From the IMG/VR virus record IMGVR_UViG_3300028048_001169, positions 128,001 through 192,000 of that record: a DNA stretch of 64,000 nt; one strand, written 5' to 3'. Numbering within the stretch: the stretch's first letter is position 1; each line of letters opens with the position of its first letter. A model generated the notes under the pieces. It was not told the origin of the DNA, did no database searches, and was given only the letters and a program-made list of their open reading frames with translations. A program made the position numbers and the translations under genes. This DNA is from a virus. Taxonomy: Duplodnaviria > Caudoviricetes. Positions 1 through 64,000 of the stretch are shown one piece after another.

Positions 1-3000
1 CAACTGAAGAAGAGGTAGCTGAAGAACTTCGTATGCTGATGAATTCCAGAAATGGATTCATGAAGAATCGTTATAAAGATAATGAGAAGTTTAGCGAAGA
101 AGATATCTCTGGTTTATCTAAACTTATTAGCAATGCTAATAAGAACATTGCAAATGCTAATACAAATGCTAGAAGCAGTGTTGTTGAGATGATTTCTGGT
201 AAGATGCGTGAAGCTGGTTATACCGATGCAGAAATCGAAAGATTTACCAAGGGTAGCAAGAGTGATAAATACTTAATGAGAATGGCTTCTCAGTTAGGTG
301 TCAATATTAAACGAATGGAAAAAGATGGTGCTAAGACTGTTGATTCCGTTGTTATTGATACAATCCCTGGACTGCTCCAGAATATTAAGAACGCTATTAC
401 AGAAGGTGTAAGTACTATTACTCAAGATACAAAGACTGGTGTAACGAAACTTGCAACAGGAATAGAAAGAATTTACAACCATTTCCGTTACGGTAAAATG
501 GGAGATGCAATGAATGATCTCTATTCTGATGTAGGTGATGTTGCTGGAACAGTATCTAGACTTCCTGGAGATCTATTCAACTTAGGTAGAACCGGTGTTA
601 AAGGTGTATCTGATGCTACCAGAGAAATGTATGGAGAGTACTTAAAGGAACAAACCAAGAAGTATCAAAGCAAAAAAGCTGCTAGAGCTAACAGATACAA
701 AGAGCATACAGATACAGCAGGTTCTGGATCTGGATTATTTGGATTTGGCGCTGGTGGCGGAAAGGTACGTAACCAGTTTGGTACGTTAGTAGATAGTAAT
801 GAAGATATCGCTTCACAACAACGTAAGAAAGATACTGCAATGCGAAACAATGCGTTGTTTAGTATTAGTTCTATGGGCGGTGGAGTTTCTTCTCTTGTAT
901 CTGGAATGAATAAGATTGTAAGTGGTTTATTCGGAGACAAGAAAGAAAAGAAGAAATCATTATTCTCTAAACTTACTGAATTAATCACTGGTGGTACTGG
1001 ATTACTCGGCGGATTATTATCAGGTATCTTTGGCTTCTTTGGTGGAGGCGGATTATCAAGTGCCTCTGGTATCGTTGGTAAAGTGCTCAATGCATTTGGA
1101 GGTAAAGGTGCTTTCAGTAATATCTTACGTGGTGCTTTAATTGCAACTGTAGGAACTGGTATCGTTAAAGGTACTTATGATACATTAGCAAACAGAGTAA
1201 CTAATGGTGCTATTGGTCGTGGATATGGACAAATGGGCACTTCATCTAATGCTAGTTACACTGGATTAACTGCTATGGATGCTAGTGGTAATATGGTAGC
1301 TGTTGCTATGGATGGTAATGGTAATCCTGTTACGGATGAGAATGGTAACTATATATCTACAAATGGTCAAGCATTAGATCCTTCTAGAACACAAGTTACA
1401 GAATCTTATGCTACTAGATCTCTTGGTGAGCGTGAACGAGATAAGATTGGACGTACTTTGCTCACATATGGTCCAAAGAAAGCATTCAAGAGTAGTATTG
1501 CTGGATTTGGTGTTAATAAGATAGCTAAGAGTCTTAAGTTAGATAAGTTAGCTGGAACTAAAGTTGGTCAAAAAGTAGTTGGTGCTGCTAAGGATAAATT
1601 TAATACCTTATTAGGAAAGGGTATTATCAATAGTAAACTTGGTACCAAACTTGCTGGTAGATATGAAGCAAAAGTTGCAAAAGAAGCTGCTGTAAAGCGA
1701 GCTAAGGATATTTCGAAACATTCTGTTCAGAAAGCCATTGCTCGTCATAATAGAAAGCTTATGAAACGTGGAAGCGAGAAGCTTGTAGCAGAATCAACAC
1801 AATCTGCTATGAAGAAGATCGCTAAAGATGCCGCTACAGAAACTACAAAGAATAGTGTATATAACGGCATTAAAGAAGGTCTCACCAAAGCGTTTAATAA
1901 GATTTGTACAGTAATTCCTAAATTCAAAGGTCAGCAAAAAGTATTAGCTGGAGCAGCTGATGACATTGCAGAGGCTGCTGCTAAAAAGGCTGCTAAGCAA
2001 ACAGGTGAAGCTGCTGCTAAGATTGCTGCTAAAGTTGCAGCTGGCTTTGTATGGTTTACAAAAATTGCATTTGTAATTTCAGATTTCTGGTCTGGTTATG
2101 AAGATGCTACAACAACATGGAAGGTTAAAAAAGCTAGTACTTCTCAGAAGTTAATTAGTGGATTACTTCGTGTTGTATTAAACCTCAATCCATTAATTGG
2201 TATGCTTCTTCCTGATTCTTTAGTTATGGATATTCTTATTGATACAGTTGCACCTATCTTAGGAATTGATGTACGAAAGATCAAGAGTGAGAGAGCTGCT
2301 GCTGAAGAAGAGTTAAAAGAATACAATGAAGCTAACGGTACTAATTATTCTTGGAGTGAGTATAATAAACAAGTACTTGGAAATTATACAACTGGAGAGA
2401 AAATTGGTAACTGGTTCAAAAATACATTCACTAGTGTCAAGAATGTATTCACTGGTGGCAAGAAGTCTTCAAAAACACAGAAAGCATCTAATACTGCTAC
2501 AAAAGCAACTGGTGCTAGTGGATCTGGCTTATTAGGATATGCTGGTGGTAGTAGTGGACGCCGTACAGCTGCACCTAGCATTGGATTAGATCGTATTACA
2601 ACTGGAGTTGGTAATTACTTAGGTAATGATATTGACTCTAAGAGTATGAGAGATCTGAGCAAGATGTATGATGATATGGAAAAAGCTGCAAAGCATGGAA
2701 ATATCACTGGTGTAACAAAAGCTAGCGAACGTACTATGAAGAAGCTGAATGCTAAGAATTCTGGTATGAGTCGTACCTTTGGTATTATCAGTAAGCTTGG
2801 TATGTTTGCTTATACATCTACTGCTATGATGAATAAGTTTACTGCTAAGGATAGTGTTGTTTCATCAACAACTTCTGAAGTAACTGGTACTGATGATACT
2901 TCTAATGGTAAAGGTAAATCTTCATCTAAGAATGGTAAGGGTATCCTTGGTACAATTGGCGGAGCTATTGTTAGTCTTGGAAAGACAATTTCTGGTTGGT

Positions 3001-5462
3001 TTGCTGGTAAAGGTTCAGGATTAACTGGTTATGCTGGTGGATCTTCTGAAGTTGTTTCTCAGTTAGATAGTAAATATTCCAATATTTCTGTTGGTGGTAA
3101 GTCTATGGCTGAGAATGGATGTGGACCTGCATCTGCTGTTATGGCATTGGATTCTCTTGGTAAATCATCTTCTGTAAGCAGTGCTGCTAGTATTGCTAAT
3201 AATTATCAGGTTACTGGAGGAACTGATGCATCTTACTTCCGTGATATGTTTAGTCGTAATGGTGTAGACTCTAGCTATGTACAAGGCGATGGAGTTAAAT
3301 CTGCAGTTGCTAGTGGAAATCCTGTTGTATTAATGGGACAAGATTCTAGCAATACAAGTAAAGCAAATTCACCATTTGGACCTAATAATCACTACGTTGT
3401 TGCTAATGGATACGATAGTAATGGTAACATTAATATCAGTGATCCAGAAACAGGTAACCATTCTTATAGTCCAAGTATTCTTGATAACGTTAAGATTGGT
3501 ATTGCTGCATCAGGTAGTAGACGAAGAAGAAAGCGTAACAATACGTCTTCTAGAGCTAACCATGCTGTTCATTTTGCTGCATCTGGTAGCAAAAAGAATA
3601 ACAAGACAAAGGGTGGAGCTCTTAAAATGACCATGGAGAACTGTAGAAAAGAGAATCTTGGTGTATGGTCAGAACCTACAGTAGAAGAACTCAATGCATT
3701 TATTAAGAAGAAAAACCCAACATCTCCATTCAATGGACATGGTGACGTATTTATTCGTGCTGGTAAAGCTTCTGGACTTGATCCTAGATATATCTTAGCT
3801 CATGCAGCTTTTGAATCAGCTTGGGGTACTTCTAAAATCTGTAGAGAGAAGAATAACTACTTTGGTATCGCTGCCTTCGATAGTAATCCATATAATTCTG
3901 CCAAGAGATTTGGATCTGGATTAGAAGCTGGAATTATTGGAGGTGCATGTTGGATCGCTGAGCATTACTATCACGGTTCTTATGATCAAACATGTATCTA
4001 TAAGATGAGATGGAATAACAACGTACACCAATATGCAACTGATCCAAAATGGGATACAAAGATTGCTGGTCTTATGGCTAAAATGCCTGCTAATACCAAA
4101 TTGACTTTAGCAAAGGGTGTAAAGAGCACTGTATTAAGTAGTCTGGGTGAGAGTGGATCATCTGTTTCTGGAGATGCATCTGGTGGTGTATCTGGTGATG
4201 CTACTGGTTCTTCAAGCAATTCTTCATCTACTGGATTACTTGGTTCTATCATCAATACATTCAGCAATGCTTTTGGTAAAGTCTTTGGAGGTAATGAAGA
4301 ATCTTCTGATGATTCATCATCTTCTTCATCTGATAGTGGTACTGCAAATGGTGCTGATTACACGAATTCTATCAAAACTGCAACTACTGCTGAAGGTAAA
4401 GCATTAGCAAATAGCTTTATTAATAAAGCTGCTAGTAAGATGGATTACGTTGAAGGAGCTGGAAATGATACAATGTTTGGTAAGTTTATGGGTGTAAATA
4501 AACAACCTTGGTGTGCATCATTTGTAAGCTGGGCAATGTCTGAAGCTGCTGGTGGAAAAGATAAAGCTGCTGTACCTTTACGTGGTCCTGTATCTGCATC
4601 TGTAGATGGATTATGGAGTAACTTCAAATCACATAATGCAATGACTTCAAATCCTGCTCCTGGTGATATCGTTATCTATAAGAACGGAACTTCCCACACT
4701 GGTCTTGTAGAGAAGGTAGAAGGAAATAAGATTACTACAATCGAAGGTAATACTTCTGGTGGTAATGGATTTAGTCGTAACGGTGGTATGGTTGCTCGTA
4801 AGACATTTACACTAGGAGATGGAAGCTACAAAGCAAAGCATCTTACTGGATTTGGTAGACCTGATTGGGATAATGGATCTACTGCTGCTAAAGCTGAAAA
4901 GAAGAAGCAGAATAAACGTAAGAAGCAAATGGAAAAGCATGGTACGAATGTATCTACTACAAAGCAAACTTCATTTGGTACAGTTCCTAATTACACAAGT
5001 TCCAGCTTAGGCAGTAACATGATGAATTATACCATTCCGAAAGTAGCTAAAAAGGGTGGTAAAGGATCTGGTCTTATTGGATATGGTGGCGGAGCTAGTG
5101 GATCAACTGGAAGAGTTATGCTTGATTCATCTGTATTTTCAGGTGCTATTTCTAAAGCAGAAAATACCAAAAAGGTTGGTAGTAGATCAACTACTAAGAC
5201 TGGTATCATGACATCTATGTCAAAAGACTCAGCTGCTTTACTCAAGATTATTATTGAGCTAATAACAAGTATTGTACAGAATACAGATCGTATTGAAGGA
5301 ATCTATTCATTACTTGAAACTTATTGTAATAGATCGGGTAATGCTGAACTTCAAAATGCTGTTAAGGAACAAAAGTCATCTTATGTTCCTAGAGAAACAT
5401 CTAATAATTTAGATAGTTTAGCAGATCTTCGTAGAATGTGTGATGCTATATTAGCAGGTTAA
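1..5462 (+). CDS. Giant tail-associated lytic protein (tape-measure-like), 5'-truncated by the window; C39-like peptidase, GH73 glucosaminidase and CHAP domains
   Basis: Frame is open from base 3. Long Ala/Gly/Lys-rich helical region, then ENGCGPASAVMAL...NHYVV...ISDP (C39-like), HAAFESAWG...NNYFGI...YATDPKW (GH73) and PWCASFVSW...GDIVIY...HTGLV...IEGNT (CHAP). Confidence 0.85.
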   Translation, partial: TEEEVAEELRMLMNSRNGFMKNRYKDNEKFSEEDISGLSKLISNANKNIANANTNARSSVVEMISGKMREAGYTDAEIERFTKGSKSDKYLMRMASQLGVNIKRMEKDGAKTVDSVVIDTIPGLLQNIKNAITEGVSTITQDTKTGVTKLATGIERIYNHFRYGKMGDAMNDLYSDVGDVAGTVSRLPGDLFNLGRTGVKGVSDATREMYGEYLKEQTKKYQSKKAARANRYKEHTDTAGSGSGLFGFGAGGGKVRNQFGTLVDSNEDIASQQRKKDTAMRNNALFSISSMGGGVSSLVSGMNKIVSGLFGDKKEKKKSLFSKLTELITGGTGLLGGLLSGIFGFFGGGGLSSASGIVGKVLNAFGGKGAFSNILRGALIATVGTGIVKGTYDTLANRVTNGAIGRGYGQMGTSSNASYTGLTAMDASGNMVAVAMDGNGNPVTDENGNYISTNGQALDPSRTQVTESYATRSLGERERDKIGRTLLTYGPKKAFKSSIAGFGVNKIAKSLKLDKLAGTKVGQKVVGAAKDKFNTLLGKGIINSKLGTKLAGRYEAKVAKEAAVKRAKDISKHSVQKAIARHNRKLMKRGSEKLVAESTQSAMKKIAKDAATETTKNSVYNGIKEGLTKAFNKICTVIPKFKGQQKVLAGAADDIAEAAAKKAAKQTGEAAAKIAAKVAAGFVWFTKIAFVISDFWSGYEDATTTWKVKKASTSQKLISGLLRVVLNLNPLIGMLLPDSLVMDILIDTVAPILGIDVRKIKSERAAAEEELKEYNEANGTNYSWSEYNKQVLGNYTTGEKIGNWFKNTFTSVKNVFTGGKKSSKTQKASNTATKATGASGSGLLGYAGGSSGRRTAAPSIGLDRITTGVGNYLGNDIDSKSMRDLSKMYDDMEKAAKHGNITGVTKASERTMKKLNAKNSGMSRTFGIISKLGMFAYTSTAMMNKFTAKDSVVSSTTSEVTGTDDTSNGKGKSSSKNGKGILGTIGGAIVSLGKTISGWFAGKGSGLTGYAGGSSEVVSQLDSKYSNISVGGKSMAENGCGPASAVMALDSLGKSSSVSSAASIANNYQVTGGTDASYFRDMFSRNGVDSSYVQGDGVKSAVASGNPVVLMGQDSSNTSKANSPFGPNNHYVVANGYDSNGNINISDPETGNHSYSPSILDNVKIGIAASGSRRRRKRNNTSSRANHAVHFAASGSKKNNKTKGGALKMTMENCRKENLGVWSEPTVEELNAFIKKKNPTSPFNGHGDVFIRAGKASGLDPRYILAHAAFESAWGTSKICREKNNYFGIAAFDSNPYNSAKRFGSGLEAGIIGGACWIAEHYYHGSYDQTCIYKMRWNNNVHQYATDPKWDTKIAGLMAKMPANTKLTLAKGVKSTVLSSLGESGSSVSGDASGGVSGDATGSSSNSSSTGLLGSIINTFSNAFGKVFGGNEESSDDSSSSSSDSGTANGADYTNSIKTATTAEGKALANSFINKAASKMDYVEGAGNDTMFGKFMGVNKQPWCASFVSWAMSEAAGGKDKAAVPLRGPVSASVDGLWSNFKSHNAMTSNPAPGDIVIYKNGTSHTGLVEKVEGNKITTIEGNTSGGNGFSRNGGMVARKTFTLGDGSYKAKHLTGFGRPDWDNGSTAAKAEKKKQNKRKKQMEKHGTNVSTTKQTSFGTVPNYTSSSLGSNMMNYTIPKVAKKGGKGSGLIGYGGGASGSTGRVMLDSSVFSGAISKAENTKKVGSRSTTKTGIMTSMSKDSAALLKIIIELITSIVQNTDRIEGIYSLLETYCNRSGNAELQNAVKEQKSSYVPRETSNNLDSLADLRRMCDAILAG

Positions 5463-5470
5463 AGTTTAAT

Positions 5471-5495
5471 GAGAGGGTGTCATTTTCACCCTCTC
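5471..5495 (+). terminator. Intrinsic terminator hairpin
   Basis: GAGAGGGTG...CACCCTCTC followed by a T-rich tract. Confidence 0.7.
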
Positions 5496-5543
5496 TTAAC
5501 TTTTATATAAAAGCTTTAATTATATAAATGAGGTGGTGAATTT

Positions 5544-7193
5544 ATGTCATATTCAAAAGGAACTGATGGTGGTAGTGGTGGAGCACAAACTAATGCTAAA
5601 CATGTAGAAGAAAAATTATCTGATAAAGAAAAAGAAGAAAGAAAAAGGATAGTAAAAGCTCAAAAAGCAGCATACAATGCGGTACGAAAATCTGGAAAAA
5701 AAGTATCTGATTTTGATCCATATGGAAATGATGCTGAGTTTAAGAAGCATACTAATGGAGTTGGTGGTGGCTCTTCATATATACCAGGTGTACTTACATC
5801 CGGATCTATAAATGGTATATTTGGAATGCCGTACCAATTTCTACCATCTGTAGATAGACGAGTTTATGTAGAGGGAAATACGAATGATAATACTATAATG
5901 GGTAGAAAGTATGCAGAGAAAGTTGCATCTCATCTACCATTATTATTTTTAACCCCATGTCGCCAAGTATTCATGGAGGGATTTGATGCATCAGATCAAG
6001 AGAGTGTTCTTGGTAGTATTGTAAATGGTGCCGGTATAGCTGGTGCTATTGGTGGTAATGGTGTTGTTGAAAGTAGTTTATTAAAGAAAACAGGTAGATA
6101 CTACAGTGCAAAATATGCTTGGGCTGAGTACTATCGTTGTGTAAATAAACTAGCAACACAGGTTGCTGTTTTATGCGGTTTACAGGACGAGTTATCTTCA
6201 GATGGTGTTAATCTAGCCAGTGAAGATTGGGTAAATAAAAAATTTCATAACGAAAGTTTTGATAGATATTTTGCTGCTAAAAAATCAGTTGTATTATACG
6301 TTGATGGATTAACAACAGTAGATGATTCTTTTTCAAATTCAACAACTGATTCATCATTAGCATCAACAATCAATGGTTTTGGAGAGCAAGCAAGAGAATT
6401 ACGATTTATTACTGGTGGATCTAGTGGCTTAAGTGCAATCTATGACAAAGGTTCTGAAATGGCACAAGATATAACAAAAGATCTCACATCAATTACTGAA
6501 AGATTCGGAGGAGCATCGCTTACAGAAGGTATGCTAGGAGATTTAGCAAAAACTGGTGTAAGTACTGTTTTAACTGGTGGTAAGATTATATTCCCTAAGA
6601 TTTGGGGAGATTCTTCTTATAGTAGGTCTTATAGCTTCTCTATTAAATTAAGATCACCAGATCATGATTCTTATAGTATTTATCGTAATATACTGATACC
6701 ATACTTACATTTATTAGCACTTGTAATGCCACAGTCTTTAACATCTGGTCCGGGTGCACAAAATCCAAATGCATATGATACACCGTTCTTAGTACGTGCA
6801 TATGCAAAAGGAATGTTTAATATTAATATGGGTATGATAACAAGTATGGATGTTACCAGAGGAGCAGAAGCTCAATGGAATGATCAGGGATTGCCAACAC
6901 AGATGGATATTAATATTACCATAGAAGATCTGTATACAAGTTTATATTTGTCAAACCCTAAAGGTATTAATTATTTCCGCAATACATTTGATATTATTAC
7001 GAATACTGAAATGGTAGATTACTTGGCAAATTTATCAGGTCTAAACGTTGCAGCTGAAACTGTTACACGACAAGTACAGTTGTTCAAATATATGGTGGCA
7101 GCCGACTTCGCTAGAACACCTTCAAATATTTATAATTATTTTGAAAACGGTGTTACAAATCTAATAAGAAGAGCATTTGAACGTTTATTCTAA
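5544..7193 (+). CDS. Virion structural protein (baseplate/tail-tube-initiator-like)
   Basis: 549 aa next to the tail lysin, with a late promoter at 5498. FPKIWGDSSYSRSYSFSIKL...PFLVRAY...GMITSMDVTRG...GLPTQMDINITI resembles tube-fold baseplate proteins of jumbo phages. Confidence 0.55.
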   Translation: MSYSKGTDGGSGGAQTNAKHVEEKLSDKEKEERKRIVKAQKAAYNAVRKSGKKVSDFDPYGNDAEFKKHTNGVGGGSSYIPGVLTSGSINGIFGMPYQFLPSVDRRVYVEGNTNDNTIMGRKYAEKVASHLPLLFLTPCRQVFMEGFDASDQESVLGSIVNGAGIAGAIGGNGVVESSLLKKTGRYYSAKYAWAEYYRCVNKLATQVAVLCGLQDELSSDGVNLASEDWVNKKFHNESFDRYFAAKKSVVLYVDGLTTVDDSFSNSTTDSSLASTINGFGEQARELRFITGGSSGLSAIYDKGSEMAQDITKDLTSITERFGGASLTEGMLGDLAKTGVSTVLTGGKIIFPKIWGDSSYSRSYSFSIKLRSPDHDSYSIYRNILIPYLHLLALVMPQSLTSGPGAQNPNAYDTPFLVRAYAKGMFNINMGMITSMDVTRGAEAQWNDQGLPTQMDINITIEDLYTSLYLSNPKGINYFRNTFDIITNTEMVDYLANLSGLNVAAETVTRQVQLFKYMVAADFARTPSNIYNYFENGVTNLIRRAFERLF

Positions 7194-7285
7194 GTATAAT
7201 AAATAGACAGGAATCTTTGTGTTCCTGTCTATATTTGATATTTACACGGATATTAACTTATTAATATATAAAGGAGGTAATATAC

Positions 7286-7678
7286 ATGAGTTCTATCATA
7301 CCATCACTAAACCTATCAAAAGCAATTACTGATCAGTATAACAGAGTTAACGATTTAAAAAATTCTAATGCATCTACAGAAGCATTAGGAATTGATTATA
7401 GTCGACTGGATACCAAAACAAAAGGAATGCTAAAGGATAGCATTGCATCTGCTATAGTGAATTATAAAAAGTATGACATGTATCCAGAGACAAAAGAATA
7501 CCTGGATCAGTTATTCAAACAGAATATGGGTACTTCATTTACAATTGAATATAAGAAATTAAAAGACGACTTATGTGATATTAATGTAGAGGGTAATCTA
7601 AGAGAAACCATTCAGTTGGTATTGATCAACAGAGCAAGAGAATTATATCTTGATATGACATTAAACCCTACAGTGTAA
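7286..7678 (+). CDS. Hypothetical protein; stop codon overlaps the first repeat unit
   Basis: 130 aa, AGGAGG RBS, late-type promoter AACT-N6-TA at 7255. Confidence 0.75.
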   Translation: MSSIIPSLNLSKAITDQYNRVNDLKNSNASTEALGIDYSRLDTKTKGMLKDSIASAIVNYKKYDMYPETKEYLDQLFKQNMGTSFTIEYKKLKDDLCDINVEGNLRETIQLVLINRARELYLDMTLNPTV

Positions 7679-8595
7679 ACCCGCTAAAAATAAGGGTTTT
7701 ATACTCTTGGTATACCAAGACCATATAATCCACTGTTTATGGGCTTTATGGAAGGTGTGATTTTATACTGTTTGTGCACTCTTTCAATCATTAACTTCCT
7801 GTTCGATATGGCGTCAAACCCGCTTAAAATAAGGGTTTTATACTCTTCCAATTTGGAAGACCACATAACCCAGTATTTATGGGCTTTGTAGGAGGTTTGG
7901 TTTTATAATGATTATACACCTTTTAAATAACATATAATGGTGTATTTTTTGAGATGTCCTCCCAAACCCGCTAAAAATAAGGCTTATGAACTCTTCATAT
8001 AGGGAGAGTACATAACCCAGTATTTACGGGCTTTGTGGAGGGTGTGGTTTTATAATGATTATACACCTTTCAAATAGATTCCCTGTATTTTGATATGTCG
8101 TCAAACCCGCTAAAAATAAGGGTTTTATCCTCTTCCAATAGGGAGACCATAAAATCCCGTATTTACGGGCTTTGTGAGGTATTGTTGCATAATGCTGGCT
8201 ATGTTTTTCAAATTAGAAAACCTGTATCTTGACATTGCTTCAAACCCGCTAAAAATAAGGGTTATGTACTCTCCCTAAACCAAGAGTACATAATCCACTG
8301 TTTATGGGCTTTGTGGGGTGTGGTTATATAACGATTATATACCTTCAAAATACATATCACTGTTTATTTTAGTAAGGTCTCAAACCCGCTTAAAATAAGG
8401 GTTATGTACTCTTGGTATACCAAGAGCACATAATCCAGTATTTATGGGCTTTGTAGAAGGTTTGATTTTATAATGATTATATACCTTCAAAATACATATC
8501 ACTGTTTATTTTAGTAAGGTCTCAAACCCGCTTAAAATAAGGGTTTTATACTCTCCCAATACCAAGAGCACATAACCCAGTATTTATGGGCTTTG
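7677..8595. repeat. Degenerate tandem array of 7 palindromic units, period 139-148 bp
   Basis: AAACCCGCT(A/T)AAAATAAGG starts at 7677, 7816, 7964, 8103, 8242, 8382 and 8524. Each is followed ~40 nt later by ATAA(C/T)CC..T(A/G)TTTA(C/T)GGGCTTT. Confidence 0.95.
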
Positions 8596-8610
8596 CTTAA
8601 AAATATTTTG

Positions 8611-8624
8611 AATCATATATTATA
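8611..8624 (+). promoter_or_regulatory. Early (virion RNAP) promoter AATCATATATTATA
   Basis: Same motif at 12239, 33775, 54967, 56621, with variants at 40334 and 27635; resembles the TATATTAC/T early promoters of phiKZ/AR9. Confidence 0.75.
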
Positions 8625-8677
8625 AATGTGGTAATATATAAGCTCGTCTATAATTATAACGTAAAAAGGAGGATATT

Positions 8678-9283
8678 ATGAATAACGAGTTTAATTTTCA
8701 AGAAACAATCGATCAGATTCAAGAATTCACTGCATTGGATTTAGGTACAGTAAAAGTATTTAAAGCTGATAACCAACATCCATATTTTGATCTTATTGAT
8801 GTATGCAAGATTATTGGATTTTCTTCTTCTGACGCTACATCAAGAATGAAGCAAGAACTAATTTGTATGAGTAGTGCTCTACATTCATTAAGCGGTAAGT
8901 ATAAGTTTATTAATGAATATCCTGTTATGATTGATATTAGAACAACAGAAATAGCATCTGGTCGTGGTTTTGGCGGAAAATCTTATGAACGAAATGTTAC
9001 TAAAACATATATATCAGAGTCTGCTATGTATCATATCATAGGAAGAGCATCAACTCCGAGTGCAATGATATTTAATGCTTGGGTAAGTGCTGTATTACTT
9101 CCTAAAGTAAGACAAGTTGGAGCTGATCGTTCTATTGAGTTATTAGAGGAGGAGATTCAGAAGTTAAAGTTGGAAGTACTTAATAAGCAAAATGCAATTG
9201 ATCGTTGGGAGAACTATATTACAAAGAACGGAGGAATTCAAATCAATATGTCTGATTTTATCAGATCTAATTTAGAGGCATAA
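8678..9283 (+). CDS. BRO-N family DNA-binding protein
   Basis: GTVKVF...PYFDLIDVCKIIG...YISESAMYHII...AMIFNAWVSAVLLPKVRQ follows the Bro-N pattern; C-terminal coiled coil. Confidence 0.8.
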   Translation: MNNEFNFQETIDQIQEFTALDLGTVKVFKADNQHPYFDLIDVCKIIGFSSSDATSRMKQELICMSSALHSLSGKYKFINEYPVMIDIRTTEIASGRGFGGKSYERNVTKTYISESAMYHIIGRASTPSAMIFNAWVSAVLLPKVRQVGADRSIELLEEEIQKLKLEVLNKQNAIDRWENYITKNGGIQINMSDFIRSNLEA

Positions 9284-9307
9284 ACTGTAGTAAAGGAGTG
9301 TAACACT

Positions 9308-10669
9308 TTGAATTTAGAAGAATCACGTATTACGGTTAACTATTCTTATCCTGATAATATGGATTGGGAATACACAGCACACATGGAGCGTATTGACTTT
9401 GATAAAGAATGTGCTTTAGATATAGAAACTGGAAATGGTTTCATTATAGCGCCACCAAAGACAACTATTAAGAAGGATATTAAAGATCCAGATGGAATCT
9501 TTAGTCCTAAATTTGGTCAGAAATTGGGAGATCTAAATCCATTCATTGATCGTTATAGTTGTGAATGTGGTAATTTAAAATCACGTATCAACAATGGTAT
9601 TGAATGTCCTATATGCCATACGAAATGTAAATCTGTTGGTGATAATTTTAAGATGTTTGGATGGATTAAATTGAAACCAGAATACCCAATCATCCATCCA
9701 GATATATATGTAAACCTAGATTCATTCTTTGGACGTTCAAAATATGATAAGAAATCTCGTAATAGAGAAAAGGGGTCGAAGTTAAGAAACATTATCGAAT
9801 ATGATATTCCAATTGATCTGAATGGTAATGAATCTGAATTGATTTCAATCGAAAAACCAGATGAACCTTTCTTTGGAAAAGGAATGATTTATTTCTATAA
9901 TCATTTCGATGAAATTATGCATTATTATTATCAAAAGAATCCTAAGAAGAAAGAACTCTATGATGATATTATGAAAGATAGAGAGAAAGTATTTACACAT
10001 TCTCTACCAGTCTTCACAACACATCTTAGACCAATGGATATATCTTCTGGATCAATGTATTTTGAACGTTGTACAGCGATATATAATATGATGGTAAAGG
10101 AAGCTCATCATGTAAATAGAACTGATACAAAAGCAAATAGAACTCCAAAGGTAAAAGCACAAGAGTTGTTCAAATTACAGATGAAGTTCAACGAATTATA
10201 CACAGAGGTTGTACAAATTCTGAATGGTAAGCGTGGACAACTTAGAATGCTAGTTGGAGGAAGATATAACTTCTCTGCACGATGTGTTATTCGTCAGGAA
10301 CCTTCTTTACGAATTGATTATATCAAATTACCTTATAAAGCTTTAGTTATTATACTAAAAGCTCAGATAGAGAATTTACTCCATAGAATGTATAATATAT
10401 CATTCCAAGAAGCATATGATCGATGGGAACGATCTTTGGACAAGATAGATCCTATTATATTAAAGATTCTAAATTCTCTTATTGAACATGGTCACGTTAA
10501 TCCTGAAACTGGAGAAACAGAACCAGGAATTCCATTTATTATTAATCGAAATCCTACTATCAATTATGGTTCTATTATTCAAGTATTCTGTGTTGGTATT
10601 AATCTAAATGATTTTACCATGGCAATATCTCTCCAGGTATTAAAAGGATTATGTGCTGACTTCGACGGT
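9308..10669 (+). CDS. RNAP beta' N-terminal subunit (putative non-virion), exon 1
   Basis: GIFSPKFG, Zn finger RYSCECG...CPIC, GGRYNFSARCVI, NRNPTI and CADFDG; TTG start with GGAG RBS. Confidence 0.9.
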
Positions 10670-10991
10670 AAACGTAAAAAGTACATTGCCGTCGTTAAAG
10701 CTATCTAACTGCTGGAAACTGCTTAGAGCTTATTCTACCAAAGTGTGACAATGAATAAGATTGGACAATCAGCAACGAAGTCTCTGTATAGAGAAACGCT
10801 CAACGACTATCGAAAAGCAAAGTAATTCGAGAAATACGGTTACAATTGTTAGTAGAGTAGGGCCTAAAATTTAGGTAGGTGAAATTCCTTTAAATCCAAA
10901 CGGTAGCCAATATATGTACGGTAATAGTGCATATATTGAAGATATAGTCTGTGTTATATAGAAATATATAATGTCGTTATAATAAATAACG
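10670..10991 (+). ncRNA. Group I self-splicing intron (IA-like), no ORF
   Basis: 5' splice after the U of GGT; P1 CGACGGT/GCCGTCG; P10 GTACATT/GATGTAC; P3 GCTATC/GGTAGC; P AACTGCTGGAAA; Q AATCAGCA; P7 GACTA/TAGTC within AAGATATAGTCT; P8; P9 TTATATA-GAAA-TATATAA; terminal G at 10991. Splicing restores ADFDGD in frame. Confidence 0.93.
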
Positions 10992-11240
10992 GATGTACTC
11001 AACATCATGCTCCTTATTAACCAAGCATTCTATATTAGAGCATATCAGATATTTAATCCTAGAAATTGTATGTATATTTCTAGATCAAATGGTATGTGTA
11101 ATAAGGATGTATTGCCTCAAAGAGATACACTTATTAATAGTAATACAATTGTCGGATTAGTAAAAGATAAATATTCTCAAGATGACTTGAAGATGATCAC
11201 CAAGCTCTTAGATATTAATCAGGCTAGTCCAGTTCATTAA
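10992..11240 (+). CDS. RNAP beta' N-terminal subunit, exon 2
   Basis: Begins GAT GTA CTC AAC ATC ATG (DVLNIM), in frame with track ORF 11007..11240; supplies the third catalytic Asp. Confidence 0.9.
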   Translation, partial: DVLNIMLLINQAFYIRAYQIFNPRNCMYISRSNGMCNKDVLPQRDTLINSNTIVGLVKDKYSQDDLKMITKLLDINQASPVH

Positions 11241-11252
11241 TGCTTAATAGAT

Positions 11253-11290
11253 AGTGGGAGAGATAGTTTGTCTCCCACTATTTTATTTTT
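11253..11290 (+). terminator. Intrinsic terminator
   Basis: AGTGGGAGA...TCTCCCACT followed by a T tract. Confidence 0.75.
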
Positions 11291-11305
11291 ATGAGGAGGG
11301 ATATT

Positions 11306-12253
11306 ATGGTAGAAGAAAAAGAACCAATATTCACACTTATACATGAATATGATGATCAACGACATACAACATCACAAGTATTAGTTCAAGATACTATTGA
11401 TGATATAGGAGATATATCGTTATGTAGAGATTATCTTGGACAAGAAGTACTTACAAATGTATCTGGTATTGGAGATCAAGATATTAAAGTAAAAACTCCT
11501 GCTGATGAAGAAGGATATAAAATAGAAGATAATATTGTATTCGAATTATCTTTATTAAAGTCAGAAGTAGAACATGGTGGTATTTGTATATGGGAGCGTG
11601 TTAATGCTAATACGACATGTACGTATCAATTAGGTATTCGTAGTATGGACATCAAGTTCCGAGACAATGTATATTATACAGTAGCTGATCATAGTTTTTA
11701 TGCTATGAAAGAAGATGATTATCTAAGCGAACAACGATATGGGCAACCATTATACTATGAAGCTCATATGATTGATGATGATCGAGTGTATATCATAGAC
11801 CATTCAATTAATGAATCTTATGTCATTAATTGTGCAGAAACAGAACCTGAAAAACAAATGGAAATGGAACTAATACCAGTAACAGATCTTAGTGGTCCGG
11901 ATATTAAGAATAATTATAATTTGATGCTGCATGGTGATCATTATAATATCTTTTATCGTGGATATGAAAACATGGTAAACTATTATAATTTACGTGGTGG
12001 TGAATTATTCTACTGTAAATATATTGATTATGGGGAAAATGGATATTACAGTAGTATTTATAAAGTCCCTGTTGTGTCAATGGTAGGAAAAACTATCATG
12101 GATTCTGATAACTATCACCCATATTGTATCGAATCATGGGAGATAACAGATAATATATCTGGTTTTAGGTGCCATAAAAAGGAGTATGTGATTCTTACAA
12201 ACGAAGAAGAAATTGAATTTGTAAAAACAAATATCGAGAATCATATATTATAA
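11306..12253 (+). CDS. Hypothetical protein
   Basis: GAGGAGG RBS before ATG 11306; ~315 aa, acidic and Tyr-rich. Confidence 0.7.
   Translation: MVEEKEPIFTLIHEYDDQRHTTSQVLVQDTIDDIGDISLCRDYLGQEVLTNVSGIGDQDIKVKTPADEEGYKIEDNIVFELSLLKSEVEHGGICIWERVNANTTCTYQLGIRSMDIKFRDNVYYTVADHSFYAMKEDDYLSEQRYGQPLYYEAHMIDDDRVYIIDHSINESYVINCAETEPEKQMEMELIPVTDLSGPDIKNNYNLMLHGDHYNIFYRGYENMVNYYNLRGGELFYCKYIDYGENGYYSSIYKVPVVSMVGKTIMDSDNYHPYCIESWEITDNISGFRCHKKEYVILTNEEEIEFVKTNIENHIL
12239..12252 (+). promoter_or_regulatory. Early promoter heading the accessory small-gene block
   Basis: AATCATATATTATA. Confidence 0.7.
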
Positions 12254-12304
12254 AAGAGTAGCATATATGTAGTTATTTTTTAATCACTAGAAAGGAAACA
12301 AAAA

Positions 12305-12604
12305 ATGAGTAAAGCAGGTAAGTTAGCAATTGTAGCATTGGGATTAGGAGTTGCAAATGTAGTAGTAAATGCAATTGTGGTGAAGAAACTCCATGATCAT
12401 CACGGTATCAATGAGTATTTACTAGGCAAATCGGAAGCACAGGATGATGTGATTGATAGTATCTATCACAGAATGGTAGATGACACTACCTCTATACCAT
12501 ATCCTAAGTTTGATATGAAGAATCTTATGAAAGATTTTCCATTAGATGTTGAAGATGATACCGATGACGATGAAGATGATCTTTATGAAGAAGATGATGA
12601 TTAA
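12305..12604 (+). CDS. Small membrane-anchored protein with acidic tail
   Basis: N-terminal hydrophobic segment; C-terminal DDTDDDEDDLYEEDDD. Confidence 0.7.
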   Translation: MSKAGKLAIVALGLGVANVVVNAIVVKKLHDHHGINEYLLGKSEAQDDVIDSIYHRMVDDTTSIPYPKFDMKNLMKDFPLDVEDDTDDDEDDLYEEDDD

Positions 12605-12654
12605 TATCTTTGAGGATCTCTAGAATCACAGAATGGATAGGAGGTAATAACTAG

Positions 12655-13053
12655 ATGCTAGAACATGAACCAGAATATATAGACAGATTAAAATTAATAC
12701 CAGATAGATGTGATTATGATGATCTAGTAGCTGTCTCAGTAGATCAAATTTTCCATGAAGAAGTTGCGGATGTAGTGGAGCGAGAAAAATATGATCTATT
12801 AAAATTAGCGTATGATACATTAAGACGTGCACTATCATGTAATAGATCTATTGTTATTCCGGAAGGAGCAACTTTCGGAGATATGTTTATGGCTATGTTT
12901 CCAAACTGCAAAGTTTCTGAACATGATGTACATGGTTATATGGAAATGAAATGTGGTGTAGATGTAATAATTGCTTCTGAATATCGATATTACTCAACGT
13001 GGATTCCTTCTAGTTTGTGGAACGCACCATACAAAATAGAAAGTGAGGAATAA
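12655..13053 (+). CDS. Hypothetical protein (accessory)
   Basis: GGAGG RBS; ends WNAPYKIESEE on a boundary repeat. Confidence 0.65.
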   Translation: MLEHEPEYIDRLKLIPDRCDYDDLVAVSVDQIFHEEVADVVEREKYDLLKLAYDTLRRALSCNRSIVIPEGATFGDMFMAMFPNCKVSEHDVHGYMEMKCGVDVIIASEYRYYSTWIPSSLWNAPYKIESEE

Positions 13054-13056
13054 GAT

Positions 13057-13389
13057 ATGAAGAAATTGTTTATTTCACAGCCTATGAAAGGTAAAACAGA
13101 TGAAGAAATCGAGGCTGAAAGAGAAAAGGTTATTGCTTCTGTAAAGGGAGCATTGGGTGAAGATGTAGAGGTTATTGATAATTTCTTTGATATAATCCGT
13201 TCATATGATGTGAGACCATTGTGGTTTTTAGGCAAGTCTTTGCAGCTGCTATCAACCGCAGATATAGCATATTTTGCAGAAGGATGGGAAGATGCTAGAG
13301 GCTGTAAGATCGAGCATCAGTGTGCAGATGAATATGGCATTCCATTAATCATTGAAGACTATGCAGAGCAGAAAGAAAGTGAGGAATAA
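13057..13389 (+). CDS. DUF4406-like (nucleoside deoxyribosyltransferase-like fold) protein
   Basis: KLFISQPMKGKTDEEI...LWFLGKSLQLLSTADIAYF..GWEDARGCKIEH. Confidence 0.7.
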   Translation: MKKLFISQPMKGKTDEEIEAEREKVIASVKGALGEDVEVIDNFFDIIRSYDVRPLWFLGKSLQLLSTADIAYFAEGWEDARGCKIEHQCADEYGIPLIIEDYAEQKESEE

Positions 13390-13392
13390 TAT

Positions 13393-13665
13393 ATGAAAGT
13401 AAATATATGCGGAATACTACACACTGTAATCGAGTGTGATGATAAATTTAATGCACATTTCGGTCAGATAGATTATAAGGCTTGTGAGATCAGGATTAAT
13501 AAAGACATGACACAGGAGGCTAAAGAAGAGACATTGTGTCATGAGATGGTACATGGCATATTTGCTCATCTTGGTTATGATGATTATGATGCAAATGAAC
13601 AGTTAGTACAAGCATTGGGAAATGCTATATACCAGGGTTTCAAAGTCAAGACGATAGAAGAATGA
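13393..13665 (+). CDS. Small HExxH putative metallopeptidase-like protein
   Basis: GQIDY...IRIN...ETLCHEMVH...NEQLV. Confidence 0.6.
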   Translation: MKVNICGILHTVIECDDKFNAHFGQIDYKACEIRINKDMTQEAKEETLCHEMVHGIFAHLGYDDYDANEQLVQALGNAIYQGFKVKTIEE

Positions 13666-13725
13666 TAATCAGACTTGCTAGTGTGCATCATTGGTCATAT
13701 TGATCAGTAGAAAGAGAGGATAAAA

Positions 13726-13935
13726 ATGAAAGAAATGAAAGTTTATCGTGTATTTAAGTTTAATCCATTTGGAAAAGAAGAACTTGTAGGAATTGCTAAA
13801 ACAGAGAAAGGTGCATTAGCAATTTTAAAGAGAGAGTTTCCGTATATGAGAGGTAAGATCGAAAATAAAGATCTTAGATCAGATGCTCAAGCTACATACT
13901 GTCGCGATGTGCGAGAGGTAAAGGTAGAAGATTAA
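13726..13935 (+). CDS. Hypothetical protein
   Basis: GAGG RBS, 69 aa. Confidence 0.6.
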   Translation: MKEMKVYRVFKFNPFGKEELVGIAKTEKGALAILKREFPYMRGKIENKDLRSDAQATYCRDVREVKVED

Positions 13936-13975
13936 AACTTGTTGGAAACGACATGTTCAAAAGCGAGGATAAATA

Positions 13976-14227
13976 ATGGAAAAATCAGAAGCAACCTATC
14001 AGTATTGTGAAGAAGCACATGGTAATGGAATGTTTTTCATTACGGATTGTTGTGGAAACAGAATGTATAGTGTTGATAATAACCCTATGAAATATCATGG
14101 GTGCTTATGCCCGAAATGTTTCAATGTTGATAATAAAACAGTGACGTTGTATTTACGTGGAACACCAGAAGGCATAAGAGTGTTTAATGAACGTGCTATG
14201 AAAGCAGAAAGCGAGGTAAGGAAATGA
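13976..14227 (+). CDS. Cys-rich hypothetical protein
   Basis: TDCCG...LCPKC; ends on a boundary repeat. Confidence 0.6.
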   Translation: MEKSEATYQYCEEAHGNGMFFITDCCGNRMYSVDNNPMKYHGCLCPKCFNVDNKTVTLYLRGTPEGIRVFNERAMKAESEVRK

Positions 14228-14394
14228 CAAGATTTAGTTCATTTACTGACAAAGAGTTAGATGTTATAGAAGAAGCATTTTATATCCAAGGGGTACTGCT
14301 TCTCGTTGAGGAAGTCGAAAGAGAGAAAAATTTCAGAATCAGAGAAAGCAGAAAGCGAGGTAAGGAAATTACAAGGGATGAAAGCGATTGTTAA
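14224..14394 (+). CDS. Small hypothetical protein, not in the ORF track
   Basis: ATGA overlap with the previous stop, GAGG RBS; MTRFSSFTDKELDVIEEAF... Confidence 0.5.
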   Translation: MTRFSSFTDKELDVIEEAFYIQGVLLLVEEVEREKNFRIRESRKRGKEITRDESDC

Positions 14395-14638
14395 TTTGCC
14401 AAAAGATGTGCTAGAACATCCGCATAATTATTGTTGCTATGCAGTTGCAGATCAAATAAAGGGAAATTACACACCTATTTCACAGACTGAAATAACAGAG
14501 GGTGAATTAGCAGAGTTCCTTAATAAGCTGAATAATCTTGCCAGCGACTATGGATTAGTCGTTGGTGGGTATCAGCAGGAGGAAGAAATGCTGCAACTGT
14601 TGATGATTAAGACTATTGAAGAGAAAGGAAAGGAATAA
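14378..14638 (+). CDS. Hypothetical protein
   Basis: Likely start MKAIV within track ORF 14306..14638. Confidence 0.5.
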   Translation: MKAIVNLPKDVLEHPHNYCCYAVADQIKGNYTPISQTEITEGELAEFLNKLNNLASDYGLVVGGYQQEEEMLQLLMIKTIEEKGKE

Positions 14639-14642
14639 AATA

Positions 14643-14762
14643 ATGAAGAGATTCTATATAACACCAAGTATATTTTGGGAAACAAATGACAATGGAGTAG
14701 GAAAGTTTACGATTGCGTGGTTATAGATTTATTTGGATATTAACTATCGTAAAAAGAAATGA
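14643..14762 (+). pseudogene. Small ORF with in-frame TAG at 14724
   Basis: MKRFYITPSIFWETNDNGVGKFTIAWL*IYLDINYRKKK*, with an RBS. Confidence 0.35.
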
Positions 14763-14797
14763 TGATTAATTCATAGATTGGATAAGGAGGAATTCTG

Positions 14798-15193
14798 ATG
14801 GTTGTTGTACCTGGATGGATGGCTATTTTAATTGGTTGTCTTTTAATAGCATTGATCATTGCTTTTTGTGCAACTATTTATTATTACTATGATATCGACA
14901 AATCTAATGCTGAAGTTCTAAAATCTGTCAAGGATGTATGTAAGATAAATGATAAGATTATTGATAATTATAACGATTATATTGATATAACAGATAAGGA
15001 GATAAAGCTATTAAAATCATTAATCGATACATCTAATAATGTTGCTGATAGTCATAGTAAAGAAATTGACTTACTATCCGAAAGGATAAATACATTAAAA
15101 TCCTTAATTGATATGGATCATGAGTCGATTAAAAATCTATCAGAACGTAGCATCTCGCTTGGTGAAAATCTAGAGAGGGATGAATGTGTTTGA
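14798..15193 (+). CDS. Membrane-anchored coiled-coil protein
   Basis: N-terminal TM segment, heptad repeats, AGGAGG RBS. Confidence 0.7.
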   Translation: MVVVPGWMAILIGCLLIALIIAFCATIYYYYDIDKSNAEVLKSVKDVCKINDKIIDNYNDYIDITDKEIKLLKSLIDTSNNVADSHSKEIDLLSERINTLKSLIDMDHESIKNLSERSISLGENLERDECV

Positions 15194-15220
15194 TTTTAAC
15201 AAGAATAGTGAGGATAAGAT

Positions 15221-15382
15221 ATGACAGATAAAGAAAAACAAATCAATGCGCAGGTGATTGCTATAAGAGCAAACTTGCATGATATCATGAAAGATATTGA
15301 GCCGAAAGGACTATATAACAAGTTGGTTGGTCTTGATAGGCAAGTATACAAGATAAGAGAGATTGTAAAAGCTGAGGATTAA
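15221..15382 (+). CDS. Small hypothetical protein, not in the ORF track
   Basis: GAGG RBS; MTDKEKQINAQ...KAED. Confidence 0.55.
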   Translation: MTDKEKQINAQVIAIRANLHDIMKDIEPKGLYNKLVGLDRQVYKIREIVKAED

Positions 15383-15402
15383 TATAGAAGAAAGGGGTAT
15401 GT

Positions 15403-15951
15403 ATGATTCATTGCAAGGAAACAAGATCAATGCTTAAACCAATTGAAAAACTCATCTATGATAATATTAAAAATCATTTTTTAAGATTATGGTTTGTTAC
15501 TGATAAACGTGCAAGAGATTTAGCAGACACAGTTGTAATTCATGGATGTAATTCCGATACATATCGTGACATTGGTATCTATAATGCATATATTTCTAAA
15601 AAATATGGTGTTGATGTGTTTGATTGTTGTCCTGATATTGAGACAATAGAAGCAATGTATAATATGTTCGCAATGGTTGAAGACACATCTGATGTAGTTG
15701 CCGATCAAGAGGAACCGGAAATTATTAATTATAAAGCTTGCTGGGAAGCTCTACAAGATCATGTTGATCATGTCATTGATCGGTTAAGTGAGAATAAGGA
15801 GAGTTCACGCAACGCTTCAGAATTATTATCATCGTATCTTGATATCAGTAACCAGATGAAATTCATCGAAGAGTCAGATCTCAACTCTCATTGGTCTAAA
15901 CTATCAACTGCTGATAAGATCAAAGCACTGCAGAATATAGATATACGGTAG
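15403..15951 (+). CDS. Hypothetical protein
   Basis: 182-aa ORF in the operon. Confidence 0.65.
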   Translation: MIHCKETRSMLKPIEKLIYDNIKNHFLRLWFVTDKRARDLADTVVIHGCNSDTYRDIGIYNAYISKKYGVDVFDCCPDIETIEAMYNMFAMVEDTSDVVADQEEPEIINYKACWEALQDHVDHVIDRLSENKESSRNASELLSSYLDISNQMKFIEESDLNSHWSKLSTADKIKALQNIDIR

Positions 15952-15969
15952 AAAGGAGAATATGATAAT

Positions 15970-16182
15970 ATGGCAAGAGAAGAACAAATGATGTTATATT
16001 GTCCGATATGTGGTGCAGAAAACAAAGTATCAACATACAAACGTTATCATCGCAAAGAAATAATTCCAACACATCTTCGTGTTTCGGATACAAGAGAATA
16101 CGAAACACTAGTTGCTGATATATTTTGTTTATCTTGTAAACACAATATTTCAATAAAGGGAGATAATAAGTTATATGGTTGA
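15970..16182 (+). CDS. Zn-ribbon protein
   Basis: YCPICG...FCLSC. Confidence 0.6.
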   Translation: MAREEQMMLYCPICGAENKVSTYKRYHRKEIIPTHLRVSDTREYETLVADIFCLSCKHNISIKGDNKLYG

Positions 16183-16453
16183 TAAAGTATACTGCCCAAT
16201 CTGTGGGAAAGAAGCAAAGACACGTCATGTTGAAACATCTTTTCCATTACTTATTGATCCAAATGATATGTATTACGATCTTACCATGACAGGATCTGTC
16301 AAATTTACTGAAAGGACAGATATATCTGGAACAGTTGTTTGTATGGATCCTGATTGTAGTTGGGAAACAAATTTCAAATATACAGAAGAACGAACTGGTA
16401 CGCTTTCTAGGAAGAGTATAGGTTCAAAAGTTGAGGTAGTTTATGACAAATAA
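16175..16453 (+). CDS. Zn-ribbon protein
   Basis: YCPICG...CMDPDC. Confidence 0.6.
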   Translation: MVDKVYCPICGKEAKTRHVETSFPLLIDPNDMYYDLTMTGSVKFTERTDISGTVVCMDPDCSWETNFKYTEERTGTLSRKSIGSKVEVVYDK

Positions 16454-16652
16454 AGAGATGAAAGAACAATCATTAAACTCCTATAATTCGAGGAGTTTAC
16501 TACCGGAGGGTAAGATGAAGGAAGATTCAACTCTCGATAAAGTAAGAGTTGAATTGGAGAAGCAAGAGAAATGGCTAGCAGAAGCAGGATATAACGCCTA
16601 CAATGTTAGCATAGCATTCAATTCAATAAGATTAGCAGCAACTGAAAAATAA
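16443..16652 (+). CDS. Hypothetical protein
   Basis: Overlapping start, RBS; terminator at 16688-16730. Confidence 0.55.
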   Translation: MTNKEMKEQSLNSYNSRSLLPEGKMKEDSTLDKVRVELEKQEKWLAEAGYNAYNVSIAFNSIRLAATEK

Positions 16653-16815
16653 TAAACATGGGTGCTTGAGAAACAACGGCTGTAAATAAAAGATAGTACC
16701 GTTTATTGGTACTATCTTTTATTTTTTTATTTTCTTATAGCAAACTAATGAATAGATAATGTAAAATTTTGATAAATCACATCTCTATAATATCAATAAA
16801 GGAGGATATTAGAAT

Positions 16816-17634
16816 ATGAATAAATTTGAAGAAATGTATAAAGATAATAATACATTATTACCATCACCATATGATGGAAGAGATTATCATTTGGATTCTT
16901 TAATTCCTAGAGGATCAATGGAGATCCCAGATACATATGAGACGGAGCGTACTCCATTTATTTATGACCAGGGTAACTCAAATGAATGTGCTGCTTGTTC
17001 TTATAATACTATTCGCTTCTTACAGGAAGCAGATATAGAGAATGGCGGTTCAGGTATTCCTGATAAGTTTGCTCCTAGCTTTAATTATGCTAACCGCCCA
17101 GTAGGAGAAGATTTTGAGGGTATGTATTTAAGAACAGTTTGTTCAAAAGGTCGTGAAGGATCTATTCCTTGGAATGTCTTCCCTGGGTTCTATAATTATG
17201 CAAAGTGTAAGATGGAATTCTATAATAATAAAGATAAGTGGTTAGAAATGGCATCTGATTTTGCTATCACATCATTCTACCAGTGTACACATAGAGAACA
17301 GATGCAACAAGCTATTATGGAATGCAAAGGTATTATTGCTGGTATTCCTGTGTATGATTCTCTATACAATGTCGGTCCAGATGGCATTATTCATTATGAT
17401 CCATCAACTGATACAAAGAATCACGGTGGACATGCAATCACTTTGGTTGGATGGAAGAAAGATGAAGATGGTAAGATGTGGTGGAGAATGCAGAATTCTT
17501 GGGGAGAAGACTGGGCAGATCATGGTAGAGCTTGGTTACCAGAATCATATCCATTTATTGAGAATCCTTGGGCTGTTGTAGATTATAATATATCTACAAA
17601 GTGGGAAGAATACCGAGCAAAGTATAATCTTTAA
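16816..17634 (+). CDS. Papain-like (C1) cysteine peptidase
   Basis: DQGNSNECAA (Q/C), GGHAITLVGW (H), QNSWG (N). Confidence 0.88.
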   Translation: MNKFEEMYKDNNTLLPSPYDGRDYHLDSLIPRGSMEIPDTYETERTPFIYDQGNSNECAACSYNTIRFLQEADIENGGSGIPDKFAPSFNYANRPVGEDFEGMYLRTVCSKGREGSIPWNVFPGFYNYAKCKMEFYNNKDKWLEMASDFAITSFYQCTHREQMQQAIMECKGIIAGIPVYDSLYNVGPDGIIHYDPSTDTKNHGGHAITLVGWKKDEDGKMWWRMQNSWGEDWADHGRAWLPESYPFIENPWAVVDYNISTKWEEYRAKYNL

Positions 17635-17642
17635 TACAAAAA

Positions 17643-17670
17643 GCCCAGTAGGATATAATTCCTACTGGGT
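17643..17670. terminator. Bidirectional terminator of the CCCAGTAGG family
   Basis: CCCAGTAGGA...TCCTACTGGG between convergent genes. Confidence 0.8.
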
Positions 17671-17676
17671 ATTTTC

Positions 17677-17967
17677 TTATGCTAAAATATATAAACAAAA
17701 TGCGATTGTATAGTGTAGAATTTGATCTACTAATATATCAATCTTTTTATACCGAGCTTTCATTGCATCAATATAAAAATGCGTTGCTAGTAATACAAGT
17801 AACCTATAATCGTATCCATATAAGAATGCAAATGGTAAGCAGTACAACATACAGTGTGCAAATAATAAGTACCAGTCTTTTCCTTTATTACTAGCTAAGT
17901 AATCATCTTGCAAGAAATAGTCTCCAATAAAATGACATAATACGAGACGAAATATATTCATAATCAT
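17677..17967 (-). CDS. DUF3307-like membrane protein
   Basis: HFIGDYFLQ...K...LFAHC..Y...HFYID...DQILH. Confidence 0.8.
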   Translation of the reverse strand: MIMNIFRLVLCHFIGDYFLQDDYLASNKGKDWYLLFAHCMLYCLPFAFLYGYDYRLLVLLATHFYIDAMKARYKKIDILVDQILHYTIAFCLYILA

Positions 17968-17989
17968 ATCATATTCTCCTTAATAATAT

Positions 17990-19402
17990 TTATACATCCA
18001 TTGGATTATCTTTATCTAATTCTGAAACTAGCATCTCTTTTTCACCAGCTTCTGGTACTACCTTATTATCAATAGCATCTTTTGCAGCTTCCTTCTCGTT
18101 CTTAATTGTTTCTTCCATTAAGAAACACTTATCAACAATTCGTTGCTGCTGTCTAAGATCTAATTTACAGAACTCCTCAAGTGATACTGGAGCTACAGAG
18201 CAATGATCTAATTTCTCTATAAAATCTTCCGTCTCTTTAAGCAAAATATCATCAGCAATAGCTTTCTTAAATACATCTGTTTCACCAGCAGAATGCTGAG
18301 TCTTCATACTGCAAAGAGAAATATCATGAGCATTGAATAACTTCTCTCCCTTTACAATGCATGGTAAATCATCAGACTCATGTAACTTCTCCTGTTGTTC
18401 TGCTTTATTCTTAGCATTCTGGCGAGTATCAGCAGATTCATAAGTAAATCCACGATTAAACATATCTCCACCGATCTTTAAGATATTGGTAGCAAGATCA
18501 ACCATATCTTTACCAGTTGCTGCTTCAATACGCTTCCAGTTATTAATATATGTACCAGAATAAGCATAAAGCATCATCTCTAAGAATACTGGGTATAGTT
18601 CTAATGCAAAGTGAGATCCTTTTCCATATAAGTATAACCAACGCTCCACAAATACATCTGTGGTTAACTGAGGCATCTTAAATGTCTTAGCTAAAGATGT
18701 TATGAATGTATGAATATTCTCAAAATCATCTTCTGCTACATAATAATAGTCAGCAGATTTAGCATCATTCATACTCATATGCATCATAGCCATAGATACA
18801 GATCTTGCCATTGATAAATCTAATCGCATAACGTTGTATCCGAAGTATACACCAAAGATATACAGAATACGATCACGATTCTGCATATAAGGAGTTAAAC
18901 GTAAGAAATCCATTAATCCACCAGCTAACTTCATAAAAGAAGATACAGAGTACTTCTGAATATTACCATTTCTGATTAATGCTTTTGTATCATTATAATA
19001 GATTTGCTGAGCTAATACTCCTAATAAATAAGTGGAGAACTTATCAATCTCTTTGCAATAGAATTGACCATTATCAAAACGAATCAATCCTGTTACATCT
19101 ACAAAGACACGATGCTTTTTATTAGCTTTTGGATCTTTTGCATAGAATACTTTAAAAGTAGCAGGTAATTCCTTATTATGTAATAAGAGAACAATATTAC
19201 CCTGCTCCAGCATACGATATACAACAGCAGAAGTAACACGAGACTTTAATGCTTCTCTTATGGGAGCAAATGCTGGATCTGCGTAATTAATACGTTGAGC
19301 ATTTAATAAAAAATCTAATAACTGTTTTTCAACCGTACCACCTTCTGCATTTACAATGCCATATAAGTAGCAATCGGCAAAATTCTTTGGTTTATTTATC
19401 AT
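17990..19402 (-). CDS. Hypothetical protein, probably virion/head
   Basis: 470 aa; late promoter on the minus strand at 19445-19456. Confidence 0.6.
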   Translation of the reverse strand: MINKPKNFADCYLYGIVNAEGGTVEKQLLDFLLNAQRINYADPAFAPIREALKSRVTSAVVYRMLEQGNIVLLLHNKELPATFKVFYAKDPKANKKHRVFVDVTGLIRFDNGQFYCKEIDKFSTYLLGVLAQQIYYNDTKALIRNGNIQKYSVSSFMKLAGGLMDFLRLTPYMQNRDRILYIFGVYFGYNVMRLDLSMARSVSMAMMHMSMNDAKSADYYYVAEDDFENIHTFITSLAKTFKMPQLTTDVFVERWLYLYGKGSHFALELYPVFLEMMLYAYSGTYINNWKRIEAATGKDMVDLATNILKIGGDMFNRGFTYESADTRQNAKNKAEQQEKLHESDDLPCIVKGEKLFNAHDISLCSMKTQHSAGETDVFKKAIADDILLKETEDFIEKLDHCSVAPVSLEEFCKLDLRQQQRIVDKCFLMEETIKNEKEAAKDAIDNKVVPEAGEKEMLVSELDKDNPMDV

Positions 19403-19565
19403 GATAAATTAACCTTCCTTTCAATAGAATAATAAACGTTTATTTATATAAAAGTTAAAAGGCTAAAACCTAGCAGGGGTCAATATAAAATAAAAAGTGG
19501 AACAGGAATAAATCCTGTCCACTTTTAAAGTTTTAAGTAAATAAGTAGCAATTAATTTTGTTACT

Positions 19566-20828
19566 TTATGATTGAACAGTAGGAGTCTCATCTGTTGGTG
19601 CTGGCTCTGTTGGCTCATCATTATTGGTAGGAACAGGCCATACAACCGTACCATGAGCAGTAATAGAAAGATCAGTATCAACAGTCTTAGCTGCTAATGT
19701 CTTGCCTTCAGCTGTAGCAAGTGCTGCCAACTCATCATGATTCATAACCTTAAAGGTAGAATTCTTGATCTCAAGACGAGCCTTCTGTGCATACTGTGTA
19801 TCAATAGTAGCAACTGCAACGTCTTCTCCAACCGTTGATTTAACGGTAGCATTATCCTTAATCTCGAATGTAAGATCATTTGTACCATCCTGACCATTGT
19901 ATGTATATACACCAGTCATAGCAAGGAAACCGTAATTTACTGGTTCTACACCAGATTCTGTTACAAACTTACCAAGAGGGTATGTAACAGTAGATCCATT
20001 ATTAACAACCTTAGCATTCTCTCTTACAGTGATATGACCCATACGAGCCACAATACCACCTTCAACAGTAGCTGATCCGTGAATATCAACAGTATCCATA
20101 GATGCCTGATATACAGCAGCACAACCATCTGTAATAAGATGAGCGGATCCAGTAATATCAAAATTACCTGTAGATCCAATAGAAGCCTGGTTTGATACAG
20201 AGATACAAGAAGCTTCATCTGTATGGATTGTACCACCATTCATCTTGAATGTACCACCAGTCTCGCAAACAACACCATAGCAATAGTTAGGAGTTGTCTT
20301 ATCATCTGGTGTACGTGTATCAATAAGACCACCATGCATAATACATGTACCTGTAGCTCCAGTAACCTGAATAGCGGAGTATGTATTATGAGTTGTTGTC
20401 TTAATAGAACCAGTACCCTTAGAATCCTTAATGATTAATGTACCACCAGTTACATAGAAAGCATAAGCTATACATGTAATATGATGACCATTCAGATCTA
20501 CAATCAATGTCTTACCATTTGGTACGAATGTTGTTATGATCTTTCCATCATCACTCCTTGGTATTTCATAATCAGCAACTATCTTAACTTCGATGACATT
20601 ATCAATAGAGCTATTGATAGCATGAGCAATATCTGCTGGAGAACCTACACCTGGCTCAACAAGATCTGGATATACAACCTGAATAACACCCTGCTTTACA
20701 AGCTCATGATATACCTGAGGTCTTGGAGCAACAACTGGAGCATACCACTCACCAGCCTTAGGGTTATAACCATACTTTATATCCATTCCATTTGGAGCGA
20801 ATTCTCCGATCATTCCACTATTTACCAT
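19566..20828 (-). CDS. Beta-helix (adhesin/carbohydrate-binding-like) protein
   Basis: Repeating G-T-x-x-(M/I)-x-GG-x-I strands (GTLIIKDS, GTCIMHGGLI, GTFKMNGGTI); Pro/Thr-rich tail. Confidence 0.6.
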   Translation of the reverse strand: MVNSGMIGEFAPNGMDIKYGYNPKAGEWYAPVVAPRPQVYHELVKQGVIQVVYPDLVEPGVGSPADIAHAINSSIDNVIEVKIVADYEIPRSDDGKIITTFVPNGKTLIVDLNGHHITCIAYAFYVTGGTLIIKDSKGTGSIKTTTHNTYSAIQVTGATGTCIMHGGLIDTRTPDDKTTPNYCYGVVCETGGTFKMNGGTIHTDEASCISVSNQASIGSTGNFDITGSAHLITDGCAAVYQASMDTVDIHGSATVEGGIVARMGHITVRENAKVVNNGSTVTYPLGKFVTESGVEPVNYGFLAMTGVYTYNGQDGTNDLTFEIKDNATVKSTVGEDVAVATIDTQYAQKARLEIKNSTFKVMNHDELAALATAEGKTLAAKTVDTDLSITAHGTVVWPVPTNNDEPTEPAPTDETPTVQS

Positions 20829-20934
20829 TATCAGCTTCCTCCTTTACAACTTCTTCTCTAATAAGATTACCATCCTTGTCAATCTTAACATCGGATGTAA
20901 CCAGCTTGATAGAATCTTTTGTTACGTCTGGCAT
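20818..20934 (-). CDS. 38-aa ORF upstream of and overlapping the beta-helix gene
   Basis: AGGAGG RBS, late promoter 20988-20999; MPDVTKDSIKLVTSDVKIDKDGNLIREEVVKEEADNGK. Confidence 0.55.
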   Translation of the reverse strand: MPDVTKDSIKLVTSDVKIDKDGNLIREEVVKEEADNGK

Positions 20935-21035
20935 GATATTTATACCTCCTTAATTTATATTGTTTAATAGCGCTATATATGCTATTTTATATAGATGTTT
21001 TAATAGCACATTATACTAATAAGGAGGTAGATAGT

Positions 21036-21395
21036 ATGTATTTGAAGATAAATATTATTAATAGTTATAGAAAAGACTCACGAATCGTTTATTTAGACTC
21101 TGTTAAATACAGGCCTCATTTTCATAATCATTATGACATTATGTTTTTCGACTCCAGTAGGTTATTAATATTTCAATTATTACTAGATAAATACCAATAT
21201 CAATTGGATTGGAGAAAAGCAAAGAAACGAGCAAAAGAAATCTATAAGATTATAAAATCAAATATAGATCGCGATAATGTCATTTTGTGCTTAAATATTA
21301 ATACTGATGATAACAGTATTGTATTATCATTATACTATAAATATTGTAAGGTAAATAATATTCTTTATAGCAATATTATGGAAGAAAATGTTTAA
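21036..21395 (+). CDS. Hypothetical protein
   Basis: AGGAGG RBS, late promoter at 21007. Confidence 0.55.
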   Translation: MYLKINIINSYRKDSRIVYLDSVKYRPHFHNHYDIMFFDSSRLLIFQLLLDKYQYQLDWRKAKKRAKEIYKIIKSNIDRDNVILCLNINTDDNSIVLSLYYKYCKVNNILYSNIMEENV

Positions 21396-21422
21396 ATATA
21401 AAATTATTAGTATAACATATAA

Positions 21423-21640
21423 TTGAAGAGATAATTTAATTTTAATTGGTCACACATTATGTAGAAATACAAAAAATTCCGCGCCCCATGGTAAAGCAAA
21501 TGTGGAATAACAAGTAAAAACCCTTGCACATTGAAGAGTTAACAAACTTTCATTGTAAAATTCTTTTCGTTTTTTTTTCGAATTATCTCTTCAAGCCTTT
21601 CATAATCCCCAGTAGTGTCACTGTTCACTACTGGGGTTTT
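21423..21640 (+). ncRNA. Candidate structured small RNA
   Basis: Promoter-like AACA-N6-TG at 21414; 14-bp inverted repeat 21423-21436/21581-21594; terminator 21607-21640; no ORF. Confidence 0.4.
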
Positions 21641-21688
21641 TATATATTACAATGAGGGAAACATTCATATAATGAAGGAGGTTAATAT

Positions 21689-22333
21689 ATGATGACAGAA
21701 TCCAATAATGATATATACCTACAAGAATCTTTTACTGGTGATATCGATTATTTCGATCACCGTTTTGTTGATGATAAAATTCGTTCCTCTATGATGGAGA
21801 AAGATAAAGCAAAAAGATCTAGAAAGTTAGAAGAGACATTATACGATGTCATAATGAATATTACCAATGTATCAAAGCGTGCTATAAATTTTGAGAAATT
21901 ATATAAGGATCATTATAAGTATGATCATATTTTATATAAATCCGTACATCCAAATTTAAAGTATTTAAATGATGATGATAAAGAACGTTTAAGAGAATCT
22001 ATTGATAGTGCATTTAATAATGGTACTGCTGATTCTGTAGCAAGTGGTGTCGTAGGAGCTATCTTAGATGTATTAATACCTAAAGAGATTGGTATCTTAA
22101 AAGGATTAGCCGGTAAGTTTGCTCATAGTGTATTAACTGGCATTGGACGTGGTGCGTTCTTTGATATTTGTCCTGTTAAATTTAAGTCGATTGGAGAAGC
22201 TTTGGTTGTATATAAGAAAGCTGCTAAAGAATCTCGATTTAAGAGTGATGAAACTCGTAAGCAAGCTCAGTATTGCTACGAAGTAACAACACAGGTTATG
22301 GAAGACTTATTAAAATTATATAAGGAGTTGTAA
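21689..22333 (+). CDS. Hypothetical protein, probably internal head
   Basis: Late promoter at 21660; N-terminal YLQE|S motif. Confidence 0.6.
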   Translation: MMTESNNDIYLQESFTGDIDYFDHRFVDDKIRSSMMEKDKAKRSRKLEETLYDVIMNITNVSKRAINFEKLYKDHYKYDHILYKSVHPNLKYLNDDDKERLRESIDSAFNNGTADSVASGVVGAILDVLIPKEIGILKGLAGKFAHSVLTGIGRGAFFDICPVKFKSIGEALVVYKKAAKESRFKSDETRKQAQYCYEVTTQVMEDLLKLYKEL

Positions 22334-22334
22334 T

Positions 22335-22616
22335 ATGGAATACTATATAGAAGCACTGGAGTATTTCAACGAATGTGATGCTCTATTAGAATTAAAACGT
22401 TCTGAAACACCAGAGAGTGAATTTGGAGTGCCAGAACAAAAGAAGTTTCCATTAATTGATGCAAAGCATGTGCAATCTGCTATTAAATTCTTTAATTATG
22501 TAGATCCTAAATATGAGAAAGAATTAGCTAGTAATATTAAACGTAAGATGAAAGAATATAATATTACAGATATACATGTTGGTGAGAAGAATCGGTTTTC
22601 TAAATATTATAATTAA
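22335..22616 (+). CDS. DUF6582-like protein
   Basis: RSETPESEFGVPEQKKFPLIDAKHVQSAIKFF. Confidence 0.6.
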   Translation: MEYYIEALEYFNECDALLELKRSETPESEFGVPEQKKFPLIDAKHVQSAIKFFNYVDPKYEKELASNIKRKMKEYNITDIHVGEKNRFSKYYN

Positions 22617-22635
22617 GGATGGTGAATAATAATTT

Positions 22636-22926
22636 ATGTATCAGCATTTTAGTGACTCTATTGTATTGTTTTTAAATACGTATATCAAGCAGAATAAATT
22701 AGATGGTGAAGTTCATGTTATCGATAAACACACTATCTATTTTACATTAAGTAATAATATTGAAGGAGAGTTTACCGATCAATCATATCATACTAATGAG
22801 TATGAATGTAAGATTGATACAGCATTATCTCCTTGCAGTAAGTACATTGACAAGACACAAGACATTGTATCTGTTAAATTAGAACTAAAAGATTTTTTAG
22901 ATACCATTCGTAGTATTCCACAATAA
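22636..22926 (+). CDS. Hypothetical protein
   Basis: 96-aa ORF in the operon. Confidence 0.55.
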   Translation: MYQHFSDSIVLFLNTYIKQNKLDGEVHVIDKHTIYFTLSNNIEGEFTDQSYHTNEYECKIDTALSPCSKYIDKTQDIVSVKLELKDFLDTIRSIPQ

Positions 22927-23073
22927 ACATATTAGTAATGGTTACTGCTGTGATTGTTTCTTGTTTTTTGTTTTCCTTTTACGTTAGAGAGAGGTGTTCT
23001 ACCTCTCTCTATAAATGTTTTTCTCTCACCACATTTATATAATATAATTGCATACAATACACTGAGGAGGTGC

Positions 23074-24411
23074 ATGTATTTGAGAAAGTATTACGTATTA
23101 GACACGAATATCTTAATTCAAACAGGTGGTTCTGGTATTAAGGGATTTGATGATAACTTTGTTGTTATCACTCATATTACATTAGAAGAACTTGATGGTT
23201 TGAAACGTGGAATGACAACAGGCTATGACGCAAGACAAGCATTAAAAATGATTGATGAAATCATTAAGGATGGTGATCCTAATAAGGGTATCAAAATGGA
23301 TAATGGTGGTACCTTTATTTTAGAACCAGATGGGGTATTACAAGAAAATTTACCAATTGGATGGAAGCTGGATAAACCAGACAATTGTATTATATCTGCT
23401 ACGATATCAATCAAGAAGAAACATAGTAGAAGTAAAGTTATTCTCGTAACTAATGATCGTGGTATGAGAATCAAAGCTCGTGCTGCTGGATTAGACGTAG
23501 AAGAATATAAGAATGGACAGATTCGTACAGAAAAGTTATATACTGGAAGAGTCGTTGTACCAGCATCTGCTGAATATGTAAATCGTCTATATAAGAACGG
23601 TGCTGTAGAGATTACAGATGAAGATTATTCACGATTTGGACTTGAATACCCATTTGTAGAAAATCAATATGTCCGAGTAGAAGACTTCGAAACAAATATG
23701 AGTCGTCATGCTGCTGAATGTGTTTTTCGCAATGGTAAACTCTATACATTAGATGAAGTTGCTAAGGTCGGTATTAAAGGACGTAATGAAGGTCAGAAGT
23801 ATGCAATCAATGCATTGTTAGATTCCGAAATACCACTAGTAGCATTGATTGGTCCTGCTGGATGTGGCAAGACATATATCTCATTAGCAATTGCGTTGTA
23901 TCTTATGAGAGAAAAGGGAGAATATGATAATATCTATATCTCTCGTTCTAATACAATTCCAGAACAAGAAGATTTAGGATTCTTACCAGGAGATCTTACA
24001 CAAAAGATGGATCCATTACTGTACCCGTTCCATGATAATTTAGAGAAATTAATGGGTATGGATGGTCAAGATGAATTACGAGAGTTAGAAGACTCAGGAC
24101 AGATTAGCATATGTCCTATGGCATATATTCGAGGACGTAGTATTGATCATGCATTTATTATCGTTGATGAAGCTCAAAATATCTCACAGAATCAGATGAA
24201 GACATTGGTTAGTCGTCTAGGAGAAGGTAGTAAGTTGGTTATCTGTGGAGATCCGGCTCAGATTGATAATAATAGATTAGATGCTAGAAGTAACGGATTG
24301 GTATACTGTGCTGATCGTATGAAAGGTCAAACTCGATTCTCACAAGTTACATTTACAGAAGATGAATGTGTACGTAGCGAGATTGCAAAGCTTGCTGCTA
24401 AATTATTATAA
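23074..24411 (+). CDS. phoH: PIN-PhoH (PhoH2/YlaK-like) ATPase
   Basis: PIN domain VLDTNIL...EELD...DN.I...TND; P-loop GPAGCGKT; LGFLPG; RGRSI; DEAQN; GDPAQID. Start reassigned to ATG 23074 (GAGGAGG RBS). Confidence 0.92.
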   Translation: MYLRKYYVLDTNILIQTGGSGIKGFDDNFVVITHITLEELDGLKRGMTTGYDARQALKMIDEIIKDGDPNKGIKMDNGGTFILEPDGVLQENLPIGWKLDKPDNCIISATISIKKKHSRSKVILVTNDRGMRIKARAAGLDVEEYKNGQIRTEKLYTGRVVVPASAEYVNRLYKNGAVEITDEDYSRFGLEYPFVENQYVRVEDFETNMSRHAAECVFRNGKLYTLDEVAKVGIKGRNEGQKYAINALLDSEIPLVALIGPAGCGKTYISLAIALYLMREKGEYDNIYISRSNTIPEQEDLGFLPGDLTQKMDPLLYPFHDNLEKLMGMDGQDELRELEDSGQISICPMAYIRGRSIDHAFIIVDEAQNISQNQMKTLVSRLGEGSKLVICGDPAQIDNNRLDARSNGLVYCADRMKGQTRFSQVTFTEDECVRSEIAKLAAKLL

Positions 24412-24417
24412 CAAGAA

Positions 24418-24443
24418 CCCAGTAGGACTAAGTTCCTACTGGG
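24418..24443. terminator. Bidirectional terminator of the CCCAGTAGG family
   Basis: CCCAGTAGGA...TCCTACTGGG. Confidence 0.8.
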
Positions 24444-24470
24444 CTTTTGGTTTTATTGAATAAGAATTAT

Positions 24471-25391
24471 TTACTTTTTCTTCTTAGTCTTTTTAGCTTT
24501 AGGAACAATAACTTCCTTACGTAAAGCAACTGGTGCTTTCTTTGCTGTGTTATCAATGATAGCCCATGCTTCTTGGATCGGATAATCGTATGGTAATACA
24601 GCTACACCATTCTTACCCCATTCTGATCCCCAAGAGTTAAGGATTAATAATCCTTTTGCTGTCCAACCGATAGCCAGTACTGCATGATAACCTCTAAACT
24701 GATTATAATCATAGTTTCCATTATCTGGTGTACTAACCTCAGGCCACTTGAGATTATCTTCTAACATCCAGTCTGGACCATAGTCCTCGAAACATGGAAT
24801 AGAGATCAAAGCACTCTTGAAAGAATATACAGCCTGCTTAATCTGATTAATATCATTACATCTGTAATAGCTATCGATCTTATAACACTTACCTACTTTA
24901 TCAAGCTTTGCTTTATACTTATTTCTCTTGGCACGACACTGCTTAAATGTGCCCCAGTAATTAAAGTTAGTATAAGTACATGGTCCCATATCAGTAAGCT
25001 GATTTAAAGCCTCACTAATTATAGTTCCTTCTTCTGATACCTTTAAAATACTATTATCTGGTCTCATACCATAAATATCTGCTGGTGAGAAACGATAAGG
25101 ATTCTTTGTCTGTGCCTTCTCTGTAATATATCGACTTGCTGCCAAAGCACAAGCTCCACACATACCAGTTTCTCCCTGATCAAATACTTTTTCAGCCGGT
25201 AACTTTACAGAGATATAATGTGCTGGTAATTTCTGAGCAATAACTCTCTGTGCTGCTTTTGCACTCATAGCAACTGGTCTCTTACTACCATTCATCAAGT
25301 CCTGCATCTGATAATCGCGATCATCTGCTGGTGAAGGTTTAATGTAATCAAATGAATGACCTTCATAATGCTTTCTATTATCTTTAGCCAT
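24471..25391 (-). CDS. Papain-like (C1) cysteine peptidase, paralog of 16816
   Basis: DQGETGMCGA, GYHAVLAIGW, LNSWG; basic C-terminal tail. Confidence 0.88.
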   Translation of the reverse strand: MAKDNRKHYEGHSFDYIKPSPADDRDYQMQDLMNGSKRPVAMSAKAAQRVIAQKLPAHYISVKLPAEKVFDQGETGMCGACALAASRYITEKAQTKNPYRFSPADIYGMRPDNSILKVSEEGTIISEALNQLTDMGPCTYTNFNYWGTFKQCRAKRNKYKAKLDKVGKCYKIDSYYRCNDINQIKQAVYSFKSALISIPCFEDYGPDWMLEDNLKWPEVSTPDNGNYDYNQFRGYHAVLAIGWTAKGLLILNSWGSEWGKNGVAVLPYDYPIQEAWAIIDNTAKKAPVALRKEVIVPKAKKTKKKK

Positions 25392-25466
25392 ATAGGTATC
25401 CTCCTTTAGATAACATATGAAACTTAGTGTATTTATATTAGAGTTAATACAGATATAGAGATACTC

Positions 25467-26297
25467 TTATTTCGCTGCATATGTAATATATAGTGTAACA
25501 TAATGAGTTTTGATATCTGGATCTGGATCTACATTTTTGCATGACACCGATACAGTATTCGTTGTTGGATTATATGCAACAATTGCTGGATAATTCTTAT
25601 AATCAGTAGCTGTAATAGAATAGATATTATAATCAGAATAACTAGACAATTCCATTGTACCAAAGTACGGAGTTAATCCACCCCATTCATCTACATCAAC
25701 TACCATCTGAATTGTATCATGCATTACTAATCCATGTGCACCTTTATATGTCCATCCATTATTATATGTAGCATATCCATCTGATCCATCTTCAAAGAAG
25801 AATCGATAAATATATGGATATCCTTCTGTAACAGAAGCAAAAACATATCCTACTTTACCCCACCAATCTTTTGGAAATTCTGATTCAGAAGAAATAGAAC
25901 AATTCATAACAAAGAATTTCTTATAATACTTATTACTACGCTCTAATAAAGAGCCAGGATTCGTTATTATATGGTCATAATCTGCTACAATAATTGTAGA
26001 TGCTACACCATGATCAATAGATGCCCATCCAGTCCATATTTGTCTTACATGATCATACATACGCTCATATGAACCAGAACCATCTCTAGTAGAATATACT
26101 TGTCTAGTATATTTTGTTGACGGGTAACCATAAGATTCTGAATAATAAACACCATCTACTACTAAAATACCACCAATACCATTTACTGGAAATCCTCTAG
26201 AAGATGAAGCTTGTGAATCTTCTACAGCATAAATCTCTGTTCCTTTACAACCATTAAGATGAGAACCATCATAAATATTATCTCTACCATATGTCAT
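25467..26297 (-). CDS. Tail-fibre-type protein with knob-like domain
   Basis: GILVV...YTRQVY...SYERMY...WTGW resembles pyocin-knob repeats; start MTYGRD has a GGAGG RBS. Confidence 0.5.
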   Translation of the reverse strand: MTYGRDNIYDGSHLNGCKGTEIYAVEDSQASSSRGFPVNGIGGILVVDGVYYSESYGYPSTKYTRQVYSTRDGSGSYERMYDHVRQIWTGWASIDHGVASTIIVADYDHIITNPGSLLERSNKYYKKFFVMNCSISSESEFPKDWWGKVGYVFASVTEGYPYIYRFFFEDGSDGYATYNNGWTYKGAHGLVMHDTIQMVVDVDEWGGLTPYFGTMELSSYSDYNIYSITATDYKNYPAIVAYNPTTNTVSVSCKNVDPDPDIKTHYVTLYITYAAK

Positions 26298-26500
26298 AAT
26301 GATAATAACCTCCTTTATTATACTAATGTAAACCCAATTTTGAAATATCATGCTTTTAATGTACTTGCAAAAAGTGTGTAGCAAACATAACATATATTTG
26401 TCACAATTTTTCTTCACTAACCCCATAGTAATAAGGAGTTAGAAGGTATAGGAGTGGATTTAACTTTAATATAAATAGAATATAGAAAGGAGTAAATATT

Positions 26501-27496
26501 GTGGACCTGTTAAAAGTGTCAGAAATTATAGATAAATATGCTAATAAAGCAGGAAATACTTATTTAAGTCCTGTTATATTCTTGGTACTTGTTGTTATTA
26601 TTCTAATCTTTTATTTTGCTCGTTATCGTGCAATCTGTAAAATTGATAGTGATGATGTTAATGATGATCCTGAATTAGAAAAACGTTATCATATGTATAC
26701 TCTATTTCACTGTGGATTAGAAGCATTAATGTGCTTGATTGTATCATATTTTATTATTGAAATTACAGATGCAAACATCAAAAGCTATATTATTAACTGG
26801 GTAATTGCACCAGCAATTGGTATCTTTGTATCTATTTATTGTGATAATAAGATTCTTATGCCATTTGAAGATTTACATGGTGGTAATCCATTAAATGATA
26901 AAGATCATCATAAAGATGATGATAAGAAATCACCGAAAAAATCTGATGATAAAATATCAATTATCATCAACCCATCTTCTCAGCAGCAAACAGTTAGCAC
27001 ATCTACAGAATCAGAAAAAGGTACATTACCTTCTACTGCTGTAGGTTCACCACTTCCAAATCAAATGGAACAATCTATCAGTGATACTAAAGCTGCTTGC
27101 AAAAAAATATTTACAGAGCATGAAGACGTAATAATAAAACGTATTGAAGATTTGGAAACATCAGTAGCAAATCAAACAAAGGATATAGATGATATTAAAG
27201 AATATATTATAACGGACCGTAAATCTCGATTAACAAGAGTTATTTATGCGGCTTTAGAACAAGGATATGTAAAACCTAAAGAAAATGCTGCTATACTAGA
27301 ACTCTATCATAAATATACTCGTTTAGTAGGAGAAGATCAAGAAATAGAAACATTATTTAAGGATCAATATTTAAAACTAAATGTTCATGAAGATCGACGA
27401 AAGAATAAAGTAGATGTTAATAATGATCGTCGTAGTAAAAGTAAAGATAGAGATGATAATCGAGACCGAGATGGAGATTTAACTAAGTATATATAA
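26501..27496 (+). CDS. Multi-TM membrane protein, possibly holin-like
   Basis: About three hydrophobic segments, then a soluble C-terminal region. Confidence 0.5.
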   Translation: MDLLKVSEIIDKYANKAGNTYLSPVIFLVLVVIILIFYFARYRAICKIDSDDVNDDPELEKRYHMYTLFHCGLEALMCLIVSYFIIEITDANIKSYIINWVIAPAIGIFVSIYCDNKILMPFEDLHGGNPLNDKDHHKDDDKKSPKKSDDKISIIINPSSQQQTVSTSTESEKGTLPSTAVGSPLPNQMEQSISDTKAACKKIFTEHEDVIIKRIEDLETSVANQTKDIDDIKEYIITDRKSRLTRVIYAALEQGYVKPKENAAILELYHKYTRLVGEDQEIETLFKDQYLKLNVHEDRRKNKVDVNNDRRSKSKDRDDNRDRDGDLTKYI

Positions 27497-27819
27497 TTAC
27501 CCAGTAGGATTGTCCTACTGGGTTTTTAATTTTATGATATAGAAATGAACCAGTATCAATAAAAAGATTAAAATATATAGTCCAGTATTATAATAATTTT
27601 CAATATTAGAACCTTTGTAAAAGTTACTAGTTTAAGTTATATATTATAGCGTTGTAAAGAAGAAATATTATCATATTAATAAGGAGGAAACAATTATGAT
27701 AAAGAACTTTAGATTGATATGGTGACATATATGTCAGATCAGCAATGGAGAGGTTATATGATACTGAACGCCAGTTACTGTTTAAAGGTTATTATTGATG
27801 GAGATAATAAGGAGGACGT

Positions 27820-28005
27820 ATGAGTATGAAAAACTTTTTAAGTAAGCATCCAAAATTACACGCAGCCAAAGAAGCAATTCTTTGGCATGATTATAATGAT
27901 GAAAAGGCTAAAGAATTCTTCTTATCGTGGCTAGAAGTAATACTAATGTTTGCACTTTTCGGCGGTGGTTATATTCTCATCATCGGAAATTTGCCGGTTC
28001 ATTAA
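27820..28005 (+). CDS. Small membrane protein
   Basis: AGGAGG RBS, C-terminal TM segment. Confidence 0.6.
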   Translation: MSMKNFLSKHPKLHAAKEAILWHDYNDEKAKEFFLSWLEVILMFALFGGGYILIIGNLPVH

Positions 28006-28109
28006 AAGAAAGATATAGTGGGATTTAATTATCCCACTTTTCTTTTTTCTTTTTCACATCAATATAATGTATCTATATTATATAAAATATTAATAAGGAG
28101 GACCTTATA

Positions 28110-28541
28110 ATGGCTACACTAGAACCTAAAGCAAGTACAGCTTCGATTCTGAAAGCTTCTAATCCAGTTTTAGCAAATAATGAGATCATCTTTGAAGTTC
28201 CTGATGAAGGTAATAAGGACGGTGGTATCAAAATGGGTGATGGTACATCATCTTATAACGATCTTCCATACTTAGCTTCTAATAATAAGATCAATGTTGT
28301 TGAGTCAACACTTACTGTTGCTAACTGGTCTAATGGAACTTATAGTTTTGAGTCTCAGTATCCAACATCTCGTTACATCGTTCAGATATCTATCAATAAG
28401 ACAGCATCTGAAGCAGCATTTAAAGCTTGGGCTGATGGTAACTTCTGCTCTAATGCTGATGCTAATGTTCTTAGAGTTGGTAACGGTGGAGTTCAACCGA
28501 CAGTTAATATTCCGGTTGTATTAGTCGTTACAGAAATCTAA
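28110..28541 (+). CDS. Short tail-fibre protein with Mtd-N/hyaluronidase-N-like domain
   Basis: SNPVLANNEIIFE...IKMGDGTSSYNDLPY. Confidence 0.7.
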   Translation: MATLEPKASTASILKASNPVLANNEIIFEVPDEGNKDGGIKMGDGTSSYNDLPYLASNNKINVVESTLTVANWSNGTYSFESQYPTSRYIVQISINKTASEAAFKAWADGNFCSNADANVLRVGNGGVQPTVNIPVVLVVTEI

Positions 28542-28632
28542 TTTTCAATAAGAGATCCAGTGAGTGCAAAAACTCACTGGATTTTTATTTTTTACATATA
28601 CTAGAACTCTTTTATAATATAGGAGGTAGTAT

Positions 28633-28872
28633 ATGAAGAAAAACCATTATAAATTCCCTTTTGATTGTGGTAAATTTTGTCCATATTATCGTTCTTGGGA
28701 TCTAAGTATTGATGATTGGACAAATGCATGTGAAAAATTACATATGCAAATAGATGATTGCGATGCTTATGGTCCAGCAAAACTACAATCTATTTGTCCA
28801 TTATCTGAATATAAACGAAGATATTATAAATCACTATATAAAATAAAATCATTGTTTAAGAAAGGAAGATAA
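28633..28872 (+). CDS. Cys-rich hypothetical protein
   Basis: AGGAGG RBS; several Cys. Confidence 0.55.
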   Translation: MKKNHYKFPFDCGKFCPYYRSWDLSIDDWTNACEKLHMQIDDCDAYGPAKLQSICPLSEYKRRYYKSLYKIKSLFKKGR

Positions 28873-28875
28873 TAT

Positions 28876-29280
28876 ATGAAGAATGAAAATGTACAATTAA
28901 TATATAATCCAGAACATGCATCACAAGGGGTTACTAATGTCCATTCAGAAGTACCTATAGCTAATAATGCATTACTAGATTATTCTGAATTAGCTGCAAT
29001 GGAATATGAAAGGATATCAAATATCAATACATTAGAAGAATATCTAGATTATAAATTAGATCTTCTAAAGACAAAAGATATTGATATGATTTTGTTTGAA
29101 CTAACTCGTATAGAAACGCTTATGACTAACTATAAAGCTCATGTATATTTTATGAAGGATCAAGGCGTATGTTGTAATGAAGATCTATATGATACACTAG
29201 AGCAGTATAAAGGCAAATTAATAAATTTATTACAACAGAAACACAGTGAGTTCAGTTGTATTAATCAAATGGAGGATTAG
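28876..29280 (+). CDS. Hypothetical protein
   Basis: 134-aa ORF in the operon. Confidence 0.6.
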   Translation: MKNENVQLIYNPEHASQGVTNVHSEVPIANNALLDYSELAAMEYERISNINTLEEYLDYKLDLLKTKDIDMILFELTRIETLMTNYKAHVYFMKDQGVCCNEDLYDTLEQYKGKLINLLQQKHSEFSCINQMED

Positions 29281-29284
29281 AACT

Positions 29285-29620
29285 ATGAATATTGTAGTTG
29301 GAAGTAGACATAGTGGAAAACTAACAAAGTTTCTGAACGATTTTATTGCTACAGATAATGCTATTATCATCTGTAATACTGTGAAACGAAAATATGATAT
29401 TATTTATCGTTTAAGCGTACTGGATCCACAAACCGATTATAATAATCGTGTTTATGTGTTCAAAGATGAAATTAGAGGTATTCCAATGGACACAAAAGTA
29501 TTTATTGATAAGGCTGACGAATTGCTAGGTAGACTAATTAGTTATGATATTCGAGAAGTATCAATAAATGAAGAATCTATTAATGATATTACAAAAACAA
29601 TACCACCTCATAGTAACTGA
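29285..29620 (+). CDS. Small degenerate P-loop protein
   Basis: GSRHSGKLT...KVFIDKAD; GGAGG RBS. Confidence 0.5.
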   Translation: MNIVVGSRHSGKLTKFLNDFIATDNAIIICNTVKRKYDIIYRLSVLDPQTDYNNRVYVFKDEIRGIPMDTKVFIDKADELLGRLISYDIREVSINEESINDITKTIPPHSN

Positions 29621-29664
29621 AACATTATAGTAAATAAAAATCATTTATTAGAAGGAGAATAATT

Positions 29665-29808
29665 ATGACAAAAGAACAGAAATTTGTATTGTTAGAGAAC
29701 CGTTTATTCAGACTGATGGATTCACCAAAGAATATCAAGAGTAACGGTGTTGTTCGTAAATTAACACGTCAGTATAATCATATGAAGAAGGAACTTGGAT
29801 TAGCTTAA
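29665..29808 (+). CDS. 47-aa basic protein, not in the ORF track
   Basis: Own late promoter at 29621 and AGGAG RBS; MTKEQKFVLLENRL...KELGLA. Confidence 0.65.
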   Translation: MTKEQKFVLLENRLFRLMDSPKNIKSNGVVRKLTRQYNHMKKELGLA

Positions 29809-29888
29809 TATGATTTTGCTGGATCATATTTGGGGGAATATGATTGGATAAATAAGCCTAGTAGGATTAATCCTACTAGGCCATTTGT

Positions 29889-30410
29889 TTACCATTTATA
29901 ATTCTTATACTTCTTGTAGTAATCCTTAGCATTCTTAATACGATCTTTTACAACTGTATCATAGTTTGCAGGATTCTCAAATTCTTTACAGAAGATTTTT
30001 GTAGCCGATGTAACTGTAATTAATTTATTGGTTAATTTTGTATAAGTCTTACTAAAGGTAGTGACAAGCTCTTTATAAAGATACTGTAATTGAGGATGAG
30101 CATCACCAATGGATAATCCTCTTGCATCTATATACTTCTTAAGAGCTTCTTTACGAGACCAGTATGTCCACTGGCATAAGCCATAACCAGCTTTGTCTTT
30201 AACGAAATTCGTATATGTACCGTTATCAACGTTCTTGGTATAGGCACTATCACTCATTTTAAGCTTCTTCTCATAAGAGTTCTCCAAGTTTGTAGGATTA
30301 AAACCAGACTCGGCTTTAATATTACCCATAATTCCAGCAATTGCTTTCTTAGGTAATCCTTTCTCTGAAAAGAATCTCCAACATAATTTCTCTACTTCTA
30401 TAGTTGTCAT
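29889..30410 (-). CDS. Phage tail-type lysozyme (Phage_lysozyme2-like)
   Basis: AGIMGNIKAESGFNP...GYGLCQWT...EFENPA. Confidence 0.85.
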   Translation of the reverse strand: MTTIEVEKLCWRFFSEKGLPKKAIAGIMGNIKAESGFNPTNLENSYEKKLKMSDSAYTKNVDNGTYTNFVKDKAGYGLCQWTYWSRKEALKKYIDARGLSIGDAHPQLQYLYKELVTTFSKTYTKLTNKLITVTSATKIFCKEFENPANYDTVVKDRIKNAKDYYKKYKNYKW

Positions 30411-30555
30411 AAAAGCACTCCTTTCTCGGCTATTAGTATAATGTACATTGTTTCATGTAATGTCAGTAATCGATCGAGATTTCATATCTCTACGTAATAA
30501 AAATCTACAAATCTATTGACATATGTATAAATACTATATACTGAAAGGAGTTCAA

Positions 30556-30705
30556 ATGGAGTTAGAAAAAGATAACTTTTTATCTGTTTTGATGGAGAAT
30601 GATGAAGAGAAACTAAAAGATTATATATTAGAACATGGTAAGAAGCCAAAGCCACATGCTCCTCTTTATGTAATCCGAAAGGAGGAAGTTAATGATGACA
30701 AATGA
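30556..30705 (+). CDS. Small hypothetical protein
   Basis: AAGGAG RBS before ATG 30556. Confidence 0.55.
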   Translation: MELEKDNFLSVLMENDEEKLKDYILEHGKKPKPHAPLYVIRKEEVNDDK

Positions 30706-31219
30706 TCATCGTGAACCAGAAACAATGGAGGAATTGATTAGTGAGATTCGAAAGATTACAAAGAATCAGAAAGCTCAATCAATTTCTGACCAGGTTAGAG
30801 TTCAGCAAATGCTACTAAACGATCCAAACTATGAGGTGTCAATTTATGACAAATCAAAGGGTCGTATTGGTAGCAGAAATGTACATGACGAAGCAATTAG
30901 GTTTATAGCAGATACAACAGCTGCTATAACTGGACTGGACAAACAGTCTGCTAGAGAATGTGCAAAGAGTTACAAGTTTACTAAGAAAGATGCTAATTTC
31001 TTTTTAAACATGACTCATGACTTTATGCAAACTTATTTAGATACTGGTAGAAAACTGAATATTATTCAGACAGAAGATTCTGAGGCTTCTATTTTCTATC
31101 GTCAAATAGGTGTAAGAGAGAAAGTTATTCCTAGTAAGAATGGTAGTGTCAAAATACCAGGATATAAGAAAGTCATCGTACGATCAAAAGCACCGAAATA
31201 TATGAATAAGGAGATCTGA
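30692..31219 (+). CDS. Hypothetical protein
   Basis: 175 aa, AGGAGG RBS. Confidence 0.7.
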   Translation: MMTNDHREPETMEELISEIRKITKNQKAQSISDQVRVQQMLLNDPNYEVSIYDKSKGRIGSRNVHDEAIRFIADTTAAITGLDKQSARECAKSYKFTKKDANFFLNMTHDFMQTYLDTGRKLNIIQTEDSEASIFYRQIGVREKVIPSKNGSVKIPGYKKVIVRSKAPKYMNKEI

Positions 31220-31223
31220 TGTT

Positions 31224-31769
31224 ATGTACAAGGTATCAATTGAGCACCTTACACCTCAGAATCCTATTACGAGGGCGGGTATAGAATTAGGGGCTTGTAG
31301 AAAAGAAGATTTATCTGATCCACAAGCAAATTATGAACGAGGACTAAATGCATTTATATCATATCAAGATCCAATTAAGAATTTTATATTAATTCATATA
31401 TTGATTACTGATATTGATGATGAGGTATCTAACATTATAAAAGACTTTGTTCACAAATCAAAGAGAATCGAAATAGATGATCGATGTATTCTCATTCTAT
31501 CATTGCATGATTTTCGCAAATTATACAATATGCAATGTATAGAGAATGAACGAGTGAATCACGACTTCTATAATAGATTCATTGCTGAACTATGTAGACA
31601 ATTAGCATTGTACTCAGATGAATGGAAGAAAGTAATCAAAGAATATCTTATCTTTGATTGTGATTACTTTGAATTCTGCCCTAGAAACCATAGCTGTGGA
31701 AGACATCCAATCAAACAAGATGTTCCTAGTCGCATTGCAAAGTTAGCAGATAAGATAATAGATGATTAA
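31224..31769 (+). CDS. ThyX-like protein apparently lacking the catalytic core
   Basis: N-terminal NPIT..G...G.C...DLSD...NYERGL and C-terminal L.LYSDEWK....C....FC....SCGR.P resemble clostridial-phage ThyX ends (recalled pattern); no RHR-x7-S-type motif. Confidence 0.55.
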   Translation: MYKVSIEHLTPQNPITRAGIELGACRKEDLSDPQANYERGLNAFISYQDPIKNFILIHILITDIDDEVSNIIKDFVHKSKRIEIDDRCILILSLHDFRKLYNMQCIENERVNHDFYNRFIAELCRQLALYSDEWKKVIKEYLIFDCDYFEFCPRNHSCGRHPIKQDVPSRIAKLADKIIDD

Positions 31770-31835
31770 CAATCTAAATCCCGATAGGAAACCACTCCTA
31801 TCGGGTTATCTCATCTCAGTATTTAAAATTATTAA

Positions 31836-32204
31836 TTAAGCAAATAATCTTTCGATCTGCTCGTTGATATAACTCATATCAGCCTCGAACTCCTCAACTG
31901 TAGCGTAGCTCTGCTTGCTGACTATTATACTAGCGTCCTCTGGATCAAGGAACTCGTAAGTTACTTTAACGTCTTTACCAGCCTTCTTAAGAATGCCAAG
32001 ATGTACAGTATAAATTGCACCTGGGATACCAGATCCAACTCTCTTTATCAGATCTCTGTTACATGTCCTAGTAGTACCAATGTATTTCTTACACTGAACC
32101 AATACAACATTGTTGTTGAACTTTTCCACAACTGTTACAGTATTGGCTTTATTCTCACCTTCTGCTGGTGCATAGTCTGCGATCTCGATTAAAGATGTAG
32201 CCAT
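31836..32204 (-). CDS. Hypothetical protein, probably abundant
   Basis: Late promoter 32263-32274, AAGGAGG RBS. Confidence 0.7.
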   Translation of the reverse strand: MATSLIEIADYAPAEGENKANTVTVVEKFNNNVVLVQCKKYIGTTRTCNRDLIKRVGSGIPGAIYTVHLGILKKAGKDVKVTYEFLDPEDASIIVSKQSYATVEEFEADMSYINEQIERLFA

Positions 32205-32322
32205 TGTTGATTTCCTCCTTTGATTAGATAATTTATATGATAGCCAACTACAATATAGCCATTATAATTATGTTTTTATTGTAAGGCTTTAACTTCTATA
32301 TAATGTCCGAAAGGAGGATAAA

Positions 32323-33726
32323 ATGAGAAAACCAGTATCAATTGATGAAATTAATGATTACTTTATACAAAGAACACCAATAGAAAAGCGTGCAGAGTTA
32401 TTTCCACAATATGTAAATTATATGCCTAAGTTATATAAAACAATGGAATTACCATCCTATGTTCATGGATATTGCTTAGCCATTGAATATATGAGATCAT
32501 GGTTTTTAAAGAAGTTTCCAAAGGATCCTTCTAGTCCTACAAAGACTTACTTTAAGACAGTTTATGTCAATGGTTCTCATATATTAGATAATTGGAAGAA
32601 CTGGAATAATTATAATATTAAACGAGAGAAACCAATGTTGGCAATTGTTCCTACCGTTAATACAGATTATGATCGAGATAATGTAGATCTCTATATGGGT
32701 GATGCTGGAATCATGTTGCGTAAATCTACGATGCAAGATTCTTTCTTCAAAGATTATAATTCTATGTCATTTCTCTATGTACAGCTAAGAGAAATGGAAA
32801 TGAATTTTACATTCAAAGTACGAGTTAATTCACGATCAGAACAATTAGATCTGTTAAATAAGATGGAACTATGGTTCAGAATAGGTACAACACAACAAGA
32901 TCGTATTAGTGCTGATTTCCATATTCCTACAGATATCTTAGTACAGATAGCAAAGGACAATGCATTTGAAGTAGATGAAAATGACAATATTGTAGATGTA
33001 CCAGCATTTCTGAATTATATGAATAAGCATTCATCTGCTCCTGTTATATTTAAGATGAGAGCCATTAATCAGCATCCAGAATTCTTTGTACGTGCAAGAG
33101 AATTATATACACATATTTCTACAAAGGATAAGATTCAGATTGATGATGGAGAACAAGATGGCCATCTCAATACAAATTATCATCTAGAGATGAATGTTGT
33201 ATTACATATGCCTATACCGCATTTCTATGCATATATGGCACAAATACCATTAGCAGATTCCATTACAATATCTGAGCGTAAACCATCTATGGGAATCTAT
33301 ACAATCAATAACTTTGATATCAAACCACAGAATGAACAAGGATGGCCTTCTATTATGGTTACTTCTTATTTTGCAGAGAAGGATGAAAAGGTAATTGATA
33401 TATCACCTGTATTTGATTCTAATACTTGGCCTGTAGCAAAAGTATTACATTATGATCAGAAATTAGGAATTACACCAGAAGGATATCTTGATATTCGTAT
33501 CATGAGAAATGATATGATTGGTGGTAGAATGGCAGATGCTAGAATTGATTATCGTAATCTAAAGATATATTTAGATGAGAGTATTGATAAAGAGTGTATG
33601 TTTGATATTGTAATATATGCTGATATGGAATATGTAAATTCACAGCTTATTTCATTGGAATCTTATGATAAGTCTCGAGTTAGCTCTGCTCAATTATCAA
33701 AACCAGATATTGGTGAAGAATCATAA
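32323..33726 (+). CDS. Putative virion structural protein
   Basis: 467 aa, late promoter at 32291. Confidence 0.55.
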   Translation: MRKPVSIDEINDYFIQRTPIEKRAELFPQYVNYMPKLYKTMELPSYVHGYCLAIEYMRSWFLKKFPKDPSSPTKTYFKTVYVNGSHILDNWKNWNNYNIKREKPMLAIVPTVNTDYDRDNVDLYMGDAGIMLRKSTMQDSFFKDYNSMSFLYVQLREMEMNFTFKVRVNSRSEQLDLLNKMELWFRIGTTQQDRISADFHIPTDILVQIAKDNAFEVDENDNIVDVPAFLNYMNKHSSAPVIFKMRAINQHPEFFVRARELYTHISTKDKIQIDDGEQDGHLNTNYHLEMNVVLHMPIPHFYAYMAQIPLADSITISERKPSMGIYTINNFDIKPQNEQGWPSIMVTSYFAEKDEKVIDISPVFDSNTWPVAKVLHYDQKLGITPEGYLDIRIMRNDMIGGRMADARIDYRNLKIYLDESIDKECMFDIVIYADMEYVNSQLISLESYDKSRVSSAQLSKPDIGEES

Positions 33727-33774
33727 ACAATATTTAGTCTAGGTTTTTATTGAACCTAGGCTAAATTTATTTTT

Positions 33775-33788
33775 AATCATATATTATA
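33775..33788 (+). promoter_or_regulatory. Early promoter
   Basis: AATCATATATTATA. Confidence 0.75.
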
Positions 33789-33864
33789 AAATGTGTGTGG
33801 AAAGAATTAAAAATTATTTAAACCCTTACATCATTATAAAGATATAAATGGAGGGCTCAATAAT

Positions 33865-34644
33865 ATGACAGATGAAGAAATAATGATGCTTGAGGGTATT
33901 GAGGAAAAACGTGAACGTTGGTCTCAATACACTTGTAATGGTATAAAGGTTCCTAGAGTTAGTGCTATCTTATCAGCAACCATTGGTAAACCATATTTAG
34001 AAAGATGGGCTGCAAATCTAGGTTCTAATTATGATATTGAAAAGAAAAAGATTCTTGCTACAGGAACATTAGCACATGAGATGATTGAAGATTTCTTGAT
34101 GATTGGACATATAAGAGATCAATATAATATACCAAATTCTAATTTATTAAAAGCTATGAATTGCTATCATAACTTTGTAATCTGGTGGAATCATATGAAA
34201 GATAATGGGTTTATTATTAAACCATTATTCATAGAGAAACAACTTGTTTGTCCTTTATATGGTGGTACTTGTGATTTAATTGCAGCTATTACAAATCCAT
34301 ATAATCATATTACAAAGAATTATATTCTAGATTTCAAATCATCAAAAGCTATATCTCCGGATTATTTTATACAAACAGTTCTTTATATGAAAGCAGTTGA
34401 CTATCAGAGATCAATTGGTAATATAGAACTTCCTGAGATTAGTGGTGTAGGAATTATTCGTGTTGATAAAGAAAAACAGAATAATTATGAGTTCCTATTA
34501 GCAGATAAAGGTACAGATTTTACATTCTTAAATAATATTTCCGCATATGCTGATAATATGGTATACTGGTTCTACCAGTATCAAAGTATCGAATATCAGT
34601 ATAAACAATTCAAGAAGAATTTTAAAAATGGAAAGGATGTATAA
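33865..34644 (+). CDS. PD-(D/E)xK exonuclease
   Basis: GTLAHEMIE, IEKQL, YGGTCDL, LDFKSS, YFIQ..LY. Confidence 0.85.
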   Translation: MTDEEIMMLEGIEEKRERWSQYTCNGIKVPRVSAILSATIGKPYLERWAANLGSNYDIEKKKILATGTLAHEMIEDFLMIGHIRDQYNIPNSNLLKAMNCYHNFVIWWNHMKDNGFIIKPLFIEKQLVCPLYGGTCDLIAAITNPYNHITKNYILDFKSSKAISPDYFIQTVLYMKAVDYQRSIGNIELPEISGVGIIRVDKEKQNNYEFLLADKGTDFTFLNNISAYADNMVYWFYQYQSIEYQYKQFKKNFKNGKDV

Positions 34645-35187
34645 ATGCTACAATCATTTATGGATGCTGCAAACGATATTGCAGGGATGTACTATAAAAG
34701 TAGATTACCAAAGTTCATAAAGAAAAAGCGAATGGATAATGAGTATGTAAAGCTTCAAGAAATTGTAGATAATTATTTCAAATTACAGCACGAAGGTGAA
34801 TTTCATGAATGGGTTAATATATTAGAAGAGAAGAATTTAAAATCTTATGGTATATGTAATCGTATAATGAATAATTATATACAGTTTCAGTTTAATATGA
34901 GACATGATGATACAGACTATAATGTTATCGTATATGCAACAAAACGATTTATTGTAGGCTATGAATTTACATTCTATATTGTATCACTGAAAACCATGGA
35001 TACAAATATATCGTTTAATTGTAAATTAGATGATATATTAAATATAAATTCTGGCAAACCACATCACATTACATCTGTAAGAGAAAAATTATCCATGTTA
35101 GCTAGAAATGAATTTGGTATTCATATTTATAGCAATATGAAGCAATATATTGATACCTATATTAATGATCTTAAAAAATCAGTATAA
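34645..35187 (+). CDS. Hypothetical protein
   Basis: Translationally coupled ORF. Confidence 0.65.
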   Translation: MLQSFMDAANDIAGMYYKSRLPKFIKKKRMDNEYVKLQEIVDNYFKLQHEGEFHEWVNILEEKNLKSYGICNRIMNNYIQFQFNMRHDDTDYNVIVYATKRFIVGYEFTFYIVSLKTMDTNISFNCKLDDILNINSGKPHHITSVREKLSMLARNEFGIHIYSNMKQYIDTYINDLKKSV

Positions 35188-35195
35188 GTGAGGTA

Positions 35196-35873
35196 ATGAT
35201 AATGGAAGATACTAATTACACAAGTTACAACCTGTGGATAGAATTATGTAAAGAGGTACAAATGAAACTCATTGATCACAGTGAGTATATTCAAGTAGAA
35301 CAAGAAGTTGAACATGTAGATTACAATCTTTTTGGCAAGCTTCGTAATACAAAGAAAAAGATACTTGTTGAAGCTAATGACCCAGAGCTTCAAAAAGCAA
35401 TTGATAATTATACAAAACATGTAAATCATGTTGTAAAATCTCCTATTAAATGGATAGATTTATGGACATTCTGCCAATTTGTTCGATGGGCTGAGAAATC
35501 TATTTTCTTTGTGAATGATAAAGATAATGAATTATATGTAGACTCAGATATCGATAATGTTGATGTGCGAAGACTTGTTGTTAATGCTACACCAAATGTA
35601 ATGATTCAGTTAGAGTTAAAACGACAAGTAACTCCTGTGGAAACATTAGAGATCATTGTCATTCAGGTAAGTCGTAATTATGGAAAGCAGCTAAAGAATC
35701 GATATATGGTTGTCAATGGAGAAGTGGATTATCCAGATGGATCAGATCGAGATTTAATGTTAACAATAAACACTTATCTCAATAATGCAGTCAAGACTAT
35801 ATCAGATAATATACTAGACTGTATGCTGCATGATTTCAGAGATAAATTAATACATTCAAAGTTTCATTGCTAG
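35196..35873 (+). CDS. Hypothetical protein
   Basis: 225-aa ORF in the operon. Confidence 0.65.
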   Translation: MIMEDTNYTSYNLWIELCKEVQMKLIDHSEYIQVEQEVEHVDYNLFGKLRNTKKKILVEANDPELQKAIDNYTKHVNHVVKSPIKWIDLWTFCQFVRWAEKSIFFVNDKDNELYVDSDIDNVDVRRLVVNATPNVMIQLELKRQVTPVETLEIIVIQVSRNYGKQLKNRYMVVNGEVDYPDGSDRDLMLTINTYLNNAVKTISDNILDCMLHDFRDKLIHSKFHC

Positions 35874-35888
35874 AAGGGAGATCAAAAT

Positions 35889-36392
35889 ATGCTATTCAGA
35901 TTCTACAACAAGGGACTCGTCGATATCAGTACATTGAAGCCAGGGTGGAAGATTGTTTCCACCTTGTATTTTGAGTATGATAAGATGAATGAATCTTCTG
36001 ATCATTTAGGAGAACGTGATGTTATAGTAGATATACACTCCGATGTATATGATAATAAACAAGTTCACAAACTACAGTCTAATGGTATTCTACTTCTTAC
36101 AGCAGCTAATAGAGATTCAAATTCAGAATTGAATTGTGATAATGAGCATGATAAAATTATTTTATCAAAATTTGTAGAGCCTCTACATGACACTCTAAGT
36201 TCTATGTTGTTAGATGATAGTACCATTGATACAATAGTAAATCCACTTGTAGAAAGCTATAGTAGATATGCTACTGGTAATACTGGAGTTACGGTTGTCT
36301 TAGAGTATAATTTTAATAAGCCTGTAACTAACGATGTAAAAGATATTTCTGAAATAGCAACAGTTAAGCACTTTATACGTAGAATGGAATAA
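35889..36392 (+). CDS. Hypothetical protein
   Basis: 167-aa ORF in the operon. Confidence 0.65.
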   Translation: MLFRFYNKGLVDISTLKPGWKIVSTLYFEYDKMNESSDHLGERDVIVDIHSDVYDNKQVHKLQSNGILLLTAANRDSNSELNCDNEHDKIILSKFVEPLHDTLSSMLLDDSTIDTIVNPLVESYSRYATGNTGVTVVLEYNFNKPVTNDVKDISEIATVKHFIRRME

Positions 36393-36397
36393 GGAAA

Positions 36398-37510
36398 ATG
36401 GAATCTAGAGGTATATTTATAGCAGTTCATATAGCAGATATTCACTTTGCAGCTTTTAATCCCAAGGAACAATATGAGATTTTGAAAGAACAATTCTTAG
36501 ATAAGATTATTAATTATCCTAGAATTGATTGTATCTCTGTTAATGGAGATACATTTGATCATAAGTTGATGGGTAATTCTGATGGTATATATTACGCAAG
36601 TTTATTTATCGATCAGCTAGTACAGATTGCGAGATCGAAGCATTGTACCTTATTGCTGATCCATGGTACATATTCGCATGATGCTGATCAGCTAAAACTG
36701 TTTTATCATTATATGGACGATCCTACGGTGGATGTAAGAATCGTAACACAGATACAGTTCGAACAGATTGGCAATGCTCGAATCTTATGTATTCCTGAAT
36801 TATATGGTGTTAATGAAGCTGTATATCAAAATGCATTTCATCATGATGGATGGTATGATGAATGCTATCTTCATGGAACATTTGAAGGATCTGTTTATGG
36901 TAATACAGTTGGTAATGGTCGCTTATTCACTATGCAGGATTTCGATCTATGTAAAGGCTTTATGATTGGTGGTCATGTACATAAACCGCAGGTATTACAA
37001 GGATACTTCTATTATTGTGGTAATCCATATCGATGGAAATTTGGTGAGGAAGAAGATAAGGGATTTTTCATCACCATTCATGATCTTGATATGAATACGC
37101 ATGATGTACACTTTGAGAAGATCATGAGTAAATCATATATTACGATAAACTTAGAGGATATTAAGATGAGTGATCCTCAAGAGATTATTCGTTATATTGA
37201 TGATTATAAGAAGAATAAAGGAATTGATTTCTTAAAGGTAAAATTTAAGTATGCTTTAGAAGGAGCGAATAAAGTTATTGTTAATAACTATTATCGTAAT
37301 TCTAGAACCGTATTTATTGAATTCTTATCCATTATGGAAGAACAGAAAGCAAAAGCTGAGGCGACTGGGGAGATCGATGAAGGATATGCTTTCTTATTAG
37401 ACGACAAATTATCCGATGAAGAAAAGTTTGTGCATTACTGTAATATGCAAGAAGGTTCAGAATTTATTACAGTTGATAAACTAAAGGAAATTCTCTCGGA
37501 AACATTATAA
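36398..37510 (+). CDS. sbcD: SbcD/Mre11-like metallophosphoesterase nuclease
   Basis: IADIH, GDTFD, GTYSHD, HG, GHVH and YCG motifs. Confidence 0.85.
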   Translation: MESRGIFIAVHIADIHFAAFNPKEQYEILKEQFLDKIINYPRIDCISVNGDTFDHKLMGNSDGIYYASLFIDQLVQIARSKHCTLLLIHGTYSHDADQLKLFYHYMDDPTVDVRIVTQIQFEQIGNARILCIPELYGVNEAVYQNAFHHDGWYDECYLHGTFEGSVYGNTVGNGRLFTMQDFDLCKGFMIGGHVHKPQVLQGYFYYCGNPYRWKFGEEEDKGFFITIHDLDMNTHDVHFEKIMSKSYITINLEDIKMSDPQEIIRYIDDYKKNKGIDFLKVKFKYALEGANKVIVNNYYRNSRTVFIEFLSIMEEQKAKAEATGEIDEGYAFLLDDKLSDEEKFVHYCNMQEGSEFITVDKLKEILSETL

Positions 37511-37541
37511 TAAATATATACTAGATGGAGGCGATATTCAT

Positions 37542-37943
37542 ATGGTGATATTTATTAGAGAGTTTTTCACATTCATTGGAATATTTAGTACTTTAAACTT
37601 CTTCTATAAGATATTCATTGCATATCTTGATATTAAAGAAGGAAGAATTCAATTAGAAGATGAATATTACGAAGAAGATTTAGACAAAGATATTCGGTGC
37701 AAGAACGGATATCTAGGTGTCTATAAATGTCCATATTGTGATGAAGAGAAAGAAGTAGTATATAACGGTATATACCCTAAAACAATTAACTATGCAATTA
37801 TTCATGTAAAGGAGCATGACTGCAAGTTAAATAAGTTAGAGGATTCCGATACGGTAACTTATGCTTTCCGATTAGAATACTACAAAGAACTGACAAAAAC
37901 AGAATTGGAGAACTACTTAGATAAAGCAAAGCAAGAAGGGTAA
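37542..37943 (+). CDS. Hypothetical membrane protein
   Basis: N-terminal TM segment, CPYC. Confidence 0.55.
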   Translation: MVIFIREFFTFIGIFSTLNFFYKIFIAYLDIKEGRIQLEDEYYEEDLDKDIRCKNGYLGVYKCPYCDEEKEVVYNGIYPKTINYAIIHVKEHDCKLNKLEDSDTVTYAFRLEYYKELTKTELENYLDKAKQEG

Positions 37944-38031
37944 AATTCCCTTCTTGTTATAATTTATCACTGCGATAACACTATGATAATTATGTATATT
38001 ATCTGAGTAGAAATGAAAGAGACAACGGAAT

Positions 38032-39819
38032 ATGAAGATACAAAAGAAAAGTATATCGAAACCAAAGATAGAAAATCCTAATAGCATGAATATTAGTATT
38101 ACTTATCTTGATATATTTTGCAAGTATGTCATTACTGATCCTAATAGTGTTAGTATTGCAAACATTGCAAATCTTAATCGTATGATGAATGCATTAGATC
38201 CTAAAACATATACAACTGATCCGGAAAAGAATAAACGTGTTCAGTTTATTATGCAAGCAATTAATGCACGACTAAATCATAACTTAACTGATCGTCAAAT
38301 GATACTTGCAGAGATTCAATCAAATCTAAAATATGATTTAGATTTCATTGATCCAAATGTAAATCTATCGGCAGATGAAATTGCAAGAGTAAATGATACA
38401 ATTGCTGAAGGTTTAAAATATGCATTTGTATTCAAATATGTCGATAAGATTATTGGGGTTTGTACAGATATTAAAACATCAGACTTTGATCATAGAGGTC
38501 AAGTAATGCCAACTTTGGAGCACATTATTGATGAGACAAAGAATGAGTTCCGTAAAGCAACAGTAAACGATGATATTACTGATATGGTATTCTCATTAGA
38601 TGATGGAGCTTTTGAGGATGTCATGAAACGTATCTATGACTTAAATGCAAATCCTAATAGAAGATTAGTAACTGGTATGCAGGGCTTGAATATTATGACC
38701 GGTGGTGGATTTGAATCAAGTCGTTGTTATGTTATTCTTGGTATTACAGGTGGTGGTAAATCATTGGTATTACTGAATTTAGCATATCAGATTAAGAAGT
38801 ATAATAAAACATATCAGACAAAAGATCCTACAAAGAGACCAACTGTTACATATCTCACCATGGAGAATACAGTATTAGAGACAACCAATAGATTGTTTGA
38901 TCTAGTAACAGAATCTCAATATAGTATGACAAGTTATAGTTATGAGGAAGTATTACACAAGATGAGAGAAGAGGGACAGTTAAAAGTAACTGAGAATTCT
39001 CCAATCGATATTACAATTATCTATAAACCAAACTTGTCAGTTGATACCGGATATCTATATACATTATATGATAATCTTATGGATCAAGGAAAAGAAATGA
39101 TTTGTTTGATTCAGGATCACTTGATGAGAATTCGTTCTGTCATGTCATCAAATGAACCTCGATTTGAGTTAGGTAATATCACGAATGAGATTAAGACATT
39201 TGGTATCAAGAAAGATATTCCTACAATCACAAACTTCCATCTGAATCGAGATGCCATGATGAAAGTAGAAAATTCATCTAAGATATCAAAGATTGATGTC
39301 ACACAGAAATTGGGAAAATCAAATGTCAGTGAGTCAACAATGATTCTGAATAACTGTGATGTAAGTATTATCATTAACAAAGATGAAGATGATAAAGGTC
39401 AGAGCTATATGGGATTCAATCTGATCAAAATGAGGGATAAGACTAACTTATTCTATTTTGCTCAACCATTTGCGTATAATAGTACCATCCGATTAATTCA
39501 AGATATCAATGGTCCTGCTATGTATAAAGAGCATCTTCATGGAGCTCCTACTAGTACACCAAAAGTTGCAAATATACGAACTTCTTCTAGTAATATTATG
39601 GGATCAATCAATAATATTACATCATTCACAACACCAACAGATGCAACCTTTTCACAAAATCAACCAACCGATATTGATGAAGATGAAGAAGAAACAATCA
39701 TCAAACCAGTAGCAAGAGATCCGTTTATTCGAGGTCTTCCAAAAGTTGATCCTAGAAAAGAAGCAGAAGATAAAATGAATGATTTGAAAAGTAAGTTAGC
39801 AGCTCGTAGGAACACATAA
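38032..39819 (+). CDS. DnaB-like replicative helicase
   Basis: TGMQGLN...GGF, Walker A GITGGGKS, YLTMEN, IQDHL, HLNR, KMRD. Confidence 0.88.
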   Translation: MKIQKKSISKPKIENPNSMNISITYLDIFCKYVITDPNSVSIANIANLNRMMNALDPKTYTTDPEKNKRVQFIMQAINARLNHNLTDRQMILAEIQSNLKYDLDFIDPNVNLSADEIARVNDTIAEGLKYAFVFKYVDKIIGVCTDIKTSDFDHRGQVMPTLEHIIDETKNEFRKATVNDDITDMVFSLDDGAFEDVMKRIYDLNANPNRRLVTGMQGLNIMTGGGFESSRCYVILGITGGGKSLVLLNLAYQIKKYNKTYQTKDPTKRPTVTYLTMENTVLETTNRLFDLVTESQYSMTSYSYEEVLHKMREEGQLKVTENSPIDITIIYKPNLSVDTGYLYTLYDNLMDQGKEMICLIQDHLMRIRSVMSSNEPRFELGNITNEIKTFGIKKDIPTITNFHLNRDAMMKVENSSKISKIDVTQKLGKSNVSESTMILNNCDVSIIINKDEDDKGQSYMGFNLIKMRDKTNLFYFAQPFAYNSTIRLIQDINGPAMYKEHLHGAPTSTPKVANIRTSSSNIMGSINNITSFTTPTDATFSQNQPTDIDEDEEETIIKPVARDPFIRGLPKVDPRKEAEDKMNDLKSKLAARRNT

Positions 39820-39861
39820 TAATTTTCCCAGTAGTGTTGTTACTACTGGGATATTATAACC

Positions 39862-40293
39862 TTAGTTAGATCCTTGCTTAATATATGTATTTTCTGAAGA
39901 CAATACATCTGATAAGAACTGTGGTAATAACTCTGGTGATGGCATATATAGATAACGGAATTCAAAATCAAATTCCTTTGGATCAATAATGCCATTACAA
40001 ATCAATACAATGAAGTCTAATTGAGTAGATCCGTAGAAATCATACGCAATAATATCTGGAGAATAACGATATCGTGCTTTTTCAGATACAGTGATATTCT
40101 CAACTGGAATTCGAAAGCAGATCTTTTTCAGTTCGTCGATATATAAATTTAGAATATTATCGTCAACGAACTTACCATTAGGAGTATTACGTATAACACT
40201 AAAATTTGGATAAGACGTTTCATCAGAAGCTTTACCTTCTTTGATAAAATCTGATATAGTATACGTCATTTCTGGGTTTGATACTGTTGCCAT
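39862..40293 (-). CDS. Baseplate wedge protein (T4 gp53/LysM-like)
   Basis: YSPDIIAYDFYGSTQLDFIVLICNGI. Confidence 0.65.
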   Translation of the reverse strand: MATVSNPEMTYTISDFIKEGKASDETSYPNFSVIRNTPNGKFVDDNILNLYIDELKKICFRIPVENITVSEKARYRYSPDIIAYDFYGSTQLDFIVLICNGIIDPKEFDFEFRYLYMPSPELLPQFLSDVLSSENTYIKQGSN

Positions 40294-40333
40294 ATAGATA
40301 CCTCCTTTAATTAGATGTGAAAAAGAATAAATC

Positions 40334-40347
40334 AGTCATATATTATA
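40334..40347 (+). promoter_or_regulatory. Early promoter
   Basis: AGTCATATATTATA. Confidence 0.7.
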
Positions 40348-40365
40348 GATATAAGGAGGAAAGTC

Positions 40366-40515
40366 ATGAAGAATAAACCACCAATATTTCCACCAATCTT
40401 TTTCTATATATTAGTTATCATATTATGTATTGTCTTAGCAGTTGCGGGATTTCATTTATGGAAACTAATTATAGAATCAGATTTACCACTATGGTTGAAG
40501 TTTTTACTTAGTTAA
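40366..40515 (+). CDS. 49-aa membrane protein, not in the ORF track
   Basis: AGGAGG RBS; hydrophobic sequence. Confidence 0.55.
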   Translation: MKNKPPIFPPIFFYILVIILCIVLAVAGFHLWKLIIESDLPLWLKFLLS

Positions 40516-40535
40516 TATTTGTAAAGGAGAGCAAA

Positions 40536-42638
40536 ATGCATTTAGAGAATTATGGTATCTATAAGGATCTTGTAGAAAATGGTGAAATCAATATCGATAC
40601 AAGTATATTGAATACAACAAATATTGATGATCATTTTAAATGGATTCACAATATTTTATCTGATGGTATTGAGAAACCAGAGATACAGAGCTTAAAGATT
40701 CACATTACATTTGTAGATGGTGTAAAGATTAATCTCTTTATAGAAGATTATATGTTTAATCTAATCTTCTGGAGCATTAGTCTATCTGCAAATCATCCAG
40801 TGTCCTCATTCTATTTCTTTAATTGTGTAACAGAACCAGTTACAAAAGGTAGTATAAAGAAATGGATTGATCAAAAATTTATTGCTATCAATTTAAAATC
40901 AATGGATAATATCCATATGAATCAGTCAATCGATAGAGGTATTTATAAGTTTACTCTGTTAGAGAACTTCCAGATGTATTTGGCAAATACAGTAAACTTG
41001 GAAGATACGATTGCCTTGATGGAGAAGTATCCGGAATTCAACGATACAGTTCACTTTGATCCTACAGGTATTCCTATTGAGGATGTAAAAGAAGAAGGTA
41101 TGAAAGCAACCAACATTCAGATCAATTATATTAAGAATTCTGATCACTGTTTGAAAGATGCTTTTATTGCTGGTGAAGGAATTAATGCAAAGCAGTATAA
41201 AGAAGTATCTGTTAATATTGGTCCTAAACCAGATGGTCAAGGTGGTGTATTCCCGCATCCAATCATGGGATCATTTATCAATGGTGGATTAAAGAATGCA
41301 GAAGAAATCATTGTAGAATCATCCATTGGTAGAATTGCTCAGATATTACAGAAACAGAACGTTGGTCAATCTGGAGCATTTGCTAGAAACCTTGGTCTTA
41401 ATAACCAAGATTCTAGTCTATATCCAGATCCAGATTATGTATGTAATACCAGAAACTTTGAGGTAATCGAGATTGTAAATAAGGATATGCTCGATGAATT
41501 AAATATGCGGTATTATCGAACAAACCCTAGAGGTATCGATTATTGTATCAATGCGTCAAAAGATAAGCATTTGATTGGTCAGACAATTTATCTTCGATCC
41601 CCAATGACATGTGCATCTGCTGCTAGAGGTCAGGGTATCTGCTATAAGTGTTATGGTGATTTAGCATATGTTAATCGCGATATCAATATAGGACAGATTG
41701 CATCAGAGCAGTTATCTGCTGTATATACTCAGACATTATTATCAGCAAAGCATCTGTTAGAATCAGCAATCGTTAAGATGAACTGGACAGAAGGATTCTT
41801 CAATGTCTTTGATGTAGAGTATAACCAGATTACATTCAAAGAGGATATGAATTATCGTGGTTATAAGTTAATCATTAATGATTATTATGATGACGATGAT
41901 GAAGAAGGTGATAATGGAGATCTTACTACATATGTAAATTCTTTTGATATCAAGTTTCCAGATGGTGGCATTGTTACAATGAGAACTACATCAGATAATG
42001 ATGCTGAATTTGATCAGATCTTTATTCATGATGAATTACTTGAATATATGCAGCGTGTAGGAACTGTAGATGATGAGAGTGATCGTTATGAGTTAGATCT
42101 AAACAAGATGCAGGATTTATCTGCTCTGTTTGTAGTAGAGGTTAAGAACAATGAGTTGTCTAAGACTATGAAATCTATTAAGAATATTATTGATAATAAG
42201 AAGATAACAAAGTCTTATGATCGTAATTCTATCTTATCCGATTTCATTACAACAAACTTAGCTGGAAATATCAAAATGGATTCTGTGCATTTTGAGGTAT
42301 TGCTAATGAATCAGATTCGAGCAGCTGATGATATTTTAGAGTTACCGGATTGGTCATTAGAGAATGAGCCTTGCCAGATTCTTACATTGAATGAGTCATT
42401 GACAAATAACCGTTCTATTTCTGTACGTCTACAGTCTTCTAAGATTGCTCGTACATTAACATCACCATCTAATCGTCAATTATCACAGCCTTCTAATATG
42501 GATCTATTCTACATGGAGCAGCCTCAGAAATTCATGACAGATGAGTATGTAAAGTCAACATATGATCCTAATAAGAAGAATAAGAGAGTTATTAAGAAAC
42601 CTCTCTATAAGATTGTTGACGACACTGAGATTAAATAA
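40536..42638 (+). CDS. RNAP beta' C-terminal subunit (putative non-virion)
   Basis: Bridge helix GRIAQILQKQNVGQSGAFARNL; Zn site LRSPMTC...ICYKCYG; trigger loop IGQIASEQL...TQTLLSAKH. Confidence 0.9.
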   Translation: MHLENYGIYKDLVENGEINIDTSILNTTNIDDHFKWIHNILSDGIEKPEIQSLKIHITFVDGVKINLFIEDYMFNLIFWSISLSANHPVSSFYFFNCVTEPVTKGSIKKWIDQKFIAINLKSMDNIHMNQSIDRGIYKFTLLENFQMYLANTVNLEDTIALMEKYPEFNDTVHFDPTGIPIEDVKEEGMKATNIQINYIKNSDHCLKDAFIAGEGINAKQYKEVSVNIGPKPDGQGGVFPHPIMGSFINGGLKNAEEIIVESSIGRIAQILQKQNVGQSGAFARNLGLNNQDSSLYPDPDYVCNTRNFEVIEIVNKDMLDELNMRYYRTNPRGIDYCINASKDKHLIGQTIYLRSPMTCASAARGQGICYKCYGDLAYVNRDINIGQIASEQLSAVYTQTLLSAKHLLESAIVKMNWTEGFFNVFDVEYNQITFKEDMNYRGYKLIINDYYDDDDEEGDNGDLTTYVNSFDIKFPDGGIVTMRTTSDNDAEFDQIFIHDELLEYMQRVGTVDDESDRYELDLNKMQDLSALFVVEVKNNELSKTMKSIKNIIDNKKITKSYDRNSILSDFITTNLAGNIKMDSVHFEVLLMNQIRAADDILELPDWSLENEPCQILTLNESLTNNRSISVRLQSSKIARTLTSPSNRQLSQPSNMDLFYMEQPQKFMTDEYVKSTYDPNKKNKRVIKKPLYKIVDDTEIK

Positions 42639-42663
42639 TTAGTTTTACGAAGGAGAGCATATC

Positions 42664-42882
42664 ATGAAAACCATTGCATGGATTGTACTAGCAGGTACAA
42701 TATTAATCAATATAATTGTTCAGCTTATCTTATATCTAGTATTAGGTAGAAAGTTAAAGCAGAAAGAAGCATTAACTATCAATATCGTTAAATGGTTATC
42801 ATTCATTGGTACAATCGATATGCTCTTCTTTGTAGCTAGTTTAGTTATTCTGATTATGTATCAAGCTAAGGGGATTATGTAA
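42664..42882 (+). CDS. Two-TM membrane protein
   Basis: Two hydrophobic segments. Confidence 0.6.
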   Translation: MKTIAWIVLAGTILINIIVQLILYLVLGRKLKQKEALTINIVKWLSFIGTIDMLFFVASLVILIMYQAKGIM

Positions 42883-44450
42883 TGCCTAAGATTATTATTC
42901 GCAATAGTTGTATTATGATTAGGGATTATGTGTTAGGAAGTTGTCCTCAATTGGAGCGCAACTTCATGGTATATGATCCCATCAGACACACTAAAGATGT
43001 TCTAGGAATGTATTATAGTGCAAAAACATCTACTTTATATATTCCTAGAGGATTAGATATTCCATACATTAAGCATTGTCTTCATATACATGATCATGAA
43101 AATGAGCAACCTAGTAAGTTCAAAGAAACGGATTATATTGGTATGAAATATAAACCAAGAGATAAAGAACAAGAGGAAGCTCTTAAGTTCATGATCGGTA
43201 TTGGAGAACATGAGCAAAATCTATACGAACCTCAATTATCTGTAAATCTGAATACTGGTAAAGGAAAAACATATTGTAGTATTGCTACAATATCGTATAT
43301 GAGAATTAAGAGTATTGTTATTACAGGTAGTATCACATTACTTCATCAGTGGGAACGTGATATTGAGGAGTATACACAGTTACGTAGAAAAGATATTCTA
43401 TTTATCAATGGATCTGATATGATGAATATGATTTATCAAGGTAAATCAAAACGTGCAGAAGAAGCAAGTATTTTCTTATGTACTCATGGTACTATACGTT
43501 CATATTGTGATACCAATGGTTGGAGTCGATTAAATACAATCTTTGAGAATTTAGGAATTGGTATGAAATTTATCGATGAAGCTCATACAAACTTTGTCAA
43601 TATGCTGATGATTGATTTCTTCTCAAATGTATTTAAGACTTACTACGTAACAGCAACACCTGGACGATCTAGTCGACAAGAAGATAAGATTTATCAATTA
43701 TCAATTAAGAATGTACCTGGTATTGATTTATTTGATGAGAATAAAGATCCTCATACAGATTATATTGCAATGAAGTATAATTCTCATCCATCTGCATTGG
43801 TATTATCATCTTGTCGTAACAAGTATGGATTGGATCGTATGAAGTATGTAGATTTCATCACACAGAATGAATATTTCTATCAGATGATGCGTATTGTCAT
43901 GGAAATGTTTTTGAAGTGTGGAGGAAGAGGATTATTCTACGTTGGTACAAATGCTGGTATCGTAAGAGTGTATCATTGGATTTGTACGAATTATCCTCAG
44001 TTGTTAGGACTTGTTGGTATTTATACATCCATTATGTCTAAAGAGGATAAGTTAAAAGAACGAGAAAAGAAACTCATCTTATCTACTACAAAGTCTGCTG
44101 GTTTAGGTGAAGATATAAAAGGATTAAAAATGACTGTTGTATTAGCAGAGCCATTTAAATCCGAAGTATTGACAAGGCAGACTTTAGGACGTACAAGAGA
44201 TGATAATACAATGTATATTGAGTTAGTAGATTTAGGATTCCGTAATATTAGATCCTTCTACTATAGTAAGTTACCAACACTCAATAAGTATGCAAAATCT
44301 GTATCAGATACAACTTTCGATCAATATGAATTATCCAATAGATCAAAGATACTAGAGGATAAACAGAATAAGAAACATTCACCATTTGTATTATATGATG
44401 AACGATTTTTTGATTATACGCAAAAGGAGAGTGAAGAAGATGAATCATAA
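42882..44450 (+). CDS. SF2 DEAH helicase (UvsW-like)
   Basis: TGKGKT, DEAH, TATP, GEDIKGL, QTLGR. Confidence 0.9.
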   Translation: MPKIIIRNSCIMIRDYVLGSCPQLERNFMVYDPIRHTKDVLGMYYSAKTSTLYIPRGLDIPYIKHCLHIHDHENEQPSKFKETDYIGMKYKPRDKEQEEALKFMIGIGEHEQNLYEPQLSVNLNTGKGKTYCSIATISYMRIKSIVITGSITLLHQWERDIEEYTQLRRKDILFINGSDMMNMIYQGKSKRAEEASIFLCTHGTIRSYCDTNGWSRLNTIFENLGIGMKFIDEAHTNFVNMLMIDFFSNVFKTYYVTATPGRSSRQEDKIYQLSIKNVPGIDLFDENKDPHTDYIAMKYNSHPSALVLSSCRNKYGLDRMKYVDFITQNEYFYQMMRIVMEMFLKCGGRGLFYVGTNAGIVRVYHWICTNYPQLLGLVGIYTSIMSKEDKLKEREKKLILSTTKSAGLGEDIKGLKMTVVLAEPFKSEVLTRQTLGRTRDDNTMYIELVDLGFRNIRSFYYSKLPTLNKYAKSVSDTTFDQYELSNRSKILEDKQNKKHSPFVLYDERFFDYTQKESEEDES

Positions 44451-44634
44451 TAATGAAGATCAGTCTGTTAGTCAACTTGAAAAGAAATATATTAAGAATA
44501 ATAATATGTCTGGTCATGTTATTACAGAAGAGCAGGCAAAGATTCGAGAACAAGTGATCGAAGAAGCTAGTAAATCAAGATCAAACAATGATGATATTTT
44601 CTGGCAGAAGTATATGGATCAGCATGATTACTAA
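44440..44634 (+). CDS. Small hypothetical protein
   Basis: AAGGAG RBS; start MNHNNE. Confidence 0.5.
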   Translation: MNHNNEDQSVSQLEKKYIKNNNMSGHVITEEQAKIREQVIEEASKSRSNNDDIFWQKYMDQHDY

Positions 44635-44711
44635 GTAAATTAACTTCCTCATAGTATAATCTATATTATGGGGAGGTAAAATAATTATGGATAAGGAGAG
44701 ATACATATATT

Positions 44712-45107
44712 ATGAACAATAAAGAGCGATTAGTTGCTAAAATTAAAGATGAACGATTTTCTAGATTTAGATTTCCCAATAGAGAAGCAGGAACAATTTC
44801 ATTCTATGCTAATTGTCTAGATGATACAATTGTGGATAGTGAAGATGAAACTATTAGCTCAGCTGATGCTATTCGGGAACTTTGTAAGTTAACTGGTTCT
44901 TTTAATGAGGATAAAGCATTCTATAAAATCAAACCACAAGAAGGAACATCTTACAAATGTACGATGTATTTCAGATTAAGTACATCAGAAGAATGTAAGA
45001 CTATTAGTTATATAGGAGTTGGACATACTCCAGAGGAATCACTGAGAGTAGCGAGATCTGTCTATGATTATTACTATTATAAATATCTAAAAGAATATAG
45101 TAAGTAA
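44712..45107 (+). CDS. Hypothetical protein
   Basis: 131 aa with RBS. Confidence 0.6.
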   Translation: MNNKERLVAKIKDERFSRFRFPNREAGTISFYANCLDDTIVDSEDETISSADAIRELCKLTGSFNEDKAFYKIKPQEGTSYKCTMYFRLSTSEECKTISYIGVGHTPEESLRVARSVYDYYYYKYLKEYSK

Positions 45108-45141
45108 AAATAAGATATTTTAGAAAGATGATATAGATAAC

Positions 45142-45357
45142 ATGGAAGATATTAGAGTTATGACCGATATTAGTAAGCTTATTAAGCGCAAAAACATGGC
45201 ATATGATATTTTATCAGCTATTCGCAATATGAAGGCTAGAGGTTTTAACCTTCCTATTGTAACTGGTAAAAAGGCAGAGGAAGAAGAAAAGAGATTACGC
45301 CAAGAGATCATTACATGTAATGAACGTATAAAGATATTGACGGAGTATAACTGTTAA
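45142..45357 (+). CDS. Hypothetical protein
   Basis: 71 aa, weak RBS. Confidence 0.45.
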   Translation: MEDIRVMTDISKLIKRKNMAYDILSAIRNMKARGFNLPIVTGKKAEEEEKRLRQEIITCNERIKILTEYNC

Positions 45358-45448
45358 TAGTAATAAGCAATAATGGACATATCTCGCTATTTCAAATATA
45401 AAATAAAGTCCCAGTAGGTATTGAGCCTACTGGGTTTCTTTATTTTTT

Positions 45449-47239
45449 CTAAAATACTGGATTTGTAATCTTCTTTTTATCATCATTAAGAATCTTAGTC
45501 AAGTTATAGAGACTCTGTACAACATCACCATCTACAACTCTCATATTCTTAGCACCAAATCCTATGAAGTTCTTTTTACTATTATGGAATTTATGTAATT
45601 CATCATTCGCTTCATCTGTAAATACACCTCTAATTACAACCTGGTCTCCATCATAATCTCCACCCATTCCCTTCAAATACAAATTTGACATATTGAGTGT
45701 ATCAATGAAAGTATCAGATGTATCTTTTCCAATATCGCTATCAGAGAATTTAGGATAATATGGATAATACTCATTCTCTACATACATTGGTTCTGTTTCA
45801 TTGGTTGTTAATATATCAATACCTGTTGTGATTTGGTTTGTTCTAGTATCAACCGGGAAACGTGTAATCAATACCATTTTATTTTTTGTAGCTCGTAATG
45901 CGGAAATATACAATACATCCAGCCAAGTTAAACGACGATTATAAATTGCCTCTGGATTATCTCCTTCATTATAAGTACCTTTGAAGTTCATATAAGCTTT
46001 TGAACCATCTTCCAGTTCTACTTCAATTGGTACAAATCTATTATTATATCCATGAATGAAATGATTCATCTCGGAACGAATTTTATCATCAGAGAACTGT
46101 ATCATTGGATCTTTAACAACACGATATTCTACTTTACCATTCTCCATAACAACTGGATATTGTTCTGTACCTACAAATTCTGTTTCAAACCAACGTCTTA
46201 CGTTAAACTGAACAAATGGAGCAAAACATGCAATCGCTGCTGATAATGGTACTAGAGAAGTATCAAAGTTAGCTCTCATATCTTTAGGGCTATTTGCTTT
46301 TAACTCTGGTGATGAGATTACTAATCGAGCAGCATAATCAGTTGTTTTTGATTGGTTTGCTCTTCTCAGAATACCAAACTTACCAGTTACACCATAACCT
46401 TTTTCATCCTTCTTAATATTTGCATTATTTGTACCAGAGAACCAATCGTAAACCTGAAGTAATAGTTCCTGAGTTCTAAGATCTTGAGGACCACTCATAT
46501 CGAAACCATATTCCTGTGTTGTTTTTACACCAACAGCAGATAGAATTAATTGCTGATATAACTTATTAATCTTACCAACACCAACGGAACCTTTTTTAGA
46601 ATTCTGATTGTTTGTATCACGATAGAATGGTGGGATAACTAAGAATTTATTTGTAAAGATTAAGTTACGGTTCTTCTCCAAGAAATCTAACTTAATATCT
46701 CTTCTCAAAGAAGCAGCACCCGTATCTCTGAAACGAATCTTAGAAATATTCTTCTTTAAGAATTCAATACCTGTTTCTCCATTAGGATCTTTTACTAAGT
46801 ATCCTTTACGATCCAAAGAATATTTATCTATCTTTGCAATAATATCTTTGATTCTTCTATCCAATTTGAACCATGCTTTATAACAAACAGGATTCATAAA
46901 GTATTTGCCTAAATTAATATAAGCAAAGATAGAGGAACGATCCTTCTGTGTAGCACCAAAAATACGATATGATAACAATCCGTCATCATTTGGTTCACCT
47001 GGACGGTTAAAGAAAATTGGATTGGTAACCTCTTGCCAATTATTTACTTTAATAAAACGATCAATATCTAATACTTCTAATTTCAGATGATTAGTAATAG
47101 CAACAATATCTTTCTTTTCTGTAATTGCTGCATCATTCACCATGTCATTAACGTTCTCTATGATATCAATAAGTTCTACTCCTTTAGATTCCATTAAATC
47201 AATAGCGTCTATAATATAAGAACGATCCATAAGTTTCAT
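45449..47239 (-). CDS. RNAP beta' N-terminal subunit (putative virion RNAP)
   Basis: DGLLSYRIFG, VIPPFYRD, GKFGILR, DYAARLVIS, TRFP and GGDYDGDQ; late promoter 47256-47267. Confidence 0.9.
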   Translation of the reverse strand: MKLMDRSYIIDAIDLMESKGVELIDIIENVNDMVNDAAITEKKDIVAITNHLKLEVLDIDRFIKVNNWQEVTNPIFFNRPGEPNDDGLLSYRIFGATQKDRSSIFAYINLGKYFMNPVCYKAWFKLDRRIKDIIAKIDKYSLDRKGYLVKDPNGETGIEFLKKNISKIRFRDTGAASLRRDIKLDFLEKNRNLIFTNKFLVIPPFYRDTNNQNSKKGSVGVGKINKLYQQLILSAVGVKTTQEYGFDMSGPQDLRTQELLLQVYDWFSGTNNANIKKDEKGYGVTGKFGILRRANQSKTTDYAARLVISSPELKANSPKDMRANFDTSLVPLSAAIACFAPFVQFNVRRWFETEFVGTEQYPVVMENGKVEYRVVKDPMIQFSDDKIRSEMNHFIHGYNNRFVPIEVELEDGSKAYMNFKGTYNEGDNPEAIYNRRLTWLDVLYISALRATKNKMVLITRFPVDTRTNQITTGIDILTTNETEPMYVENEYYPYYPKFSDSDIGKDTSDTFIDTLNMSNLYLKGMGGDYDGDQVVIRGVFTDEANDELHKFHNSKKNFIGFGAKNMRVVDGDVVQSLYNLTKILNDDKKKITNPVF

Positions 47240-47317
47240 TCTCCTTTCTTATGATTATCTTAATGTGGACTCTGTAAATTGTTTTGTAATTAATAAATAA
47301 ACAACGTACATCTTTAT

Positions 47318-47735
47318 AATAGAAATTAGTTAGTAGTTATTTGATCAGAAATGATTCATTTACCGTTGTTGGGGTTGCTGTATTATAAGTTATTCTAAAT
47401 CGTAAAGAATAGGCACGATTTATTTTTATAAATCGTGGAATAAATATAAAAGGAGAATTGTTATAACACAGTATTCGCTAACTTTATTTCTAAAATACTT
47501 TTATTATTTATCCAATGATATCATAGACAATCTTTAATTCTAAGACCAAGGATCTTTTCCTATTTTATAAAAAGTTGAGAAAGTGGATTGGATATGATGG
47601 AACAATGTTAATAGAAACAGATAAACTAAGCAAATATTTTCTATTTATTGTTATATATGAATGCAGATAAAACAACAAAACAGATTCTTTGTGTCAAATT
47701 CTCCCTTAAGGTCCCAACCCTTAAGGGAGTTTTTA
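47318..47735 (+). ncRNA. Candidate ORF-less transcript between the divergent virion RNAP genes
   Basis: Late-type promoter at 47307; terminator CTCCCTTAAG...CTTAAGGGAG-TTTTT at 47701-47734. Confidence 0.3.
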
Positions 47736-47781
47736 TGCCTTTCACATAAGTATAATTTATTAAGATTAGGGAGGAAAGCAT

Positions 47782-50700
47782 ATGATTTTCACGAAAGACG
47801 TTAAGAATCTTAAGATTTATAAACGCCAAATGTACTTGCCTACATTAGAGAATGATAGGACAAGTCCTAATAAGAAAACAAATTCTGCTATATTTCTTTT
47901 AACTCCTAATAGAAGATCATCTGTTGCTTTAATGCAACATCCGTTACTTGTGAATAAGTTACGTTATTCTTCTTATTATATTGAAAGAGATATTATGTAC
48001 TTTATAGACTCTAAGTATATGTCAGAAGATGAGTCTTTAGATGAAGCTTACTTATATGAAGATACAACAGATCAGAGTCCAGTTCAATATACTGGATTCG
48101 CACCAGATGTAGAGAAGATTAAATCTATCTTTACAGTAGAAGATTTTAATAATATTCTACAAGATTTAGGAATCAATCATCGTGTATCACTTGTATTAGA
48201 GGTAGGAGATTTTCCAGGAATCGATGAATACTTTGAATTTAGTGTTGCTGATATTGATGATCATACCGTTGTTCGTGTCCATGTTCCTAGACATAATTTA
48301 TCAGAAGGTCTAGAAATGTACAGTCGTCGTATTTTAAACTTTGTATATAAAGCTATTTATATTGCATTTCATCAGGATGAGTATGAAACAAATAATGCAT
48401 CAATTGTTGCTGATACCTATACTGATGCAGATACAAGTTTCAACGGTAGAGACTTAGAAAAGATTATTCGAAATGAAGCAAAATCTGCTCCTATTACAAT
48501 GGATAATCTTGCTAAGAAATTCCGGTATGCAACAACATCGAAGTTCAAACGTCAGTATTCCAAAAAGTTAAATACACTTAAGAGAAATATGGATCAAATT
48601 AGTGATTCTATGAAGATATCACTAAATATTCCTACAGTGGGCTCTACAGCGTCTTCTGGAACTTCCGAGAGTGTTTACACTAAAAACCTCGAAAATCTTC
48701 TCATACGACTTGATGAGGGTGCTGATTATATGAGATTTGGGGCTTCTACGATAGCTTTCTCTGAAGCTAGCTATGCAAAGTATGATATGCAGTTAAAACG
48801 AATGCTGTTTAAAGATCGTATCAAGAAGAGAAAAACAATTCTTGATTTAGATGATCAAATGAAAGCAGAGATTCCTGATATCAAGTTTGCTTATCCAGAA
48901 TTAGGTCGTTATAATAAGAAGAATTTATTCGTAGATCTTTATTATTATAATCAGAGTTTCTTCAAGAATAATACATGGAAGATGAAGAGAGGTTTTGATT
49001 TATATCTTGATTTATTGGATCGTATTATTAATGATAATCGTATTACAGAAGCTGGTTATAAAAAGAAGACAATCTTCATTCCTATTATGGATTGGACTAA
49101 TAATCCAAATACGAGGATGTGGCTATATAAAGAGACAATTAATCCAATGAGTATTATCTATGAATTAATGCTAAAAGATCCTCAGAAGATTAAGAAGGTA
49201 TTTGGTGATAAAGATGTATTCTTCTTTTCTAAAGATAAATACTTTAAGTTGAACTTTATGGATATAGTAACTCCTAGAGAGATGAAAGCTGCTTCTAATA
49301 AGTTCCGTGTATTTATTCAGAAGATTGTTGCTAATAGTGATTTTGAACCAGAAGATCTAGATTCTGATGTAAGTAATTCACCAGATGCAGTAAAAACTGC
49401 TATATATGATAAGATTGAAGTAGCTAAGGGTGTTGATCTTACTGGTAAAGAAAAAGCATCAAAAGCTGATTTAGAAGCATTAGCAAAGCATAATCCTAAA
49501 GTGGCAGCTAAGAATCTTCCATTTGATACTTCGGTAATCTCTAAGAATAATTCTGCTGTTGATGCTAAAACATCAGGTGAGAAAGAATTAGAAAAAGAAG
49601 AAAAAGATGGCGAAGTAACAGCTTCTGTTGATACATTAAAGAAGTTAGAGCGAGAAGATGATTTACAACGATTAGCTTCTAAGATCGATCATCTTAGTAC
49701 TGATGCAGTAGATGCTGAAGAAGTATTAAATAAGATGGATAATGATCAAGATATCAAAGAACTTATTATGGCTCTGGATAAGAGTAATAATGATAGTGTT
49801 GATATTTCTGCTACAAGAGCTGCTCGTATTAATAAATTATCTGATGATTTGATGACAAAAGAAATCAATGGTGTATCAGTAAAAGATTTATTAAACACAA
49901 AGTCAAATAAGCAGACAATAAAGACTTCTAGTCTACCAGTAAATTCTGTTAGTGATAGTTGGCAGAATATGACCTATATGAACTTTGATAAGAACTATAA
50001 TATTGATCAGGATGTTGTAGCTTGCTTTAATCATTTTGCTACGGTTAGTATGCCATTTGCTATTCGAGATATTACAGTAGAAGATACATCTACATCGGAA
50101 GATCGTATTGAAACTTATAATGTCAAGATTGAGGATTTTAGAGATAAAAATAATCGTCAGACAATTAAGTTAGATATACCAATAATAGAAGATAACCGTT
50201 TCTTATTAAGAGGAAATGCAAAGGTTATCTCTACACAGTTCTTGAATATGCCTGTATTAAAGACAGACTTAGATACAGCACAGATTATTACAAACTATCA
50301 GAAAATCTTTATAAGAAGATTTAGAACATCAACAGGCCGTTCTAATCCAATCGCTTCTTCTTTAATCAAAGCTCTTCAGAAGTATAAGGGTAGAGATTTA
50401 AAGATTAGCTTTGGTGATAATAGCCGTATCTCTAACTCTTATCAATTACCAATAGATTATATTGATATCTCTGGTGTTATTAATAGTATTGAATATCCTG
50501 AAAAGAATATTAAGATCTATTTCTCACAGAAAGAGATTCATAATGATTATCCAAATATTAACGATGCGAAGGGTGTTCCTTACATGGTTAATACAAAGAC
50601 AAAAGCAATTACATACTATAACGATATGCATGAATTCTTTGCTAGTAAAGTGGTTGATGCTTTGTCCAGTTCAAAAGGATTTATGGAATTATACAGTACA

Positions 50701-52872
50701 ACAAAACCTACAATGTCTGGTACTTATACTCGTTGTTCTATTTTGAATTGTGAAATTCCATTGGTTGTAATTGCTGGTTATGTCGATGGTTTGGATAAGT
50801 TATTAAAGAGAGCTGGTATTGAATTCCATTGGCAGGAATCTATTAATAATGAGATTCGTCAAGATCCATTATTAGCAACCATTCGATTCAAAGATGGATA
50901 CTTAGTATACAGAATTTCATATTCTGCATGTCTATTATTGAATGGGTTGAAAGATTGCGGTACAGAAAATTACTCTATGGCTGATATGAATTCTAAATAT
51001 ACTTATATTGAATTCTTAGATAATTTTGGAGGTAGAGTAAAAGCTGATGGTATTGAGAACTTTAATGACTGTTTAGTAGACCCTATATCAAAAGAAATCA
51101 TGGAGTATTATAAGATGCCAACAGATTTTGTAGGATTATTACTCTATGTCAATACACTTTTAGCAGATAATAAATACATTCGTCATACAGATACTTCTTC
51201 TAGAAGAATTCGTAGAGCAGAATTAGTTGCTGCTTATGTATATGAAGCATTAACTGAATCTTATGCTATTTGGACAAGACAGATTCGTCATGGAAGAAAG
51301 AATGTAAAGTTTGTTATCAAACAGTCTGCTGTTATTGACAAGATCTTACAGTCTCCAATTTCTCAGGATGATTCTATTAATAATGCCTTAGGTGCAGTAG
51401 AAGCTACAAATGCTATTTCTTATAAGGGTAAATCTGGTCTTAATAATGATCGTTCCTATTCATTGGATAAGCGAGGATTTGATGAGACAATGTTGAATGT
51501 TATGGGTTGCTCTACAACATTCGCTCCTAGTGCTGGTATTACTCGTATTGCTACAATGAATATGAATGTTGATGGTCCGAGAGGATTTATCAAACAGATT
51601 AATTCTGATACTTCTAAGATGGATACTGCTAATACATTATCAGCTACAGAAGCTATGATTCCTTTTGAAGCAACACATGATGATAATACCCGTGTATTAA
51701 TGTCATTTGTACAGACAGCAAAGCATCAGGTAAGAGTTAATAAATCTGATCCTTTACTTGTTACATCTGGAGTAGATGAAGCATTACCTTATCTTACAAC
51801 AGATAAGTTTGCTTATAAAGCAAAGGGTAAAGGTAAAGTATTATCCATATCAGAAAAGGGAATGATTATTCAGTATTCTGATAATAAGAAAGATTATATT
51901 AGTTTTGAAGATACCATTGAGAAGAATTCAGATGGTGGATATTATGTACCTATGAAGCTTCAACCGAATAAGGGATTAAAAGCCGGTTCTACATTTAAAG
52001 ACGGTGAAGTATTGGCATACGATCCAGCAAGCTTTTCTAATTCTTTAGGAGAAGATGATAATATAGCTTACAATGCAGGTACATTAGCTAAAGTAGCAAT
52101 CATCAATTCTGATGAAGGATATGAAGATTCTGGTGTATGTACCAAGAAGTTATCTAATGAATTGATTACTCAGGTTATCTATAAATTTGAGCATGTAATC
52201 GAGAAAGATGCTATTATTTATCGTACACCAGAAATTGGTAAATATGTCAATGTAGGAGATCCTCTTCTTGTATGGCAAGATCCATTTGAAGATTCTGACG
52301 CTAATTCTATTTTACGTGTTATGGGAAAAGATACAGAGATATCTGATCTTGGACGTAGAAAGATTGAATCTGAAACAACCGGTACAATTGTAGGTGTTAA
52401 AGTATATCGTACATGTGAGTTAGCTGATATGAGTGAATCTGTACGGAAGTTCGTTAGTGCTTATGAGAAACCAATTAAAGCATTAAAGAAAGAACTTGAA
52501 GCTCAAGGAATTGATACAAAGACAATGCCGGCTACTTATGCACTACCAACAACTGGTAAGTTAAAGAAAGCAGAAGATGCTATCTATGTAGAAGTTTATG
52601 TTCAGCATCAGGATGTTCCTGGTATTGGAGATAAGATTACATACTTTGCTGCAAATAAAGCTGTATTACGTTCTATTATTCCAGAAGGTAAAGAGCCATA
52701 TACAGACTTTAGACCAAATGAAGAAGTATCAGCTATGCTTTCTGTATCGTCTATTAATAAGCGAATGGTTACTTCTATTCTAATGAATGGCTCTCTAAAT
52801 AAGTTAATGATCGAATTGGATCGATCTGTTAAAGATATCTTAGGCATATCTTACGATGAGTCTGAATTATAA
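47782..52872 (+). CDS. RNAP beta subunit, unsplit, with long N-terminal extension (putative virion RNAP)
   Basis: GPRG, HDDNTRVLMS..Q, GYEDS, GDKITYFAANKAV (equivalent to GDK..RHGNKGV), INKRM; late promoter at 47743. Confidence 0.9.
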   Translation: MIFTKDVKNLKIYKRQMYLPTLENDRTSPNKKTNSAIFLLTPNRRSSVALMQHPLLVNKLRYSSYYIERDIMYFIDSKYMSEDESLDEAYLYEDTTDQSPVQYTGFAPDVEKIKSIFTVEDFNNILQDLGINHRVSLVLEVGDFPGIDEYFEFSVADIDDHTVVRVHVPRHNLSEGLEMYSRRILNFVYKAIYIAFHQDEYETNNASIVADTYTDADTSFNGRDLEKIIRNEAKSAPITMDNLAKKFRYATTSKFKRQYSKKLNTLKRNMDQISDSMKISLNIPTVGSTASSGTSESVYTKNLENLLIRLDEGADYMRFGASTIAFSEASYAKYDMQLKRMLFKDRIKKRKTILDLDDQMKAEIPDIKFAYPELGRYNKKNLFVDLYYYNQSFFKNNTWKMKRGFDLYLDLLDRIINDNRITEAGYKKKTIFIPIMDWTNNPNTRMWLYKETINPMSIIYELMLKDPQKIKKVFGDKDVFFFSKDKYFKLNFMDIVTPREMKAASNKFRVFIQKIVANSDFEPEDLDSDVSNSPDAVKTAIYDKIEVAKGVDLTGKEKASKADLEALAKHNPKVAAKNLPFDTSVISKNNSAVDAKTSGEKELEKEEKDGEVTASVDTLKKLEREDDLQRLASKIDHLSTDAVDAEEVLNKMDNDQDIKELIMALDKSNNDSVDISATRAARINKLSDDLMTKEINGVSVKDLLNTKSNKQTIKTSSLPVNSVSDSWQNMTYMNFDKNYNIDQDVVACFNHFATVSMPFAIRDITVEDTSTSEDRIETYNVKIEDFRDKNNRQTIKLDIPIIEDNRFLLRGNAKVISTQFLNMPVLKTDLDTAQIITNYQKIFIRRFRTSTGRSNPIASSLIKALQKYKGRDLKISFGDNSRISNSYQLPIDYIDISGVINSIEYPEKNIKIYFSQKEIHNDYPNINDAKGVPYMVNTKTKAITYYNDMHEFFASKVVDALSSSKGFMELYSTTKPTMSGTYTRCSILNCEIPLVVIAGYVDGLDKLLKRAGIEFHWQESINNEIRQDPLLATIRFKDGYLVYRISYSACLLLNGLKDCGTENYSMADMNSKYTYIEFLDNFGGRVKADGIENFNDCLVDPISKEIMEYYKMPTDFVGLLLYVNTLLADNKYIRHTDTSSRRIRRAELVAAYVYEALTESYAIWTRQIRHGRKNVKFVIKQSAVIDKILQSPISQDDSINNALGAVEATNAISYKGKSGLNNDRSYSLDKRGFDETMLNVMGCSTTFAPSAGITRIATMNMNVDGPRGFIKQINSDTSKMDTANTLSATEAMIPFEATHDDNTRVLMSFVQTAKHQVRVNKSDPLLVTSGVDEALPYLTTDKFAYKAKGKGKVLSISEKGMIIQYSDNKKDYISFEDTIEKNSDGGYYVPMKLQPNKGLKAGSTFKDGEVLAYDPASFSNSLGEDDNIAYNAGTLAKVAIINSDEGYEDSGVCTKKLSNELITQVIYKFEHVIEKDAIIYRTPEIGKYVNVGDPLLVWQDPFEDSDANSILRVMGKDTEISDLGRRKIESETTGTIVGVKVYRTCELADMSESVRKFVSAYEKPIKALKKELEAQGIDTKTMPATYALPTTGKLKKAEDAIYVEVYVQHQDVPGIGDKITYFAANKAVLRSIIPEGKEPYTDFRPNEEVSAMLSVSSINKRMVTSILMNGSLNKLMIELDRSVKDILGISYDESEL

Positions 52873-52992
52873 TTAACCAAGTACCCAGAGGAGTATGATT
52901 TCCTCTGGGTATTTTATTGTAAAATATTATTTTATAGTAAACTCTTAAATAAAAAAAATATAGTTCTAAATCTTTAAAGGAGGTAAACATAT

Positions 52993-53766
52993 ATGGCTAT
53001 AAATTCTGATATTGTAGGAATCTCTACAGATTTAGAGGTTGCTACAATATTGAGTAACTTTTCTGATGATATGATTGAAGACGTCATCAGAGAATCAATT
53101 ATGGAATATCGATTCCGACCATTTACATCAAGAGGTCCAAATTACCCAGAAATTCTTAATAATCAAATTTTGAATATTAAGTATCACAGTACGGGACATG
53201 ATGATGAAATTGAGCAAAAGAGGATCGATGTTCAGAGAACCATCATTGATGCAATTTGTAAAGCGTATAATCTTTCTCTATCAGATGATATTCCAGATGA
53301 GAAAGTATATACAATTTCTTATATTATGTATCAATTGTTTGTATCAGAGTTTACGATTCGATCTGCTAATTTCTATACACAGTTTATTGTAAATCATATG
53401 CATGAAATGATTAAGCAGCTTGATTTAAAAGATAAGAATATTAAGAGTGTATATTCTAAGAAGATCTATACAGATACAAACTATATTATCATATATGATA
53501 ATATTGATAAGATAACCGATATTCTTTGTACATTGGATATCGAGTTACCAGATTTAATTGAATATTTATCTGATAAGAATACCTCTGATTTATTATCAGA
53601 ATACTTGGTAGATAATGGTGATTGCTATCAGGAACAATTTGCACCATTCTTAGTAGGTGAAGATACTAGAGCAGCTATGATCACTCAGATACGTTTCAAC
53701 TTTGTATCATTAACACAAGATCATAGATCAGAATATGGATTAAATAATATAGTTAAAGGAGAGTAA
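52993..53766 (+). CDS. Hypothetical protein
   Basis: 257 aa, late promoter at 52940. Confidence 0.7.
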   Translation: MAINSDIVGISTDLEVATILSNFSDDMIEDVIRESIMEYRFRPFTSRGPNYPEILNNQILNIKYHSTGHDDEIEQKRIDVQRTIIDAICKAYNLSLSDDIPDEKVYTISYIMYQLFVSEFTIRSANFYTQFIVNHMHEMIKQLDLKDKNIKSVYSKKIYTDTNYIIIYDNIDKITDILCTLDIELPDLIEYLSDKNTSDLLSEYLVDNGDCYQEQFAPFLVGEDTRAAMITQIRFNFVSLTQDHRSEYGLNNIVKGE

Positions 53767-53770
53767 TAAC

Positions 53771-54916
53771 ATGGAAAATCAGAACGCAGAAACAATCGTA
53801 AATGGCTTGGAGAATGGAGAACTTCAGTTTGATCCAGAGATAGTAGATGGTAAGATCGTTAGTATGGGTATGATAACAAGTATGGATATTGCCAGAGGAG
53901 CAGAAGTTCAATGCGAAGAATCAGATGATGAAATCGAAGAATCTGAAGAAGACTTTGATGAGGAAGATGAAGTTGTAGAGCTTGTAAAAGCAGAGCCTCT
54001 TACAACAGAAGAGAAGCTGGCGAATCTTGGCGAAGCTGCTATGGATGATGATGTAGAAATTACAGCAGATGATATCAAGAATGAATATAAGAATTCTTCT
54101 TATATGAGTGGAGTAGATCTTAATGATGATGAGATTCTTAAGATCTTGAATATAGTTAATCGTATTAAGAATAAAGAGAATGTTAATGTCTATGCTGAGT
54201 TACCAGATAGTGTTCGTTCTGCTATTAATAAATACTTAGCAGATAATGGTATCGTCGGATTCACTCCAGCAGGAAATGCTGCTCGTAAAGAAATTGCTCA
54301 TGCAATGATTAATGAGTTTATCGCAGATATCTCTGTAGAGAAGACAATTGATGGCTTTAATGATCAGATGGAGAATATGTTTGAGAAGGCTGGTAAGGAA
54401 TTATCTGCTATGTATGCTGATTATGAGAAGGAGCGTACTTCTTACTTAGAATCTCTATTAGAAAAAGTTCCAGAGGACGATCCTAAGAGAGAAACTCTCA
54501 TTAAGACATTAGACTCCATCTATGATGCATTTAAGTTAGAGCGATTAAAAGAAGTTGCTGCTAAGTTCCGTAAGGTAAAACCGATCGAATTAGAAAAGCC
54601 TCAGCAGAGAGTATTCTCTTATTTTGAGAATAAGTACAAGGATGTAGATTATCATATGTATTCTCTTTCTATGTGCTTAGGTATTCTTGATAAGCATAAT
54701 ACTGGAGTATCTCATAATGATAACTTGAAATTCTTAATTGCATTTGCTAAGTTCTGTAAGAACTATGATCCTTCTGTATCATATGAGCACGCTTTCATGT
54801 ATTATGTAACTTACAATATCGTACTCTTAGATATCTATAAGGGTGAGGAGTTAGAAGATTACGCTCCAAAGCTTTTAGAGAATATTAATGCCGTTATTGC
54901 TATACTGAATAGCTGA
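53771..54916 (+). CDS. Acidic hypothetical protein carrying a 55-bp copy of part of gene 5544..7193
   Basis: 381 aa; acidic N-terminal region. Confidence 0.7.
   Translation: MENQNAETIVNGLENGELQFDPEIVDGKIVSMGMITSMDIARGAEVQCEESDDEIEESEEDFDEEDEVVELVKAEPLTTEEKLANLGEAAMDDDVEITADDIKNEYKNSSYMSGVDLNDDEILKILNIVNRIKNKENVNVYAELPDSVRSAINKYLADNGIVGFTPAGNAARKEIAHAMINEFIADISVEKTIDGFNDQMENMFEKAGKELSAMYADYEKERTSYLESLLEKVPEDDPKRETLIKTLDSIYDAFKLERLKEVAAKFRKVKPIELEKPQQRVFSYFENKYKDVDYHMYSLSMCLGILDKHNTGVSHNDNLKFLIAFAKFCKNYDPSVSYEHAFMYYVTYNIVLLDIYKGEELEDYAPKLLENINAVIAILNS
53859..53913 (+). repeat. Dispersed 55-bp direct repeat, partner at 6823-6877
   Basis: 51/55 identical, same reading frame (MGMITSMD..RGAE.Q). 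Confidence 0.92.
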
Positions 54917-54966
54917 TTTCGTTTACTCTTAGGATTAGAAATTTTCCTAAGAGTAAATTTTGTTTT

Positions 54967-54980
54967 AATCATATATTATA
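54967..54980 (+). promoter_or_regulatory. Early promoter
   Basis: AATCATATATTATA. Confidence 0.75.
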
Positions 54981-54998
54981 TACTAGAAAGGAGGTTTC

Positions 54999-55709
54999 AT
55001 GTCATTTATATCATCAGAATTTATCAATGAATACACACTGAATATTTTTACAGATGCAAGCTTTACAAAAGTCCAAGGTAGAGATTATACTTGTGGTGGT
55101 GCTGTTGTTACAATCAATGGTTCTATTGTGGATATAGAATATCGGATTTATAATGATAGCACTAGTAATTATGGAGAACTAGAGGCATTATCTCTCGGTG
55201 TAGGATTAGCTAGTAAATGGAGAAACAGAGTAAATTGTATTAATATCTTTTCTGATTCTCAGGTATCTGTATTTGGTATTCGAGATAGAATTCATAATTG
55301 GACACTTGGTAAAGATGGTAAGTTGCATGGGTATGGTGGAACAGTTATTAAGAACCAAGATCTATTTGTAGAGATGGTTTATATTATTACACGTAACCAA
55401 TTACCAATTAATTTCTATCATCAAAAAGGTCATGTCTCAGTAAACAATTACGATAGCCTTAACAATGCTATACACGTATTCTGTTCGTCTAATGGTATTA
55501 GAGAACAGGTTGATATTAATCTAATCAAGTTTATTACAGACATGAATAATTACGTTGATAAATATACACGTAAAAAGCTACATACAGAAGAGTTAAATGT
55601 ATCAATCAAACCGGCATTTCATTTCACTCCAATGGATGGATTTGATATGACGAGAGAATATTTCAGTAACCTAACAAATCAAGGAGGACTTAACAATGAA
55701 GAAAAATGA
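54999..55709 (+). CDS. rnhA: Ribonuclease HI
   Basis: IFTDAS, SNYGELEA, FSDSQ, HQKGH, NNYVD. Confidence 0.88.
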   Translation: MSFISSEFINEYTLNIFTDASFTKVQGRDYTCGGAVVTINGSIVDIEYRIYNDSTSNYGELEALSLGVGLASKWRNRVNCINIFSDSQVSVFGIRDRIHNWTLGKDGKLHGYGGTVIKNQDLFVEMVYIITRNQLPINFYHQKGHVSVNNYDSLNNAIHVFCSSNGIREQVDINLIKFITDMNNYVDKYTRKKLHTEELNVSIKPAFHFTPMDGFDMTREYFSNLTNQGGLNNEEK

Positions 55710-56622
55710 AGTAAAGAAGCAGCCACATGATCCGTTTATTCGACTTGATGCTATTGGAGTAGAATTTCAAGAGCCTAAGGATCTAGTTGGAGAGAATGGA
55801 TCCATGATATACTTTCAGTCATCAGATCCAAAACGTAATTCTCAAGTTGTAACGACAGAAGATGCACTTACGAGACCATTGAATGAGAATATGGAGCTCA
55901 TGAAAATGATCATTACGCATAATATGGATCAGAATTTAGCTCAGTATTATACAAAACAGTATAATGCTAATTTAGCTTCATTACTGGCTTATCGTATCAA
56001 GAATTCTGTTATTAGTAATGCAAATATTATTTATGAGCAAGGTTTAGGATCTTTTATTACACCATACCTCATTAATATTTCTTCTGATAAATTTGGACCA
56101 TGGAATCATGTATGTACCAAGAAACCAGATTTCAATAATATTAGAGTAAACGCTCAAGATTTCTCTACAGATTTCATATATCAGGAGCGATATACAAAGG
56201 ATCCTAATTATATCTATACAGATGCTGAAGCATATATGGGAGCACAGTCATTAGTTACCAATATTTCAAAACAGGTTGCAGATGACTATATGTACTTTAT
56301 TAATGATATTTTCTATATAAATGCAATGGATATACATGCATTTGTTAAATCTGTATCTGATATGAATATTCCTCAGGAGAATGAATTAGCTTATGCGATG
56401 TCAGTTATTAATGAGATTGTATCTCGAGATGTAGACCGCATTACTGACATGATCCTCAGTATTTGTATGAATGTATTCTATGAGTTTACGAATAAGCAGG
56501 TTAATATTAAGTCTGCTTTAGGGCAGGCTATTATGAATCCAAAAGATCAGATAATTGATCAAGAGGAACAGTCTATTCATAGAACGCTTCCTAAGATTGA
56601 TAGAGAGCAAAATGATTTTTAA
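55696..56622 (+). CDS. Hypothetical protein
   Basis: 308 aa, AGGAGG RBS. Confidence 0.7.
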   Translation: MKKNEVKKQPHDPFIRLDAIGVEFQEPKDLVGENGSMIYFQSSDPKRNSQVVTTEDALTRPLNENMELMKMIITHNMDQNLAQYYTKQYNANLASLLAYRIKNSVISNANIIYEQGLGSFITPYLINISSDKFGPWNHVCTKKPDFNNIRVNAQDFSTDFIYQERYTKDPNYIYTDAEAYMGAQSLVTNISKQVADDYMYFINDIFYINAMDIHAFVKSVSDMNIPQENELAYAMSVINEIVSRDVDRITDMILSICMNVFYEFTNKQVNIKSALGQAIMNPKDQIIDQEEQSIHRTLPKIDREQNDF

Positions 56623-56634
56623 TCATATATTATA
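56621..56634 (+). promoter_or_regulatory. Early promoter
   Basis: AATCATATATTATA. Confidence 0.75.
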
Positions 56635-56692
56635 AATATGGATAGGTAATAGCACTATAAGCTAAATAGTCCAGAAAAGGAGGCAAGAAAAT

Positions 56693-58210
56693 TTGCAACA
56701 GTATAATTATTATACTGGTCAAGCGACATCAGTTTCAAACATGACAGATCCGAATGATCAGTCAGGTCAGTTTGCTCTGGATATGAGTCAGTATTATCCT
56801 CAGCAACCAGTACAACAACAAGCAACTTATCAACAACAGCAATTTCCCATGAATCAGCCGATGCAGTATCAGCAACCAAATTATCCACAACAACAGCCAA
56901 TGTGGAACAATGGTTACGGATATCAGCAGCAGTCACCAATGATGAACAATGGATATGGATATCAACAACAGCCAATGATGAATTCATACCAGCAACCTCA
57001 AATGCAGCCTTGGGGTTATCAAGCACCACAGCCAGGTGCACCTATGAATACACCTACAATGCAAGTTGGTAATCCAGTATTCAGAGTTGGAACAAAACCT
57101 ATGGGTCCTATGACACAGCCAGTAGGAACTTATAACCCATATACACAACAGGCTATGTTTGCAGTAAACACTCAGCCACAGGACAAAGTTGTGCATGTTC
57201 CAGGTTATGCCCCATTTGGTTCTGCTGGAGTTCTCAGTGACAATCTGATGGAACAGTGTGAACAAATGCAGGTCGACATGATGGTTGACATGGAGAAAGC
57301 AATCGCAGCTAGAGAAGCCAGATCCCAAGGTACATTCTATAACAATGGATGGGGTGGATATTTTGGCTATCAGAGTAATCCATATTTTGATCAAGGTGTC
57401 TATAATCAGTATATGGATAAAGTAAAAGAGATGGCAAATTCTATGATGGTTCGTAGAAAAGAATTATCTAAAGGTATTTCTCAGATGGTTCACAGCTATC
57501 TCAATGATGGTGTAACAGAAGAACAAATCAATGATTTGTACGATGGATATACATATATCATTCCAGGATCTACAATCCAGGAACAGTATAATCAAAATCG
57601 ATTTGCTCGTATGAAACCATTCAACAATGCATATCTCTATCAGAAACATAGTGAAGAAGTATCAAAAGCTTATCATATGCTGGCACCAGCTGGAAGAAAT
57701 ATGAATGAGTTCTTTGAAGATTGTGGAATGCTGATCTTAGCAGATAAGTTAGAGCAGCAATGCCATGTAAATCGTGATACTTCAAGAGTTTATAATGGAG
57801 ATGCATATCATCGTTATTTAAGAAAATACGCTGCTGCTAATCATTTGGGTGAGAAGCAGAAACTACAGGAGGAGCTTGAGAGAAGACAGAAGAATTTAGT
57901 AGACCAGATAAAACAAGGAGATTTCAGTAATTTACCTACAACACATTATGAAGCAGCAAAGATGCTCTTAGGAGATAAGGCTGCCGAAAGTTACATGCGA
58001 GTTGGCAAAATGTTAGGCTTTGATGTTGGCGAAGCACCACTTGAAGTCTTAGGACCACCAGATCAATATGGTACACCTGTCACAGATACAGGACCTATCC
58101 TCACAGATGAAGAAGAAGCCAAGTTTAATATGCGGCGAGATAATTTTGTAAATAGTATATGGCAACGAGAATCGTATGCTGAAAGAAATTACAAAGGAGG
58201 TATTACATGA
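56693..58210 (+). CDS. Protein with Q/P/Y/N/M-rich low-complexity N-terminus
   Basis: Repeated QQP(M), NNGYGYQQQ twice; TTG start after AGGAGG. Confidence 0.75.
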   Translation: MQQYNYYTGQATSVSNMTDPNDQSGQFALDMSQYYPQQPVQQQATYQQQQFPMNQPMQYQQPNYPQQQPMWNNGYGYQQQSPMMNNGYGYQQQPMMNSYQQPQMQPWGYQAPQPGAPMNTPTMQVGNPVFRVGTKPMGPMTQPVGTYNPYTQQAMFAVNTQPQDKVVHVPGYAPFGSAGVLSDNLMEQCEQMQVDMMVDMEKAIAAREARSQGTFYNNGWGGYFGYQSNPYFDQGVYNQYMDKVKEMANSMMVRRKELSKGISQMVHSYLNDGVTEEQINDLYDGYTYIIPGSTIQEQYNQNRFARMKPFNNAYLYQKHSEEVSKAYHMLAPAGRNMNEFFEDCGMLILADKLEQQCHVNRDTSRVYNGDAYHRYLRKYAAANHLGEKQKLQEELERRQKNLVDQIKQGDFSNLPTTHYEAAKMLLGDKAAESYMRVGKMLGFDVGEAPLEVLGPPDQYGTPVTDTGPILTDEEEAKFNMRRDNFVNSIWQRESYAERNYKGGIT

Positions 58211-60162
58211 TACCTGCTGACCAAAGAGTTCTTCAGACATTACAAAGTCGTGTCGTAACGCAAGATGAATTTGATTTCGATCATCTGTACGCAAGACCAT
58301 TATATAGTCTATTAACCCAATACGATATTGATCGGTTAAACAACATTGCAACGAGCAATCGTTATGCAGGAAATGCTAGGAAGAAATTCAATGCTATTTC
58401 TGAGATTATGCACGCTAGAGGATTTCGTAAGTTATCTTCTGGTACTAATCGAATTGCATATAGCTATTTTGAAGATCCTAGTATCGTAGTTAAGGTGGCT
58501 GCTGATAAAACAGCAATACATGACAATCCAAGAGAATTTTGTAACCAGAAATTCCTAAAACCATTTTGTACAAAAGTATTTGAAGTATCACCAGATGGTA
58601 CTGTTGGTCTTTTCGAAAGAGTAAGACCTATTACATCAAGAGAAGAATTCTCTACATGTGCTGAAGATGTATTTCTGTTATTGGATCTTATTACAGAAAA
58701 ATATATTCTAGCAGATATTGGTACAAAGTATTTCATGAATTATGGTATTCGTGAACGTAATAACTTTGGTCCAGTATTATTAGATTTTCCATATCTATAT
58801 GAACCAGATGGAAATAAATTAGTATGCCATAAGCAAGACCCAGAAAGTCCTATGGGATTTTGTGGTGGTTTGATTGATTATGACCCAGGTTATAATAGTC
58901 TATATTGTACAAAATGTGGTGCAAGATATAGAGCAGTAGAATTAGGAAAGTATTTGGCCAAGAATCAGATTGTTAGGAAAGGAAGCAAGAAAATGAGTTT
59001 AAGAGTTGGTTATAGTTGGAACGGTAAGAAGTATACTAATAGTGAGCCTGGTAATGATAACGTAATGCAGAATGCATCACCTGTTATTGAGACTCAGACT
59101 AAGAAATCAGAAGAGACTCATGGAGGTCTTAAGGTTACCTATCGTAAAGGTAATAAGGTAGCTCCAGTTGTTACTCCTGAGAAGATTGAGGAGAATGAGA
59201 AGTTAGCAAATGCTAATGGAAGAAAGCTGAGAGCTAAGGGTAAGTATAACAACAAGAATAAGTCTTATAATAATGACAGAAGAAAGAATGACTATAGAGA
59301 TCGTCGTTCCGACAACCGAAATAATTCTCAGGGTTCGAGAAATTCTCATATCGAACGTAAGGGAAATATCTATGATAAGAAGACTATCTCTTATGATGAT
59401 ATCAAAGAGAAGAAATTTGAGTTCTCTAGCTTTGATGCAGAGAATGGGTTGATCTTCTTTAAGAGTGGTGGTATTACAATCAGTATCCCAACTAAGGAAG
59501 TTCCGCAGGATGTAATTGATACATTAGTTCCTACAGTAGAAGTAGATGAAAATGTTGTGACTGAATTAGAGCAGGCAAAAGCTGATATTTCAGTAGCAAA
59601 AGATACTATTGATGATCTTAAGAAAACTGTAGCAGAGCTTACAGAATTAAAGAAAGCTCAGCAGGAGACTATTGATAACTATGCATCTAGTGCACAGGCT
59701 GAAGCTGATAGCTACGAGGAACTTCAGAGAAAATATGACGAGCTGAAAGAAGATCGTGATAGTCTTGGTAAAGATTATGATAAACTTGCAAACGAAAATG
59801 AGACTTATGCAAATGAAGTTGAAAAATTAAAGAAAGAACTTGAGAGTGTGTCGAATGTTGAGGATGAAAAAGCTTCAGACGACTCATTATTTGAAGAAGA
59901 AGATGAATACGATGAGTATATCCCACCGGTAGGATTCACAAAGTTATCTGGTACAATGCATGTATTAGGAGACCTAGCTCAGTCATTACAGCTTACTGTA
60001 GATGATGAGTCTAAGGATGACAAGGTTATTGCATTCCGCATTGATCCAGAAGATCCAGCAAGTGGATATTATATTGATGGTGACAATAAGGTAATTGTTG
60101 TAGATACCATTAATAATAATAACGTTAATGATATTAAGATCGTTAAGTCATCTAGTAATTAG
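58207..60162 (+). CDS. Protein-kinase-like domain plus Zn ribbon fused to a coiled-coil region
   Basis: LSSGTNRIAY (Gly loop), VVKVA (Lys), NPRE (Glu), LADIG...NYG (catalytic loop), LLDF; CTKCG; heptads at the C-terminus. Confidence 0.7.
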   Translation: MIPADQRVLQTLQSRVVTQDEFDFDHLYARPLYSLLTQYDIDRLNNIATSNRYAGNARKKFNAISEIMHARGFRKLSSGTNRIAYSYFEDPSIVVKVAADKTAIHDNPREFCNQKFLKPFCTKVFEVSPDGTVGLFERVRPITSREEFSTCAEDVFLLLDLITEKYILADIGTKYFMNYGIRERNNFGPVLLDFPYLYEPDGNKLVCHKQDPESPMGFCGGLIDYDPGYNSLYCTKCGARYRAVELGKYLAKNQIVRKGSKKMSLRVGYSWNGKKYTNSEPGNDNVMQNASPVIETQTKKSEETHGGLKVTYRKGNKVAPVVTPEKIEENEKLANANGRKLRAKGKYNNKNKSYNNDRRKNDYRDRRSDNRNNSQGSRNSHIERKGNIYDKKTISYDDIKEKKFEFSSFDAENGLIFFKSGGITISIPTKEVPQDVIDTLVPTVEVDENVVTELEQAKADISVAKDTIDDLKKTVAELTELKKAQQETIDNYASSAQAEADSYEELQRKYDELKEDRDSLGKDYDKLANENETYANEVEKLKKELESVSNVEDEKASDDSLFEEEDEYDEYIPPVGFTKLSGTMHVLGDLAQSLQLTVDDESKDDKVIAFRIDPEDPASGYYIDGDNKVIVVDTINNNNVNDIKIVKSSSN

Positions 60163-60174
60163 GAGGGATAATTT

Positions 60175-60876
60175 ATGCAGCCAATCCTGACAGGTAACAT
60201 CATCTTTACAGATGATAAACTATTTGTTATGGATATGATTCATCAGATGGCTCCAGTTGTAATCCTAAATCTCGATGAATTTGATCGAGAGATTCAAGGT
60301 CAGAACGTAGCTCAGGGGCAGGTATTGCTACCTCCTCCTGAGGCTTGTATGGCTGAAGCGGACGGTGATGCCCAATTATATGACATGATACTTGATAATT
60401 ATTATGGTACCGAAGATATTATCATGTTTGTCAAAGGTATTATCACAAACCTACATCATGGAAGAACAATCTATCTATACTATCCAGATCTAAATCCTAA
60501 TGAATCTGCTACGATTCCGAAGTTAGAAGAATTATGGATGAGAAAGTTTGGTATTCGTATTGGTATGCAACCTAAAATACCAAATGGTATAGATATACAC
60601 TTTGGAACTCCAAATGTTTTTCCAATGGATTGCGCTTGTGATAATAACTATCGTCATATATGGCTGAACCTGATGCTAGGAGTATCAATGGATGCATATG
60701 AATTTCTGACATTATATCCTGCAGAAATGCAAATTGGTAATCTTCAAATGAGAATTCTATTTGATGAATTATGGCCACCATTTGATGATTATAACAAGAA
60801 TGTAGAATTCATTTATGATTTAAGCAAGAAGCTTAAGAAGAAACCTGAAACAAAGATCGCTTTGCATAAGCTATAG
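60175..60876 (+). CDS. Hypothetical protein
   Basis: 233-aa ORF in the operon. Confidence 0.7.
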   Translation: MQPILTGNIIFTDDKLFVMDMIHQMAPVVILNLDEFDREIQGQNVAQGQVLLPPPEACMAEADGDAQLYDMILDNYYGTEDIIMFVKGIITNLHHGRTIYLYYPDLNPNESATIPKLEELWMRKFGIRIGMQPKIPNGIDIHFGTPNVFPMDCACDNNYRHIWLNLMLGVSMDAYEFLTLYPAEMQIGNLQMRILFDELWPPFDDYNKNVEFIYDLSKKLKKKPETKIALHKL

Positions 60877-60886
60877 GAGAAAGCAT

Positions 60887-61381
60887 ATGTTATTATATGG
60901 AACAGCTATAGCTGCAAATCTTGTAGTTGATAGTAACAAGGTGATGGTTTATAATCTAACCTCTATGTCAGAAGCGTATTCTAGATCGAATCTGAATATT
61001 ATTCCACCGAATAATTTAGGATCTCAGTCAGAGTATGAATTTGATGTAAAGTATATGAATTGGATCTTTCAAAATGATTCGATATTTGTAGAGTTTATGA
61101 AGATTATTGATAGCTTGTATAAAGGAGTAGACGTATTCCTGGTTATGAGTAATAATGATTGGTCAGAAACTTTAGTTGAATCATTATTGAAATTGATCCA
61201 GCAACGCTATGGTGTCAATGCAACCCATATCGAAACAATGGAAGATTTATTCTATGCAGAAGAATCTAACTTTGCTGAAGGATATGGAATAGCAAATCTT
61301 GATATGGATATGGATCGTTATACATATCTCACAAATCAAGATATTGCTTCAAAAGATATTAATTCAGGGGTGGTTTCATAA
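60887..61381 (+). CDS. Hypothetical protein
   Basis: 164-aa ORF in the operon. Confidence 0.7.
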   Translation: MLLYGTAIAANLVVDSNKVMVYNLTSMSEAYSRSNLNIIPPNNLGSQSEYEFDVKYMNWIFQNDSIFVEFMKIIDSLYKGVDVFLVMSNNDWSETLVESLLKLIQQRYGVNATHIETMEDLFYAEESNFAEGYGIANLDMDMDRYTYLTNQDIASKDINSGVVS

Positions 61382-61453
61382 ACCACTCCTTTATTTTTAA
61401 TTCTACAATCAAATTTACATTATAATACTAAAAAGAAATGAGGAATTGGTATT

Positions 61454-62251
61454 ATGAGTATAAAACAATTAGCTCACAAGCATAATTATTTATCACCAGA
61501 TGTAAATTGTATCTTTGATTATAAGATTTGGGAATATGATATACGTCAAGCAAATATCAATGCATTGAAATCTATGGGTAGGATCGATGATACTACTTAT
61601 AACTTACTTCAAACATCACCAAAGCAATTACGAGAAGTTCGTATTGGTAAGATGATACAACGAGATCGATCATTACAAACATCAATCTATGATGGAATAG
61701 AGAAAGCAAAATTAGAATTCTTAACACAGAATAATATTAATGAAAGTCAGGTATTAAGAATAGCGAATGATAGTATCTATGTTATAGCACCATTACCTCA
61801 GAAAATAACTAAAATTAATATTAATGGTCATGTATTAGAATTTGTATTGAAGAATGTATTTGGTTCTTATATTAAAATTAATAAGAATATCCAAATATTT
61901 ATATCAACTGATTCTGATAATTGGACTATTGATATAAAAGGTATCAATGATTCTAAATTACCATTGCATGAATCATTCTTAGGATTCTTATGTCAATTGA
62001 TTGATTACTATAATAATGCTGGTAGAGAATTAGCAATCCAAATGCTATCAGAATTCTTTCAGAATTATGTCAATCGTAGATTGCCCATTGTATATTATAG
62101 AGAATTAAATTCAGAATCTGGATTTAGAATCAATGGTCCATATGAAACTTTTATTCTCTCAGATCCAAATTGTATTCCGATAGATATCGTTGATATTTCT
62201 TGGAATTTATATATCTTGAGAAATATTTATTCATACCTGATGACAAAATAG
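61454..62251 (+). CDS. Small family-B-polymerase-palm-like protein
   Basis: Motif-A-like WEYDIRQANINAL and motif-C-like RIANDSIYV, DIKG; no exonuclease domain. Confidence 0.5.
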   Translation: MSIKQLAHKHNYLSPDVNCIFDYKIWEYDIRQANINALKSMGRIDDTTYNLLQTSPKQLREVRIGKMIQRDRSLQTSIYDGIEKAKLEFLTQNNINESQVLRIANDSIYVIAPLPQKITKININGHVLEFVLKNVFGSYIKINKNIQIFISTDSDNWTIDIKGINDSKLPLHESFLGFLCQLIDYYNNAGRELAIQMLSEFFQNYVNRRLPIVYYRELNSESGFRINGPYETFILSDPNCIPIDIVDISWNLYILRNIYSYLMTK

Positions 62252-62290
62252 ATAGGGCTCTAGGAATTTAATCCTAGAACCTTTTCTTTT

Positions 62291-62764
62291 TTATATTAAA
62301 CTATTATATTGTGCTGAGAAATTAATCATAAAGATATTGACATGAAGACGAATTAGATTTGAAAGATCATCAGAAGTCTCAATGATATGAACCAACTTGA
62401 TAGTCTCTAACATTTCGTCTGTCATTTGTTTCATCGTCATTGCATAGAGATAATCACACATTCTCTTCTTATCATCTGGAGTTAAAAAGTTATTCTCATT
62501 TTTTACTAGCTCTAGCACTGTATAGATATTAGCAGCATCTGCAATACAATCATCGATTAATTTATTAATACGATTGATGGTTTCTGGCTCTGCTAAAAAT
62601 CGCATTGTTTCAATTGATACAGTATTTTCTTTTTTATTTTTTGAATGATTAATTCGTCTAATATATGTTTCCATTTCTTTAAATCGAAATTCGACATAGG
62701 CTACAAATAATAATACAACTGCAATCAAAATAACTAAAGCAATATTATATACATTCATATTCAT
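62291..62764 (-). CDS. Membrane-anchored hypothetical protein
   Basis: N-terminal TM segment. Confidence 0.65.
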   Translation of the reverse strand: MNMNVYNIALVILIAVVLLFVAYVEFRFKEMETYIRRINHSKNKKENTVSIETMRFLAEPETINRINKLIDDCIADAANIYTVLELVKNENNFLTPDDKKRMCDYLYAMTMKQMTDEMLETIKLVHIIETSDDLSNLIRLHVNIFMINFSAQYNSLI

Positions 62765-62779
62765 AATATATCTTCTCCT

Positions 62780-63541
62780 TTAATATGGTAATTGTGCTGG
62801 TGACATTGGCTGGAAATCGTACTCCGATACTGGAGCGCCGTATTCATTATAATAAGCAAAATTTAGAATTTGCTCTTGTGGTAAAATCTGAATTGTCGTA
62901 GGCATTTCATTCTGATACTTCTCAATATAACGATTAATTTTATTCGCTATATCATAAGTAATACCATAACGATAATTTGATAATAGCTCCCACCATTTAC
63001 CAAATGTCATATTTGGTGGTATATATGCATCTGGATTATTTGTAAACATTTCATGTGCTGTAGTGGATAAGAAACAACATGGTATACGGTTAGCAAAATG
63101 CTCATTGATTAATAATTGAATCAAATCAAAGGTACTAATATAGCCAATCGTATTCAATACATGCTCACAAATCAAAATACAATCATCTTTTAGATTTAAA
63201 ATATTATGATGCAATTCAACATCCACTTTTCCATTCTTTTCATAAGATGCTTCAATATTACCCATAATCATACAATGATCAAATCCTAATTCCATTAAGT
63301 AAGATTTATACAATTTATACTCTTTACTAGCACGAAATCGTCGTTCTACATTTCGTATAAAATTATTATAAACCTCTGGATCAGATAATGTATCTTTTGT
63401 TTGATAGAAAGATATATCGATTGTTGAATTTGGTACTCGTATAGTAGGATTCTTTTCTCCTAGAGTAATAATATCACCACTAATATTTGTCTCCATTTCT
63501 TCTAATTCCTCTATCGGAATTAGAGCTCGTTTTATTTCCAT
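62780..63541 (-). CDS. HNH-like protein
   Basis: HCMIMGN...VELHH...FLSTTAHE; start MEIKR after GGAGG. Confidence 0.45.
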   Translation of the reverse strand: MEIKRALIPIEELEEMETNISGDIITLGEKNPTIRVPNSTIDISFYQTKDTLSDPEVYNNFIRNVERRFRASKEYKLYKSYLMELGFDHCMIMGNIEASYEKNGKVDVELHHNILNLKDDCILICEHVLNTIGYISTFDLIQLLINEHFANRIPCCFLSTTAHEMFTNNPDAYIPPNMTFGKWWELLSNYRYGITYDIANKINRYIEKYQNEMPTTIQILPQEQILNFAYYNEYGAPVSEYDFQPMSPAQLPY

Positions 63542-63630
63542 TATAAAACCTCCTTTTATCTTAGAGTTAAGCGTATAAAAATCAATCTTCTTCACATATT
63601 AATAAATTTACGAAGGAGGTGAGAACATAG

Positions 63631-64000
63631 ATGGCTTATACGGTAAATGGTAAAGTGTATACCGATCATGCTTTGATGGATGAAATCGTATATAATTGTA
63701 AAATTATATTAGATGGAATCGTATTAAAGAATTCGAAATTAGCGAATTATTATGAAACAGATAAATCATTTAAGATGTCTGATCTTTTCATTGAGTGTAC
63801 AAATGATTCTGTACGCCCTAGCTTTTTTCCGAAGGATATGCAATGGCAATATTACATTGATTTCGGTTATACACAAGACCAAGCAAGCTTCTATTGTGAT
63901 AATCCCGAGAAAATACCAGCAGATGAATATGATAGAATATTAGCATATTTTAAACAGAGATTCTTAAGTGAATACGAAGAAGAAAATGATTACTATCGTA
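63631..64000 (+). CDS. Large protein, probably virion structural; 3'-truncated and not in the ORF track
   Basis: Late promoter at 63593, AGGAGG RBS; MAYTVNGKVYTD...YEEENDYYR open to the window end. Confidence 0.75.
   Translation, partial: MAYTVNGKVYTDHALMDEIVYNCKIILDGIVLKNSKLANYYETDKSFKMSDLFIECTNDSVRPSFFPKDMQWQYYIDFGYTQDQASFYCDNPEKIPADEYDRILAYFKQRFLSEYEEENDYYR

Follow-up and report, generated by a model that had tools for sequence, protein, structure and literature searches.

A tandem array of seven imperfect palindromes, amplified in place, between ORF130 and the Bro-N and RNA polymerase beta' genes of an AR9-like rumen jumbo phage

Tandem clusters of extragenic palindromes are a feature of enterobacteria, in which REP sequences of approximately 35 nt are combined in mosaic, tandem BIME arrangements. 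The palindromes alternate in orientation and the clusters are dispersed. The roles proposed for REP/BIME elements are the protection of mRNA 3' ends, transcription termination and protein binding, and the associated enzyme is the RAYT (Y1) transposase. An iteron-type origin is a further class of repeat array, characterised by an inflection of the skew, an adjacent initiator gene and short iterons of approximately 17-22 bp. The baculovirus homologous regions (hrs) consist of tandem repeats of approximately 70 bp, each centred on a 30-bp imperfect palindrome, within genomes which encode DNA-binding BRO proteins (PMC2830988). Among phage-related RNA arrays, the VIPR vrRNA array contains 9-16 YNNGG (GGY/NN) pentamer repeats and a conserved tail (bioRxiv 10.64898/2026.04.26.720920). 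The early promoter of Bacillus phage AR9 has been reported as AAATATATATTAT-(6N)-G (PMC5312081).

The locus described here belongs to a 225,070-bp IMG/VR virus genome with an estimated completeness of 92%. The window, which is the whole stretch of DNA that was analysed, is 64,000 nt long and corresponds to bases 128001-192000 of that record. An AR9-type early promoter with the core TCATATATTAT-6N-G occurs 28 times in the genome. An AR9-like late motif, of consensus [AC]ACAT-N4-ATAAT, is enriched four to five times in the region 10-60 nt upstream of gene starts. Public sequencing runs containing the locus are labelled mostly as bovine gut. Taken together, the two promoter classes and the origin of the runs place the element in an AR9-like jumbo phage of the cattle rumen.

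The genes which flank the array include that of a tail lysin of 1809 aa, with C39-like peptidase, glucosaminidase and CHAP domains, together with genes for a virion protein, a 130-aa ORF (ORF130), a Bro-N protein and a fragment of a multisubunit RNA polymerase (RNAP) beta'. The virion protein gene (549 aa) lies upstream of ORF130 and is followed by an ordinary intrinsic terminator (7203..7232, + strand) with a 12-bp stem and a T-rich tail, found on both strands. ORF130 itself (7286..7678, + strand) is preceded by a strong RBS. Downstream of the array are an AR9-type early (virion RNAP) promoter (8589..8637, + strand), the Bro-N or anti-repressor-like gene (8678..9283, + strand; Pfam PF02498 at 1.1e-10, PHROG Ant families) and the gene for the N-terminal fragment of beta' (9308..10708, + strand; PHROG 2987 at 3.7e-57, Pfam RNA_pol_Rpb1_2). 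The Bro-N gene is the only one of the genome, and no close relatives of its protein were found in IMG/VR; the 549-aa protein likewise gave no loci when used to probe that database. In the RNA run X24 only the Bro gene is covered, at a depth of approximately 2, and the lack of reads on the array carries no weight.

A single large array was found in the window by Tandem Repeats Finder (7677-8595; period 139, 6.5 copies, 77% matches, score 827). Each unit is composed of a 73-nt imperfect palindrome followed by a linker of 66-74 nt, and seven such hairpin copies stand in tandem between ORF130 and the Bro-N and RNAP beta' genes. The parts, to which no strand is assigned, are hairpin 1 (7676..7748, 73 nt), linker 1 (7749..7814), hairpin 2 (7815..7888), linker 2 (7889..7962), hairpin 3 (7963..8035), linker 3 (8036..8101), hairpin 4 (8102..8174), linker 4 (8175..8240), hairpin 5 (8241..8313), linker 5 (8314..8380), hairpin 6 (8381..8453), linker 6 (8454..8522) and hairpin 7 (8523..8595). 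The first three bases of hairpin 1 are the TAA stop codon of ORF130, and this hairpin has a T-A base pair where the other units have C-G. Hairpin 6 is the most stable of the series; hairpin 7, which adjoins the early promoter, has the weakest long fold of the + strand.

The array had been noticed previously from the letters alone, and this original prediction is confirmed in part. Its seven unit starts are accurate, with AAACCCGC at exactly 7677, 7816, 7964, 8103, 8242, 8382 and 8524. The 3' halves of linkers 5 and 6 were said to be identical, and their last 47 nt do match. The region was also described as the only non-coding stretch of approximately 1 kb, which agrees with crude gene calls placing the largest gap of the window here (999 nt, with the others at most 600 nt). 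Neighbouring units are bridged by contigs from other samples, which excludes an assembly artefact as the source of the tandem layout. Three further features were considered and discarded: a 70-bp sub-period of hairpin versus linker (weak and inconsistent, z -0.4 to 5.5), mini-ORFs within the units (lacking an RBS and not conserved) and a Chi site (the 5-mer AGCGG, present on the - strand in each unit, has only a modest genome-wide strand bias).

It had been proposed that every unit forms one long hairpin. This holds on the + strand for six of the seven units, with predicted RNA folds of -20 to -28 kcal/mol (z -2.7 to -5.5), and fails for unit 7, in which the long hairpin is not formed (z -1.65). 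On the - strand the long hairpin is again predicted in 6/7 units, unit 1 giving separate local hairpins instead, and when folded as DNA units 1 and 7 favour three local hairpins. The pairings which the original prediction named are all present in the pair table, where 86.7% of cells are paired; displacing the 3' partner by one to three columns lowers this to 27-48%. The two arms have a dyad symmetry of their own (AAACCC-N11-GGGTTT and CCCA-N7-TGGG), and alternative local folds therefore compete with the long hairpin. The second palindrome reported for the linkers is visible in some units but folds no better than shuffled sequence (z -2.3 to +0.45). Folding of the whole array as RNA is dominated by inter-unit pairing and was uninformative. 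The extrusion of cruciforms by palindromes as imperfect as these is unlikely.

Sequence comparison identifies ORF130 as a real gene of a small conserved family. An exhaustive HMMER search returned 18 homologues at 32-50% identity, and the family has a conserved C-terminal LYLxMTLNPT motif. The cluster of ORF130 at 90% identity likewise has 18 members. When compared with one other strain, 13 of 18 differences fall at codon position 3. An alignment of ORF130 used as a probe of IMG/VR gave no loci, and the structure predicted by AlphaFold has a pLDDT of 39.8, too low to use. The 3' coding end of the gene (7636..7668, + strand) is the template of the linker ends and the left boundary of the duplicated segment. 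Linkers 1, 3 and 4 resemble the last ~33 nt of ORF130 with scores reached by 7, 1 and 1 of 1000 shuffles, respectively, linker 4 being aligned over 33 nt. This homology indicates that the repeat unit began as a duplication with its left edge inside the gene. The end of ORF130 is taken to be the original copy because the C-terminus is conserved in the protein family. The duplicated segment runs from within the last ~33 nt of ORF130, through the 73-nt palindrome, to approximately 40 nt downstream. The array is a lineage-specific tandem amplification which arose in place.

Comparison of gene order supports this lineage-specific character. Through RNAP beta', 11 relatives were found at 21-61% identity, ten of them at 43-61%. 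An ORF130-like gene lies directly upstream of beta' in two related phages and one small gene from beta' in the related phage G003. In G001, a small ORF two genes from beta' has a motif-level resemblance to ORF130, seen by eye only; sequence searches gave no confirmation of it, and the genes further upstream differ. In the present genome the same position is occupied by the array, the early promoter and the sole Bro-N gene, and the junction of ORF130 and beta' is a variable slot of gene order. None of the 11 relatives gave a covariance-model match or contained a comparable array, and the homologous array that had been looked for in related phages is absent from 11/11. The 141-nt repeats of L079 and L080 were rejected as counterparts, being coding. 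As the genes of the slot are close together in the relatives and the array is absent there, it is regarded as an addition specific to this lineage.

The element is also confined to one locus. The search for further copies in the full genome, by covariance model and pattern scans, returned the seven units only, and outside the array the genome has no further instance of the conserved arm motifs. No match was obtained by blastn of positions 7200-9300 against 50,697 phage records. Exact-pattern scans of IMG/VR and metagenome contigs gave single chance matches only, all of which were rejected by the covariance model (best E = 0.019, none with the full hairpin). A search of Rfam on both strands, with E up to 10, returned only chance microRNA-precursor-like matches to the long hairpin, and a search for tRNA and tmRNA found none.

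These results bear on a proposed role as a replication origin or packaging (pac) site of cruciform-forming repeats, one of the candidates of the original prediction. A single-copy, repeat-rich, non-coding region beside an AT-rich promoter would be a suitable setting, and palindromic repeat origins have been described in large eukaryotic DNA viruses (PMC2830988). The cumulative GC skew, which had been suggested as a check, nevertheless keeps rising steadily across the locus, without inflection. Genes for an initiator, a helicase-loader, terminase, ParA/ParB and tubulin were not found in its neighbourhood, and those for ParA, ParB and tubulin are absent from the whole genome. A lineage-specific insertion between genes which are neighbours in the relatives, none of which has an equivalent, would be unexpected for an essential cis site. 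An origin or packaging function is most improbable on these grounds. An iteron-type origin in particular was rejected, there being no skew inflection, no initiator among the neighbours and a period of 139 bp.

The conservation of the unit is strongly unequal. Variable columns amount to 3/23 in the 5' outer arm, 6/20 in the 3' outer arm, 18/31 in the inner stem and apex and 46/65 in the linkers. Outer arms (9/43 variable) differ from linkers (46/65) at a Fisher p of 5e-7; the difference between the 5' and 3' outer arms is not significant. Invariance extends to bases of the 5' arm that are unpaired (GCT, ATAA). The duplicated gene-end fragments are as old as the hairpins and serve as a neutral reference. 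Since these fragments and the linkers have decayed while the outer arms are nearly unchanged, the palindromes are the maintained part of the unit. The retention of the arms alongside decaying linkers, the origin in place and the location of the array in the slot between ORF130 and beta' are the new elements of this analysis.

Variation among strains follows a similar pattern. In Logan contigs from other bovine-gut studies, the hairpins are kept and the linkers are shortened or reordered. One strain retains hairpin 1, followed by a shortened linker, and another has a unit-4-like hairpin directly after the ORF130 stop. The differences listed for one further unit fall in the inner stem and apex. 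The order and content of units vary among strains.

The arms had also been described as covarying, and this claim does not reach significance. Double changes were found at five pairs, including the example of unit 4 versus unit 5. In tests which have little power, as only seven related units are available, the covariation score was equalled in 31/500 per-column shuffles, and the observed pairing was reached in 13% of all 5040 permutations when whole 3' arms were swapped between units (p = 0.13). Wobble pairs have no strand bias, the + strand having 11 G.U versus 8 A.C cells (A.C being equivalent to G.U on the - strand). The earlier inference that the structure is under selection can be retained for the constraint on the palindromes, which the unequal conservation and the persistence of the arms across strains support, but not on the basis of covariation.

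A lack of covariation, of an array in relatives and of an origin signal had been named in advance as the outcome that would point to neutral tandem duplication, and this is largely what was found. Such a duplication, without function, could be homogenised by unequal crossing-over or gene conversion, with the palindromes as preferred conversion tracts. The origin in place by duplication is consistent with this, as are the allelic modules common to several units in a mosaic pattern, the identical 47-nt block of linkers 5 and 6, the differing unit order and content of strains, the lack of a counterpart in relatives and the non-significant covariation. However, conversion alone should homogenise contiguous tracts whatever their position. 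The conservation is instead strongly non-uniform, with the same blocks kept in all seven copies (p = 5e-7), and the strain from another study has lost part of a linker and retained hairpin 1. The contrast in conservation between parts of the unit speaks against a duplication that is purely neutral, and this explanation is considered rather unlikely.

Promoters are absent from the interior of the array. The early promoter that follows it has the core TCATATATTATAA at 8613-8625 and a predicted start at G8630. It scores 37 bits against a weight matrix built from the 28 genomic copies, itself included, and is the only match to the early matrix in 7600-8660, with none inside the array. Strings resembling the late motif in the array score 1-3.9 bits versus medians of 13.1 for gene-proximal sites and 3.5 inside coding sequence. 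Sigma-70-like sites are not enriched in the array (11 found versus 16.5 expected). Host sigma-70 promoters of the form TTGAyA-16/18-wAAAAT at four junctions were rejected, as these are not enriched relative to shuffles. Late promoters on the - strand were likewise rejected, the regex matches having chance-level weight-matrix scores. The linkers have no significant similarity to the promoter region after the array, and the idea that they are decayed early promoters was discarded.

The absence of promoters is of consequence for the suggestion that the units give rise to independent or processed small RNAs. Such RNAs, of approximately 70-140 nt per unit and from either strand, would act as regulators or decoys, in the manner of tandem sRNA genes, type III antitoxin repeats or guide-RNA arrays. 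Stable hairpins are predicted on both strands, and in three units the - strand has a terminator-like inner stem with UUAUUUUU after it. The string (A/T)ACA-N6/7-T(A/G) occurs on the - strand at the same position in 6/6 linkers. Against this, the promoter strings of the - strand fall within the low range of scores given above, the array has no early-promoter match and Rfam offers no relative. GGY/NN periodicity is lacking, cas, vipr and toxin genes are absent from the neighbourhood, and no complementary target of at least 15 nt exists elsewhere in the genome. The processed multi-hairpin RNA of the original prediction is thus not borne out, with no promoter of either class in the array and no wobble bias, and small RNAs are a very unlikely explanation.

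The reading preferred here, tentatively and as plausible rather than probable, is that the array is transcribed and forms a stack of terminator-type stem-loops, by which ORF130 is insulated from the early promoter next to it. It is favoured because no terminator stands between ORF130 and the array, the two are co-oriented, the array ends at the early promoter and its flanks and arms are terminator-like. The terminator at 7203..7232 lies further upstream, between the 549-aa virion protein gene and ORF130. A stable stem-loop, co-oriented with ORF130, stands at the end of that gene, as expected of an intrinsic terminator. A terminator hairpin stands immediately before approximately 10/28 early promoters, according to the author's reading of the folds, and hairpin 7 has the same position. 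With AAAAATAA and AGTATTTAT on either side of it, the inner stem is arranged like a bidirectional terminator. The stereotyped terminator of the phage is CCCAGTAGG-N-CCTACTGGGCTTTT, and the 3' arm, CCCAGTA..TGGGCTTTG, has both of its ends in common with it. The tail after the inner stem on the + strand, AGUAUUUAU, is U-rich but interrupted and weak; equally weak tails are found in some bona fide-looking terminators of the phage.

By this mechanism, the ORF130 message would extend through the array, which would form its 3' tail. Stem-loops with an A-tract, a stem and a U-rich flank would then serve as successive leaky terminators and shield the 3' end. The early operon of Bro and RNAP beta' would be insulated from upstream read-through, which would be comparable, by analogy, to the behaviour of REP/BIME clusters in enterobacteria. 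The anatomy of the array, its origin in place, its unequal conservation, the absence of promoters and its position in the gene order are observed; we infer the transcription of the array, its activity in termination and insulation and a benefit of seven copies.

Several observations weigh against a stack of terminators. The U-tract of the + strand is poor, and a terminator scan flags the array hairpins on the - strand only, where the tail is UUAUUUUU. Hairpin 7, on the promoter side, is the least stable on the + strand. The normal terminators of the phage are compact GC-rich stems of 9-17 bp. The invariant unpaired bases of the 5' arm are not required by a purely structural role, covariation is not significant and wobble pairs lack a strand bias. 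The mechanism does not account for the number of copies.

The main rival is an array bound by protein at the level of DNA, similar to the baculovirus hrs, with a sequence-specific, probably dimeric protein as the ligand of the conserved arms, each of which is a small dyad. The array would enhance or silence the early promoter beside it, or act as a cis site of another kind, and the Bro-N protein is a candidate binder. Sequence is kept in the arms beyond what pairing demands, unpaired positions included, and the wobble pairs carry no RNA strand signature. The array has no internal promoter, its motif is confined to one locus and it adjoins both the early promoter and the only Bro-N gene of the genome, within a variable slot of gene order. 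BRO proteins bind DNA, and hrs are tandem repeats of 30-bp imperfect palindromes (PMC2830988). The binder is only putative, however, and the spacing of half-sites is unusual. Absence from 11/11 relatives means that this is not a core function, and the adjacency of Bro may be a coincidence of insertion. A single locus also differs from the dispersed hrs, and cruciform extrusion by such imperfect palindromes is improbable. The protein-binding array of the original prediction is kept as a putative and somewhat doubtful possibility. A more specific version is decidedly unlikely: that the array is a phage counterpart of an hr, a Bro-associated palindrome array bound by Bro-N or another early protein, which would control the promoter of a non-virion RNA polymerase subunit or nucleate replication or chromosome organisation.

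If the hairpins are functional, the locus would illustrate clearly, in a jumbo phage, how a cis-acting palindrome is amplified in place and then maintained copy by copy, with the co-duplicated gene-end fragments as a built-in neutral control. It would also offer a handle on how transcription units are separated in AR9-like phages, which have two multisubunit RNA polymerases. Under the protein-binding alternative, the array would show regulation of the early promoter of a polymerase subunit gene. The junction of ORF130 and beta' is marked as a slot for extra genes, such as Bro. Were the amplification only selfish or neutral, the array would be a minor curiosity.

Of the known systems, the tandem non-coding RNA arrays (CRISPR, VIPR vrRNA arrays, type III antitoxin repeats and tandem sRNA genes) share the regular spacing of structured elements which alternate with more variable segments. 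In the present array, by contrast, the repeat is 73 nt long, and the spacers are homologues of each other whose sequence stems in part from the end of a gene. A CRISPR array was rejected in view of the homologous linkers, a best CRISPR-DR match of E = 3.2 and the lack of nearby cas genes. A VIPR vrRNA array was rejected as no pentamer periodicity is visible in the units and no vipr gene is adjacent, and tandem small-RNA genes as the units lack promoters of their own.

The baculovirus hrs are alike in having tandem repeats centred on an imperfect palindrome, strain variation, a Bro-N neighbour and a rearrangement-prone junction. The unit here is 139 bp with a 73-nt palindrome, versus approximately 70 bp with a 30-bp palindrome, and it occupies one locus versus many, without dispersed copies. 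An IE-1-like binder and enhancer or origin activity are putative for the array. The host domain is entirely different, and the resemblance is one of analogy only.

The phage's own stereotyped terminators (the CCCAGTAGG-N6-10-CCTACTGGG(C)TTTT family and others) have the same succession of A-rich flank, stem and T-rich flank. CCCAGTA and TGGGCTTT are common to this family and the 3' arm, and the array likewise lies directly upstream of an AR9-type early promoter. The array hairpins differ in being much longer, imperfect and followed by a weak U-tract on the + strand, with seven of them separated by linkers.

In relation to REP/BIME elements, the array differs in its location in a phage genome, in its single locus versus a dispersed family, in palindromes which all run in the same direction rather than alternating and in their length of 73 nt versus approximately 35 nt. 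The Y1/RAYT transposase (PF01797) is absent from the 225-kb record. The two are alike in that extragenic imperfect palindromes are clustered in tandem after a gene, here directly after the stop codon and in the orientation of transcription. Tandem amplification together with linkers is common to the two, as are mosaic motif variants among the units and the roles that have been proposed.

ORF130, the 130-aa gene located directly upstream of the array (window 7286-7678, + strand), is a member of a small conserved family in related jumbo phages. Genes of this family adjoin the RNA polymerase (RNAP) beta' gene or are separated from it, on its upstream side, by one to two small genes. Among the related phages compared, members are found in L077 (9504-9773), L081 (~9713-9940) and L073 (9150-9374), with a candidate in L012 (5176-5370) recognized only by a motif spotted by eye. 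ORF130 has the appearance of a ~60-aa domain (motif ITIDYxKLD..T.G.LKD.IA) duplicated within a single protein, as the relatives carry half-size versions. The protein might be polymerase-associated. The end of the gene (window 7668-7682) carries two copies of AAACCC, 8 nt apart, in the arrangement AAACCC-TACAGTGT-AAACCC. Units 2-7 of the array lack the intervening TACAGTGT and one copy of AAACCC, and therefore a microhomology-mediated deletion probably preceded further amplification of the array.

The extended AR9-type early promoter is present 28 times across the whole genome, one example being that at window 8589-8637, directly after hairpin 7. The consensus is GTAAAAT-N6-TTT-N3-TCATATATTATAAAT, followed by a G ~6 nt downstream. 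Nearly all of the 28 lie on the + strand with a ribosome-binding site downstream, and by our reading a terminator hairpin lies directly upstream of ~10. The late promoter consensus, derived from 40 gene-proximal instances in the whole genome, is [AC]ACAT-N4-ATAAT, a sharper motif than AACA-N6-TA. Against spacing or sequence controls, this motif shows a four- to fivefold enrichment at 10-60 nt upstream of gene starts.

One stereotyped terminator, a perfect palindrome of the form CCCAGTAGG-N6-10-CCTACTGGG, occurs in eight copies with variable loops and T-rich sequence on both flanks. Four copies lie outside the window (genome 11697, 16703, 32413 and 219610) and four within it (genome 145644, 152418, 155500 and 173410; window 17644, 24418, 27500 and 45410). 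This terminator is a reused or mobile module.

Several of the related phages show further features in or upstream of the beta' gene. In L073 (53% beta' identity), the ~4 kb upstream of the ORF130-like and beta' genes contains short ORFs only, and this region (5500-9400) is packed with degenerate T-rich repeats (ACTCATT.., TAATATTGTT and GATTCATT), for which Tandem Repeats Finder gave periods of 73 and 109. L079 and L080 carry a 141-nt coding repeat in 14 tandem copies (5187-7103), located a few kb before the beta' gene and encoding 47-aa units with the motif DHKGNKF..EMCxYWGI. In the closest relatives, L077 (12575-13695) and L075 (11043-11711), two ~0.5-kb non-coding inserts apparently interrupt the beta' gene, and the short exon between them encodes the ..ADYDGD.. 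catalytic motif. The inserts look like introns, of the kind that AR9-type phages are known to carry.
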